42,381 nt of DNA, taken from assembly GCA_964574065.1 (NCBI GenBank), contig CAZNKS010000003.1, positions 1 through 42,381 on the forward strand, read 5' to 3'. Shown piece by piece: positions 1 through 42,381 of this stretch. Position numbers and translations under genes: made by a program. The notes beneath the pieces are model-generated. The model saw only the letters and a list, made by a program, of their open reading frames with translations. It was not told the DNA's origin and did no database searches. The DNA is from an uncultured Pseudomonadales bacterium (GTDB taxonomy: Bacteria > Patescibacteriota > Microgenomatia > UBA1400 > UBA12028). Within the stretch, counting starts at the first letter, position 1. Each line of letters begins with the position of its first letter.

Positions 1-187
1 TGCGGTCGATGACACGCTGTAAACGTCCAATCTCATCGGCTGTTAAATCTTTGGCTCTTTTTTGACCATCGATTCCAGCATCATGCAATACTTCCTCCAC
101 ATTTCCTCTTCCAATTCCGTAGATATAGGTCAGAGAAATACGGGTAATTTTGTTGGCTGGAATGTCAACACCTGCTAAACGTGCCAT
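1..187 (-). CDS. rpsM: 30S ribosomal protein S13 (N-terminal part; gene runs off the left edge)
   Basis: The reverse-strand ATG at 185-187 opens MARLAGVDIPANKITRISLTYIYGIGRGNVEEVLHDAGIDGQKRAKDLTADEIGRLQRVIDR, a typical S13 N-terminus. It lies directly downstream of rpmJ, as in the alpha operon. It is absent from the ORF track because it is truncated. Confidence 0.93.
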   Translation of the reverse strand, partial: MARLAGVDIPANKITRISLTYIYGIGRGNVEEVLHDAGIDGQKRAKDLTADEIGRLQRVIDR

Positions 188-193
188 ACATCT

Positions 194-307
194 TTATCCT
201 TGTCTTTGCTTGTGTCTAGGATTTTTACACACCACAAATAACTTTCCATGACGCTTGAGCGTCTTACAGTCTTTGCAGCGTGGTCGAATACTTGCTTTTA
301 CTTTCAT
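194..307 (-). CDS. rpmJ: 50S ribosomal protein L36 (zinc-ribbon type)
   Basis: My own translation of the reverse strand gives [37 protein letters not shown] followed by a stop (37 aa). It has the CxxC...C...H pattern and sits between infA and rpsM. It is too short for the ORF track. Confidence 0.92.
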
Positions 308-319
308 ATAGATACTCTT

Positions 320-652
320 TTAGGTCACTTGCGATACTGTTTCCTCGCCAATAATAGGTTCTTCTTCCGCTTCAGCTAACTGTGGAGCAGCTACAGGAGC
401 ATGTTTCACTTCTTTCGAACGGAAGGTAATGCGACCTTTGGTGGAGTCATATTGGGTCATTAGGACCTTTACTCCATCACCCGGCATTACTTTAATTTTG
501 TACATCTTCATTTGACCCGAAACCTTGGCAAGAATTGTCTTTGACAACATCTCCGCTGGACCATCTGTAATGGAGATTTTATACGTCATATTGGGAAGGG
601 CTTCCATTACTACCCCTTCGACTTCATATTCGCCTGGTTTTAATCGAGCCAT
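320..652 (-). CDS. infA: Translation initiation factor IF-1 with a roughly 36-38 aa acidic C-terminal extension
   Basis: From the ATG at 650-652, MARLKPGEYEVEGVVMEALPNMTYKISI...KMYKIKVMPGDGVKVLMTQYDSTKGRITFRSK matches the IF-1 S1-fold core. The longer track ORF (to 745) starts at a TTG that lies inside a promoter-like motif. The tail is KEVKHAPVAAPQLAEAEEEPIIGEETVSQVT. Confidence 0.9.
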   Translation of the reverse strand: MARLKPGEYEVEGVVMEALPNMTYKISITDGPAEMLSKTILAKVSGQMKMYKIKVMPGDGVKVLMTQYDSTKGRITFRSKEVKHAPVAAPQLAEAEEEPIIGEETVSQVT

Positions 653-692
653 ATTGTATAAAGATGTATCCTTCTTTCTAATGATTTGGTTA

Positions 693-720
693 CACAACAC
701 AAAAACCTGGATACCAGGTT
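693..720 (-). promoter_or_regulatory. Terminator-like hairpin plus U-tract in the infA leader
   Basis: The minus-strand RNA reads AACCUGG-UAU-CCAGGUU followed by UUUGUGUUGUG (7-bp stem at 714-720/704-710). It lies between the promoter-like motif at 736-764 and the infA ATG. Confidence 0.4.
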
Positions 721-735
721 CGTTTGTGAATTGAA

Positions 736-764
736 ATTGTATCAAAACATCCCGGCTTTCTCAA
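736..764 (-). promoter_or_regulatory. Sigma70-like promoter with extended -10 upstream of infA
   Basis: The minus strand has TTGAGA (764-759), a 17-nt spacer, and TGATACAAT (744-736). Confidence 0.5.
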
Positions 765-839
765 GTATGAGAAATTCCCCGTCTCTTGTACCGTAAAAAC
801 GGTCAAAATGCTAATTTATAGTAAAGGTAAATGAGCTAA

Positions 840-1592
840 CTATCGGGTCAACACCTCTGGTCCGTTAGTGGTGATAAGCACCGTATCTTCAAACATCCCA
901 GTTAAGCTTCTATCTTCCGTTTGGTATGTCCAACCGTCATCTCCCAATACAAGATAGGCATCGCCCATAGCATCCATAACCTCGACACAGATAGTCTGTC
1001 CCTCAAAAAGCTTATGTTTCTTGTCACTTTTGTAGGCCACACAGGGGATTTGAGGATCCTCATGCAGCATCCGACCTATAGCGTGTCCTGTTAGTTGATA
1101 GACAGCACCATATCCCTTTTCTTCAATCGCATCTTGCATAGTTCTACTTATATCGTACACGCTATTTCCAATAATTGCTTTTGCAATTGATTTATCAAGA
1201 ATTTCCCACCCATCAGCAATGAATTGAAGCACTGCAGGATCGGCCTGCTTTTGATCCCCTACGTATATGGTGGCTGTCGTATCGACATGATACCCACCCC
1301 ATACAAGCCCAACGTCAAGCTTGAGGACATCCTCTTCTGCAACTGTATTGTTTTTGGGAACTCCATGGCAACACCCTTCATTCTTGCTAATGCAAGTTGC
1401 CCAGTCGTATCCTGGAACAGTAGAAAAGGATGGGGTCGCCCCTTCCTGTGCGATACGCTCCTGCGCCAAGGCTTCGAGCTTTTCAAAGGAAACACCTGGT
1501 CTGGCTGCTTCAATTAGCGCCTGTTTGACACCGGCAAGTTTTTTGCCGCCGACCCGCATGATGCTGATTCGTTCTTTCTCATGTCTATTCAT
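840..1592 (-). CDS. map: Methionine aminopeptidase, type I
   Basis: The peptidase M24 pattern is present (VCHGVP-like CCHGVPKNN, LKLDVG, GYHVDT, GHAIGRMLHEDP, VEVM). I chose the ATG at 1590-1592 (MNRHEKERISIMR...) over the longer track start. Its position after adk is canonical. Confidence 0.9.
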   Translation of the reverse strand: MNRHEKERISIMRVGGKKLAGVKQALIEAARPGVSFEKLEALAQERIAQEGATPSFSTVPGYDWATCISKNEGCCHGVPKNNTVAEEDVLKLDVGLVWGGYHVDTTATIYVGDQKQADPAVLQFIADGWEILDKSIAKAIIGNSVYDISRTMQDAIEEKGYGAVYQLTGHAIGRMLHEDPQIPCVAYKSDKKHKLFEGQTICVEVMDAMGDAYLVLGDDGWTYQTEDRSLTGMFEDTVLITTNGPEVLTR

Positions 1593-1611
1593 GGCTTTAT
1601 TGTACAAAATA

Positions 1612-1640
1612 CCCCGGATCTTCTTCAAAAAGACCCGGGA
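1612..1640 (-). promoter_or_regulatory. Hairpin between adk and map
   Basis: The minus RNA forms UCCCGGGUC-(11 nt)-GAUCCGGGG, 9 bp including 2 G-U pairs, followed by UAUUUUG. A TACAAT at 1604-1599 lies 6 nt before the map ATG. Confidence 0.3.
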
Positions 1641-1663
1641 TATGAAAATGTACAATCTACAAA

Positions 1664-2212
1664 TTAGGCTCTTTTTTCGAGCTTTTCTATGATTTCTTTA
1701 CTGATATCTTCAATTGACTGTTCACCGTCAATCTCAACTAATTTTCCTTTTTCACGATAAAACTGAATGACTGGCTCTGTCTTCTCATGAAACAATGCGA
1801 TGCGTTTTTTGATTGCATGCAGAGTGTTATCTTCACGAACACCTTCTTCTTCACGGCCTGCAAGTCTCCACAAGGCTTCTTTATCAGAGACCATTAGATA
1901 GATAACTGCTTCCACACCATTTGAGAATGCTTCGGCTTGTGGAACCGTTCGTGGGAATCCGTCCAAAATATATCCTCGCTTATAGGAGGGATGTTTCAGG
2001 TAGGCTTCGATCACAGCGATGGTTTGATCATCTGGCATTAAGGCTCCAGAGTTTAACACTTCCTTCACGTATCGGCCAAGCTTGGTTTTGGCTTTGGCCA
2101 TCTCACGGAAGATGTGCCCGGATGAAAGATATGGAATACCCAACTTTTCTGAAAGAATATTCCCCTGGGTTGATTTACCGGCACCCTGGATACCGATCAA
2201 AATTAATTTCAT
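1664..2212 (-). CDS. adk: Adenylate kinase, short-lid type (no zinc LID insertion)
   Basis: It has the P-loop GIQGAGKSTQG, and the GFPRT and RxDD-like (REDN) motifs. At 182 aa it is short, with a brief LID segment RLAGREEEGVREDNTLHAIKKR. It sits in the canonical secY-adk-map position. Confidence 0.93.
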   Translation of the reverse strand: MKLILIGIQGAGKSTQGNILSEKLGIPYLSSGHIFREMAKAKTKLGRYVKEVLNSGALMPDDQTIAVIEAYLKHPSYKRGYILDGFPRTVPQAEAFSNGVEAVIYLMVSDKEALWRLAGREEEGVREDNTLHAIKKRIALFHEKTEPVIQFYREKGKLVEIDGEQSIEDISKEIIEKLEKRA

Positions 2213-2274
2213 ATACCTGTATCTGATTACTCAGATGTATCTAGTTGTACATTAACCTCGCACGCACGAGATCA

Positions 2275-2306
2275 GTAGGAAGAAGAAATTATTTTCTCCT
2301 TTCTAC
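2275..2306 (-). promoter_or_regulatory. Long imperfect hairpin in the 111-nt secY-adk spacer
   Basis: The minus RNA forms GUAGAAAGGAGAAA-AUAA-UUUCUUCUUCCUAC: a 14-position stem with one mismatch and one G-U. There is no U-tract. Two further short hairpins follow at about 2259-2274 and 2221-2238. Confidence 0.35.
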
Positions 2307-2323
2307 TAACACCGTTTGGTTTT

Positions 2324-3598
2324 TTATTCTGCGAATTTATCGTAGTTTTGTGTCACCATCAGAGCTTGTATTTGTTTCACAGTTTCAAGAACCACAGAAA
2401 CAACGATGAGTAATCCTGTTCCACCGATTGTCAGAGCTGCATTGCCAGTAAGACGACTTGCAACTGATGGCAGGATTGCGATCACACCTAAATACAATGC
2501 TCCTGCAAGCGTAATGCGGGTAACGATAAATGAGATCAAGACTGCAGTTGGTTTTCCGGGACGCACTCCGGGGACATATGCACCACTTTTCTTTAATTCT
2601 TCAGCCAGATCTTCGGGATCAAAGAAAACAGCGGTTGAGAAGTACGTGAAAGCAAATACCATGATGAAATAAAAGACTTCATAATACAGTCCACCTGGTT
2701 GGAAGTTGGCAATAATCCAAGAGGAGATTGCTTTGATCTGATCGTTTGGAACTTGCAGTCCAAGCCGAGCTGCAAAGGATGGAATCAGTACCAATGAAAC
2801 TGCAAACATAATGGGCAATACGCCTGCTTGATTAATACGTAGCGGTAAATACGTACTCGCAATCCCGTACACCGATTGTCCTCGAGTTCGACGAGCAGAT
2901 TGGAGATGCACCCGTCGGATTGCTTCAGTCATATAGACTATACTTGCAATAACGAGAACCGCCAGGAAAGCAAATAGTCCTGTTTGAATGAGTGCTGTTT
3001 GAGACAAGGTGAAGGCTTGCGCTGCCGTCAAAGGGAGTTGTCCAACGATACCGGCAAAAATCACCATCGAGATACCATTCCCAATTCCATACAAGGTAAT
3101 TAACTCTCCCAGCCACATAAGTAGCATCGTCCCTGCAACGAGAGTAAAGATCATCGCAACGATCTTCATGGGGTCATTGGTTAGAATGAGCTTTTGGCTA
3201 TTTAACAACAGTAATACCGAAATACTCTGGATAACGGCCAAAGGAAGAGCTAAAAAACGTGTGTACTGGTTTATCATCTCTCGTCCTGATTCACCTTCTT
3301 TCGAAATCTCTTTGAGCTTGGGAATAAGCATCGTTGCCAATTGCATCACGATTGAGGCTGTGATGTATGGATTGATACCAATTGCCATAACTGAAAAGTT
3401 AGCCAGAGTTCCACCAGAAAAGATGTTTAGTAATCCTAAGAGTTGGTTTCCAGCAAAGAAACTTTTAAGTTGCGCAGTATCAACCGCAGGAACAGGAATG
3501 TGAGCAAAAAGTCTAAATACTAGGAAAATAAGTAGAGTGAATCCTATACGCCGTAAAAGTTCTTTATTAGAGAAAAATTGTGAAAGAAACTTGCGCAT
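2324..3598 (-). CDS. secY: Preprotein translocase subunit SecY
   Basis: This is a 424-aa multi-pass membrane protein with a typical SecY N-terminus ([25 protein letters not shown]) and the canonical position after rplO. Confidence 0.95.
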
Positions 3599-3636
3599 GG
3601 TATACCCTTTTTCGGTGACGAGTAAACGGAAAGATC

Positions 3637-3645
3637 ATTGTATCA
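3637..3645 (-). promoter_or_regulatory. Possible extended -10 element upstream of secY
   Basis: The minus strand reads TGATACAAT, the same 9-mer as upstream of infA. It lies 38 nt before the secY ATG. There is no convincing -35. Confidence 0.3.
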
Positions 3646-3670
3646 GATTTTTATTATTGTTCTGATGTAA

Positions 3671-4108
3671 TTATTCGTTCATTCGTCCCCCAGCCTTTTC
3701 AATTGAGGCTTTGGCTGCTTGAGTCAGTTGTACTCCACGAACTTCACCGATATTTTCAAGTTCTGCACTTCCAACCAGCTTCACAGTAGTATGTGCATTT
3801 TTGATAAATCCATTTGCAACTAAGGTCTCTGGAGTAACATCTTGTCCGTTCATTTTTGAAAGACGAGCTACATTAATCGCGAGGGCTTTTGGACTGACCG
3901 GATCGAAATGTGCTTTTCCACGAATGTAGGGTAAACGCTTGATCAATGGAAGTTGTCCACCTTCAAACCACAAGGGAGTTTTTCCACCTTGGCGAGACAA
4001 GTGTCCTTTCGCTCCACGGCCAGCAGTGTGTCCACCTTTTCCCGAACCGATTCCTCGACCTGGGCGTTTTGCGGATCTAGTAGTCAATTTAACAAGTGTA
4101 TGTAACAT
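3671..4108 (-). CDS. rplO: 50S ribosomal protein L15
   Basis: It contains a Gly/Arg-rich N-terminus (RPGRGIGSGKGGHTAGRGAKG) and sits between rpsE and secY. Confidence 0.95.
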   Translation of the reverse strand: MLHTLVKLTTRSAKRPGRGIGSGKGGHTAGRGAKGHLSRQGGKTPLWFEGGQLPLIKRLPYIRGKAHFDPVSPKALAINVARLSKMNGQDVTPETLVANGFIKNAHTTVKLVGSAELENIGEVRGVQLTQAAKASIEKAGGRMNE

Positions 4109-4122
4109 ATAAGTTCACCGTA

Positions 4123-4818
4123 CTATTTTTGTTCGTCTTTCAATCTTTCGACTTTCTCTGTTTTCACTTCTGTCTTTGGAGCAACTTTTTTCACTGGAGG
4201 TTTACGTCCAGCTCGCTTTGCATCAAATTTTGGTTTTGCTGTCTTTTCTTCTTTTTGAGCAGTGGCTGCAGCTTTCTTATCCAATTTGCGTAGTTTTGCT
4301 CTTTCTTCTTCCTCGACTTGAACGATTGATTTTAAGGTAATTCCTTTGTGCTCAACCAAGCGACTAATTTGCTTTAAAGCTTCAAACGTTGCGTACACGT
4401 TACTAGCTTTATTGTTTGACCCTTTAATCTTACTTGAGATATCTCGGATCCCAGCGGCATCAACAACACTACGAATAGGTCCACCTGCAATAATTCCACT
4501 TCCCTTTGGGGCTGGCTTTAACATGATGGAGGCGGCTCCACGCTTGACGTCAATTGGGAATGGAATAGTTGTTCCATTCATTGGGACTGAAATCAATTTA
4601 CGTTTGGCTCGCTTGACACCCTTGCGAATTGCTGACAAAACATCGTTTGCTTTTCCAAGGCCAACTCCAACTCGACCTTTTTTATCACCGACAACCATTA
4701 ACACAGAAAAACCCATTTTGTTTCCACCTTTTGTCTTTTTCGACACACGGGAAACTTGAACAACTTTTTCATCGAATTCTTTTGCTTCTTGTGGTGTATG
4801 TGCTTGATTTGGATTCAT
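4123..4818 (-). CDS. rpsE: 30S ribosomal protein S5 with a Lys-rich C-terminal tail
   Basis: The S5 core is present (VSRVSKKTKGGNKMGFSVLMVVGD...GSGIIAGGPIRSV). It is followed by a tail of roughly 65 aa rich in K, E and A. Confidence 0.95.
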   Translation of the reverse strand: MNPNQAHTPQEAKEFDEKVVQVSRVSKKTKGGNKMGFSVLMVVGDKKGRVGVGLGKANDVLSAIRKGVKRAKRKLISVPMNGTTIPFPIDVKRGAASIMLKPAPKGSGIIAGGPIRSVVDAAGIRDISSKIKGSNNKASNVYATFEALKQISRLVEHKGITLKSIVQVEEEERAKLRKLDKKAAATAQKEEKTAKPKFDAKRAGRKPPVKKVAPKTEVKTEKVERLKDEQK

Positions 4819-4832
4819 AGTTCACTTTACTT

Positions 4833-5189
4833 TTACATCTCAATACCAGATTCTCTCACAACATCAGCAATTGCCTTTACTCGACCGTGGTACCGATAGC
4901 TTCCACGATCAAAAACAAGTTTACTGATTCCTTTTTTCTTCAAATCTGCAGCCAATTTCTTGGCAAGTTCAACAGCTTCTTCCATTTTGGTAAGCGTACT
5001 GTCTGTTTTAGTCATTTTGCTGTTTGCAGCAGCAAGAGTGAGTCCCTTACTATCGTCAATGACTTGCAAATAGGTAGTCACATTAGAACGAAAGACAGTG
5101 AGTCGTGGTCGTTCTTCGGTTCCTCGCACTTTGCGACGGACACGGATCATTCTTCTCTCTTTGGTTGTTATGTTGTGATTCACTTTCAT
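4833..5189 (-). CDS. rplR: 50S ribosomal protein L18
   Basis: It contains RPRLTVFRSN...FDRGSYRYHGRVKA and occupies the expected spc-cluster position. Confidence 0.95.
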   Translation of the reverse strand: MKVNHNITTKERRMIRVRRKVRGTEERPRLTVFRSNVTTYLQVIDDSKGLTLAAANSKMTKTDSTLTKMEEAVELAKKLAADLKKKGISKLVFDRGSYRYHGRVKAIADVVRESGIEM

Positions 5190-5220
5190 AAATTCCCTAT
5201 TACCTTATTCGCTACAGAAG

Positions 5221-5772
5221 TTATTTTGCACCAGCTGCCTTTGCAGCTTTCCCTGCCTTACGGCGGACTACTTCATCTTCGTAACGAATTCCTTTGCCCT
5301 TGTATGGCTCTGGAGGTCGTACATCTCGAATGTTGGCTGCTACTTGTCCAACTAATCTCTTATCAATACCTTTAATTGTAATTTTATTGTTTCCTTCGAT
5401 TGCAAACTGAATTCCAGCTGGAGGAACAACTTCCACTGGATGAGAAAATCCAACTGATAGTGTTAATCCTTGTCCCTTCATGGCAACACGGTATCCGGTT
5501 CCAACCATTTCAAGCTTCTTTTCAAAACCTTGCGTAACACCTGTTACCATGTTGGCAACTAAACTTCGAATCAAGCCGTGTGCTGCTCGCTGTGCTGGTA
5601 AATCGTTGTCACGAGTTACAGTCACTGTGCCGCTCTCAACAGTAACAGTAATTCCTGGCATTGCTTGTGCTGATAGTTCACCCTTTGGCCCCTTCACAAC
5701 AATGGTGTCAGGGTTGACAGTAATTGTTACTCCAGCAGGTACACTAATTAGTTGGCGTCCAATTTTTGACAT
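5221..5772 (-). CDS. rplF: 50S ribosomal protein L6
   Basis: The N-terminus is MSKIGRQLISVPAGVTITV..., it carries the C-terminal PYKGKGIRYEDE motif, and it sits in the expected position. Confidence 0.95.
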   Translation of the reverse strand: MSKIGRQLISVPAGVTITVNPDTIVVKGPKGELSAQAMPGITVTVESGTVTVTRDNDLPAQRAAHGLIRSLVANMVTGVTQGFEKKLEMVGTGYRVAMKGQGLTLSVGFSHPVEVVPPAGIQFAIEGNNKITIKGIDKRLVGQVAANIRDVRPPEPYKGKGIRYEDEVVRRKAGKAAKAAGAK

Positions 5773-5784
5773 ACTCGTTTTGCT

Positions 5785-6177
5785 TTACCAAACTTGGCAA
5801 AGTACTTCTCCACCGATATTTCGTTTCTTTGCAGACTTATCATCCATCACACCCTGGCTTGTCGACACAATGGTAATTCCGTATCCACCCAAAGTTCGAT
5901 GAATATCTTCTACTCCGGTATACAAACGGCGACCTGGTTTACTCACACGCTTCACGTTTGTAAGAGCTGGGTGACGGCCAATGTAAGAAAGAGTTAACAC
6001 TAAATCCTTCTTGGCACCATTTTCACTAAGCTCAACACCAGAAATGTACTTGTGTTCCATCAGTACGTTGGCGATAGCTTCCTTCACCTTTGAATATGGA
6101 ACGATAACTGTCTCTTTGCGAGAAAGGTATGCGTTCTTTATTCTGGTGAGCATGTCTGCGATTGGGTCAGTGATCAT
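5785..6177 (-). CDS. rpsH: 30S ribosomal protein S8
   Basis: It starts MITDPIADMLTRIKNA and ends GGEVLCQVW. Confidence 0.96.
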   Translation of the reverse strand: MITDPIADMLTRIKNAYLSRKETVIVPYSKVKEAIANVLMEHKYISGVELSENGAKKDLVLTLSYIGRHPALTNVKRVSKPGRRLYTGVEDIHRTLGGYGITIVSTSQGVMDDKSAKKRNIGGEVLCQVW

Positions 6178-6200
6178 ATATAAAACTTAAATTAAAAAAA

Positions 6201-6392
6201 CTAAAAACTTCCCTTGGTTACTCCTGGGAGTTCGCCTTTCGCAGCGAGCTCTCTAAAACACAAACGACAAATTCCAAAGTATCTCATGTATCCGCGAGGA
6301 CGGCCACACAATTTACAGCGATTCTTGCGACGGGTCATAAAACCCTTTACATTTGCACGTTGTGTCTTAATGATTTTACTTGTCTTTGCCAT
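6201..6392 (-). CDS. rpsN: 30S ribosomal protein S14, short zinc-binding (type Z) form
   Basis: It is 63 aa with CKLCGRPRG...CRLCFRE (CxxC...CxxC), and it lies between rplE and rpsH. Confidence 0.95.
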
Positions 6393-6406
6393 AGTAGTTT
6401 TGTGTC

Positions 6407-6952
6407 TTACTTTTCAAATGGCATACCTAAGAGCTCAAGCAATTTCATTGCTTCTTCTCTAGAGTCTGCTTTATTCACGATAGTAATTTGTAATCCTGAT
6501 ACTTTTGCGATTTGATCGTAGTTAATTTCTGGGAATACGATCTGTTCTGTCAATCCTAAGTTATAGTTTCCAACACTATCCATATGTGATTTTGCAACAC
6601 CTTGGAAGTCTTTCACACGAGGAAGAACGATGGAAATTAATTTATCCATGAATTCCCACATGCGGTTTCCGCGAAGGGTTACACTCACACCAACTGGATC
6701 ACCCTGACGCATCTTAAAACCTGCAATTGATTTCTTGGCTTTACAGATCTTTGGTTTCTGACCAGTAATGATCGAAAGTTGGCTTACCCAAGATTCAATA
6801 ATCTTATTGGTATCAGCATTTTCTTTCTTGCTCACACCAACGTTCACCACAATCTTGACCGGCTTGGCGACGGACATGATATTGGTTTTATTAAACTCAG
6901 TTTCCAGTTGTTTAATAACTTGATCTTGGTATTTCTGTTGTAATCGGTTCAT
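6407..6952 (-). CDS. rplE: 50S ribosomal protein L5
   Basis: It contains the L5 core motifs ([34 protein letters not shown]) in the expected position. Confidence 0.95.
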
Positions 6953-6963
6953 ACATTTAAATC

Positions 6964-7266
6964 TTACATTTCTTTGCCTGTTTTCTTAAAAATTCTCACT
7001 TTTTTTCCATCGGTAACTTTGTATCCCACGCGATCAATCTTCCCAGTGTCTGGGTTCATGATTGCGACTTTGCCAGTTGCCAAAGGTCGCTCGCGTTTAA
7101 TCTTTTCTCCGGCTCTTCCTTGAAGAGGTTTTACATGTTTAACATACATGTTTACACCTTCGACCAAGACCTTTTCCTCTTTGGGATAGACCTTGATTAC
7201 TTTGCCGTGTTTGCCTTTGTCTTTTCCGGCTGTTACTTGGACGTTGTCACCTACTTTAAATTTCAT
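6964..7266 (-). CDS. rplX: 50S ribosomal protein L24
   Basis: It has the KOW motif KVGDNVQVTAGKDKGKHGKV in the expected position. Confidence 0.95.
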   Translation of the reverse strand: MKFKVGDNVQVTAGKDKGKHGKVIKVYPKEEKVLVEGVNMYVKHVKPLQGRAGEKIKRERPLATGKVAIMNPDTGKIDRVGYKVTDGKKVRIFKKTGKEM

Positions 7267-7272
7267 AGTCGT

Positions 7273-7647
7273 TTAGAGCACTTCCTGTGCCAAAGATGCA
7301 ATTTTATCAAACCCTAATTCTTTAATCTCACGAGCAACCGGACCAAAAATTCGGCTTCCGCGTGGAAGTTTGCCTTTGATACTGTCAATTACTACTGCGG
7401 CGTTATCATCAAAGCGAATAAAGCTTCCATCTTTTCTACGTACTTCTTTCCGAGTACGTACAACAACTGCCTTGACCATCTCGCCTTTTTTAACTTGACC
7501 AGTAGTCGTGGCGTCAATTACAGAAGCTGTAACGATGTCTCCAATTGTGCCTTTCACGTGGCGGCTGCCACCATGAATATGGAGAACTCGCATTCGACGT
7601 GCTCCTGAGTTGTCTGCTGATTCCAAAACACTTCTAAGCTGTACCAT
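7273..7647 (-). CDS. rplN: 50S ribosomal protein L14
   Basis: It contains DNSGAR...RFDDNAAV...GPVAREI. Confidence 0.96.
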
Positions 7648-7679
7648 GTCTTGATCGGGTTACAAAGCTCCCGCTCCTT

Positions 7680-7961
7680 TTACTTCTTTTTTGCTTTTGA
7701 TTTCTCTTTTTTCACAGGCTTCTTGGTTTCTACAACCAAGGTTCCTGCCTTCACTACTTCTTCAACCCTAAAGTGCTTCGTTGCACTTAAAGGTCTGCAT
7801 TCAGAAATTACAACTTCATCTCCCACCTTTGTGCCAATTTCATCTTGGCAGGCAAAGGTCTTACTAATACGAACTTTCTTCAAATATTTTGGGTGCATCC
7901 ACGCGAGAGACACTTTGGTGTGGTTGCTCGAACGACTGATCCCGTAAATTTTTTCATACAT
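7680..7961 (-). CDS. rpsQ: 30S ribosomal protein S17 with a short Lys-rich tail
   Basis: It contains the S17 core VGDEVVISECRPLSATKHFRV and lies between rpmC and rplN. Confidence 0.9.
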   Translation of the reverse strand: MYEKIYGISRSSNHTKVSLAWMHPKYLKKVRISKTFACQDEIGTKVGDEVVISECRPLSATKHFRVEEVVKAGTLVVETKKPVKKEKSKAKKK

Positions 7962-7967
7962 TCATCT

Positions 7968-8174
7968 TTATGCGTTTACTTTTTGTTTCTCACTAATAAT
8001 TGTTTTCACAACTGCCAGATTTTTGTGCAAAGTTGTTAACAACTTCACATTTTTGAGTCTTCCGACTCGAAACTGCATTTTTGAAACTGCATATTCTTTT
8101 TGCAAAGAATTTACTTTTTCTTGTAATGCTTGAACATCTAAATCTCGTAGTGCTTTTTTATCGTTCATTTTCAT
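7968..8174 (-). CDS. rpmC: 50S ribosomal protein L29
   Basis: It is a 68-aa helical protein (ALRDLDVQALQEKVNSLQKE) between rplP and rpsQ. Confidence 0.9.
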   Translation of the reverse strand: MKMNDKKALRDLDVQALQEKVNSLQKEYAVSKMQFRVGRLKNVKLLTTLHKNLAVVKTIISEKQKVNA

Positions 8175-8176
8175 AC

Positions 8177-8584
8177 TTATTCTTTAACCACAAACACTGT
8201 TTTTACTGGAATCTTGTGTGCAGCCTTGCGAAGTGCTTCGCGTGCGACATCTTCCTTTACACCACCTAATTCAAACAAAACTCTTCCTGGTTTAATTACT
8301 GCCACATACTCTTTCACATCGCCTTTTCCACCACCCATTTTGACGTTTCCTGGTTTTTGCGTAATTGGTTTATCTGGGAAAATGCGAATCCACATTTTTC
8401 CAAGACGCTTTGTGTGATGCGTAATCGTACGTCGAGCAGCTTCAATTTGGCGAGCTGAAAACCATCCGCATTCAACAGCCTTGAGTCCGAACTCTCCGAA
8501 CGCAACATCTGCGCCACGTGTGGAAAGTCCAGCCATGCGACCTTTAAAATTCTTGCGATATTTCATTTTCTTTGGCTGCAACAT
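8177..8584 (-). CDS. rplP: 50S ribosomal protein L16
   Basis: It starts [15 protein letters not shown] and contains ARQIEAARR. Confidence 0.96.
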
Positions 8585-8596
8585 ATCTGTTTTCCG

Positions 8597-9253
8597 TTAG
8601 TTTGTTTTTTCACCTTTGTGCACCCAGACCTTCACTCCAACGTATCCTGATCTGGTTTTTGCTGGTACATGTGCGTAGTCAATATCAGCACGAAGCGTCT
8701 GAGTTGGAACAGTTCCATTCACATACTTTTCGCGACGTCCAATTTCTGCACCGTTGATACGTCCAGAAAGAACGATTTTAATTCCTTTTGCACCAGCTGC
8801 CATTGCTTTCTCCATAGCTTGGGAGACGGCACGGCGCTGTGGCATACGTTTCACTAATTGTTCAGCAACTCTCTCTGCAACCAACTTTGCTGACAGGTCT
8901 GGTCGTTTTACTTCAACAATTTCATCGATCACAATCTTCATGGCATGTTTGTCATTTGGATTGATTTTGAGAAGTTTTGCAACTTCTTGTTTGAGTTGAT
9001 CCAAGTTACTTCCACCACGTCCAATCACAACACCAGGGCGGCTGACCAAGAATCGAAGTTTTAAAGCATTTACGGAACGCTCAATTTCGATTTTGACGAG
9101 TCCAGCATTAGACAATTTTTTACTCAAGAACTTTCGAATCTTGACGTCCTCAAGCAAATTTTTGCTGTAGTCATTTTTGGCGGTATACCAAAGGGAGTCC
9201 CAAGTATAGAGATTTCCCAAACGGTAGACATGTGGATTTACTTTTTGCCCCAT
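8597..9253 (-). CDS. rpsC: 30S ribosomal protein S3
   Basis: It starts MGQKVNP..YRLG and carries the KH domain motif GVVIGRGGSN. Confidence 0.96.
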   Translation of the reverse strand: MGQKVNPHVYRLGNLYTWDSLWYTAKNDYSKNLLEDVKIRKFLSKKLSNAGLVKIEIERSVNALKLRFLVSRPGVVIGRGGSNLDQLKQEVAKLLKINPNDKHAMKIVIDEIVEVKRPDLSAKLVAERVAEQLVKRMPQRRAVSQAMEKAMAAGAKGIKIVLSGRINGAEIGRREKYVNGTVPTQTLRADIDYAHVPAKTRSGYVGVKVWVHKGEKTN

Positions 9254-9256
9254 ATG

Positions 9257-9757
9257 TTATTCTGTTTTCTTTGTTGATACTTTTGCTTCAGCTGTTTTCT
9301 TCACTGTTGGTTTCTTGGTAACGGCTTTTTTTTCTGCCTTTTTCTCTTTCACTTTCGTTTCGGTTTTGACAGCTTCTGCCTTGACTTCTGGCTGTTCTTT
9401 CTTTGTTTCTGGTTTCTTAGCTTCTTCACTAGTCACTAAGGTTACACGAATGTGACTGGTGCGCTTTAAGATTGCATGTCCTTGTCCACGACTGACAGCT
9501 CGAAATCTCTTATAGTGAGGACCACGCAGAACTAAAAGTTCTTTGACAGTCAATTGTTCCTCATTAATTCCAAAGTTGTGTTGCGCGTTGGCAACTGCTT
9601 GATTCACAGTTTCCAAAATACGCTTGGCAGCTTCTCGGTTCATCATACGAAGTTGCATACGGAGCTTTGGAACTGGTAGTCCTCTGACTGCACGTGCGAC
9701 GTCGCGTAATTTCTGCTGTCCGCAGCGTATGTATGATTGTGATGCCGTAATTTCCAT
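9257..9757 (-). CDS. rplV: 50S ribosomal protein L22 with a Lys-rich C-terminal tail
   Basis: The L22 core is present (RKLRDVARAVRG...RGQGHAILKRTSHI). It is followed by a tail of roughly 55 aa rich in K, E, T and A. Confidence 0.94.
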   Translation of the reverse strand: MEITASQSYIRCGQQKLRDVARAVRGLPVPKLRMQLRMMNREAAKRILETVNQAVANAQHNFGINEEQLTVKELLVLRGPHYKRFRAVSRGQGHAILKRTSHIRVTLVTSEEAKKPETKKEQPEVKAEAVKTETKVKEKKAEKKAVTKKPTVKKTAEAKVSTKKTE

Positions 9758-9773
9758 AGTATGTATCGTACCT

Positions 9774-10055
9774 TTATGTCTTGGTTAACACACGTTTCAC
9801 CATCTTGCCGTGTCCATGGAAGGTTCGAGTTGGAGAGAATTCTCCCAATCGATGTCCTACCATAGCTTCGTTGACAAAGACTTCAATAAACTTCTTACCG
9901 TTATGAACCATAAACGTATGTCCCACAAATTCTGGTGGGATCTGACAAGAACGTGACCAAGTTTTAATTGGATCTTTCTTGCCTGCTTTTTGCTTCATGA
10001 CTTTGGCTACAAGCCGTTCGTCAATGTATGGTCCTTTTTTGATTGAACGTGCCAT
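9774..10055 (-). CDS. rpsS: 30S ribosomal protein S19
   Basis: It starts [12 protein letters not shown] and contains VHNGKKF..V......[11 protein letters not shown]. Confidence 0.96.
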
Positions 10056-10061
10056 AAATTT

Positions 10062-10898
10062 TTATTTCACTCTGCGATCTCTGACGATCATCTTCTTACT
10101 ATATTTCTTTCGATCACGTGTTTTCTTTCCTAATGCGTGCTTACCCCATGGAGTCTTTGGATATTTCAAACCAACTCCACTGCGTCCTTCTCCTCCTCCA
10201 TGTGGATGAGAAGCTGGATGCTGTGCGGTACCACGAACTGCTGGTCTCCATCCCATATAACGACGACGACCTGCTTTTCCAAGACTAACAGTCTTCCACT
10301 CAACGTTTCCGACTTGTCCGATTGTGGCCATGCAAGCTGCATGAATCAAACGGATTTCTTTACTTGGAAGAAGAACTGTTACCATGTCTCCTTCTTTGCT
10401 TTGAATCATTGCACTACTTCCCGCACTGCGGATAAGCTGAGCACCTTTTCCTGCTCGCAATTCAATGTTATGAATTGGGGTTCCAACTGGAATACGCGAC
10501 AGAGGCATCGTGTTTCCAACTGCAATATCGGCTTCTGGACCAGAAACAATGGTCTGACCAATTTCTAATCCATCTGGTGCCAAAATATATCGCTTTTCCC
10601 CATCAGCATAGGTAAGTAAGGCAATACGAGCAGTTCGCATTGGATCATACTCAATTGCAACAACCTTTGCTGGGATACCCAATTTTTCTCGTTTAAAGTC
10701 AATACTACGAAGTTTTCGTTTGTTTCCACCACCGCGATGACGAACGGTAATTATACCATCGTTATTGCGTCCTTGCCTCTTGTAGGTACCCTTAAACAAG
10801 AGTGATTTTTCTGGTCGCTTTTTCGAAAGGTTTCCTTTGGAAACATCTTTACGATGTCGGCGTCCTGGTGTGGTGGCTTTGTGTACTTTTAATGCCAT
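10062..10898 (-). CDS. rplB: 50S ribosomal protein L2
   Basis: It contains the motifs GRNN.G.IT.RHRGGG and HPHGGGEGR. Confidence 0.97.
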
Positions 10899-10903
10899 AC
10901 GTT

Positions 10904-11197
10904 TTAACTTTGTATTTCAAAAACTTCAATTGTTTGATTTTGCGGAATTCGAACCATTGCTTTCTTCACGGCCTGTGTAGTACTGATCATGCGCTTTCGG
11001 CCAGTTCGACGGGTACTTCCTGGTAATTTGGAAGTTTGAACTGAAAGAACTTTGACATTGAATGTCTGTTCTACTGCCTCTTTAATCTGTCCTTTCGTTG
11101 CCGTTCCCACAACTTCAAACGTATAGACGTGTTGTTGCTGTTGCAACTTGTAGGTTTTTTCTGTCACTCGTGGTGTTTTTAAGATGAACGGATTCAT
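10904..11197 (-). CDS. rplW: 50S ribosomal protein L23
   Basis: It is a 97-aa protein ([11 protein letters not shown]...FEV...A.K.QIKEAVE..F.VKV) between rplD and rplB. Confidence 0.93.
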
Positions 11198-11200
11198 ACA

Positions 11201-11905
11201 TTACTCTGCTTTAGTCTTTCGTGTAGATTTCTTAGGAGCAGCTTTTTTGGCTGCCTTCACTGGCTTGTCTTCTTGATTTTGTGCAGTCGCAAAACGAGCA
11301 AGTAAACTCTCGACTGCCTCGGGTGTTAAAAGCACAGTATGTGCTCTTGCAACATAGTAAGTTGTGAGCGCATCTGCGGGACAAAGCAACACATTTTTTA
11401 AGTTTGCAACTCCACGAGTTAAGAGCTCATTCTTTGTACCCGTAATGAGCAATACAGCTTTATTAACAATTTGCATGTTGGTCAAAAGAGTGACGATGTC
11501 TTTGGTTTTCCCAGTTGTTTTGTCTAACCCATCAACGATGATCACTCGACCTTGGGCAGCCTGCATAGAAAGTGCGGTTTCCAAAGCTCGACGTCGCATG
11601 GTTTTACTGATCGAAAGTTTCCAATTTGTGTTCCCGGAAGGTCCGTGTGTCACACCACCACCAACAAAAATAGGGGCTGACTGAGCTCCATGACGAGCGC
11701 GACCAGTTCCTTTTTGTTTGAACCATTTGGCTTTAGTCATGTCGACTTCACCACGAGTCTTTGTTTTGGCCGTTCCAGATCGCTGGTTTGCCAAATAGAC
11801 ACGTACTGCTTGGGCGACGATTGATGGATGAGCTGCATTATCAAACAATGAAATGTCTGTGTCTGCAGTTTTCTTTCCGGTACTCGTATAGGTTGCCAAT
11901 TTCAT
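11201..11905 (-). CDS. rplD: 50S ribosomal protein L4 with a basic tail
   Basis: It contains KQKGTGRARHG...PIFVGGGVTHGP. Confidence 0.95.
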   Translation of the reverse strand: MKLATYTSTGKKTADTDISLFDNAAHPSIVAQAVRVYLANQRSGTAKTKTRGEVDMTKAKWFKQKGTGRARHGAQSAPIFVGGGVTHGPSGNTNWKLSISKTMRRRALETALSMQAAQGRVIIVDGLDKTTGKTKDIVTLLTNMQIVNKAVLLITGTKNELLTRGVANLKNVLLCPADALTTYYVARAHTVLLTPEAVESLLARFATAQNQEDKPVKAAKKAAPKKSTRKTKAE

Positions 11906-11911
11906 ATGGTG

Positions 11912-12661
11912 TTATTCTGCTTTTTCGTTAGATACAACTTCTGGTTCTACTGCGGTTGCTTCTGTTTCAACAGGAGTTTGAACTTGCGGTTCCGCAACAG
12001 CTTGAACTGGTTCGTTTACTAAACCTTCAAATTCTCTGCTTTCAACTTTGGTAATCAAGACGGTTCCATTCATAGCGCCTGGAACTAATCCTTTTACCCA
12101 AACTTCTCCAGTTGCCTGATTAATTGCAACAACCTGGAGTCCTTCAACAGTTACTTGTTCATTGCCTGCTCGTCCGGCCATGCGCTTGTTTTTGTAGACG
12201 CGACCAGGAGTTGTTCCTGCACCAATTGATCCAGGAGCTCGTTCTCTGTCTGCTTGACCGTGGGTGCGTGGTCCACCGGCAAATCCATGGCGCTTGACGA
12301 CACCTGCAAATCCCATACCTTTACTGGTTCCGGTGACTTTCACAATATCACCAACGGAAAGAACTAAGGTCGGGTCAAGTTTGGCTCCAGCTGCAAGGTT
12401 CACATCATCACCATCCACACAAATTTCACGCATAGTTGTAAAACCTACTGAAAAACCAGCCTTCTCAAGCTGGTTTCGTTGTGGTTTATTGACGTTTTTG
12501 AGTTTCTTTTGTGCTACCCCCACAAGAATACGTCCTGCTTGGGTAGCTTTACCGATAACCATACAATCGTTGGCACGAAGAACGGTTACAGGAATACGAA
12601 CTCCGGATTTTGTCCAGGTTTGGGTCATGTGTCGTTTAGTGGCTAAGATCTGGTTAATCAT
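11912..12661 (-). CDS. rplC: 50S ribosomal protein L3 with an acidic C-terminal tail
   Basis: It contains ...KGMGFAGVVKRHGF.GGP.THG and is followed by a tail rich in E, P, V and Q. Confidence 0.95.
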   Translation of the reverse strand: MINQILATKRHMTQTWTKSGVRIPVTVLRANDCMVIGKATQAGRILVGVAQKKLKNVNKPQRNQLEKAGFSVGFTTMREICVDGDDVNLAAGAKLDPTLVLSVGDIVKVTGTSKGMGFAGVVKRHGFAGGPRTHGQADRERAPGSIGAGTTPGRVYKNKRMAGRAGNEQVTVEGLQVVAINQATGEVWVKGLVPGAMNGTVLITKVESREFEGLVNEPVQAVAEPQVQTPVETEATAVEPEVVSNEKAE

Positions 12662-12686
12662 AAAAAAACCCGCTACAGGCGCGGGG
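12662..12686 (-). promoter_or_regulatory. GC hairpin plus U7 directly abutting the rplC start codon
   Basis: The minus RNA reads CCCGC-GCCUGUA-GCGGG-UUUUUUU-AUG(rplC). There is no separate Shine-Dalgarno sequence between the hairpin and the AUG. Confidence 0.4.
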
Positions 12687-12725
12687 AAATTTTCCGTTTC
12701 CTGTGTATCAACTTCCCGTTATGGG

Positions 12726-12748
12726 ATGATATACATCAAAGATATCAT
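12726..12748 (-). promoter_or_regulatory. Second hairpin in the rpsJ-rplC spacer
   Basis: This is the inverted repeat ATGATAT-(9 nt)-ATATCAT. It lies 13 nt downstream of the rpsJ stop. Confidence 0.3.
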
Positions 12749-12760
12749 TGTTGTATTATA

Positions 12761-13090
12761 TTACATTTTAATCTGGATTCCTACACCTGCAGGAAGTTCC
12801 AGATGCATTAGAGCATCAATTGTTTTACTGGTTGGTTCTTCAATATCAATCATTCGTTTGTGGGTACGCACCTCAAAGTGTTCTTGAGCGTTTTTATCTG
12901 TGTGTGGAGATGTCAAAACGGTAAACACTTTCTTGTGGGTTGGAAGTGGAACTGGGCCCACAACTTTGGCTCCCGTTGCAACTGCGGTTTCTAAAATCTT
13001 TCGAGCTGCGGCGTCAACGACGCGGTGGTCAAAAGACTTGAGTCTTACACGAATACGTGGTTTGCCGGATGTAGATTGCTTTGGTGCCAT
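12761..13090 (-). CDS. rpsJ: 30S ribosomal protein S10
   Basis: It contains [14 protein letters not shown]...GPVPLPT...FTVL.SPH.DK...E.FE.RTHKR.IDI. Confidence 0.96.
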
Positions 13091-13134
13091 ACGGATGTGT
13101 TACAAACTTCTTACTGTCAAAGAGCAAGAAGGGT

Positions 13135-13163
13135 AGTATATCAAGACTTCTATCTGGTGACAA
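13135..13163 (-). promoter_or_regulatory. Sigma70-like promoter with extended -10 for the S10 cluster
   Basis: The minus strand has TTGTCA (13163-13158), a 17-nt spacer, and TGATATACT (13143-13135). It lies about 45 nt upstream of the rpsJ ATG. Confidence 0.5.
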
Positions 13164-13202
13164 GAGGTAGGACTAGAGTCCTCTTTTAGGACTCAAATAT
13201 TC

Positions 13203-14588
13203 TTATTGCACCTGTATAGCAGCATTTTCTATGACTTTTCTCATCTCTGGAAATGTGAATCCTGCATAAAGATCAGAACGGAAACTTCGAGCTCCTATGC
13301 TTCCACTTTGGGTCGTCTGGGCAAGAACGATCTGATCATTTAAAAAGGTAAAACCTGTCCATGAGAGTTGCTCTACCCTCTCTCGGCTGGTAAGGGGGGT
13401 CATTTTGCCTGAATCCACATCAAACCCAGCAACGGTCTCAATCCCAGGCTTCTTCACATCAATACTCTCAAAGGGAGCCGTCGTTTTACTCAGAAGGTAC
13501 AGCGTATTTCCCTTAAAGGAGGTATCATAAATCATTCCATCCAGCCTGGTAGACCGTTTCTCTTCCAGAGACGGAAAACTGACCACTCTGACTGTAGAAA
13601 CTGACTGCCCTTCTTGGGTATCTTCCCAGGTATTCTTTGTGGTGACCAAATCACCCGTACGAGTCCACGCTTCTACTGAATCTCCACCTCCATTTCCAGC
13701 CTGAAACGGAAGTTCTTTGATTTCTTTTGTCTCGAGGTTAACCACAATTGTATCAGCCCCTTCATAGTATCCTCTGTTCAAGAGGGCATGCTTTCCATCA
13801 AAAGAAAAAATTGGCCGTCGGTATGCATAGACAATACCTCTGTTGTTTTGCTGTGACGGTTCGATGGGACGAGAAAAGATTTGCTCAAGCTTTTGACTAG
13901 CAACTGTGTATGTCCAAAAGGAGTCTGAGGAGGTTATTCCAAGTATCTTCCCGTCAGGAGAAAACCCTACGCTTCGAAGCTCAACTACGTAATCAGCACT
14001 CGCTGTCGCTTTCACAACATCTAATCGCACTATTTCCTGAGGTGACGAAACACTGTTCCCGTTCAATGAGCGTAGATTCACAACGGCTGGCTCAATCCAA
14101 CTGTATCCATTCTCATTCCTCATTTTCTTCCCTTCCAGGGTTGCCAATAGTTTGTTGACTGGAGAATATGCAAAGCCAGCGATTCCATCGTGGGAAATTT
14201 GAATTTTTGCTTCGTTTCCGTTCGTTCTCCTGATCCACACTTGGTTATCTCGGAAAAAAACGATGTCTTCTTTCAATGCAAATGGGGCAGCACTCGGACT
14301 TGCCGAATTTTGGACTGCAAACGGAGAGGATGAAGGCTCAACTGTTGATGGAGTCGGACTTGGCGATGATTGTGGTTTCCTTTGCAATGAGGTAAGAAGC
14401 GAAGAAATGTTCACAGAAGGAACTGTGAAGCGTGCTCCTGTAGCAACAAAAATGAAGAGTCCTATCGTAAAAAATGCTGTCAAAAAGGAGACAAGATAAA
14501 TGTGTGACAGAAGAAAACTCTTTTTTTCTTCTGTACCTGTACTTTCAGCTTGGTGATCGGTTTGTTGAGGTGATGTTTGTTCTTCCAT
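13203..14588 (-). CDS. Hypothetical membrane-anchored protein with a TolB/PD40-like beta-propeller ectodomain
   Basis: After an acidic N-terminus it has one TM helix (LLSHIYLVSFLTAFFTIGLFIFVATG). A Ser/Pro-rich linker follows. Then come repeated PD40-like strands (YSPVNKLLA, GFSPDGKILGI, FSFDGKHALL). The family assignment is by eye only. Confidence 0.6.
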   Translation of the reverse strand: MEEQTSPQQTDHQAESTGTEEKKSFLLSHIYLVSFLTAFFTIGLFIFVATGARFTVPSVNISSLLTSLQRKPQSSPSPTPSTVEPSSSPFAVQNSASPSAAPFALKEDIVFFRDNQVWIRRTNGNEAKIQISHDGIAGFAYSPVNKLLATLEGKKMRNENGYSWIEPAVVNLRSLNGNSVSSPQEIVRLDVVKATASADYVVELRSVGFSPDGKILGITSSDSFWTYTVASQKLEQIFSRPIEPSQQNNRGIVYAYRRPIFSFDGKHALLNRGYYEGADTIVVNLETKEIKELPFQAGNGGGDSVEAWTRTGDLVTTKNTWEDTQEGQSVSTVRVVSFPSLEEKRSTRLDGMIYDTSFKGNTLYLLSKTTAPFESIDVKKPGIETVAGFDVDSGKMTPLTSRERVEQLSWTGFTFLNDQIVLAQTTQSGSIGARSFRSDLYAGFTFPEMRKVIENAAIQVQ

Positions 14589-14629
14589 AGGTTTCTTTCA
14601 TTATACGCTCAAGAGCACTTTCAAGAAAC

Positions 14630-14660
14630 AAAACCAAAAACCCCCGCGATTTTGCGGGGG
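14630..14660 (-). terminator. Rho-independent terminator downstream of tuf
   Basis: The minus RNA reads CCCCCGC-AAAAUC-GCGGGGG followed by UUUUUGGUUUUG. It begins 26 nt after the tuf stop. A TATAAT at 14605-14600 follows it, ahead of the 461-aa gene. Confidence 0.8.
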
Positions 14661-14686
14661 TTTCTATTTCCTGTTTTGATACCAAT

Positions 14687-15865
14687 TTACTTAATAATTT
14701 TGGTAACAGCACCTGCTCCGACGGTGTGACCACCTTCACGGATAGCGAAGCGCAAACCTTCTTCAATAGCAATTGGGTTGATGAGTTTAACAGTCATCTT
14801 TGCGTTATCGCCAGGCATGACCATTTCAACACCTTCTGGAAGGACAATTTCACCAGTAACGTCAGTTGTTCCAATGTAGAACTGAGGTCGGTATCCCTTG
14901 AAGAATGGAGTGTGACGTCCACCTTCTTCTTTGGTGAGAATATACACTTCTGCTTCGAATTCGGTGTGTGGTTTCACACTACCGGTCTTGGAAAGAACCA
15001 TACCTCTTTCGATATCGTCTTTTTCAATACCACGAAGCAAGATACCAACGTTGTCGCCAGCTTGACCTTGATCGAGCTGTTTACGGAACATTTCGACTCC
15101 GGTTACAACTGATTGACGGGTTTCTTTAATACCAACGATTTCGATTGTGTCGTTGATTTTGACAACACCACGACCAATACGTCCGGTAACGACAGTTCCA
15201 CGTCCCTTAATTGAGAAGACGTCTTCAACTGGCATAAGAAACGGTTTGTCGAGCTCGCGAACTGGATCTGGGACCCATTCGTCAACTGCATCCATGAGTT
15301 TGAGTACTGCTTCTTCGTATTGAGCATCGCCTTCCAAAGCCTTAAGACCAGAAACGCGAATAACTGGAGTGTTGTCACCATCAAATCCATATTTGGAGAG
15401 AAGGTCACGAACGTCCATCTCAACGAGATCGAGCAATTCTGCATCGTCGACCATGTCTACTTTGTTAAGAGCCACTACGATACGAGGAACGTTGACTTGT
15501 TTTGCCAAGAGAATGTGTTCACGAGTCTGAGGCATTGGTCCATCAGTTGCTGCAACCACGAGAATTGCACCGTCCATTTGAGCTGCACCAGTGATCATGT
15601 TCTTGATGTAGTCAGCGTGACCTGGAGCATCAATGTGTGCATAGTGTCGCTTGGCGGTTTCGTATTCCTGGTGAGAAATGTTGATCGTGATTCCACGAGC
15701 TTTTTCTTCTGGAGCGTTGTCGATTTGGTCGTAGTTCTTGGCTTCTGCAAGACCTTTCTTGGCCAAAACGTGTGTAATAGCTGCCGTCAATGTCGTCTTA
15801 CCGTGGTCAACGTGACCGATGGTACCAATATTGACGTGTGGTTTGTTGCGTTGGAATGTCGCCAT
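14687..15865 (-). CDS. tuf: Elongation factor Tu
   Basis: It has the motifs [15 protein letters not shown] and NKVD and is of full length (392 aa). Confidence 0.98.
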
Positions 15866-15965
15866 AATTGATATTCCTTTTTATTAATACTATGTATTAC
15901 TTTTTTAATACGAATAGTGAGTATACATCATTCTTCGCCTTGAGGGAAGAGATGAATATATCATC

Positions 15966-16205
15966 TTATGATCTCAAATAGCTCAAGCCTCTTAATGTCT
16001 CTACAGCATTTTGAACGGCTGAAATTTCAACAGTATTATTAGGATTGTAAGATAACCCAACCAAGCTTCCTCGGATTGCGTTTAACTCATCCTTCCTTCC
16101 TGTCTTGCCTAATTCAGCTCTAGTCAATGCTCTCATCAAATCTTCATAAGAAATTCCGACTTCTTCAGCAAATTGAGAGGCAGTGATTTTTCTACTAATT
16201 TCCAT
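15966..16205 (-). CDS. Small hypothetical protein (79 aa) between fusA and tuf, possibly HTH-like
   Basis: The ATG at 16203-16205 lies 1 nt after the fusA stop codon (TAA-T-ATG), which suggests translational coupling. The protein starts MEISRKITASQFAEEVGISYEDLMRALTRAELGK.... The track ORF starts earlier, inside fusA. I recognise no family. Confidence 0.5.
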   Translation of the reverse strand: MEISRKITASQFAEEVGISYEDLMRALTRAELGKTGRKDELNAIRGSLVGLSYNPNNTVEISAVQNAVETLRGLSYLRS

Positions 16206-16206
16206 A

Positions 16207-18357
16207 TTATGCTGCTTTTGCTTGCGGCTTGTTCTTCTCAATGATTTTGGCTGAGATGTTCTGTGGTACTTCTTCGTAGTGACTTGGGATCATGACTGAA
16301 CTTGCACGACCCTGAGTCATGGAACGAAGGGTTGTCACGTATCCTTGCATTTCCGCAAGTGGGACAAGAGCGCGAACGATGACAGCGGTTCCACGTTGAT
16401 CGGATCCTTGAATCTGAGCACGCTTACTGGACAGGTCCCCAATCACGTCACCCATAAATTCGGATGGGGTGGTAACTTCCACTTGCATGACAGGTTCGAG
16501 CAATACAAGATCAGCTTGTTTGACTGCAGTCTGCAAAGCCATAGATCCTGCGATCTTGAATGACATTTCTGACGAGTCAACTTCGTGGTAACTTCCATCA
16601 AAACACGTTACCTTCACGTCAACTATTTGATAGCCTGCCAAAACACCATTTTCTAATGCTTCTTTGACACCTTTCTCAACTGCAGGGACAAATTCACGTG
16701 GGATGACACCACCAACGATAGCGTTCACGAATTCATTTCCAGTTCCACGATCCTTGGGTTCTACTTTCAACCAGCAGTGACCGTACTGACCACGTCCACC
16801 TGACTGACGGATATATTTCCCTTCACCCTCTGCAAGTTTCTTAATCGTTTCACGATATGCAACCTGTGGAGCACCGACGTTCGCTTCGACGTGGAACTCA
16901 CGCTTCATGCGGTCAACAAGAATTTCCAAGTGAAGCTCTCCCATCCCCGCAATTGTGGTTTGCCCGGTTTCTTCATTATGTGCGACTTTAAAGGTTGGGT
17001 CTTCTTCGAGCAATTTTCCAAGAGCCAATCCCATTTTTTCTTGGTCATTTTTGGTCTTTGGTTCGATTGCCATGGAGATAACTGGATCTGCAAATGAGAT
17101 ACCTTCCAAACGAATTGGATGGTTTTCATCACAAAGCGTGTCTCCAGTCTTGGTATATTTGAGACCAACGACTGCCACAATTTCTCCAGCAAGGGCTTCA
17201 TTGATTTCTTCTCGTTGGTTTGCATGCATGAGGAGAAGTCGGCCAACACGTTCTTTTTCTCCCTTGGTTGAGTTATATGTATAACTTCCTGAGGAGAGTT
17301 TGCCTGAATACACGCGAAGGTACGTAATACGTCCGACGTGTGGGTCGGTTTGAATCTTGAAGGCCAATCCACAGAATGGCTCTTCTGGTACTAAGCGTCT
17401 GCTCTCTTGCGCATCAGTATTTGGGTTGGTACCGGTAATATGATCGATATCCATTGGAGATGGTAAGTATTCAACAATTGCATCAAGCAATGGTTGCACA
17501 CCTTTGTTACGAAGACTTGAACCACAAAAGATTGGAACCAGTTTGTAACCGATAACTGCTTTACGCAAACAAATCTTGAGATCATTGACTGGGATATCTT
17601 CACCAGCAAAGTATCGTTCAAGCATGGCATCATCAGTTTCTGCAATCTGCTCGATGAGTTTGGCTCGATATTCTTCGACTTGCTCCTTCATCTCTTCAGG
17701 AATTTCGTCAGAAACGGTATATTTTGCACCAGTTTCATCACCTTCCCAAATTAATGCTTTTCGATCCAAGACAAGGACGACACCGCCAAAGAGATTCTCA
17801 GCTCCAATTGGAAGTGCCATGACAGCTGGTGTTACTCCAAATTTGGTACGGATATCTTCAACGGTACGCAAGAAATCAGCTCCCAACTTATCCATTTTGT
17901 TGACAAAACAGATACGAGGAACATTGTACTTGTCAGCTTGTCGCCATACAGTTTCTGACTGACTCTGTACACCCTCTTCTCCATCCAAAACTGTAATACC
18001 ACCATCCAAGACGCGAAGTGATCGCTCAACTTCAGCGGTAAAGTCCACGTGGCCCGGTGTATCGATCAAGTTGATACGGTACGGTTCATGGGGGGCAGCT
18101 GTATCAAGTACTGGTGTCCAAAATGTTGTGGTTGCAGCAGAGACAATGGTAATTCCACGTTCTTTCTCCTGCTCCATCCAGTCCATTTGGGTATCACCAT
18201 CATCGATATCTCCAATTTTGTAGGACTTACCTGTATAGAACAGGATACGTTCGGATGTTGTGGTCTTACCGGCATCGATGTGCGCAATAATTCCGATGTT
18301 ACGGATTCTATCGAGTGGAAGATCTCGTTTGTTGGTTTTAACGGGTTGTTGAGCCAT
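16207..18357 (-). CDS. fusA: Elongation factor G
   Basis: It has the motifs [17 protein letters not shown] and NKMD and is 716 aa long. Confidence 0.98.
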
Positions 18358-18374
18358 ATATATAAAATTTATCT

Positions 18375-18425
18375 GCAGTTTGATACATAATCCGCGTTTG
18401 CCGCAAACTGCTCAAGCTGCAAACG
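18375..18425 (-). promoter_or_regulatory. Mutually exclusive helices in the rpsG-fusA spacer
   Basis: Helix 18375-18382/18404-18411 (8 bp) competes with helix 18395-18401/18419-18425 (7 bp). Both are built from repeated GCAAAC/GUUUGC motifs. Confidence 0.3.
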
Positions 18426-18436
18426 GTAATTCCATT

Positions 18437-18916
18437 CTACCAACGGAAATGTGCAAATGCCTTGTTCGCATCGGCCATACGGTGCATCGTGGTTCTCTTT
18501 GCGATAGCTCCACCTTCACCTTTTAAGGCATCCATAATTTCAGCAGCCAACTTCTCACCAAAAGTATGATATGAAGTACTTGGACGCTTTCTGGCTTCTT
18601 CAATTAACCAGCGGACTGCGAGGGAAAATCCTCGTGGTCCACGAACTGGCATAGGAACTTGGTATGCAGCTCCACCCACACGACGGGAACGAACTTCCAT
18701 TTGTGGGGTGATTGCACGCAAGGCATCTTCGAAAATTTCTAATGGCTCTTTTTCAAGCTTCTCTGACAAGAGATCAAACGCCAGATAGATCTGTGTTCTC
18801 GCTGCAGATTTCTTGCCATCTTTCATTGCGCGGTTAATAAGTTTGGCAATCTTGACTGATCCAAACCGTGGATCAGCGGCTACTTGCCGTCTTGGTTGTG
18901 ATTTTGCACGTGCCAT
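18437..18916 (-). CDS. rpsG: 30S ribosomal protein S7
   Basis: It ends with the canonical ANKAFAHFRW and contains MEVRSRRVGGAAYQVP. Confidence 0.97.
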   Translation of the reverse strand: MARAKSQPRRQVAADPRFGSVKIAKLINRAMKDGKKSAARTQIYLAFDLLSEKLEKEPLEIFEDALRAITPQMEVRSRRVGGAAYQVPMPVRGPRGFSLAVRWLIEEARKRPSTSYHTFGEKLAAEIMDALKGEGGAIAKRTTMHRMADANKAFAHFRW

Positions 18917-18927
18917 ATATTTTTGTG

Positions 18928-18959
18928 ACGAGCTACGTATATTTCGTAGTGCTTCGTCC
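18928..18959 (-). promoter_or_regulatory. Bulged hairpin in the rpsL-rpsG spacer (possible S7 operator)
   Basis: The minus RNA forms GACGA(A)GC(AC)UACG-AAAUAUA-CGUAGCUCGUC. It ends 11 nt before the rpsG AUG. Confidence 0.3.
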
Positions 18960-19009
18960 GTATACTCCTGTATTTTTAATTTGCAAAGCTATATGTTATT
19001 TGAACAAGT

Positions 19010-19426
19010 TTACGCTTTCTTTGGTTTCTTTACTCCGTATTTACTTCTACTTGTCATTCGTTTTGCAACTCCTTGGCAGTCAAATTTCCCACGAACAATG
19101 TGGTATTTCACACCTGGAAGGTCTTTGACGCGGCCACCACGGACGAGCACAATACTGTGCTCTGCAAGGTTGTGACCCTCACCCATGATATAGGCGGTGA
19201 CTTCTTGTTTGTTTGATAAACGGACACGAGCAACCTTACGCAAAGCTGAGTTTGGTTTCTTAGGAGTCATGGTTTTGACAACGACACAAACACCACGCTT
19301 TTGTGGGTTAGCGGTTTTGGTGATCTCACGAGTGCGAGTGTTGTATGACTTACGAAGAGCCGTTGCTTTGACGCGGGTGCGTTTGTTGCTGCGGCCTTTT
19401 CTGATCAGTTGGTTGATTGTAGGCAT
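19010..19426 (-). CDS. rpsL: 30S ribosomal protein S12
   Basis: It starts [12 protein letters not shown] and contains [10 protein letters not shown] and [13 protein letters not shown]. Confidence 0.98.
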
Positions 19427-19441
19427 AGCCTTCCTTTAATA

Positions 19442-19467
19442 CAAAAAAACAACCCATGGGGGTTGTC
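19442..19467 (-). promoter_or_regulatory. Terminator-like hairpin plus U7 immediately upstream of the rpsL RBS
   Basis: The minus RNA reads ACAACCC-CCAU-GGGUUGU-UUUUUU, then GUAUUAAAGGAAGGCUAUG (the SD and start of rpsL). Confidence 0.5.
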
Positions 19468-19564
19468 GTCTTTATGAATACCAAATAAAGAATACACTTC
19501 TCTTACTCCTGTCATTTTCGTTTGAAGGGAATGACCGGGATCCCATGCTTCAGAGAAGAGGTTG

Positions 19565-19593
19565 ATGATACCACACCCCAAGGATTTCGACAA
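19565..19593 (-). promoter_or_regulatory. Sigma70-like promoter with extended -10 for the str cluster
   Basis: The minus strand has TTGTCG (19593-19588), a 17-nt spacer, and TGGTATCAT (19573-19565). This predicts a leader of about 130 nt. Confidence 0.5.
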
Positions 19594-19610
19594 GGATAGG
19601 AGGGTTTGCT

Positions 19611-20201
19611 TTAGGCTAATTTGGCTTCCAAAGCATCCAGAATTCCAATCCCCGTGGAGAGTGCCCAGGTTGATGCTTCTTCGTCCACGATCGCACCATG
19701 GACTGCTTTGTTGAGTACGTGCAGCAAGTCAGAAAGCACTACCCCTTCTTCAACTGACAAGATATCCTCACGCACCAGATGGCGCAACAACACGACCGAT
19801 GACGAGAGATTCTCGAGTTCGTTCTGTTTGGCAAGCTTGAGAAGCACACGCTCCACCTCAATCCGCAGCCCTGCCAAAGCCAGATTGGGATCTATAGAAG
19901 CGACTGTTTCAAATGTATAGGTCTTCTTACCAAGTTTTCTTTTTTTGGCGATTAAACCTGAATCTTTAGCGTCTTCCCCAAGCTGTTCTAGCTCCTTGAG
20001 TTCGACTTTCACACCCCAAGGTAGCTCAATGTGTTTGATGATTGGTGCAATCCACGGCAAAAATGCTAGTGCTAGAAGAAGCAAAGCTGTCGTATCAATA
20101 ACTAGATGAGGAAAAAGGATATGAAGCAGTAAAATCCCAAGAGCAATGAGGGAAACTATAACTTTAATTGTATGCCATTCTAACGGAGTTAGGGTTTTCA
20201 T
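19611..20201 (-). CDS. Hypothetical membrane protein (2 TM) with a DUF4145-like helical C-terminal domain
   Basis: The ATG is at 20199-20201 (the track start at 20210 is a TTG). There are two N-terminal TM helices. The C-terminal pattern is LAGLRIEVERVLLKL...LLRHLVREDILS...LLHVLNKAVHG. From memory, this resembles the DUF4145 layout (R..E ... GN.aaH). Confidence 0.55.
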   Translation of the reverse strand: MKTLTPLEWHTIKVIVSLIALGILLLHILFPHLVIDTTALLLLALAFLPWIAPIIKHIELPWGVKVELKELEQLGEDAKDSGLIAKKRKLGKKTYTFETVASIDPNLALAGLRIEVERVLLKLAKQNELENLSSSVVLLRHLVREDILSVEEGVVLSDLLHVLNKAVHGAIVDEEASTWALSTGIGILDALEAKLA

Positions 20202-20210
20202 TAAATCCAA

Positions 20211-20239
20211 ACTATACCCAAATATATAGTGTCCCGCAA
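20211..20239 (-). promoter_or_regulatory. Promoter-like motif for the 196-aa gene (near-leaderless)
   Basis: The minus strand has TTGCGG (20239-20234), a 17-nt spacer, and TATAGT (20216-20211). Only 9 nt separate it from the ATG and there is no SD. Confidence 0.4.
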
Positions 20240-20251
20240 GCAGATCTTTTT

Positions 20252-20281
20252 ATACCAAAAGAGGCAGGTTTCCCTACCTCT
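20252..20281 (-). terminator. Hairpin terminator downstream of rpoC
   Basis: The minus RNA forms AGAGGUAGG-GAAA-CCUGCCUCU (9 bp with a GAAA tetraloop), followed by UUUGGUAU. It begins 27 nt after the rpoC stop. The U-tract is short. Confidence 0.5.
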
Positions 20282-20307
20282 TTGTTCTTTCGCTTCAAAT
20301 ACTGTCC

Positions 20308-23300
20308 TTAGTGCATGACTGCACGTTCTGGACTGGTTGGGATTAACCTACCAATAATGACGTTTTCTTTGAGTCCGACCAAGTCATCAATGCGTCCTTC
20401 GGAAGCAGCATCGGTAAGGATGTGCGTGGTTTCCATGAAGGAAGCAGCGGAGAGCCAAGACTGCGTAAAGAGTGATGCACGGGTAATACCAAGGATCAGA
20501 ACCTGAGCAGTTGCTGGTTCTCCACCCTGAGCAAGTACCGATTGATTCTCTTCATAGAATCGAGCTTTTTCAATGATTTCGCCAGGTAAGAATGATGTGT
20601 TGCCCGGAGTTTCGATACGGACCTTATCACTCATCTTCTTCACGATGACCTCAAAGTGACGATCGTTAATTGGAATACCCTGTCCTTCGTACACTTTTTG
20701 AATTTCATCAATCAAGTATACTTGGGCAGCACGCATGCCACGGATTTCCAAGACTTCTTTGATATCCAATGGACCATGTGCAAGCTGGGTTCCAGCTACA
20801 ATCATGTCATTGTTGGCTACTGCTAGGGTACTGGTCAATGGGATTGTGTACTCAACCACATCATCCTCATTGTTTGGATTGACGACTTTCACTACTCGTC
20901 CCACTTCGGAATCTTGCACTTGTACTCGTCCTGAAACTTCGGCAATTGGAGACACTGATTTTGGAACACGAGCTTCAAATAACTCCTCGACACGTGGCAA
21001 ACCTTGGGTCACGTCCAAACCGACGATACCTCCAGTGTGCTTCACACGCATTGTCAGCTGGGTACCAGGTTCACCAATACTTTGAGCTGCAACCACACCG
21101 ACAGGCGTTCCGAGTGAAACTAACTGTTTCGTTGAGAAATCCCAGCCATAACACTTTGAACACATACCGACTCGAGCTGCACAAGATAATGGAGAACGAA
21201 CCATGACAGAACTTACATCACTGGTTTCAATTTCTGCGGCAAGAACTTCAGTCAAGAGTTCACCGGCTGCAACAATCGTTTTTCCTTTTGAGTCAACAGC
21301 ATCTGAGAGCAAAATTCGTCCCATGATACGGTTTTTGAACATCTTCTCACGCGTACCTTCTCGGATAATCTCCAATCCTTCGGTTGTTTGACAGTCTTCT
21401 TCACGAATAATGGCTTCGTGTGCAACGTCAACCAAACGACGAGTCAGGTATCCTGCGTCAGCAGTTTTGAGAGCTGAGTCAGTTAATCCTTTACGAGATC
21501 CACGCGCAGAGGTTACGTATTCGAAAATCGTTAACCCTTCACGGAAGTTACTCTTTGTTGGCATGTCCACGATTTTTCCAAGTGGGTCAACCACGAGTCC
21601 ACGCATAGCTCCAAGCTGTTTCACCTGGTCTTTACTAGCACGAGTACCTCCAGAGTTGATCATGATCTTGACTGCGTTATCTTCACGAAGTGCTGCCCAT
21701 GTCTTCTCTGCAATGTCATCAGTGGTTTCAAGCCAAACCTGTTGAGTCAAACGACGCTTTTCATCCAAGGTAATCAATCCGTTTGCATAGGATTCTTCAA
21801 TTTCTTCTGCCTTTTTGTTGGCAGCTTCGACGATGTCATCTTTTTGTTCGATCATTTGACAATCAGAGACAGCCACAGACAAGCCTGAATAGGTTGCAGC
21901 TGCAAATCCTAAGTTTTTGACCGAGTCAATCAAATGCATAACTTCATCGGAAGATAGCGTTGCGATTGCTTTCTTAACCAGATCTTTAATAACTCCGGCT
22001 GTAATTGGAGCATTCATAAAGCCTAAGAAACTTGGGAGTACTGCATTGAACTGAATGCGTCCAACTGTTGTTTCTACGATTTCCGGTTTTCCTGTCAGGT
22101 TCAAGCGAACTTTAATCAGTTGACGCTGTGTAATCTTGCCTGATTGATAGGCTCGTTCTGCTTCGATATCACTTGCAAAGATGGTGGGAGCAACTGGTAA
22201 TGACGTATCAACAGACGTCATATAGTAGGCACCCATTGCCATTTCTTTGTTTGGAACCGTGATAGGTGATCCATCTGCAGGTTTGAGCAAGTTATGATGT
22301 GCTGTCATCAAGCTTCTCGCTTCTTCTTTCGCTTGTTCTGTCAATGGAACGTGAACAGCCATCTGGTCTCCATCGAAGTCTGCGTTGTATCCTGCACACA
22401 CACAAGGATGTAGTCGGATTGCGTTTCCTTCAATAAGCACTGGGAAGAACGCTTGAATACCGAGTTTATGCAAGGTTGGGGCACGGTTGAGAAGTACTGG
22501 ATAGTTTTCAATGATTCGTTCAAGAATATCGAACACTTCTGGACTTCTTCGTTCCAATGTATGTTTTGCGCTCTTTAAGTTTGGAGCAATTCCCTGCTTG
22601 ATCAGTTCACGCAATACATGTGGTCTAAACATTTCAAGTGCCATGTCTTTTGGCAAACCACATTGATTGAGGTTGAGTTCTGGGCCGACAACAATAACTG
22701 AACGACCTGAGTAGTCAACACGCTTACCAAGCAAGTTCTGACGGAATCGTCCTTGCTTTCCTCGCAACATTTCTGAGAGTGAGCGCAAAGGCTTCTTCAA
22801 GGTTCGGCGACGTGTTACCTTGGTTTGACTGGAGTCAACCAATGCATCAACTGCTTCCTGCAGCATGCGCTTTTCATTACGCAAAATGATTTCAGGAGCA
22901 CCCAAATCCATCAAGTGCTTCAAGCGGTTGTTACGGTTGATAACCCGACGATACAAATCGTTTAAGTCAGAGGTCGCAAAGCGTCCACCGGAAAGCTGTA
23001 CCATTGGTCGCAAATCTGGTGGAATAACAGGTAATACTTTCAATAGCATCCACTCTGGTTTGATTCCAGATTTTCGAAATCCTTCGACAACACGCAGTCG
23101 CTTGGTTGCTTTAACTCGCTTTTGTCCCACTGCTTCACGAACTTCTTCAACCAATTCTCCAGAGAGCTGGTCAAGATCAATGCCTCGGATAACTTCAAGC
23201 AAGGCTTCTGCACCCATGCCCACACGAAGATGAGAAGCTGCATTGTATTCATCAAGCTTTAGATATTCATCTTCAGTCAAGATTGTGCGTGGGCGGAAAC

Positions 23301-24006
23301 GCTTCACCATTTCCTTAATGGTCTTGTACACTTCTTGGGTTTGCTCAGTTGCGACATCAAGTTCATCTTTGAGCGATGCGACTTGCTGTTTCGCTTTGAG
23401 CTCCAAGGCTTCTCGCTTCAATTCTTGGGCTTCTTTCCCTTTTACTTTCTCTTTGAGTGCAGCTTTATCTTCACTAAGTCGAGTCTTTACTTCTTCCATC
23501 TTACGAGCAGTCTCTTCTTTGAGACGCTCTAAAGCAGCTTCACAGTCAACGTCGAGTTGTTCAAGAATTTTGGTTCGCTCATCTTCGTCAACTTCCAAAA
23601 CAATGTACTGACTAAAGTACACAATTGAAGACAAATTGCGTGGAGAAATATCGAGGAGCAATGACAACTTACTTGGAGCCCCTTTGAAAAACCAAATGTG
23701 AGCCACGTGGGTTGCAAGTTCAATGTGACCCATGCGTTCACGGCGAACACGACTTTGTGTTACTTCGACGCCACATTTATCACAAATGATTCCTTTGTAG
23801 CGACTACGCTTGTACTTTCCACAGTAACATTCCCAGTCTTTGGTTGGTCCAAAGATTTCTTCAGCAAACAATCCTGATTTTTCTGGTTTGAGCGTTCTGT
23901 AGTTGATTGTTTCTGGTTTGGTTACATGACCGTGAGACCAGGAACGAATCGTGTCAGGTGATGCGAGTTGAATCTTGAGTGCGGAAAAATCTACAACTTG
24001 TTTCAT
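20308..24006 (-). CDS. rpoC: DNA-directed RNA polymerase subunit beta prime
   Basis: It has the catalytic NADFDGDQM motif and an N-terminal zinc-binding CxC...CxxC pattern. It is 1232 aa and has the SD AAGGAG. Confidence 0.98.
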   Translation of the reverse strand: MKQVVDFSALKIQLASPDTIRSWSHGHVTKPETINYRTLKPEKSGLFAEEIFGPTKDWECYCGKYKRSRYKGIICDKCGVEVTQSRVRRERMGHIELATHVAHIWFFKGAPSKLSLLLDISPRNLSSIVYFSQYIVLEVDEDERTKILEQLDVDCEAALERLKEETARKMEEVKTRLSEDKAALKEKVKGKEAQELKREALELKAKQQVASLKDELDVATEQTQEVYKTIKEMVKRFRPRTILTEDEYLKLDEYNAASHLRVGMGAEALLEVIRGIDLDQLSGELVEEVREAVGQKRVKATKRLRVVEGFRKSGIKPEWMLLKVLPVIPPDLRPMVQLSGGRFATSDLNDLYRRVINRNNRLKHLMDLGAPEIILRNEKRMLQEAVDALVDSSQTKVTRRRTLKKPLRSLSEMLRGKQGRFRQNLLGKRVDYSGRSVIVVGPELNLNQCGLPKDMALEMFRPHVLRELIKQGIAPNLKSAKHTLERRSPEVFDILERIIENYPVLLNRAPTLHKLGIQAFFPVLIEGNAIRLHPCVCAGYNADFDGDQMAVHVPLTEQAKEEARSLMTAHHNLLKPADGSPITVPNKEMAMGAYYMTSVDTSLPVAPTIFASDIEAERAYQSGKITQRQLIKVRLNLTGKPEIVETTVGRIQFNAVLPSFLGFMNAPITAGVIKDLVKKAIATLSSDEVMHLIDSVKNLGFAAATYSGLSVAVSDCQMIEQKDDIVEAANKKAEEIEESYANGLITLDEKRRLTQQVWLETTDDIAEKTWAALREDNAVKIMINSGGTRASKDQVKQLGAMRGLVVDPLGKIVDMPTKSNFREGLTIFEYVTSARGSRKGLTDSALKTADAGYLTRRLVDVAHEAIIREEDCQTTEGLEIIREGTREKMFKNRIMGRILLSDAVDSKGKTIVAAGELLTEVLAAEIETSDVSSVMVRSPLSCAARVGMCSKCYGWDFSTKQLVSLGTPVGVVAAQSIGEPGTQLTMRVKHTGGIVGLDVTQGLPRVEELFEARVPKSVSPIAEVSGRVQVQDSEVGRVVKVVNPNNEDDVVEYTIPLTSTLAVANNDMIVAGTQLAHGPLDIKEVLEIRGMRAAQVYLIDEIQKVYEGQGIPINDRHFEVIVKKMSDKVRIETPGNTSFLPGEIIEKARFYEENQSVLAQGGEPATAQVLILGITRASLFTQSWLSAASFMETTHILTDAASEGRIDDLVGLKENVIIGRLIPTSPERAVMH

Positions 24007-24014
24007 ACGTCTCC

Positions 24015-27000
24015 TTATTCTTGATTAGCCAAATCTTCAGCAGATGGCTCGCGCTCATCCTCTACTTCTTGTGACTCTTCAAAGTCATCTTCTTCACCTG
24101 TCTCTGTCCCTCCTGCATCTTCTTGCTCGGCTGAAGGATCGATGATCATACTTGGATCATCAGCAACGACTGTTTGTCCAGATGCATCAGAAAGATTTTC
24201 CTTGGTTCCAACATCTTCCTTGGTTTCTACAATTTCAGGCTCTTCCATGACCACATCAAGTCCTAAAGAGTTGAGCTCTCGCATCAAAACTTTAAAGGAT
24301 TCTGGAATACTACTTGCCGGAATGACTTGGTCAGTAACGATCGCTTCAAATGCTTTGGTACGACCAAAGACATCGTCTGACTTGATAGTTAACATTTCTT
24401 GCAATGTGTATGCAGCTTTGTGTGCTTCTAATGCCCAAACTTCCATTTCTCCCAAACGCTGTCCTCCCATTTGTGCTTTTCCTCCGAGAGGTTGCTGGGT
24501 AACTAAGGAGTATGGTCCTGTTGAACGGGCGTGCATCTTGTCATCAACCATGTGGATCAGTTTGAGAATGTATCCCACACCAACAACTGTATCTTCGCTA
24601 TATGCCTGACCTGTCTTTCCATCATAGAGACGGACTTTCCCAGTCACTGGCAAACCAGCTTTCTCTAGTTCTCCATTGATTTTGTCTTCAGAAACTTCTT
24701 CGAAAACTGGAACTGCAACTTTGTAGCCAAGCTTCGAGGCTGCCCACCCAAGGTGTGCTTCCAAAAGCTGTCCCAAGTTCATACGAGCAAGAACAGAGAG
24801 TGGAGAAATGATGATGTCTACTGGAGTACCATCTTCCAAGTATGGAAGATCTTCCTGTGGAACGATCTTACTAATAACACCCTTGTTTCCATGGCGTCCA
24901 GCGAGTTTGTCTCCGACAGTTACCTTACGAATCATGGCAACTTTAACCGTAACAACCTTGTTCACACCCGGATCAAGTTCATCACCCTTGTCACGATCGA
25001 GGATTTTGACATCAATAACAGTTCCGTATTCTCCGTGTGGCATGCGAAGTGAAGTGTCTCGGACTTCACGTGCTTTTTCTCCGAAAATTGCGCGCAATAG
25101 TCGTTCTTCTGCAGTCAGTTCTGTCTCTCCCTTTGGGGCAATCTTTCCAACCAAAATATCATTTGGTCCAACCTCTGCACCGATTGCAACGATACCATCA
25201 GAAGTTAAGTTGCGTCGTTCCATGTCAGAGACGTTTGGAATGTCCGCAGTTAACTCTTCAGGTCCAAGTTTGGTGTCCATGACTTGCGCTTCGTATTCAT
25301 TAATATGAATAGAAGTTAATAAGTCTTGCTTGACCAAACGATCGGAAATAATGATAGCGTCTTCGTATCCCAACCCTTCGTAGGAGGTGTAGGCAATCAA
25401 TAAGTTTTGTCCAAGTGCTAATTCTCCACCTTGTGCTGAAGGACCATCAATAAGAAGGTCTCCCTTCTTTACCTTTTGCCCTGTAATGACTACTGGACGC
25501 TGTGAGTAACAGGTACTTTGTGCAGTTCGATAGAACTTCACAATTGAGTAGACCTCTTTTTTGCCTTCAATGTGAACGTATTCACTTTCTTCGGTTGCTG
25601 GAGTGTCCTTTAACTTTGCAACTTCTTTTTCGTCCAAAGCGATGACAATCTTGTTTCCATCCACAAATTCTACAGTTCCATCATGGCGGGCATAGACAAC
25701 ACGTCCCATAGAAGCTGCGACTGCTGTTTCCATACCAGTGCCGACAACTGGACTACTTGGTTTAAGTAATGGGACAGCCTGACATTGCATGTGGGTTCCC
25801 ATCAAAGCACGGATAGCTTCGTCGTGAGAAATAAATGGAATCAAAGATGCTGAGGTACCGACCACCTGACGAGGAACAATATCAATTAATTGGACGCGCT
25901 CAACTGAGCCTTCCAAGAATTCATTGCCTGTTCGGATAGGTACCCATTCTTCAACGATCTGTCCATTAGAATCGATATCAATACCAGCATGGGTAATAAC
26001 GTAATCTTCTTCCTCATCTGCGGCGATATAAACAATCTCATCAGTTACTTTCATTTTGACACTGTCACCTTTTTCAATTCGTTCAACCTTACGGTATGGA
26101 GCTTCTAAGAAGCCGTATTCGTTCACTCGAGAATAGAGTGACATGTAGGTCACCAAACCGATGTTCTGTCCTTCTGGTGAACGAACCGGGTCAATACGGG
26201 AGTACTGTGAAGCATTAATGTCACGCATAGAGAAACTTGCACGCTCTCTGGTAACTCCACCCGATCCCATTACTGATAAACGGCGAAGGTTATCAACCTC
26301 AGAAAGTGGGTTCGTTTGGTCCAAAATGGTAGACAAACGATTTCGTCGGAAGAATTCGGAAATGGTGGCAATTAATGGACGAGCGTTCACTAAAGAACTT
26401 GGAGTAAGAAGCTCATCTGTCTTGGACAATGACATCTTTTCACGAATAGCTCGTTCCAAGCGAAGCAATCCAATACGGAATGCATTCGTTAATACAAGCT
26501 CTCCCACTCGGCGAACACGACGGTTAGAGAGGTGATCGATGTCGTCAATTTTTCCTTGACCATTCTGCAAAGTGATCAAGTATTTGATAGCAGCTAAGAT
26601 ATCATCATGAGTTAAGACTTGGTTGTCTTTATTGTTTTCAACAGTAATTTTTAAGCGACGATTGAGTTTGTAGCGGCCTACTCGACCGAGGTCATACCGT
26701 CTGGCATCAAAGAAAAGTTCATGCAAAAGTTCCTGTGCGTTTTCAAGGACTGCGGGTTCACCAGGACGCATCTTTTCATAGATTTCAAGCAAAGCTTCTG
26801 CTGTCGTTGCAGTTGTATCCTTTTGGAGGGTTGCCTGGATATACTGATGGTCTGGATTTGAATCAACATCCTTGAAAGCTTCCAAAATTTCTTCATTCGT
26901 AGCGATTCCAATGGCTCGTAAAAGCGTGGTAACCGCAATTTTGCGGTGCTTGTCAATTTTGACGGTGATCACGTCTCCACGACCTACTGAAAGTTCAAGC

Positions 27001-27494
27001 CATGATCCACGAAGAGGACGAAGTTCTGCATGATACAAAGTTCGACCTGTATTGGGATCAACATCTGCGGAATAGAAAATACCAGGTGCACGGACGAGCT
27101 GGTTCACTACCGCACGTTCAACACCATTGATAATAAAGGTACCTGTTGGGGTCATTTTGGGGATATCACCCAAGAAAACTTCTTGTCGGGTCTGTTGACC
27201 TGTCTGCTTGTTGGTCAAAGTAGCCATGACTCGCAGTGGCATGTCATAGGTAAGGCTCTTGCGACGGGCAATTGCTGGAGAGATCTTTGGTTTGCCCAAT
27301 GTGTATTCTCCAAATTCCAAGCGCCAGTTTTTACGGGTAAAGTCTTCAATACCATTGGTATTGTTGATTTCGTCCAAAGCTTCTCTGATTCCTTCAGAGA
27401 GGAACCATTCATACGATTCTCTTTGAACTTTTGTAAGATCCATTTCTGGGAGAGTAATATCTTGTTTGCCCCAATACTGTCGCGTGGTTTGCAT
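24015..27494 (-). CDS. rpoB: DNA-directed RNA polymerase subunit beta, with an acidic C-terminal tail
   Basis: I chose the ATG at 27492-27494 (MQTTRQYWGK...), which is preceded by the SD AGGAAGG. The track start at 27530 adds 12 aa without an SD. Beta-subunit motifs are present throughout. The last roughly 90 aa are rich in E and D. Confidence 0.97.
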   Translation of the reverse strand: MQTTRQYWGKQDITLPEMDLTKVQRESYEWFLSEGIREALDEINNTNGIEDFTRKNWRLEFGEYTLGKPKISPAIARRKSLTYDMPLRVMATLTNKQTGQQTRQEVFLGDIPKMTPTGTFIINGVERAVVNQLVRAPGIFYSADVDPNTGRTLYHAELRPLRGSWLELSVGRGDVITVKIDKHRKIAVTTLLRAIGIATNEEILEAFKDVDSNPDHQYIQATLQKDTTATTAEALLEIYEKMRPGEPAVLENAQELLHELFFDARRYDLGRVGRYKLNRRLKITVENNKDNQVLTHDDILAAIKYLITLQNGQGKIDDIDHLSNRRVRRVGELVLTNAFRIGLLRLERAIREKMSLSKTDELLTPSSLVNARPLIATISEFFRRNRLSTILDQTNPLSEVDNLRRLSVMGSGGVTRERASFSMRDINASQYSRIDPVRSPEGQNIGLVTYMSLYSRVNEYGFLEAPYRKVERIEKGDSVKMKVTDEIVYIAADEEEDYVITHAGIDIDSNGQIVEEWVPIRTGNEFLEGSVERVQLIDIVPRQVVGTSASLIPFISHDEAIRALMGTHMQCQAVPLLKPSSPVVGTGMETAVAASMGRVVYARHDGTVEFVDGNKIVIALDEKEVAKLKDTPATEESEYVHIEGKKEVYSIVKFYRTAQSTCYSQRPVVITGQKVKKGDLLIDGPSAQGGELALGQNLLIAYTSYEGLGYEDAIIISDRLVKQDLLTSIHINEYEAQVMDTKLGPEELTADIPNVSDMERRNLTSDGIVAIGAEVGPNDILVGKIAPKGETELTAEERLLRAIFGEKAREVRDTSLRMPHGEYGTVIDVKILDRDKGDELDPGVNKVVTVKVAMIRKVTVGDKLAGRHGNKGVISKIVPQEDLPYLEDGTPVDIIISPLSVLARMNLGQLLEAHLGWAASKLGYKVAVPVFEEVSEDKINGELEKAGLPVTGKVRLYDGKTGQAYSEDTVVGVGYILKLIHMVDDKMHARSTGPYSLVTQQPLGGKAQMGGQRLGEMEVWALEAHKAAYTLQEMLTIKSDDVFGRTKAFEAIVTDQVIPASSIPESFKVLMRELNSLGLDVVMEEPEIVETKEDVGTKENLSDASGQTVVADDPSMIIDPSAEQEDAGGTETGEEDDFEESQEVEDEREPSAEDLANQE

Positions 27495-27511
27495 AGTCGC
27501 CTTCCTAAAAG

Positions 27512-27547
27512 AACACAAAAAACAAGGCAACGGATTGTTTGCCTTGT
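27512..27547 (-). promoter_or_regulatory. Terminator-like hairpin plus U-tract immediately upstream of the rpoB RBS
   Basis: The minus RNA reads ACAAGGCAA-ACAAUCCG-UUGCCUUGU-UUUUUGUGUUCUUUU, then AGGAAGG and the AUG. The stem is 9 bp. Confidence 0.55.
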
Positions 27548-27672
27548 TCTACTTTTTTAGTACGTTAGAATTGCCAAATCTGACGCATGAGATGCCCAAT
27601 ACTCGCTAGTGTTGCGTTGTGCTTAAAAATTTACGAAACTCTTACCTTGTTTTACACCACTAAAGTCAAATG

Positions 27673-27701
27673 ATTATACGAGAATCTTTCTCAAGATGCA
27701 A
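27673..27701 (-). promoter_or_regulatory. Near-consensus sigma70-like promoter for rpoBC
   Basis: The minus strand has TTGCAT (27701-27696), a 17-nt spacer, and TATAAT (27678-27673). This predicts a leader of about 170 nt. Confidence 0.55.
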
Positions 27702-27762
27702 GTGGGGAGAAAGAACTGCCTCCTGGACACGGGTATGGAACGTAGAAAATACTTTTTTATTG

Positions 27763-29385
27763 TTATTGTTTTGACGGCTTGTGGCTGATAGTACTTCGAA
27801 CTGAATGTGCGATTTCCCAATTTATTTCCCCGATAACTTGAGGTCCTTGAAAGATCATACCCGTTATTAACTGTACAAGGTCAGCGCCCAAGCGCATTTT
27901 TTCTTTGGCGTCTTCTCCCGAGAAAATGCCCCCCGTCCCTATGATGATAAACCGGTTTCCAAACTCTTTCTTTGTTAGAGATATTAAGGCATTCGATCGA
28001 TCGAATGTAGGTTTCCCACTGACCCCACCCTTTTTGGATTTCCAAGATTCCCGATCCATCTTTGTGAGCGACGGATTTTCATGATCTTTGGTCAAATTTC
28101 CACAAATAACCCCTGTTATTGACTTGGCTTTTGCTGCAATTTTGAGGATATCCAAGAGACGAGCAAGCGTTTCCTTTGAGGAAAGTCCATCTTGCAGATC
28201 AATCGGCATCTTCAGAAAGACTGGTTTTGTAATCTGTAGTCTCTCAAAAGCACCAACCAATTTCTGAAAGCGTTTCACATCTGTAAAAGGTTGTCCACCT
28301 TTCGTGTTAGGACAACTGATATTGAGTTCATAGTAGCTATGGGCGACAGGGGATTTCTCGAAGAGAGTGAAGGACTGAATAATGTCGTCGATTTGATCAT
28401 CTACAGAACTGTACTCTCTATTGGTGCTACCGATACTAATACCAATAGGAATTCGAAACTTCTTCCCTTCTAGTTTGTCTATGATAGCTTGTGCTCCCAG
28501 TGACTTAAAACCTTTGTTCACCAAGAGAGCTTTAGAGTCAGGGAAACGAGATAGCATGGGGCGAGTATTTCCTTCATATGGATATCGAGTTACGGTTCCA
28601 ATCGTTGCAAACCCAAACCCAACGTCTGGGAGAATGTCATACAAGTGTGCATCATAATCAAAGCCAGCGGACAGTCCTACAGGATTTGGAAATGTAATTC
28701 CAGCTACTGTCTTTGTCAGTACTGGGCTTTCTACAGCAAAGGAAATTCTCGTGAGAAACCGAGTGAGTGGGAATTTCCCAAGAATTTCGCCGGCCTTCAC
28801 CATCTGGTTATGAACGAGCTCAGGATCCAGAAGAAAAAAGAAAGGTTTGAGTATGTACTGATATGCGAGTGCAAAAAATGCGAGTCGAATAGGATACTCT
28901 TTTTGGTCTTCTTTACTTCGTTTTCGTACAATTGCGAGCAGGTTTACCAAAACAAAAAGCGTGGTACATGCAAGTGCGGAAAGTAAACAATAGAAGCACC
29001 ATGCTTGAATAATGACACCCATAAGGAAAACAAGATACAACGAGAAGAAAAATCCAAAGAGAGTCCCAATTCGAAGCAATCCAAACGTTGAGATCTTCTT
29101 ACCTGCAATAGAAATATGGCGAATTTCGAGAAAATACAAGCTGCTGAGGATGAGGACAAAGGTATAGTACAAAGCTCCTAACAGAGACAAAGGAATTGGG
29201 CCAATGCTTGCCCATTTGCTCTCCAAGACAGCAGCACAGTGAAAACCAGGTGCACAAGGCGGAACAATTCCCGAAAGTTTTTCATAGGTAATATACGCTG
29301 CATCGATAATTCCTAAGAAAGCGACAATGGGAACTAAGAGTTTAACAAACATATTGCCCCATTGTACTCCAACCTTTTCCTTCAT
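27763..29385 (-). CDS. Fusion protein: N-terminal VKOR-family membrane domain joined to a C-terminal class-2-like dihydroorotate dehydrogenase-like flavoprotein domain
   Basis: The VKOR part shows PPCAPGFHCAAVLESKW (loop Cys pair plus Ser) and AWCFYC (CxxC in TM4). The PyrD-like part shows LDPELVH, GLSAGFD, NISCPNT, GGVSGKP and IIGTGGI. The start is uncertain. In-frame candidates are ATG 29352, 29385, 29400, 29469 and 29475, and TTG 29523. None has a good SD. Confidence 0.75.
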   Translation of the reverse strand: MKEKVGVQWGNMFVKLLVPIVAFLGIIDAAYITYEKLSGIVPPCAPGFHCAAVLESKWASIGPIPLSLLGALYYTFVLILSSLYFLEIRHISIAGKKISTFGLLRIGTLFGFFFSLYLVFLMGVIIQAWCFYCLLSALACTTLFVLVNLLAIVRKRSKEDQKEYPIRLAFFALAYQYILKPFFFLLDPELVHNQMVKAGEILGKFPLTRFLTRISFAVESPVLTKTVAGITFPNPVGLSAGFDYDAHLYDILPDVGFGFATIGTVTRYPYEGNTRPMLSRFPDSKALLVNKGFKSLGAQAIIDKLEGKKFRIPIGISIGSTNREYSSVDDQIDDIIQSFTLFEKSPVAHSYYELNISCPNTKGGQPFTDVKRFQKLVGAFERLQITKPVFLKMPIDLQDGLSSKETLARLLDILKIAAKAKSITGVICGNLTKDHENPSLTKMDRESWKSKKGGVSGKPTFDRSNALISLTKKEFGNRFIIIGTGGIFSGEDAKEKMRLGADLVQLITGMIFQGPQVIGEINWEIAHSVRSTISHKPSKQ

Positions 29386-29508
29386 AAGGGTGATCCGCAT
29401 CACATGGGGAGAAAGTTGTCTTAGGTTTAAGAGTACTTCCTCCTTGACCCTTCTTATAATTTGCTGCATAACCATTGGTACACGCACTGGTATCAAGAAA
29501 GGGTGTAT

Positions 29509-30432
29509 ATGATTGGTGATCAAACAAAAGTTGGCATTGTTGGTCTTGGAAATGTGGGGGCAACTGCCGCATACGCATTACTCCTTCATAGCGTTGTAAA
29601 CAAGCTTGTACTCCTGGCTCGCTCAAAAGAGAAAGCGATGGGAGAAAAACTTGATCTTGAGCATGGACTTCCATTCTTAGAGAGTGCTGAGATTGTCGCA
29701 ACTGATGCCTATGAGGACTTACAAGGATGTGATGTAGTTGTTATTACCGCTGGAGCAGCTCAAGCTCCTGGTGAAACCAGGTTGGATCTGGTTGCCAAAA
29801 ACACAGCCATCATCTCAGAAATTGTGCCAAAGATTGTTGCGAATGCACCAGATTGCATTATTGTGGTGGTTGCAAATCCTGTCGATATTTTGACCTATAA
29901 AGCTGCACAGCTTGCTGGTCTTCCTTTTGGCCGTGTGTTTGGTTCAGGAACAATGCTCGATACAGCTCGCTTCCGGGTTCATTTAGCTGAATTTTTAAAA
30001 ATGAATCCCCGCAGTATTCATGCCTATATTTTAGGTGAACATGGAGATAGTTCTTTCCCTGTACTTTCATCTGCATCAACGGGAGGACAGCTTCTTACGA
30101 CTCATCCAAATTTTTCCCAGGCACAAACGCAGGCTGCATTTGACCGCGCGCGGAAAGCTGCGTATGAAATTATTCAAGCAAAAGGTGCGACATACTACGC
30201 CATTGGCGTCGTTATTATGCAGATAGTTAAAACAATTCTTCGTGATAGTAAAACAGTCATTCCAGTTTCAATTCCGTTAACTGATTATTATGGAGTACAT
30301 GATGTTTCTCTTTCTGTTCCCTGCATTGTAGGACGCGGTGGTGTGGAGCAAATTTTGAAAGTTGGACTAAATCAAACTGAACAAGATAATCTACACAAAT
30401 CAGCAGAAACACTCAAACAATTTTTGCAGTAA
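29509..30432 (+). CDS. ldh: L-lactate dehydrogenase (LDH/MDH family)
   Basis: The ATG at 29509 gives MIGDQTKVGIVGLGNVG (Rossmann fold). It carries ITAGAAQAPGETRLDL, with Gln at the LDH-versus-MDH discriminating position, and GEHGDS. The track start at 29461 is a TTG. Confidence 0.85.
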   Translation: MIGDQTKVGIVGLGNVGATAAYALLLHSVVNKLVLLARSKEKAMGEKLDLEHGLPFLESAEIVATDAYEDLQGCDVVVITAGAAQAPGETRLDLVAKNTAIISEIVPKIVANAPDCIIVVVANPVDILTYKAAQLAGLPFGRVFGSGTMLDTARFRVHLAEFLKMNPRSIHAYILGEHGDSSFPVLSSASTGGQLLTTHPNFSQAQTQAAFDRARKAAYEIIQAKGATYYAIGVVIMQIVKTILRDSKTVIPVSIPLTDYYGVHDVSLSVPCIVGRGGVEQILKVGLNQTEQDNLHKSAETLKQFLQ

Positions 30433-30434
30433 CC

Positions 30435-31403
30435 TCACCGTAAGTATTTGGCGATGTTAGCCTGATGCTCTTCATACGTGACGGCATAATGTGGACGATC
30501 CTGTGTGTCATGAATGTAATATAAATAATCCGACTCGGTTGGATCTAAAACAGCTTTTAATGCGTTCAAGCTTGGGTTACAGATTGCTGTTGGAGGAAGT
30601 CCTTTGTTCAGATATGTATTGTACGGACTCTGGCGAGATTTATCTTCTGACCTTGCTTCGGGCCACCAAGTTTTATTTCGGGTATCATAGCCTTTGACGT
30701 ATTGTAAGGTTGCATCAACTTGGAGTGGCATCCCTATCTCTAACCGATTGCGTAAAATCCCTGCTACCATTTTCATATCTTCGAAGCTCTTCGCTTCTCG
30801 CGCAACTAGCGATGCAAGAATTACTGCATCTTCTTTGGAATCCGGTTCTCCTAACTCTGACACTGCTTGTCCATATCGTTTCTCAAAGGTATTGGTGAGA
30901 ACTGAAAGAACAGTTTTTGCGGTAGAGTCTCTAGAAAGCAAATATGTATCAGGAAACAGGGTCCCTTCTTTGCCCTTGGCAAGGGTAATAAATTCGTCTG
31001 GGTCAAAAGTATCGTGAAGATGTTGTGCAAAGATTTCTGCCATTTCTTCTGTGCGTAATTCTTCCTTTAGGGTAATCCAGACATCGCTTGTTTCAGTTTG
31101 TAACGTACGGAGTATTTCTTTTGGAGTCATAGCAGCAGATATTTCATAAGTACCTGGTTGTAAAACGAACGTATTTCCTGCAAGCTTTGTCAAAATTCGC
31201 ATCGAATATCGGCTTCGTATTATTCCTTTCTCTTCAAGTTCTGCTGCTACATCTGAAAGCGTGCTGCCTTTCGCAATGACAAACTTCGAAGCTACTCCCT
31301 GCGGATTACTGGGGAGGAAGGAATAATATACAACTCCAACAGCTATACACACTCCGCCTACAAATAATAAGAAAATAGCAAGAAAGAATGTTTTTAGCTT
31401 CAT
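30435..31403 (-). CDS. mltG: Endolytic murein transglycosylase MltG (YceG-like)
   Basis: It has an N-terminal TM helix and the YceG signature (ASLVAREA..., VAGILRNRL..GMPLQVDATLQY, NTYLNKGLPPTAICNP). Confidence 0.88.
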   Translation of the reverse strand: MKLKTFFLAIFLLFVGGVCIAVGVVYYSFLPSNPQGVASKFVIAKGSTLSDVAAELEEKGIIRSRYSMRILTKLAGNTFVLQPGTYEISAAMTPKEILRTLQTETSDVWITLKEELRTEEMAEIFAQHLHDTFDPDEFITLAKGKEGTLFPDTYLLSRDSTAKTVLSVLTNTFEKRYGQAVSELGEPDSKEDAVILASLVAREAKSFEDMKMVAGILRNRLEIGMPLQVDATLQYVKGYDTRNKTWWPEARSEDKSRQSPYNTYLNKGLPPTAICNPSLNALKAVLDPTESDYLYYIHDTQDRPHYAVTYEEHQANIAKYLR

Positions 31404-31463
31404 AAGACGTATTGAGTGTAGGGGAAATAAGCACCTCAGACAAGTGGGGTGTTGCCCTGTTCT

Positions 31464-31862
31464 TTAGCTTAAATCCAGATATTCTTGTAACATTTGTGCT
31501 GCAGCAATATGATCTCGGGGACCCTCTCGTTTTGACTTTTTTTGAAACGACAGTGTTTCGATAGATGCATGTGTGGAAAGAGTTTCATCAATGGTTTCAA
31601 TAGGAATTGAAGTGAGAGCTGTGAGTTTCGAAATAAAAACAGCCGTTTTCTCTGCAGTCTTTCCTTCGGAGATACCAACAAGGACTTTTTCAATTGAGAG
31701 CTTATCAATAAGTTGAAGCACTTCTTCAAGAGCCTGAGGAGTGACAACGTCTTGCAGGTTTTTCGTTGCATTAGTAATAACAGTAAGCGGTTCTGCTAAA
31801 GGTGTAGTCGCAACAGCTACTCCTATGCGTCTGGTACCATAGTCTAAACAGAGAATGTTCAT
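31464..31862 (-). CDS. ruvX: Putative pre-16S rRNA nuclease / Holliday-junction-resolvase-like YqgF
   Basis: It starts MNILCLDYGTRRIGVAV, the YqgF N-terminal motif. Both its 132-aa size and its position next to mltG are typical. Confidence 0.85.
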   Translation of the reverse strand: MNILCLDYGTRRIGVAVATTPLAEPLTVITNATKNLQDVVTPQALEEVLQLIDKLSIEKVLVGISEGKTAEKTAVFISKLTALTSIPIETIDETLSTHASIETLSFQKKSKREGPRDHIAAAQMLQEYLDLS

Positions 31863-31915
31863 ACAGGAAATTACGACGAATACGGCATGCTAAGTATACA
31901 CGAATACAATCAATA

Positions 31916-32725
31916 TTATTCTCCAACCTGCGATAAAACAGCAGTTACAACTCCTCTATAGAGATATGTTCCTTCAGGCACGCATGTCACTAATTTTAAT
32001 TGTCTTGCATCTCGTTGTTGTTCTAAGATAAAGCGATCTGTCGGTTTTACCTGGGTTTTATTCACAACTTTGTAGGTATATCGAATTCCATCGTCAGTAA
32101 TATATATTTCGTCTCCATTTTTTAAGGTCATGATCTTTGAAAAGATTGAAATGTATCGCCTCGGATTACTTTTTGCTGGGTTATAGAATTGTCGTAAGAC
32201 TGAATGTCCAAAAATCACAGGTGAACCAAAATCACCTGGATTTGAGGTGCCAGGATACTGTAATAAGTTCTGATCTAAACTCTTTCCTCCATACACAACT
32301 TCTGCATCCTCTATGTCAACCGCAGGAATAGAGAGCATGTACTTCTTTTCTTGTTTCGGCTCAATAACTGGAAGCATCGTATCCGGAAACCAGTTTGAAA
32401 GATCTGTGTAATCAAGTTCTTCTGCCACAATGACCGGAGTAGGATGTGGGGTTGGAAGTAAGTATTCTTTTTTTTCAACTTTTACGACCGTTTGGGGAAG
32501 TCCTGTGTCTTCTACTGCATCAGCTTGTAGAGAAGTAGGATTCGTTAATCCAAAAAGAATAGGAAAAAGAACGCTGGTTAGTAGTATCACCCCTGCACAC
32601 ATTAAAAATAATGGGGCAATCCTATGGAAGAAAAGAAGCCTGTACTGTCTAGCAGTTTTGATGCGCGTCCGAGAACGAGGGCGGCTGATAGGTTTCTTTT
32701 GCTTGGTATATACAACAACGGCCAT
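31916..32725 (-). CDS. Sortase-family transpeptidase (membrane anchored)
   Basis: It has an N-terminal basic segment and a TM helix. The catalytic His is in VIFGHS, the Cys is in the LKLVTC motif (TLxTC-like), and an Arg follows downstream (YRGVV). Confidence 0.8.
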   Translation of the reverse strand: MAVVVYTKQKKPISRPRSRTRIKTARQYRLLFFHRIAPLFLMCAGVILLTSVLFPILFGLTNPTSLQADAVEDTGLPQTVVKVEKKEYLLPTPHPTPVIVAEELDYTDLSNWFPDTMLPVIEPKQEKKYMLSIPAVDIEDAEVVYGGKSLDQNLLQYPGTSNPGDFGSPVIFGHSVLRQFYNPAKSNPRRYISIFSKIMTLKNGDEIYITDDGIRYTYKVVNKTQVKPTDRFILEQQRDARQLKLVTCVPEGTYLYRGVVTAVLSQVGE

Positions 32726-32728
32726 AGC

Positions 32729-34768
32729 TTATTGAACAGAAATAGAGATACGCGCAGCATCCTTGGGTAGGGATTTTGAAAATATTGCTAAGAAAACGGG
32801 CCGCACCGTTAAGGTATATGATGCAATAGCCTCTTGGGTATCTAAGAAATGACGAGACTCTTCCAAATTTTTCCCAGCTAGGATCTTTGTGTACTGTGTG
32901 GGTTCTAATGACGGCTTTGCCTTCGAAGACAGTGCTAAGGAAAGTTGAATCTTTTGCTTACTTTCAACTTTTTGACCTGTAATTTCCGTTTTGATCGTAT
33001 CGGCAAGCAATGATGATCCTGCAGGAAGGACGGCGTTGAGTTTCTCTTGAGCAAAATTTGTTAGTTGTGCCTTCGTATATAAAATACCTGATGCTGATGC
33101 GGTTGCAGAAACTGACACAGATGATGCTTCTGCACCAACAGCAGCTGAATATTTTTTATTTGTCACAACCACATCATCGAGTACTACAACTTCTTGCACG
33201 TTATTTGCTTTGGAACGTATTGCATCACCTGCTTGTGCCTTCATATCAACAATCGCTGCCTTTAGTGCATCATCGTGATCTTTTTGAGCAACAGCTGTGG
33301 TTTGCTTACTATTCCCTCCAGTAAAAGGTGACTCACTACGAGCTACAAATGCAGATTTATCAAAACTTCCCACGTTCATTTCTACGTTCTTATCAATATT
33401 ACTGGCTTCGCCATACTCAGCTGCTGTCGCTTTTATGGTTGATTTGCCGTGCACTGTTTCAGAAATTGTAGAGCTTGCAGAAGCCACTGTTGTTTCTTCA
33501 TCGGTAACAAAGGAAAGTTTCCCTGTCTTTAATTGTGTTCCCGCAGGAAACTTTTTGCTTTGTGAGGTTTTGTTGTAAATCGTAACTGTTCCCTTTGCTT
33601 TGTCTCCAATCGTCTTTTTCCCTGTTGCAGGAACTTCCTTGTCCGCTGTAATTTGTGCAGAAGTCATTTCTGCAGGAAGAATATCTTCTGCTGGACTATC
33701 AGTTAACGGATCGAGAGTCACGGTTGCTTGTGATGTTACGTCATACTCTTTCAAAACTAGGGTTACCTGAGCGGAAATCATCCGAGGGATAATGACAAAG
33801 AAACCAAGCAGCGCTCCTAGGACAAGAACAGCAACCAGACCAATAATAGGAGCGAATTTATTTTTAGGGAATGAAAAAGATGGAAGTTTTCGTCTTTGGG
33901 TACTAACTTCATCTTCCACAACGGAAGCTTCAGTTTGCTCAGTGCTTGGGTTGTGGCTGTCTAGGACAATAGGTTCAAATTGAGGCGGAGCTATTGGAGT
34001 ATGAACGGAATTACTCTTTCCTTCTGAAAAAAGTCCTAGTGCTTTCCCTACTTCTTTACCACCTGTTTGTGCCACCGCAAGAATTATCTGATCTGCATCG
34101 ATGCTTTGAATTTTTGGTAATTGTGCAAACCACGATGGCTCCCAAGTGTGGTTTGTTAACTCTTGCGCAATTTGCACGAGTTCATCTTCATCTGCGCAAA
34201 GCGACGATAGTACAATTTGCGTGGGAAGATCACCAGTTTTTAAACGGCTAAAACCTTCGATGAGATCTTGCACAGTTTGACCACTTCTTCCGACTCGAAT
34301 GAGATTACTTGATTGATTGTGACGAATTACTGCAGTTACAAATGCCTGCTCCTCTACAAACACACAGACTGCATGTAAAGGATGAGAACTTGAATCTCGA
34401 AGCTTTGCAATGATTGCTTCCAAGGTTACGACAAATCCCACCGAATGGAGTTCAAGCTTCTGGGTTATAGCTTTTAACACTGGTTTTCTGGAAGTAGTAA
34501 TTCCCAAACCAGTCACCCAGTCATCAGGTAGAGCAAACAATACTTCACTTGCTGACAGGTGGTCAGGGAAAGATGCAATTGCTGTATCAACTGCTTCGAG
34601 TAAAGACTCTTCGTTTGAAGTGTCCCACACGATAAGGTCGCTCACCTGGTCCACAAGAATTTGTTCACCATCTATATGCCAAACAGCTGCGAGCGCTACT
34701 CCTGGAGAGATAGCAACCGCATACACATAGTGTTTCGATTCTTTGGTTCCAAAAAGCGGAAATTTCAT
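32729..34768 (-). CDS. Large hypothetical bitopic membrane protein (679 aa) immediately upstream of the sortase gene
   Basis: I chose the ATG at 34766-34768 (MKFPLFGTKESKHYVYAVAIS...). It has a cytoplasmic N-domain of about 310 aa with a weak FtsA/PilM-like (actin-fold) appearance. One TM helix follows (FAPIIGLVAVLVLGALLGFFVII). The ectodomain is about 340 aa and rich in T, S, A and K. Its stop lies 3 nt before the sortase ATG. There is no C-terminal LPxTG signal. Confidence 0.6.
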   Translation of the reverse strand: MKFPLFGTKESKHYVYAVAISPGVALAAVWHIDGEQILVDQVSDLIVWDTSNEESLLEAVDTAIASFPDHLSASEVLFALPDDWVTGLGITTSRKPVLKAITQKLELHSVGFVVTLEAIIAKLRDSSSHPLHAVCVFVEEQAFVTAVIRHNQSSNLIRVGRSGQTVQDLIEGFSRLKTGDLPTQIVLSSLCADEDELVQIAQELTNHTWEPSWFAQLPKIQSIDADQIILAVAQTGGKEVGKALGLFSEGKSNSVHTPIAPPQFEPIVLDSHNPSTEQTEASVVEDEVSTQRRKLPSFSFPKNKFAPIIGLVAVLVLGALLGFFVIIPRMISAQVTLVLKEYDVTSQATVTLDPLTDSPAEDILPAEMTSAQITADKEVPATGKKTIGDKAKGTVTIYNKTSQSKKFPAGTQLKTGKLSFVTDEETTVASASSTISETVHGKSTIKATAAEYGEASNIDKNVEMNVGSFDKSAFVARSESPFTGGNSKQTTAVAQKDHDDALKAAIVDMKAQAGDAIRSKANNVQEVVVLDDVVVTNKKYSAAVGAEASSVSVSATASASGILYTKAQLTNFAQEKLNAVLPAGSSLLADTIKTEITGQKVESKQKIQLSLALSSKAKPSLEPTQYTKILAGKNLEESRHFLDTQEAIASYTLTVRPVFLAIFSKSLPKDAARISISVQ

Positions 34769-34770
34769 AT

Positions 34771-34805
34771 GTACCACCAAAAGCCCCCGATGGCTTTGGA
34801 GGTAC
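34771..34805 (-). promoter_or_regulatory. Strong 5-prime UTR hairpin ending 2 nt before the start codon of the 679-aa gene
   Basis: The minus RNA forms GUACCUCCAAAGCC-AUCGGG-GGCUUUUGGUGGUAC: 13 bp with one mismatch and one bulge. It encloses the only SD-like purine run (GGUGG). Confidence 0.45.
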
Positions 34806-34809
34806 ATTC

Positions 34810-34837
34810 ATTATGAAGAAATAGGATAAGAAATCAA
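34810..34837 (-). promoter_or_regulatory. Promoter-like motif downstream of alaS
   Basis: The minus strand has TTGATT (34837-34832), a 16-nt spacer, and CATAAT (34815-34810). Confidence 0.35.
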
Positions 34838-34861
34838 GGTCAAAGGAGTACTGCTCTACAG

Positions 34862-36730
34862 CTATAGCTTGATATAAATTCGACGAACCCCGGCTGATAC
34901 AGCTTCTTCCTTATAAATAGAAACGGGACCAATAACGCCTGTATGTTCTACGTGGGGACCACCACAGAGTTCTTTTGATATCCAGTCAGTTTTGGGATCT
35001 TTCCCAATCGTGTAGACCGACACTTCGTCTGGGTACTTTTCTATGAAGAAAGCAATTGCCCCAGAGTCTAATGCTTCTTGTTTCTGCATGATCTGTTTTG
35101 TAACCGGAAGATCGGCCTGAATCCACTCATTTATTTGAGCCTCCACTTTTTTCTTTTCTTCTTCTGTTACCGCCTTTGGGTGAGAAAAATCAAACCGTAA
35201 CCGTTCGCCAGTAATGTTGCTACCTTTTTGCTGGACGTGAGTACCCAAAATTTTTCGAAGGGCAGCATGCAGCAGATGAGTAGTCGTGTGATACTTAATC
35301 GTATTCTCGGATTGATCTGCAAGACCCCCCTTGAACATTCCGCTGGAAGCAGTTCGAGAAAGTTCTTTGTGTTTGTCAAATTCTCTCTGGAACTGTTCCT
35401 TATCAACCACTTGACCCCGTTCTTGAGCAATTTCTTGCGTAAGCTCCAGAGGGAAACCATAGGTTTCATACATGCGAAATGCAATGTGTCCGTCTAGCAC
35501 TGGGACTTTTTCAATTTCCTTGAGCCCTTTTGCAAGAGTCTTACGGAATTTTTTTTCTTCTGTAACTAACGAGTCAACAATAAACTGACGTTGTTCATTC
35601 ACATTTGGATAGGCTTGTTCATACATGCCAATTACAACATCGATAAGTTCTGGAAGAAACTCGTTAGACACCCCCATGGTATCTGCAAAACGAATTGCTC
35701 TGCGGACAAGTCTTCGGGCAAAGTATCCTTGGGCTTTGTTGGTAGGAATTACCCCATCTGAAGCCAGCATAACAGCTGCCCGAATATGGTCGGCGACAAC
35801 ACGCATTGCAAATGTAGTCGTCTGATCAGTGCCATATGTTTTCCCGGTGAGTCTTTCCAGTTGTGTGACTATTGGAAGAAATGCATCGGTTTTAAACATG
35901 TCAGGCTCATTTTCCACCGCAGCAAGTAATCGCTCTAAGCCACCTCCAAAATCAATATTTTTCTTTTCTAAAGGAACAAACCCATGTTCAGTCTTCTTAT
36001 ATGCCATGAACACGTTATTGCCAATCTCCATAAATCTGCCACAGTCACAGTTCACGTGGCATGGCTTATCTTTCCATTTTGATTGTTCATGGAAGTTACG
36101 TTCTGCACCAAAGTCAAAAAAGATCTCACTATCAGGGCCTCCAGGTTCTCCTACAGGCATATTCTCTGGAGCACCTGCGCGTGACCACCAATTTTTCTTG
36201 GCCTCATAGTAGAAGATACGTCCATCCTGCATACCATGTTCTTCTGAAAAATCGACATCTTTTGCTTCAATTCCAACCTTTGCAAACTGTTCTTTCCAAA
36301 AACCAACTGCCTCAGTATCCTTTGGAATTCCAATTTTCTCTTCCCCACGAAACACGGTTATATATACCCTATGCGGATCAAGTCCCAGACCATATTCTTT
36401 ATTCGTTATGAATTCAAAAATCCAAGCGATTTGTTCTTTTTTGAAATAATCCCCTAGAGACCAGTTTCCAAGCATTTCAAAGAAGGTGTCATGCCGATTA
36501 TCGCCCACCTCTTCAATGTCTTGAGCTCGAAAACATTTTTGTGAGTCTGCAATGCGTGTGCCCTTTGGATGCGTTTCACCGAGCAGATAGGTGATCATAG
36601 GCTGCATGCCGGACCCTGTAAAAAGAGTTGTCGGATCGTTCTCTGGAATTAAAGGACTTGAGGGAACAATGGTATGCCCGTGGTTCTTGAAAAACTCTAC
36701 ATAAAGACTTCGTAATTGATTCAATGTCAT
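34862..36730 (-). CDS. alaS: Alanine--tRNA ligase, short form lacking the C-terminal C-Ala domain
   Basis: I chose the ATG at 36728-36730 (MTLNQLRSLYVEFFKNHGH...). It has the class II core (FTGSGMQP, FEMLGNWSLGDYFK) and the editing-domain motifs HTTTHLLHAAL and CGGPHV. It ends about 35 aa after the latter, at 622 aa, against about 870 aa in typical bacteria. Confidence 0.92.
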   Translation of the reverse strand: MTLNQLRSLYVEFFKNHGHTIVPSSPLIPENDPTTLFTGSGMQPMITYLLGETHPKGTRIADSQKCFRAQDIEEVGDNRHDTFFEMLGNWSLGDYFKKEQIAWIFEFITNKEYGLGLDPHRVYITVFRGEEKIGIPKDTEAVGFWKEQFAKVGIEAKDVDFSEEHGMQDGRIFYYEAKKNWWSRAGAPENMPVGEPGGPDSEIFFDFGAERNFHEQSKWKDKPCHVNCDCGRFMEIGNNVFMAYKKTEHGFVPLEKKNIDFGGGLERLLAAVENEPDMFKTDAFLPIVTQLERLTGKTYGTDQTTTFAMRVVADHIRAAVMLASDGVIPTNKAQGYFARRLVRRAIRFADTMGVSNEFLPELIDVVIGMYEQAYPNVNEQRQFIVDSLVTEEKKFRKTLAKGLKEIEKVPVLDGHIAFRMYETYGFPLELTQEIAQERGQVVDKEQFQREFDKHKELSRTASSGMFKGGLADQSENTIKYHTTTHLLHAALRKILGTHVQQKGSNITGERLRFDFSHPKAVTEEEKKKVEAQINEWIQADLPVTKQIMQKQEALDSGAIAFFIEKYPDEVSVYTIGKDPKTDWISKELCGGPHVEHTGVIGPVSIYKEEAVSAGVRRIYIKL

Positions 36731-36737
36731 GGAAGGA

Positions 36738-36746
36738 ATTGTACCA
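36738..36746 (-). promoter_or_regulatory. Extended -10 element 7 nt upstream of the alaS ATG (suggests a leaderless mRNA)
   Basis: The minus strand reads TGGTACAAT, then TCCTTCC, then ATG. There is no SD. Confidence 0.4.
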
Positions 36747-36770
36747 GGCAAAGCAATGCTGTTCTAGAGG

Positions 36771-37049
36771 CTAGCGGCCTGATTTTTTGCCTGAAAGTGA
36801 CTTCGTGACGGATTGCACAGCTTTGAAGAAGCCTCCAAAGTCGGAGATCATGGTTTGAAGACTTAAGAAAGGTGCCAAAGAGCGAAGGGCAGTATCTTCT
36901 ACGTTATCAATCGCTGCCTGTAACTGGATTAATGTCTTTTTCAAGGTTACCAAAACAACGGTCAAGACCATGAGGAAGACTGCTACTAAAACAGTTAAAA
37001 AGGTAATCAAAATTGTCAGGAGAAGAATGATTTGATCGTACATATCCAT
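36771..37049 (-). CDS. Small membrane protein, DUF948-like (N-terminal TM plus a coiled segment)
   Basis: The sequence is MDMYDQIILLLTILITFLTVLVAVFLMVLTVVLV...LIQLQAAIDNVEDTALRSL. The start is ATG 37049 or ATG 37043 (the track start is a TTG). A TATACT at 37055-37050 lies 6 nt before the second ATG. Confidence 0.6.
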   Translation of the reverse strand: MDMYDQIILLLTILITFLTVLVAVFLMVLTVVLVTLKKTLIQLQAAIDNVEDTALRSLAPFLSLQTMISDFGGFFKAVQSVTKSLSGKKSGR

Positions 37050-37082
37050 AGTATACAGGATACTCAAAAAACCTTCGAATGT

Positions 37083-37712
37083 TTATTTTTCAACCGTTAC
37101 CATGACTTGATTTGTCGTTTGCTTGCCGTATCTGTTTTTAGAAGTAATCGTAATGACGTGTGATCCAGGCAGTAGTTCCAGTTGAGTAACAAATTCGCCA
37201 TCCTGCGTCACTCCCACAGCTTGACCATCAATTTCCACCACTGCATCGCTTGTTGTGTTCCCTCTAACAACAAGAGGCGACACAACTTTTTCAGATTCTT
37301 TAGGGCTTGAGACTGTTAACATGGGTGCTTGTCGTACTCGTTGATATGTCCAAAACCCATATCCGCCGATGACAATAAAAAATAATGCGAAGATTGATGC
37401 GATGATGCTGACAGTCGCCTGCTGCTGTCGCTGTTTCTTTCTTTCGACAACAGTAAGTGGATATGTTGTTTCTGAGTTAAATTTAAAATCTCTACGAAAC
37501 AATGCCAACATTGCTTCAGGTTGTAGTCCTACAAAAGTAGAAAGACTATCGATATAACCTTGGGTTGAAACAGGAGATGGCAATTTTTCAAAAGCGTTTG
37601 CTTCAATGAATTCTATGTATTCTTCTTTTATTTTAGTCGCGAAAGACACATGTTTTATAGAGTAATGTAACTGTTCCCTCTGTTTTTTGAGGAGTTCTCC
37701 TACTGATTTCAT
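37083..37712 (-). CDS. RodZ-like protein (N-terminal HTH, TM helix, extracellular beta-rich domain)
   Basis: The N-terminus reads MKSVGELLKKQREQLHYSIKHVSFATKIKEEYIEFIE..F..LP, resembling the XRE/RodZ HTH. It has a single TM helix (VSIIASIFALFFIVIGGYGFW) and a C-terminal domain of about 80 aa. Confidence 0.6.
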   Translation of the reverse strand: MKSVGELLKKQREQLHYSIKHVSFATKIKEEYIEFIEANAFEKLPSPVSTQGYIDSLSTFVGLQPEAMLALFRRDFKFNSETTYPLTVVERKKQRQQQATVSIIASIFALFFIVIGGYGFWTYQRVRQAPMLTVSSPKESEKVVSPLVVRGNTTSDAVVEIDGQAVGVTQDGEFVTQLELLPGSHVITITSKNRYGKQTTNQVMVTVEK

Positions 37713-37735
37713 ACCAACCTATTCTGCGATTACTG

Positions 37736-39943
37736 TTACATTGAAGCACTTTCACGCGAAGCGAGGTATTCTTGTGCTCGGGTGACATTTATTTCTCGTC
37801 CTTTACTTCCTTGATCATCTCCGACGATGCCTTCTTCAGCCAGCATATCGACGATTCGTGCTGCCCGACCATATCCTAGAGACAACCGTCGTTGTAACAC
37901 CGAAACCGAGGCTTTGTTATATTGCAGAATAACACGGATTGCATCGAGCATTGTTTGCTCATCTTTATCCGCTGTCCCTGATGCTTTTTCCCCTGATCCC
38001 GTGATTTGATTTGTTGTCTGGAATTTTTCTGTGATATCAGAGACATAGGCAGGGTCAACACCTTGTTGTTTTATAAAATCAATCAACTTTCGGATTTCAT
38101 GATCAGCAACAAACGTCCCTTGCACACGAGTTGGCTTGGCTTGATCAGGAGGAATATACAACATATCACCCCGTCCAAGTAGCTTCTCTGCACCTGGCAT
38201 ATCCAAAATGACACGTGAATCAATCATGGACGATACGTTAAACGCAATTCGGGTTGGAACGTTGGCTTTGATTAAGCCAGTAATAACGTTTACGGATGGT
38301 CGCTGGGTTGCAAGAATCAAATGAATTCCGACAGCTCGAGCCATCTGAGCTATTCGTGTAATTGCTTCTTCGACCGGTGCAGGAGCGAGCAACATAATGT
38401 CAGCTAATTCATCAATCACGATGACGATGTAATGCATTGCCTGAAAACCTGCCATTTCGTTATACGCAGCAATGTTACGAACGCCCACTTCGGCAAATAA
38501 TTTGTAGCGATTATTCATTTCATTCACTGCCCATTGCAATGTTCCTAACACTTTGTTTGTATCGGTGATGACAGGAGTAAGTAAATGTGGGATATCGTTA
38601 TATTGCGTTAATTCCACACGTTTGGGATCAACCATAATAAACTTCACTTCATCAGGGGTAGCACGGAACAAAATACTTGCAATAAAAGCATTAATCGCAA
38701 CTGATTTTCCAGAGCCTGTTGCACCTGCAATAAGTGCGTGTGGCATCTTCGCAATATCGATGACAACTGGTTTTCCGGAAACATCCAAACCTAACGCAAC
38801 GGCTAACTTCGAAGTAACTTTCTTTATCTGTTCAGACTGAAGCATTGTTCGAAGCGTAACGAACTCCGCACTCAAGTTTGGAATTTCAACACCAACAAGT
38901 GACTTACCTGGAATTGGAGCTTCAATACGAATTTGTCCGGTGGGAGCTGCAAGCGCCAAAGCCAAGTCGTTGGCAAGTGCAGTAATCTTTGAAAGCTTGG
39001 TCCCTGATCCAATGGATAGTCCATACTGTGTAACAGCAGGTCCTCTGTTTACTTCAACCACTCTAGCGGTGATTCCAAATGAATCAAGTGTTTTCTCGAT
39101 AATGTCCGCATTTGTATTGACATCACCTCTATTTGCCTGGCCTCCGGCTTTCGGATCAAGCAGAGACACCGGTGGTAATGTCCAGACCTGCAACTTCTGA
39201 GGAGACGGCATTTCGATCTCCGCTTTCTTCTCTGCGGTTGCAGGAGCAGTCTTTCCCAGTACTTCAATCTTTTTTTCAGGATCTAAGAGAGGTTTTATAT
39301 CTGTCTTGTGTGAAAGTACGTCAGTTTCTTTGGGTGCAGCTGTATCAAGAATACGGATTTTCTTGTCATCAAACTCGTTATCTTTTGCCTGCTCATCTGC
39401 AGAAAAGTCACGACGAGTATTTTTTGGCAGTTGGAACATACTTGCTCCTGGTGTTCCCAGTGGTTGTCCAGGAACTATCTCAAATAAACCAGCAATAAAA
39501 TGAACTATATCCCCAATTCCGGTATCGGTCATGAGTAGAAAGCCAGCGATCACTACGAGCAAAGAAAGAAAAACAGCCCCGCCCGCAGAGATCAAATCGG
39601 CCAGGGCTTCAAAGAGGGTGACGCCAATCTCTCCTTCGGAGAAAAGACTGGTGCTACCCAAAAAAATAATCATTGCCCCTAAAAAGACATGCGGCTTTGC
39701 GAATGCCCACTTGATTTTGGTAAGCATCAGTCCTGCGGTAAAGAAGAGAAATGGAACAAGCAGTGCTACGTGTCCAAACCAGTTACGAAGTAAGGAATTG
39801 ACGACAGAAAAGATATAGCCATTCCCTTTAAAGGAGAACATTGTCAGCCCTGAGAGCGCAAAGAAAACCAGACATGCTATTGAGTATGCAAGATCTTCTC
39901 GAATCTTTAATTTAATTGGAGATGAACGCCGCCTACGACCCAC
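37736..39943 (-). CDS. ftsK: DNA translocase FtsK/SpoIIIE
   Basis: It has N-terminal TM helices, Walker A (AGATGSGKSV), Walker B (IVIVIDELADIM) and a C-terminal gamma-like winged helix (ASVSVLQRRLSLGYGRAARIVD). I chose the GTG start at 39941-39943, which is preceded 5 nt upstream by the SD GAGGAAGGAG. The track start at 39979 is a TTG without an SD. Confidence 0.92.
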   Translation of the reverse strand: MGRRRRSSPIKLKIREDLAYSIACLVFFALSGLTMFSFKGNGYIFSVVNSLLRNWFGHVALLVPFLFFTAGLMLTKIKWAFAKPHVFLGAMIIFLGSTSLFSEGEIGVTLFEALADLISAGGAVFLSLLVVIAGFLLMTDTGIGDIVHFIAGLFEIVPGQPLGTPGASMFQLPKNTRRDFSADEQAKDNEFDDKKIRILDTAAPKETDVLSHKTDIKPLLDPEKKIEVLGKTAPATAEKKAEIEMPSPQKLQVWTLPPVSLLDPKAGGQANRGDVNTNADIIEKTLDSFGITARVVEVNRGPAVTQYGLSIGSGTKLSKITALANDLALALAAPTGQIRIEAPIPGKSLVGVEIPNLSAEFVTLRTMLQSEQIKKVTSKLAVALGLDVSGKPVVIDIAKMPHALIAGATGSGKSVAINAFIASILFRATPDEVKFIMVDPKRVELTQYNDIPHLLTPVITDTNKVLGTLQWAVNEMNNRYKLFAEVGVRNIAAYNEMAGFQAMHYIVIVIDELADIMLLAPAPVEEAITRIAQMARAVGIHLILATQRPSVNVITGLIKANVPTRIAFNVSSMIDSRVILDMPGAEKLLGRGDMLYIPPDQAKPTRVQGTFVADHEIRKLIDFIKQQGVDPAYVSDITEKFQTTNQITGSGEKASGTADKDEQTMLDAIRVILQYNKASVSVLQRRLSLGYGRAARIVDMLAEEGIVGDDQGSKGREINVTRAQEYLASRESASM

Positions 39944-40060
39944 AAACACTCCTTCCTCACCAGGGTAGTTACTATTCAAATTTTAGTATATCGAAGAATA
40001 GACGATACCACTAGAGACAAGAAAAGACAAACTTCCCAAAGTCAAAAAGAGGGAAAATTT

Positions 40061-40936
40061 TTAGAGCTCTTCAACTTTGATTTCGGTTTGGAAATCTGGG
40101 GTTTGGAGTAACTTGAGATATTTTTCGGTAGTTGTAATGCGTTTGTGGCCTACCAACTGACTGACATACACCAAAGGTGTTCCGGCGGCAAGCTGTTGCA
40201 CGATAAACGTATGACGGAGATCATTGACCTTCGCATCCTTAATGCCAGCTAAACGGAAATATCGATCGATTGCGGTACGAATATTACGAACCAAAAATGG
40301 ACGACAAGTTTTGGTCACAAACAAGGTTTTTTGGCGCGTCTTTGGACGAATTTCCAAATACTCTTTCAGAGAGGACACAGCTGCATTATTCAAAGGAACT
40401 ATACGTCCAGGATGAGACTCTTGTGGCTTGACATGAACCTGCTTCTTCTCCAAATCCACATCTTCAACTTCTAAGTTAGCGAGTTCACTAATACGCATCC
40501 CTGTTTGAAGCAGGACTTCCACGATTGTGGAGATACGCTTATCGGCTCGACATGCGTCACGCAAAGCTCGATATTCGAGCTTCGTTAACACCCGTGGATC
40601 AGACAGCTCATATTTTGGATGAGACACTGAATTCGCAGGGTTATCTAAGATAACTCCACTTGAGCGTAAAAAGCGGAAAAATGACTTAATTGAGTTGATT
40701 TTTCGGTAAATTGATTTATCAGTGTAGCGTTCACCACCCAGAACTGATTTAAACTCTTCGATATCCTCAGCGCTTACGTCGGCAGGACTCTGTTTATTGT
40801 CCTTTTTAGCCAAGAATTCTAAAAATTGTTCAATATCTTTGCCATAGGCAATCACAGTCGCCCCAGCGCGACCCTTGACTTTTAGGTCCTGGAGAAATTG
40901 TTGATGATAATCAGATAAAGTACGTGTTTCGTCCAT
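40061..40936 (-). CDS. Site-specific tyrosine recombinase, XerC/XerD family
   Basis: It has an N-terminal SAM-like domain and the catalytic pattern R (GMRISEL), HxxR (LRHTF), GH (LVGHKRITTTEKY) and Tyr. It lies directly upstream of ftsK. Confidence 0.85.
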   Translation of the reverse strand: MDETRTLSDYHQQFLQDLKVKGRAGATVIAYGKDIEQFLEFLAKKDNKQSPADVSAEDIEEFKSVLGGERYTDKSIYRKINSIKSFFRFLRSSGVILDNPANSVSHPKYELSDPRVLTKLEYRALRDACRADKRISTIVEVLLQTGMRISELANLEVEDVDLEKKQVHVKPQESHPGRIVPLNNAAVSSLKEYLEIRPKTRQKTLFVTKTCRPFLVRNIRTAIDRYFRLAGIKDAKVNDLRHTFIVQQLAAGTPLVYVSQLVGHKRITTTEKYLKLLQTPDFQTEIKVEEL

Positions 40937-40981
40937 TCGATGTGTATTCTAAAAAGATTATGAGTACAATGAGTAGATAAA

Positions 40982-41005
40982 TTGAGAAAAACAGATTTTT
41001 CTCAA
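40982..41005. repeat. Perfect 10-4-10 palindrome between xer and the FtsB-like gene
   Basis: The sequence is TTGAGAAAAA-CAGA-TTTTTCTCAA, which can also be read as 9-6-9. It lies about 45 nt upstream of the xer ATG and just downstream of the xer promoter-like motif. Confidence 0.7.
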
Positions 41006-41010
41006 GTCTT

Positions 41011-41039
41011 ATAATAACAATCAGACTGTCTTGAGTCAA
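41011..41039 (-). promoter_or_regulatory. Promoter-like motif with extended -10 for xer
   Basis: The minus strand has TTGACT (41039-41034), a 17-nt spacer, and TGTTATTAT (41019-41011). A plus-strand TATAAT (41010-41015) overlaps it face to face and could serve the FtsB-like gene. Confidence 0.4.
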
Positions 41040-41054
41040 TGAGAGAAAAGGATC

Positions 41055-41441
41055 ATGAGAAATAAGCCCTTGTTTCCCCACCAACGCCCGCCTCTTGCTT
41101 CAAATCAGAGGTTTTCTATCGCCAAAAAGCCATCTTCCCTGTTTGAATTTTTGCTCCATCCCTTCGTTATCGGACTATGGATTCTTTTTTGCATCCTTTC
41201 TGGGATCTCCTTGATTCGTTCAGGGCTTCTCTCCCAACGGGTACTGGAACAAAAAAAAGCCGCCCAAGAAGAGCTAGAAAAAGAGGAAGAAAAGGGAATT
41301 CAGTTGATTGAGGAATTGCAAAAAGCAAATTCCTCCACGGAAAAGGAACGAATTATTCGAGAAGAACTACGAATGCAAAAGCCAGGTGAGGTCATTTTGC
41401 AGCTTCCAACCACAAGCCCTTCTCCAGCTATAGCTGAATAA
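41055..41441 (+). CDS. Septum formation initiator family protein (FtsB/DivIC-like)
   Basis: It has a single TM helix (LHPFVIGLWILFCILSGISLI) and a coiled coil (QKKAAQEELEKEEEKGIQLIEELQKA). Then comes the family-typical ERIIREELRMQKPGEVILQLP. Confidence 0.75.
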   Translation: MRNKPLFPHQRPPLASNQRFSIAKKPSSLFEFLLHPFVIGLWILFCILSGISLIRSGLLSQRVLEQKKAAQEELEKEEEKGIQLIEELQKANSSTEKERIIREELRMQKPGEVILQLPTTSPSPAIAE

Positions 41442-41464
41442 GCCTGTATCTCTATTTTGGGAAG

Positions 41465-41537
41465 TGTCAGGGGCGGGCTTCGATCCCGCGACCGCCACGT
41501 TATGAATGTGGTGCTCTACCAGCTGAGCTACCCTGAC
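41465..41537 (-). tRNA. tRNA with CAU anticodon (elongator Met, or Ile2 if lysidine-modified)
   Basis: The 73-nt sequence GTCAGGGTAGCTCAGCTGGTAGAGCACCACATTCATAACGTGGCGGTCGCGGGATCGAAGCCCGCCCCTGACA folds as a cloverleaf. It has a 7-bp acceptor stem, a D arm GCTC/GAGC, the anticodon loop TTCATAA, and a T arm GCGGG/CCCGC. The G1-C72 pair argues against an initiator. No CCA is encoded. The T-loop reads AUCGAAG. Confidence 0.88.
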
Positions 41538-41551
41538 TACTTGAGATAAGT

Positions 41552-41560
41552 AGTATACCA
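41552..41560 (-). promoter_or_regulatory. Extended -10 element upstream of the tRNA
   Basis: The minus strand reads TGGTATACT. It ends 14 nt before tRNA position 1. Confidence 0.4.
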
Positions 41561-42256
41561 TTATTCCTGAAAATCGAAGAGAGACATCTTTCGGAACTCT
41601 TGCAACCAAGTTAATATTTTCACGAATAATTCGCGTTTGCCTGGAACTCGTATTCGTAGCATTCCTATGTACCCTGTCTCTTTTTTCTCAGGAAATGAGA
41701 GGGACGTTTGAAAGAAAGGTTTTTGAAACTGCGCCTGGCTCAGACCGATAAAGTTGGCCCATTCCGTCTGAATCCTTAAGACTTCATCCGCATAAGCAGT
41801 GTGAATTCGTATACTTCCTCTTATCTCGTCTTTTTTTACACCTCCAAATAACTGCAGCCACTCAACAAACTGTCTTACCATGTGTGGATCGCTGTTAACA
41901 AACCCCAGACTGTGGTCTTTTTTGAATCCTTCTGACCAGTAGAGTACTAATCCTAGAAGAAAGCCTCTGTCCTTAATAAGCAGGGGGAACTCGCTTTTTG
42001 CCAATTCTTCTATCTTTTTTTCCTTCTCAAAAACAATCTCATGTTTTTTAAAGGCAGCTTTTTCTCGAGATAAGAGAAAAGTATCTCTATGTTTTTTTCT
42101 TATTTGCTCTTGGAGAGCACTATCCAAAACTATGTCCTTTGTCCACGTAAAAGCAGAACCGAGCGATATAGATAACTCACGGGAGATTTCTCTGTGTGTT
42201 TTTCCGTTTTTACGAAGCTCTCTAGCCTTTTTCTTCAGAAATGAACTATTCAGCAT
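41561..42256 (-). CDS. Hypothetical protein with an N-terminal HTH and a LAGLIDADG-like motif (possible free-standing homing-endonuclease relative)
   Basis: I chose the ATG at 42254-42256 (the track start is a GTG). The HTH-like segment is ARELRKNGKTHREISRELSISLGSAFTW. The segment RGFLLGLVLYWSEGFKKDHSLGFVNSDPHMVRQFVEWLQLFG resembles the LAGLIDADG helix plus beta-hairpin layout. The assignment is by eye. Confidence 0.45.
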   Translation of the reverse strand: MLNSSFLKKKARELRKNGKTHREISRELSISLGSAFTWTKDIVLDSALQEQIRKKHRDTFLLSREKAAFKKHEIVFEKEKKIEELAKSEFPLLIKDRGFLLGLVLYWSEGFKKDHSLGFVNSDPHMVRQFVEWLQLFGGVKKDEIRGSIRIHTAYADEVLRIQTEWANFIGLSQAQFQKPFFQTSLSFPEKKETGYIGMLRIRVPGKRELFVKILTWLQEFRKMSLFDFQE

Positions 42257-42262
42257 GAGACC

Positions 42263-42291
42263 ATTATGGAGATTATTTTCGTTCACAGCAA
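42263..42291 (-). promoter_or_regulatory. Promoter-like motif 6 nt upstream of the ATG at 42256 (leaderless layout)
   Basis: The minus strand has TTGCTG (42291-42286), a 17-nt spacer, and CATAAT (42268-42263), followed by GGTCTC and the ATG. Confidence 0.35.
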
Positions 42292-42296
42292 GTCAT

Positions 42297-42324
42297 AAAA
42301 AAACCGCCATCAAGCGGTTTTTTT
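42297..42324. terminator. Bidirectional rho-independent terminator
   Basis: The sequence is AAAAAAACCGC-CATCAA-GCGGTTTTTTT, a stem flanked by A7 and T7. It follows the truncated tRNA on the minus strand. Confidence 0.7.
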
Positions 42325-42331
42325 ACTGTTG

Positions 42332-42381
42332 TTGCGGGGCAAGGAGTCGAACCTTGTCTGCGAGATTATGCATTCTGTAAT
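42332..42381 (-). tRNA. 3-prime part of a tRNA (T arm plus acceptor), truncated by the window edge; anticodon not assignable
   Basis: The minus strand ends ...CAAGG-TTCGACT-CCTTG-CCCCGCA-A, that is, a canonical GGTTCGAnTCC T-loop, a 7-nt acceptor 3-prime strand and the discriminator A. I could not fold a standard anticodon arm from the visible 25 nt upstream. Confidence 0.5.

Follow-up and report, generated by a model that had tools for sequence, protein, structure and literature searches.

What does a protein do that carries a VKOR membrane domain in its first part and a dihydroorotate dehydrogenase (DHODH)-like flavin domain in the rest? This question is raised by one gene in a stretch of 42,381 nucleotides from an uncultured, ultra-small bacterium of the Patescibacteriota (CPR), and the whole of this stretch is called the window below. 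The original prediction held that the two halves may be coupled through a shared quinone, so that extracytoplasmic disulfide formation would be connected to a cytoplasmic flavin.

Gene model and immediate surroundings

The gene and the elements next to it are as follows.

27763..29352, minus strand: the VKOR/DHODH-like fusion gene, coding for 529 aa and a stop, with ATG 29352 as the most likely start
29353..29523, minus strand: 57 further codons at the 5' end of the longest ORF, beginning with a TTG and unlikely to be translated
29509..30432, plus strand: NAD-dependent L-lactate dehydrogenase (ldh), the divergent neighbour, TIGR01771 359 bits against a cut-off of 303.55
27519..27550, minus strand: terminator-like hairpin and T-run between the fusion gene and rpoB, from a consensus scan, 12-bp stem

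The ORF listing gives an uninterrupted frame at 27763..29523 on the minus strand. The open frame of the original prediction therefore stands, while its start at 29523 probably does not, because homologues of the fusion (495-550 aa) begin with MK..LL directly ahead of TM1 and thus point to ATG 29352 as the most likely start. This ATG is preceded, about 14 nt upstream, by a GGAG. The 57-codon extension is absent from all homologues compared; it overlaps the longest ldh ORF and lies inside the divergent intergenic region common to ldh and the fusion gene. The TIGR01771 match bears out the divergent neighbour as ldh, and this family (neighbour-family 9) was found in 12 loci beside fusion or split genes, in four different arrangements. 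A promoter scan of the divergent region gave matches no more numerous than in shuffled sequence, and the hairpin at 27519..27550 is suggestive only of a terminator.

The VKOR half

Four features define the first part of the protein (numbering from ATG 29352).

28945..29331, minus strand: VKOR domain, four-helix TM bundle, aa 8-136, Pfam PF07884 E=5e-21
29212..29262, minus strand: extracytoplasmic loop motif PPCAPGFHCAAVLESKW, with shuttle cysteines C33 and C39, then S45
28987..29004, minus strand: AWCFYC, the redox-active CxxC (C119, C122) at the outer end of TM4, aligning with FCMYC of Synechococcus VKOR
28900..28926, minus strand: basic stop-transfer linker RKRSKEDQK after TM4, placing the remaining protein in the cytoplasm

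The profile match (aa 65-193 in long-ORF numbering), the four-helix bundle, the loop Cys pair with its Ser and the CxxC in the last core helix place this half in the VKOR family. In the AF2 model the helices span residues 2-26, 55-74, 89-115 and 120-145, and a hydropathy scan also gave four helices. The domain aligns to Synechococcus VKOR 4nv2/4nv6, with C33 and C39 on the loop Cys pair of 4nv6. The hallmarks read from the window were all present. Every fused homologue compared (69/69) has C33, C39 and S45, as well as W118, C119 and C122, and in a larger set each of the four cysteines occurs in 129-132 of about 132 sequences bearing the VKOR part.

The predicted topology also agrees with the distribution of charged residues. 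The loops at aa 75-90 and 143-151 are K/R-rich and the Cys-bearing loops are K/R-poor, which fits K/R-rich loops on the cytoplasmic side under the positive-inside rule. On the basis of this pattern and of the basic linker after TM4, we placed the DHODH-like half in the cytoplasm.

The nearest bacterial VKOR homologues are the Synechococcus VKOR-Trx fusion (PDB 3KP9/4NV2) and the VKOR proteins of M. tuberculosis and Actinomyces oris. They share the four-helix bundle, the loop Cys pair followed by Ser and the TM4 CxxC, and align residue for residue. The Synechococcus protein is also a precedent for fusion to a redox partner. However, known VKOR fusions carry a thioredoxin-like donor outside the membrane via a fifth helix, whereas the protein described here has no fifth helix, and its fused domain is an FMN enzyme that sits in the cytoplasm, on the side of the acceptor (the quinone).

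The DHODH-like half has a class 2 fold

The second half of the protein comprises two parts.

28738..28890, minus strand: class-2 DHODH N-terminal helical domain (quinone tunnel, membrane association), aa ~155-205, including LDPELVH (H181)
27805..28719, minus strand: FMN-binding DHO_dh TIM barrel, aa 212-516, Pfam PF01180 E=5e-50

The PF01180 match (aa 269-573 in long-ORF numbering) and the PF07884 match agree with both domains and their boundaries as predicted. Among NCBIfam models, those for class-2 quinone-dependent DHODH ranked first, matching from aa ~217-225 in long-ORF numbering. NF003652 was passed narrowly (268.7 bits against a cut-off of 267) and TIGR01036 was also passed (217 against 200). 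The class-2-like motifs LDPELVH, GLSAGFDY, NISCPNT, GGVSGKP and IIGTGGI are all present, as the reading by eye had claimed.

The AF2 model of the fusion has a pLDDT of 93.6 and a pTM of 0.90. Foldseek aligned about 350-380 columns of it to the DHODHs of human, E. coli, H. pylori and Mtb (TMt 0.80-0.89). The class-2 DHODHs E. coli PyrD (1F76), human (1D3G) and M. tuberculosis (8OFW) show ~30% identity and the full fold in common, with the FMN motifs, three substrate Asn, K381 and the equivalents of H181 and R269. These last two residues (human H56 and R136) are invariant in fused and unfused Tyr-type sequences and nearly so elsewhere. The conserved FMN-barrel motifs include K381, S445-G446 and G474-G475. 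The FMN barrel together with the N-terminal helical quinone-binding domain thus gives this half a class 2 fold. Class 1A structures in the PDB match at E ~1e-7, against 1e-37 to 1e-44 for class 2 (HMMER). The class 1A enzymes (Lactococcus lactis DHODA, Trypanosoma cruzi DHOD) share the Cys catalytic residue with the DHODH-like half, but they are soluble proteins that have no N-terminal quinone domain and retain Lys and Asn at their usual positions.

The substrate pocket is remodelled

Several positions that line the active site differ from class 2 DHODHs.

28654..28656, minus strand: Y233 at the universal DHODH Lys position (E. coli K66, human K100, L. lactis K43), HMMER alignment gfdK against gfdY
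28513..28521, minus strand: V278-N279-K280, with Val at the human N145 site, Asn one residue on and K280 as putative relocated Lys
28312..28314, minus strand: C347 at the catalytic-base site (Ser in class 2, Cys in class 1A), HMMER vsSpn against isCpn, invariant
28093..28095, minus strand: L420 replacing the substrate/FMN Thr (human T285), NTT against NLT

HMMER alignments to solved DHODHs confirmed the change of the GxDK Lys to Tyr and of the Ser base to Cys. All three deviations from class 2 noted earlier are real, yet the count was incomplete, since Thr to Leu (L420) and Tyr to Ile (LYT to LIT, human Y356 site) are also changed. One of the three, read as NxxGFNN becoming NKGFKS, holds as a deviation and not in its register: V-N-K-G-F-K-S aligns against N-R-M/Y-G-F-N-N/S. 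Tyr233, Val278 and Leu420 thus replace the canonical Lys (K66/K100), Asn (N111/N145) and Thr (T247/T285). UniProt and structure papers give N145, T285 and K100 (human numbering) as orotate contacts, and here these are V, L and Y.

These changes are conserved. Among fused sequences, position 233 is Tyr in 125/128 and Trp in 3/128, and position 420 is Leu in 127/128; V278-N279-K280 is invariant in 69/69 fused homologues. Lys was found at position 280 in 150/150 sequences without Lys233 and in 0/95 with it, so the universal Lys seems to be relocated rather than lost. K280 and N279 may substitute for the canonical residues.

C347 lines up with C130 of the L. lactis enzyme, in a region that the class 1A matches from the PDB also cover, so that this half has the Cys base of class 1A and not the Ser of class 2. 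The class-1-like Cys is therefore present as predicted. It is not diagnostic by itself, because class-2-like Cys sequences with otherwise canonical residues exist, and one such protein (L107), with a canonical pocket, adjoins pyrE.

Three of the four substrate Asn (N344, N349, N419), the FMN Lys K381 and the catalytic Cys are retained. Together with the apparently relocated Lys, these residues mean that the flavin domain could still bind dihydroorotate or orotate. This leads to the reading that the protein is a genuine quinone-dependent PyrD with a remodelled but working site and an active VKOR, both reducing one scarce, scavenged quinone. Here the fusion would merely co-localise two quinone users, and reoxidation of the quinol would take place elsewhere, perhaps by O2 or by some other oxidase. 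The complete class-2 fold, the best profile matches to class-2 DHODH equivalogs, the H-bond donor (N, Y, H or W) that always follows Val278 across the clade, and the protein next to pyrE all speak for a genuine PyrD. On the other hand, two residues conserved in all DHODH classes are altered at their canonical positions, and there is no obvious selective reason to join two quinone reducers where respiratory chains are absent. We consider this reading rather unlikely, in part from the gene contexts given below.

The fusion is widespread and the two modules stay together

All 120 best database matches contain both domains and align across the junction, and relatives of the fusion are encoded in 451 GTDB species genomes (Microgenomates-type CPR). 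A survey of related genomes for the same fusion thus found it in every top match. The architecture, which the original prediction did not recognise, is in fact common among Microgenomates-type CPR, and automatic annotation routinely names it 'quinone-dependent dihydroorotate dehydrogenase'. Some relatives encode the halves separately, as would be expected if an assembly chimera or a frameshift at 28900-29000 had joined two genes in the window. The continuous ORF and the fusion in all top matches, kept across hundreds of independent assemblies, rule this out, the confident single-chain AF2 model also argues against it, and we give it practically no chance.

In some relatives the modules are encoded by translationally coupled neighbouring genes, with a 4-nt ATGA overlap in two loci (L061, L077) and an 18-nt gap in a third (L083). 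A rearranged cluster of DHOD-like gene, crp, VKOR and ldh was found in four loci (L047, L054, L057, L081). Lys-type relatives are also linked to VKOR: one is fused to it (P0161), one gene directly adjoins it (L095), and in Woesearchaeota (DPANN, L088) the Lys-type gene and VKOR lie two genes apart with one methyltransferase gene between them.

It could be argued that the VKOR part only anchors a membrane-associated flavoenzyme, with no redox coupling, as other relatives bear different membrane or accessory fusions such as the N-terminal PAP2 of P0134. An anchor would not explain the strict conservation of S45, W118 and the four cysteines among fused homologues, or why VKOR remains adjacent where the genes are split, and we regard this as very improbable.

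The clade that includes the DHODH-like half spans CPR and DPANN, and its substrate pocket is remodelled. Unfused members of this clade (NF003652 type; Peribacteraceae, Uhrbacteria, Magasanikbacteria, Woesearchaeota) have the same N-terminal helices and the same changes to Val, Cys, Leu and Ile, and are occasionally adjacent or fused to VKOR. They differ in that they keep the canonical Lys, usually have Tyr at 280, are mostly unfused and occur in variable gene contexts. These Lys-type relatives pass the NF003652 cut-off clearly. In a neighbour-joining tree the Tyr-type is not strictly monophyletic, with two outliers grouping with the Lys-type, and this tree is too crude to count Lys/Tyr swap events.

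Gene neighbourhoods

We scanned the neighbourhood (+/-10 kb) of each match. The window holds no pyr genes, as had been noted, and no pyrB, pyrC, pyrE, pyrF or carA was found in 1331 ORFs around 83 fused, split or unfused Tyr-type loci, and the same holds for 27 Lys-type loci from this clade (110 clade loci in all). As a positive control, pyr genes were recovered with these queries next to 7 canonical class-2 loci. Class 2 DHODHs also differ from the protein described here in this context and in the fusion to VKOR. DHO_dh occurs in 894 CPR genomes, against 401 for CarB, 324 for CarA and 547 for ATCase/OTCase; in non-CPR bacteria the counts are 959 for DHO_dh, 862 for CarB, 807 for CarA and 1056 for ATCase/OTCase (Meheust et al. 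2019, Supplementary Data 1, PMC6744442). This suggests that many CPR carry DHO_dh without CarA/CarB, as it is found in about twice as many genomes. Both results argue against a genuine PyrD.

Three Lys-type loci adjoin ribonucleotide reductase, a hint of nucleotide metabolism. Lys-type members also occur in Peribacteraceae, and nucleotide synthesis is reported to be essentially complete in genomes of the class Peribacteria (Ca. Peribacter riflensis; PMC4736985). The clade may therefore include real DHODHs, which favours the PyrD reading.

No DsbA/MdbA gene was found in the window, nor consistently near the 83 loci; a DsbA/MdbA/thioredoxin partner is present in two related loci only. MdbA-like oxidoreductases are encoded widely in CPR, with VKOR as their likely reoxidant (PMC6744442). 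A SAM methyltransferase gene lies directly upstream in 41/83 loci. We rejected it as a quinone (UbiE/UbiG-like) methylase, as its profile matches were weak and generic. It has only the SAM motif in common with the UbiE-like methylase of the Woesearchaeota trio, and it sits back-to-back with a bona fide Elp3. It is possibly a tRNA methylase kept by lineage synteny, and we did not count it as evidence.

A possible quinone-mediated transmembrane redox enzyme

We propose, tentatively, that the VKOR module reduces a quinone and that the flavin domain reoxidises the quinol onto a cytoplasmic acceptor, a reading that we hold to be quite possible, though short of probable. The genetic coupling of the halves stands, since they are fused, adjacent, in a rearranged cluster or near neighbours in a DPANN archaeon, and this comparison lends real support to a functional coupling through a quinone; the use of quinone, the direction of flow and the acceptor are what we infer.

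In this mechanism, an extracytoplasmic DsbA/MdbA-type thiol oxidoreductase would give electrons to the VKOR module, where they would pass from the loop cysteines C33/C39 to C119-x-x-C122 and reduce a bound quinone. The quinone is probably scavenged, because CPR bacteria are not known to make quinones. CPR/Patescibacteria are reported to lack respiratory chains, and without such a chain the fused class-2-DHODH-like module would reoxidise the quinol. The quinol would enter the N-terminal helical tunnel (H181 and R269 conserved) and reduce FMN, which would pass the electrons to a cytoplasmic, carboxylate-bearing unsaturated acceptor. C347 would be the proton donor, and K280, N344, N349 and N419 would hold the substrate. 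Disulfide-bond formation would thereby gain a self-contained electron sink.

Several lines of evidence led us to this proposal. Both domains are intact, with the four VKOR cysteines and the flavin catalytic-site residues conserved. The coupling is kept as fusion, adjacent genes, rearranged cluster and near neighbours. The pocket departs from all canonical DHODHs at the orotate-contact positions. Finally, pyr genes are absent near the clade loci, and DHO_dh outnumbers CarA/CarB in CPR. Two fused quinone reducers would gain nothing unless one of them ran as a quinol oxidiser. We counted against the proposal that the NF003652 DHODH equivalog cut-off is passed, narrowly in this protein.

Known enzymes offer parallels. 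Class 1A DHODHs reduce fumarate through their Cys-base site, the same site at which dihydroorotate is oxidised, which is a precedent for a flavin-domain reductase. Fumarate itself is uncertain as the acceptor here, because the pocket Val and Leu would weaken binding of a second carboxylate. The E. coli DsbA-DsbB system follows the same logic, from thiols to a membrane CxxC protein, a quinone, a quinol oxidiser and a terminal acceptor. It is coupled to terminal oxidases and, anaerobically, DsbB sends electrons via menaquinone to reductases such as fumarate reductase. However, E. coli uses separate components and a full respiratory chain, whereas here the proposed quinol-oxidising DHODH-type flavoprotein is fused.

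The same modules could also run in the opposite direction. The flavin domain would then oxidise dihydroorotate or a related donor, and the reduced quinone would let the VKOR cysteines reduce extracytoplasmic disulfides, as an electron sink for the dehydrogenase or as reducing power for the cell surface. The genetic partnership of the modules and the retained DHODH-like catalytic residues fit this direction too, and electrons going from dihydroorotate (about -258 mV) to a disulfide in a protein (about -120 mV) run downhill overall. Nevertheless, no characterised VKOR or DsbB enzyme is known to work other than from thiol to quinone, and the step from menaquinol or ubiquinol to a disulfide is energetically uphill. 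CPR genomes already contain reductive pathways of the CcdA/DsbD type, such as the DsbD_TM-Redoxin gene in one related locus (L003), and the evidence that DHO_dh is an orphan in CPR counts here as well. We consider reverse flow quite improbable.

In its fullest form, our proposal of a quinol-oxidising reductase says that the DHODH-like half has left pyrimidine metabolism, and that the fusion is a complete, respiration-independent oxidative-folding machine, with a single captive scavenged quinone and FMN passing electrons to an organic acceptor. This stronger claim is possible but doubtful.

Implications for CPR biology

A full-text literature search found no published description of the VKOR/DHODH-like fusion. 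CPR/Patescibacteria account for much of bacterial diversity, and they build pili and cysteine-containing surface proteins. The conserved fusion of VKOR with a quinone-linked flavoenzyme offers a concrete, testable answer to how VKOR stays oxidised in CPR. A large CPR/DPANN clade annotated as 'quinone-dependent DHODH' has a remodelled pocket (Cys base, Val/Leu, relocated Lys), and such annotations may inflate predicted pyrimidine biosynthesis in these genomes.

Either outcome would be informative. The DHODH-like half may prove to be a DHODH that tolerates the loss of two 'universal' residues and is coupled to disulfide formation. If it is instead a new quinol:acceptor reductase, it would be a new enzymatic activity for the DHO_dh fold, and it would explain how disulfide bonds are made without an electron-transport chain in CPR and some DPANN archaea.

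A VKOR/DHODH-like fusion gene conserved in CPR bacteria

The open reading frame at 27763..29523 on the minus strand runs without interruption, and Pfam placed a VKOR domain (PF07884, E=5e-21) ahead of a DHO_dh domain (PF01180, E=5e-50) in it, in agreement with the original prediction of both domains in one gene. Homologues measure 495-550 aa and have their N-termini just ahead of the first transmembrane helix (TM1), so the most likely start is ATG 29352, with GGAG ~14 nt upstream. This start gives a protein of 529 aa, to which all residue numbers refer.

To related genomes the original prediction had also pointed, and there the same architecture was found: among 5.8 billion proteins searched, the best 120 matches (49-64% identity) all carried both Pfam domains (120/120), their named sources being Woesebacteria, Pacebacteria, Cerribacteria and Patescibacteria. 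Across GTDB, scanned at one genome per species, 451 genomes encode a relative. The alignment of 69 homologues, all fused, is continuous across the VKOR/DHODH-like junction, and AlphaFold2 on this alignment gave a single confident model (pLDDT 93.6, pTM 0.90). Taken together, these observations exclude an assembly chimera for practical purposes.

The window (GC ~43%) appears to come from a CPR/Patescibacteria genome of the Microgenomates type.

Features of the window
27763..29352, minus strand: VKOR/DHODH-like fusion gene
Ribosomal-protein cluster, rpoB and rpoC: inferred from translations and synteny with the annotated locus of homologue P0003
ruvX: inferred from synteny with the P0003 locus
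L-lactate dehydrogenase gene (ldh): observed
YceG/MltG, sortase, FtsK and XerC-type recombinase genes: observed
27519-27550: hairpin with a 12-bp stem and T-runs on both strands, between the fusion gene and rpoB
32729-34807, minus strand: 692-aa ORF, no Pfam match
13203-14588, minus strand: 461-aa ORF, no Pfam match
19611-20210, minus strand: 199-aa ORF, no Pfam match

The order ruvX-mltG-ldh<>fusion-rpoB-rpoC (<>, divergent pair) is common to the window and several Woesebacteria/Cerribacteria-like loci, and the divergent neighbour is the L-lactate dehydrogenase gene, as first read. The hairpin overlaps the start of the longest rpoB ORF (TTG 27530), so that the true rpoB start is probably the downstream Met. 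The 692-aa ORF has only 2 Cys and adjoins the sortase gene; in a relative's syntenic locus, an equal-sized gene without Pfam matches likewise lies next to sortase.

The VKOR half

Predicted topology of the VKOR half, from hydropathy, AlphaFold2 secondary structure and charge distribution
N-terminus: cytoplasmic side
TM1: aa 2-26
Outside loop with C33, C39 and S45: between TM1 and TM2
TM2: aa 55-74
Basic inside loop: between TM2 and TM3
TM3: aa 89-115
TM4: aa 120-145; its outer end carries W118-C119-x-x-C122
RKRSKEDQK basic stretch: inside, after TM4

The VKOR hallmarks noticed earlier, a loop Cys pair with a Ser and a CxxC in TM4, withstood alignment: C33, C39, C119 and C122 match, one-to-one, the cysteines that are catalytic in Synechococcus VKOR (4nv6/4nv2). 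All four are invariant among the 69 fused homologues, and each is kept in 129-132 of the ~132 VKOR-bearing sequences of a larger set. By all sequence criteria the fusion protein is a VKOR family member, and its VKOR half is predicted to be redox-competent and no mere anchor. The presence and invariance of these cysteines speak against an anchor without redox-active cysteines, a reading which, together with artefact and others, receives only the probability left over from those weighed below.

The DHODH-like half

NCBIfam models of class-2 quinone-dependent DHODHs rank far above class-1 models (NF003652, 268.7 bits vs cut-off 267; TIGR01036, 217 bits vs cut-off 200). With HMMER, class-2 DHODHs among PDB sequences (M. 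tuberculosis, A. baumannii, human, E. coli) matched at E=1e-37 to 4e-44, and class 1A enzymes at just ~1e-7. Foldseek aligned ~350-380 columns to class-2 structures (TMt 0.80-0.89), including the N-terminal helical domain. The flavin half has the class-2 DHODH fold proposed originally but departs from PyrD on three residue-level criteria, and it is not class 1A.

Residues were aligned by HMMER against PDB and to E. coli, human and L. lactis references, and both agree. The FMN motifs (K381, S445-G446, G474-G475), three of the four substrate Asn (N344, N349, N419) and the quinone-site His and Arg (H181 and R269, human H56 and R136) are kept. The catalytic Ser is replaced by C347, the Cys base anticipated from the sequence, and human K100, T285 and Y356 correspond to Y233, L420 and I496. 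Human N145 corresponds to V278; the reported change of NxxGFNN holds for the canonical Asn, but an Asn follows one residue further on. Across the 69 fused homologues every one of them shows little or no variation, and we take the positions to be orotate or FMN contacts, following structural literature and UniProt annotation.

A wider clade and a probably relocated lysine

Searched exhaustively with HMMER, 1.84 billion cluster representatives gave 9752 matches. The query, three references and matches of at least 330 aa from both homologue searches made a set of 246 sequences.

Active-site signatures (Lys/Tyr - Asn/Val - Ser/Cys - Thr/Leu) among the 246 sequences
Tyr-Val-Cys-Leu, VKOR-fused: about 128
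Tyr-Val-Cys-Leu, unfused: about 22
Lys-Val-Cys-Leu, unfused: about 58
Lys-Asn-Cys-Thr, unfused: about 18
Lys-Asn-Ser-Thr (canonical), unfused: about 19

These counts place the fusion, at the level of signatures, within a broader class-2-like clade whose hallmarks are Val, Cys, Leu and Ile. Its named members are CPR bacteria (Peribacteraceae, Uhrbacteria, Magasanikbacteria, Patescibacteria) and one DPANN archaeon (Woesearchaeota). Position 280, within the N-x-x-G-F substrate loop, is Lys in 150/150 sequences without Lys at 233 (147 Tyr, 3 Trp) and in 0/95 with it, where it is mostly Tyr or Met. This swap, perfect among the sequences compared, is a new observation and is most simply read as a relocation of the active-site lysine. 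The loss of the GxDK Lys claimed earlier thus applies to the canonical column (Y233), but apparently not to the active site.

The Cys base by itself is no sign of new function, since Lys-Asn-Cys-Thr proteins exist and one adjoins pyrE. This protein (L107:2705-4516, directly upstream of a pyrE homologue) and ~18 representatives are class-2-like DHODHs with a Cys base but canonical Lys, Asn and Thr, contradicting the textbook rule that class 2 DHODHs use Ser. Other fusions in the clade of the fusion's flavin half (P0134, P0138, P0228) involve an N-terminal PAP2 phosphatase domain or a C-terminal cytidylyltransferase-like domain; among them is a 705-aa Magasanikbacteria protein whose ~360-aa C-terminal region has no Pfam match.

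Genomic neighbourhood

We clustered the neighbours at 83 loci of the Tyr type (Tyr at 233), most of which carry the fusion. Separate VKOR (148-158 aa) and DHOD-like (about 360 aa) genes overlap by 4 nt at L061 and L077 and are 18 nt apart at L083, while L047, L054, L057 and L081 have a rearranged cluster with a DHOD-like gene, a divergent Crp/Fnr-family regulator, VKOR and an overlapping L-LDH gene. Among Lys-type relatives, P0161 has its own VKOR fusion, at L095 the next gene downstream encodes VKOR (Pfam E=2.7e-12), and L088 (Woesearchaeota, JACRPI010000014.1:2804-5145) has DHOD-like, UbiE-like methyltransferase and stand-alone VKOR genes in a row. VKOR adjacency occurs in only 2/27 Lys-type loci, and therefore the tight link is specific to the Tyr type. 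The L088 trio, in a DPANN archaeon, parallels the bacterial fusion in another domain of life; its UbiE/MenG-like methyltransferase scores below family cut-offs.

The ldh gene adjoins the VKOR/DHOD-like system in 12 loci, in four different arrangements. The Crp/Fnr-family regulator (cNMP_binding + HTH_Crp_2) is found repeatedly next to ldh, VKOR and the DHOD-like gene or in between them (L047:11107-11766, L054, L057, L081; pattern C loci L007, L009, L036, L039), which suggests common regulation of these redox genes. No such regulator was found in the window.

L001:7303-9949 and about 40 other loci show the pattern RecQ-MazG-Elp3<>MTase-fusion-VIT1. Here, the gene just upstream of the fusion encodes a class I SAM methyltransferase of ~255 aa and is divergent from that of a bona fide Elp3 (TIGR01211, 453 bits), and the two may be a bacterial Elp3/tRNA-methylase pair in CPR. 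Many contigs with the CPR-type synteny of Pacebacteria and Woesebacteria loci (L005, L007, L012-L016 and others) bear the titles 'uncultured Pseudomonadales', 'Gammaproteobacteria', 'Methylococcaceae' or 'Limisphaerales', and these taxonomic labels of MAG records look wrong. On a 1.38-Mb Peribacteraceae contig (L084:4701-6104), a kinase of the UbiB/ABC1 family, which is linked to quinone handling, lies ~4 kb upstream of a Lys-type DHOD-like gene; this lineage is not known to respire.

Pyrimidine enzyme or redox partner

Besides the DHODH-like gene, no pyr genes were found in the window, as originally stated. PyrB, PyrC, PyrE, PyrF and CarA queries (E. coli and Bacillus sequences) had no match in 1331 ORFs surrounding the 83 Tyr-type loci (fused, split or unfused), where a single upp was all that appeared, nor around the 27 Lys-type loci. 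As a positive control, the same queries found pyrB, pyrC, pyrE or pyrF beside 7 canonical class-2 loci. Since the sampled loci lack independence and pyrD often lies apart from the other genes of its pathway, this absence is only supportive of a non-PyrD role.

Genome counts add weight to such a role: DHO_dh occurs in 894 CPR vs 959 non-CPR bacterial genomes, CarB in 401 vs 862, CarA in 324 vs 807 and ATCase/OTCase in 547 vs 1056 (Meheust et al. 2019, Supplementary Data 1). De novo nucleotide synthesis is reported to be missing in most CPR (PMC5113843; PMC11809585). On the other side, nucleotide pathways are reportedly essentially complete in Peribacteria (Ca. Peribacter riflensis; PMC4736985), Peribacteraceae MAGs carry a Lys-type member, and ribonucleotide reductase neighbours three Lys-type loci, so the clade may include working DHODHs. 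This would favour a genuine PyrD sharing scavenged quinone with VKOR; weighed against the missing pyr neighbours and the excess of DHO_dh over CarA and CarB in CPR, we consider it rather unlikely.

VKOR and class-2 DHODH are both normally quinone reducers, and in respiring organisms they draw on a common quinone pool; we know of no fusion of the two in organisms with respiratory chains. Because fusion or adjacency recurs specifically in CPR and DPANN lineages without respiratory chains, the two modules are most simply explained as redox partners across one quinone. VKOR would pass electrons from a thiol to quinone, its thermodynamically natural direction; for this reason the flavin module would be a quinol oxidiser, passing them from quinol to FMN and on to an acceptor in the cytoplasm, and C347 would donate the proton. 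We favour this model tentatively, at somewhat less than an even chance. Running VKOR the other way, from a donor through quinone to VKOR and extracellular disulfides, seems to us quite improbable.

Under the quinol-oxidiser model, the invariant catalytic Cys, Asn residues and K280 would favour a particular organic substrate over O2 as acceptor. The Val and Leu substitutions suggest a substrate that is not orotate-like on its imide edge, and make fumarate uncertain.

The proposed chain resembles VKOR/DsbB-quinone-terminal-reductase chains, and the fusion would correspond, in one polypeptide, to the anaerobic DsbB to menaquinone to reductase route of E. coli. Full-text literature searches found no description of a VKOR/DHODH-like fusion, and MdbA-like proteins and VKOR in CPR have been discussed without this architecture (Meheust et al. 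2019). The architecture, unrecognised at first, is present in databases in many copies, auto-named 'quinone-dependent dihydroorotate dehydrogenase'. The fusion calls this widespread annotation into question and suggests, in a form open to testing, what drives disulfide formation in CPR bacteria.
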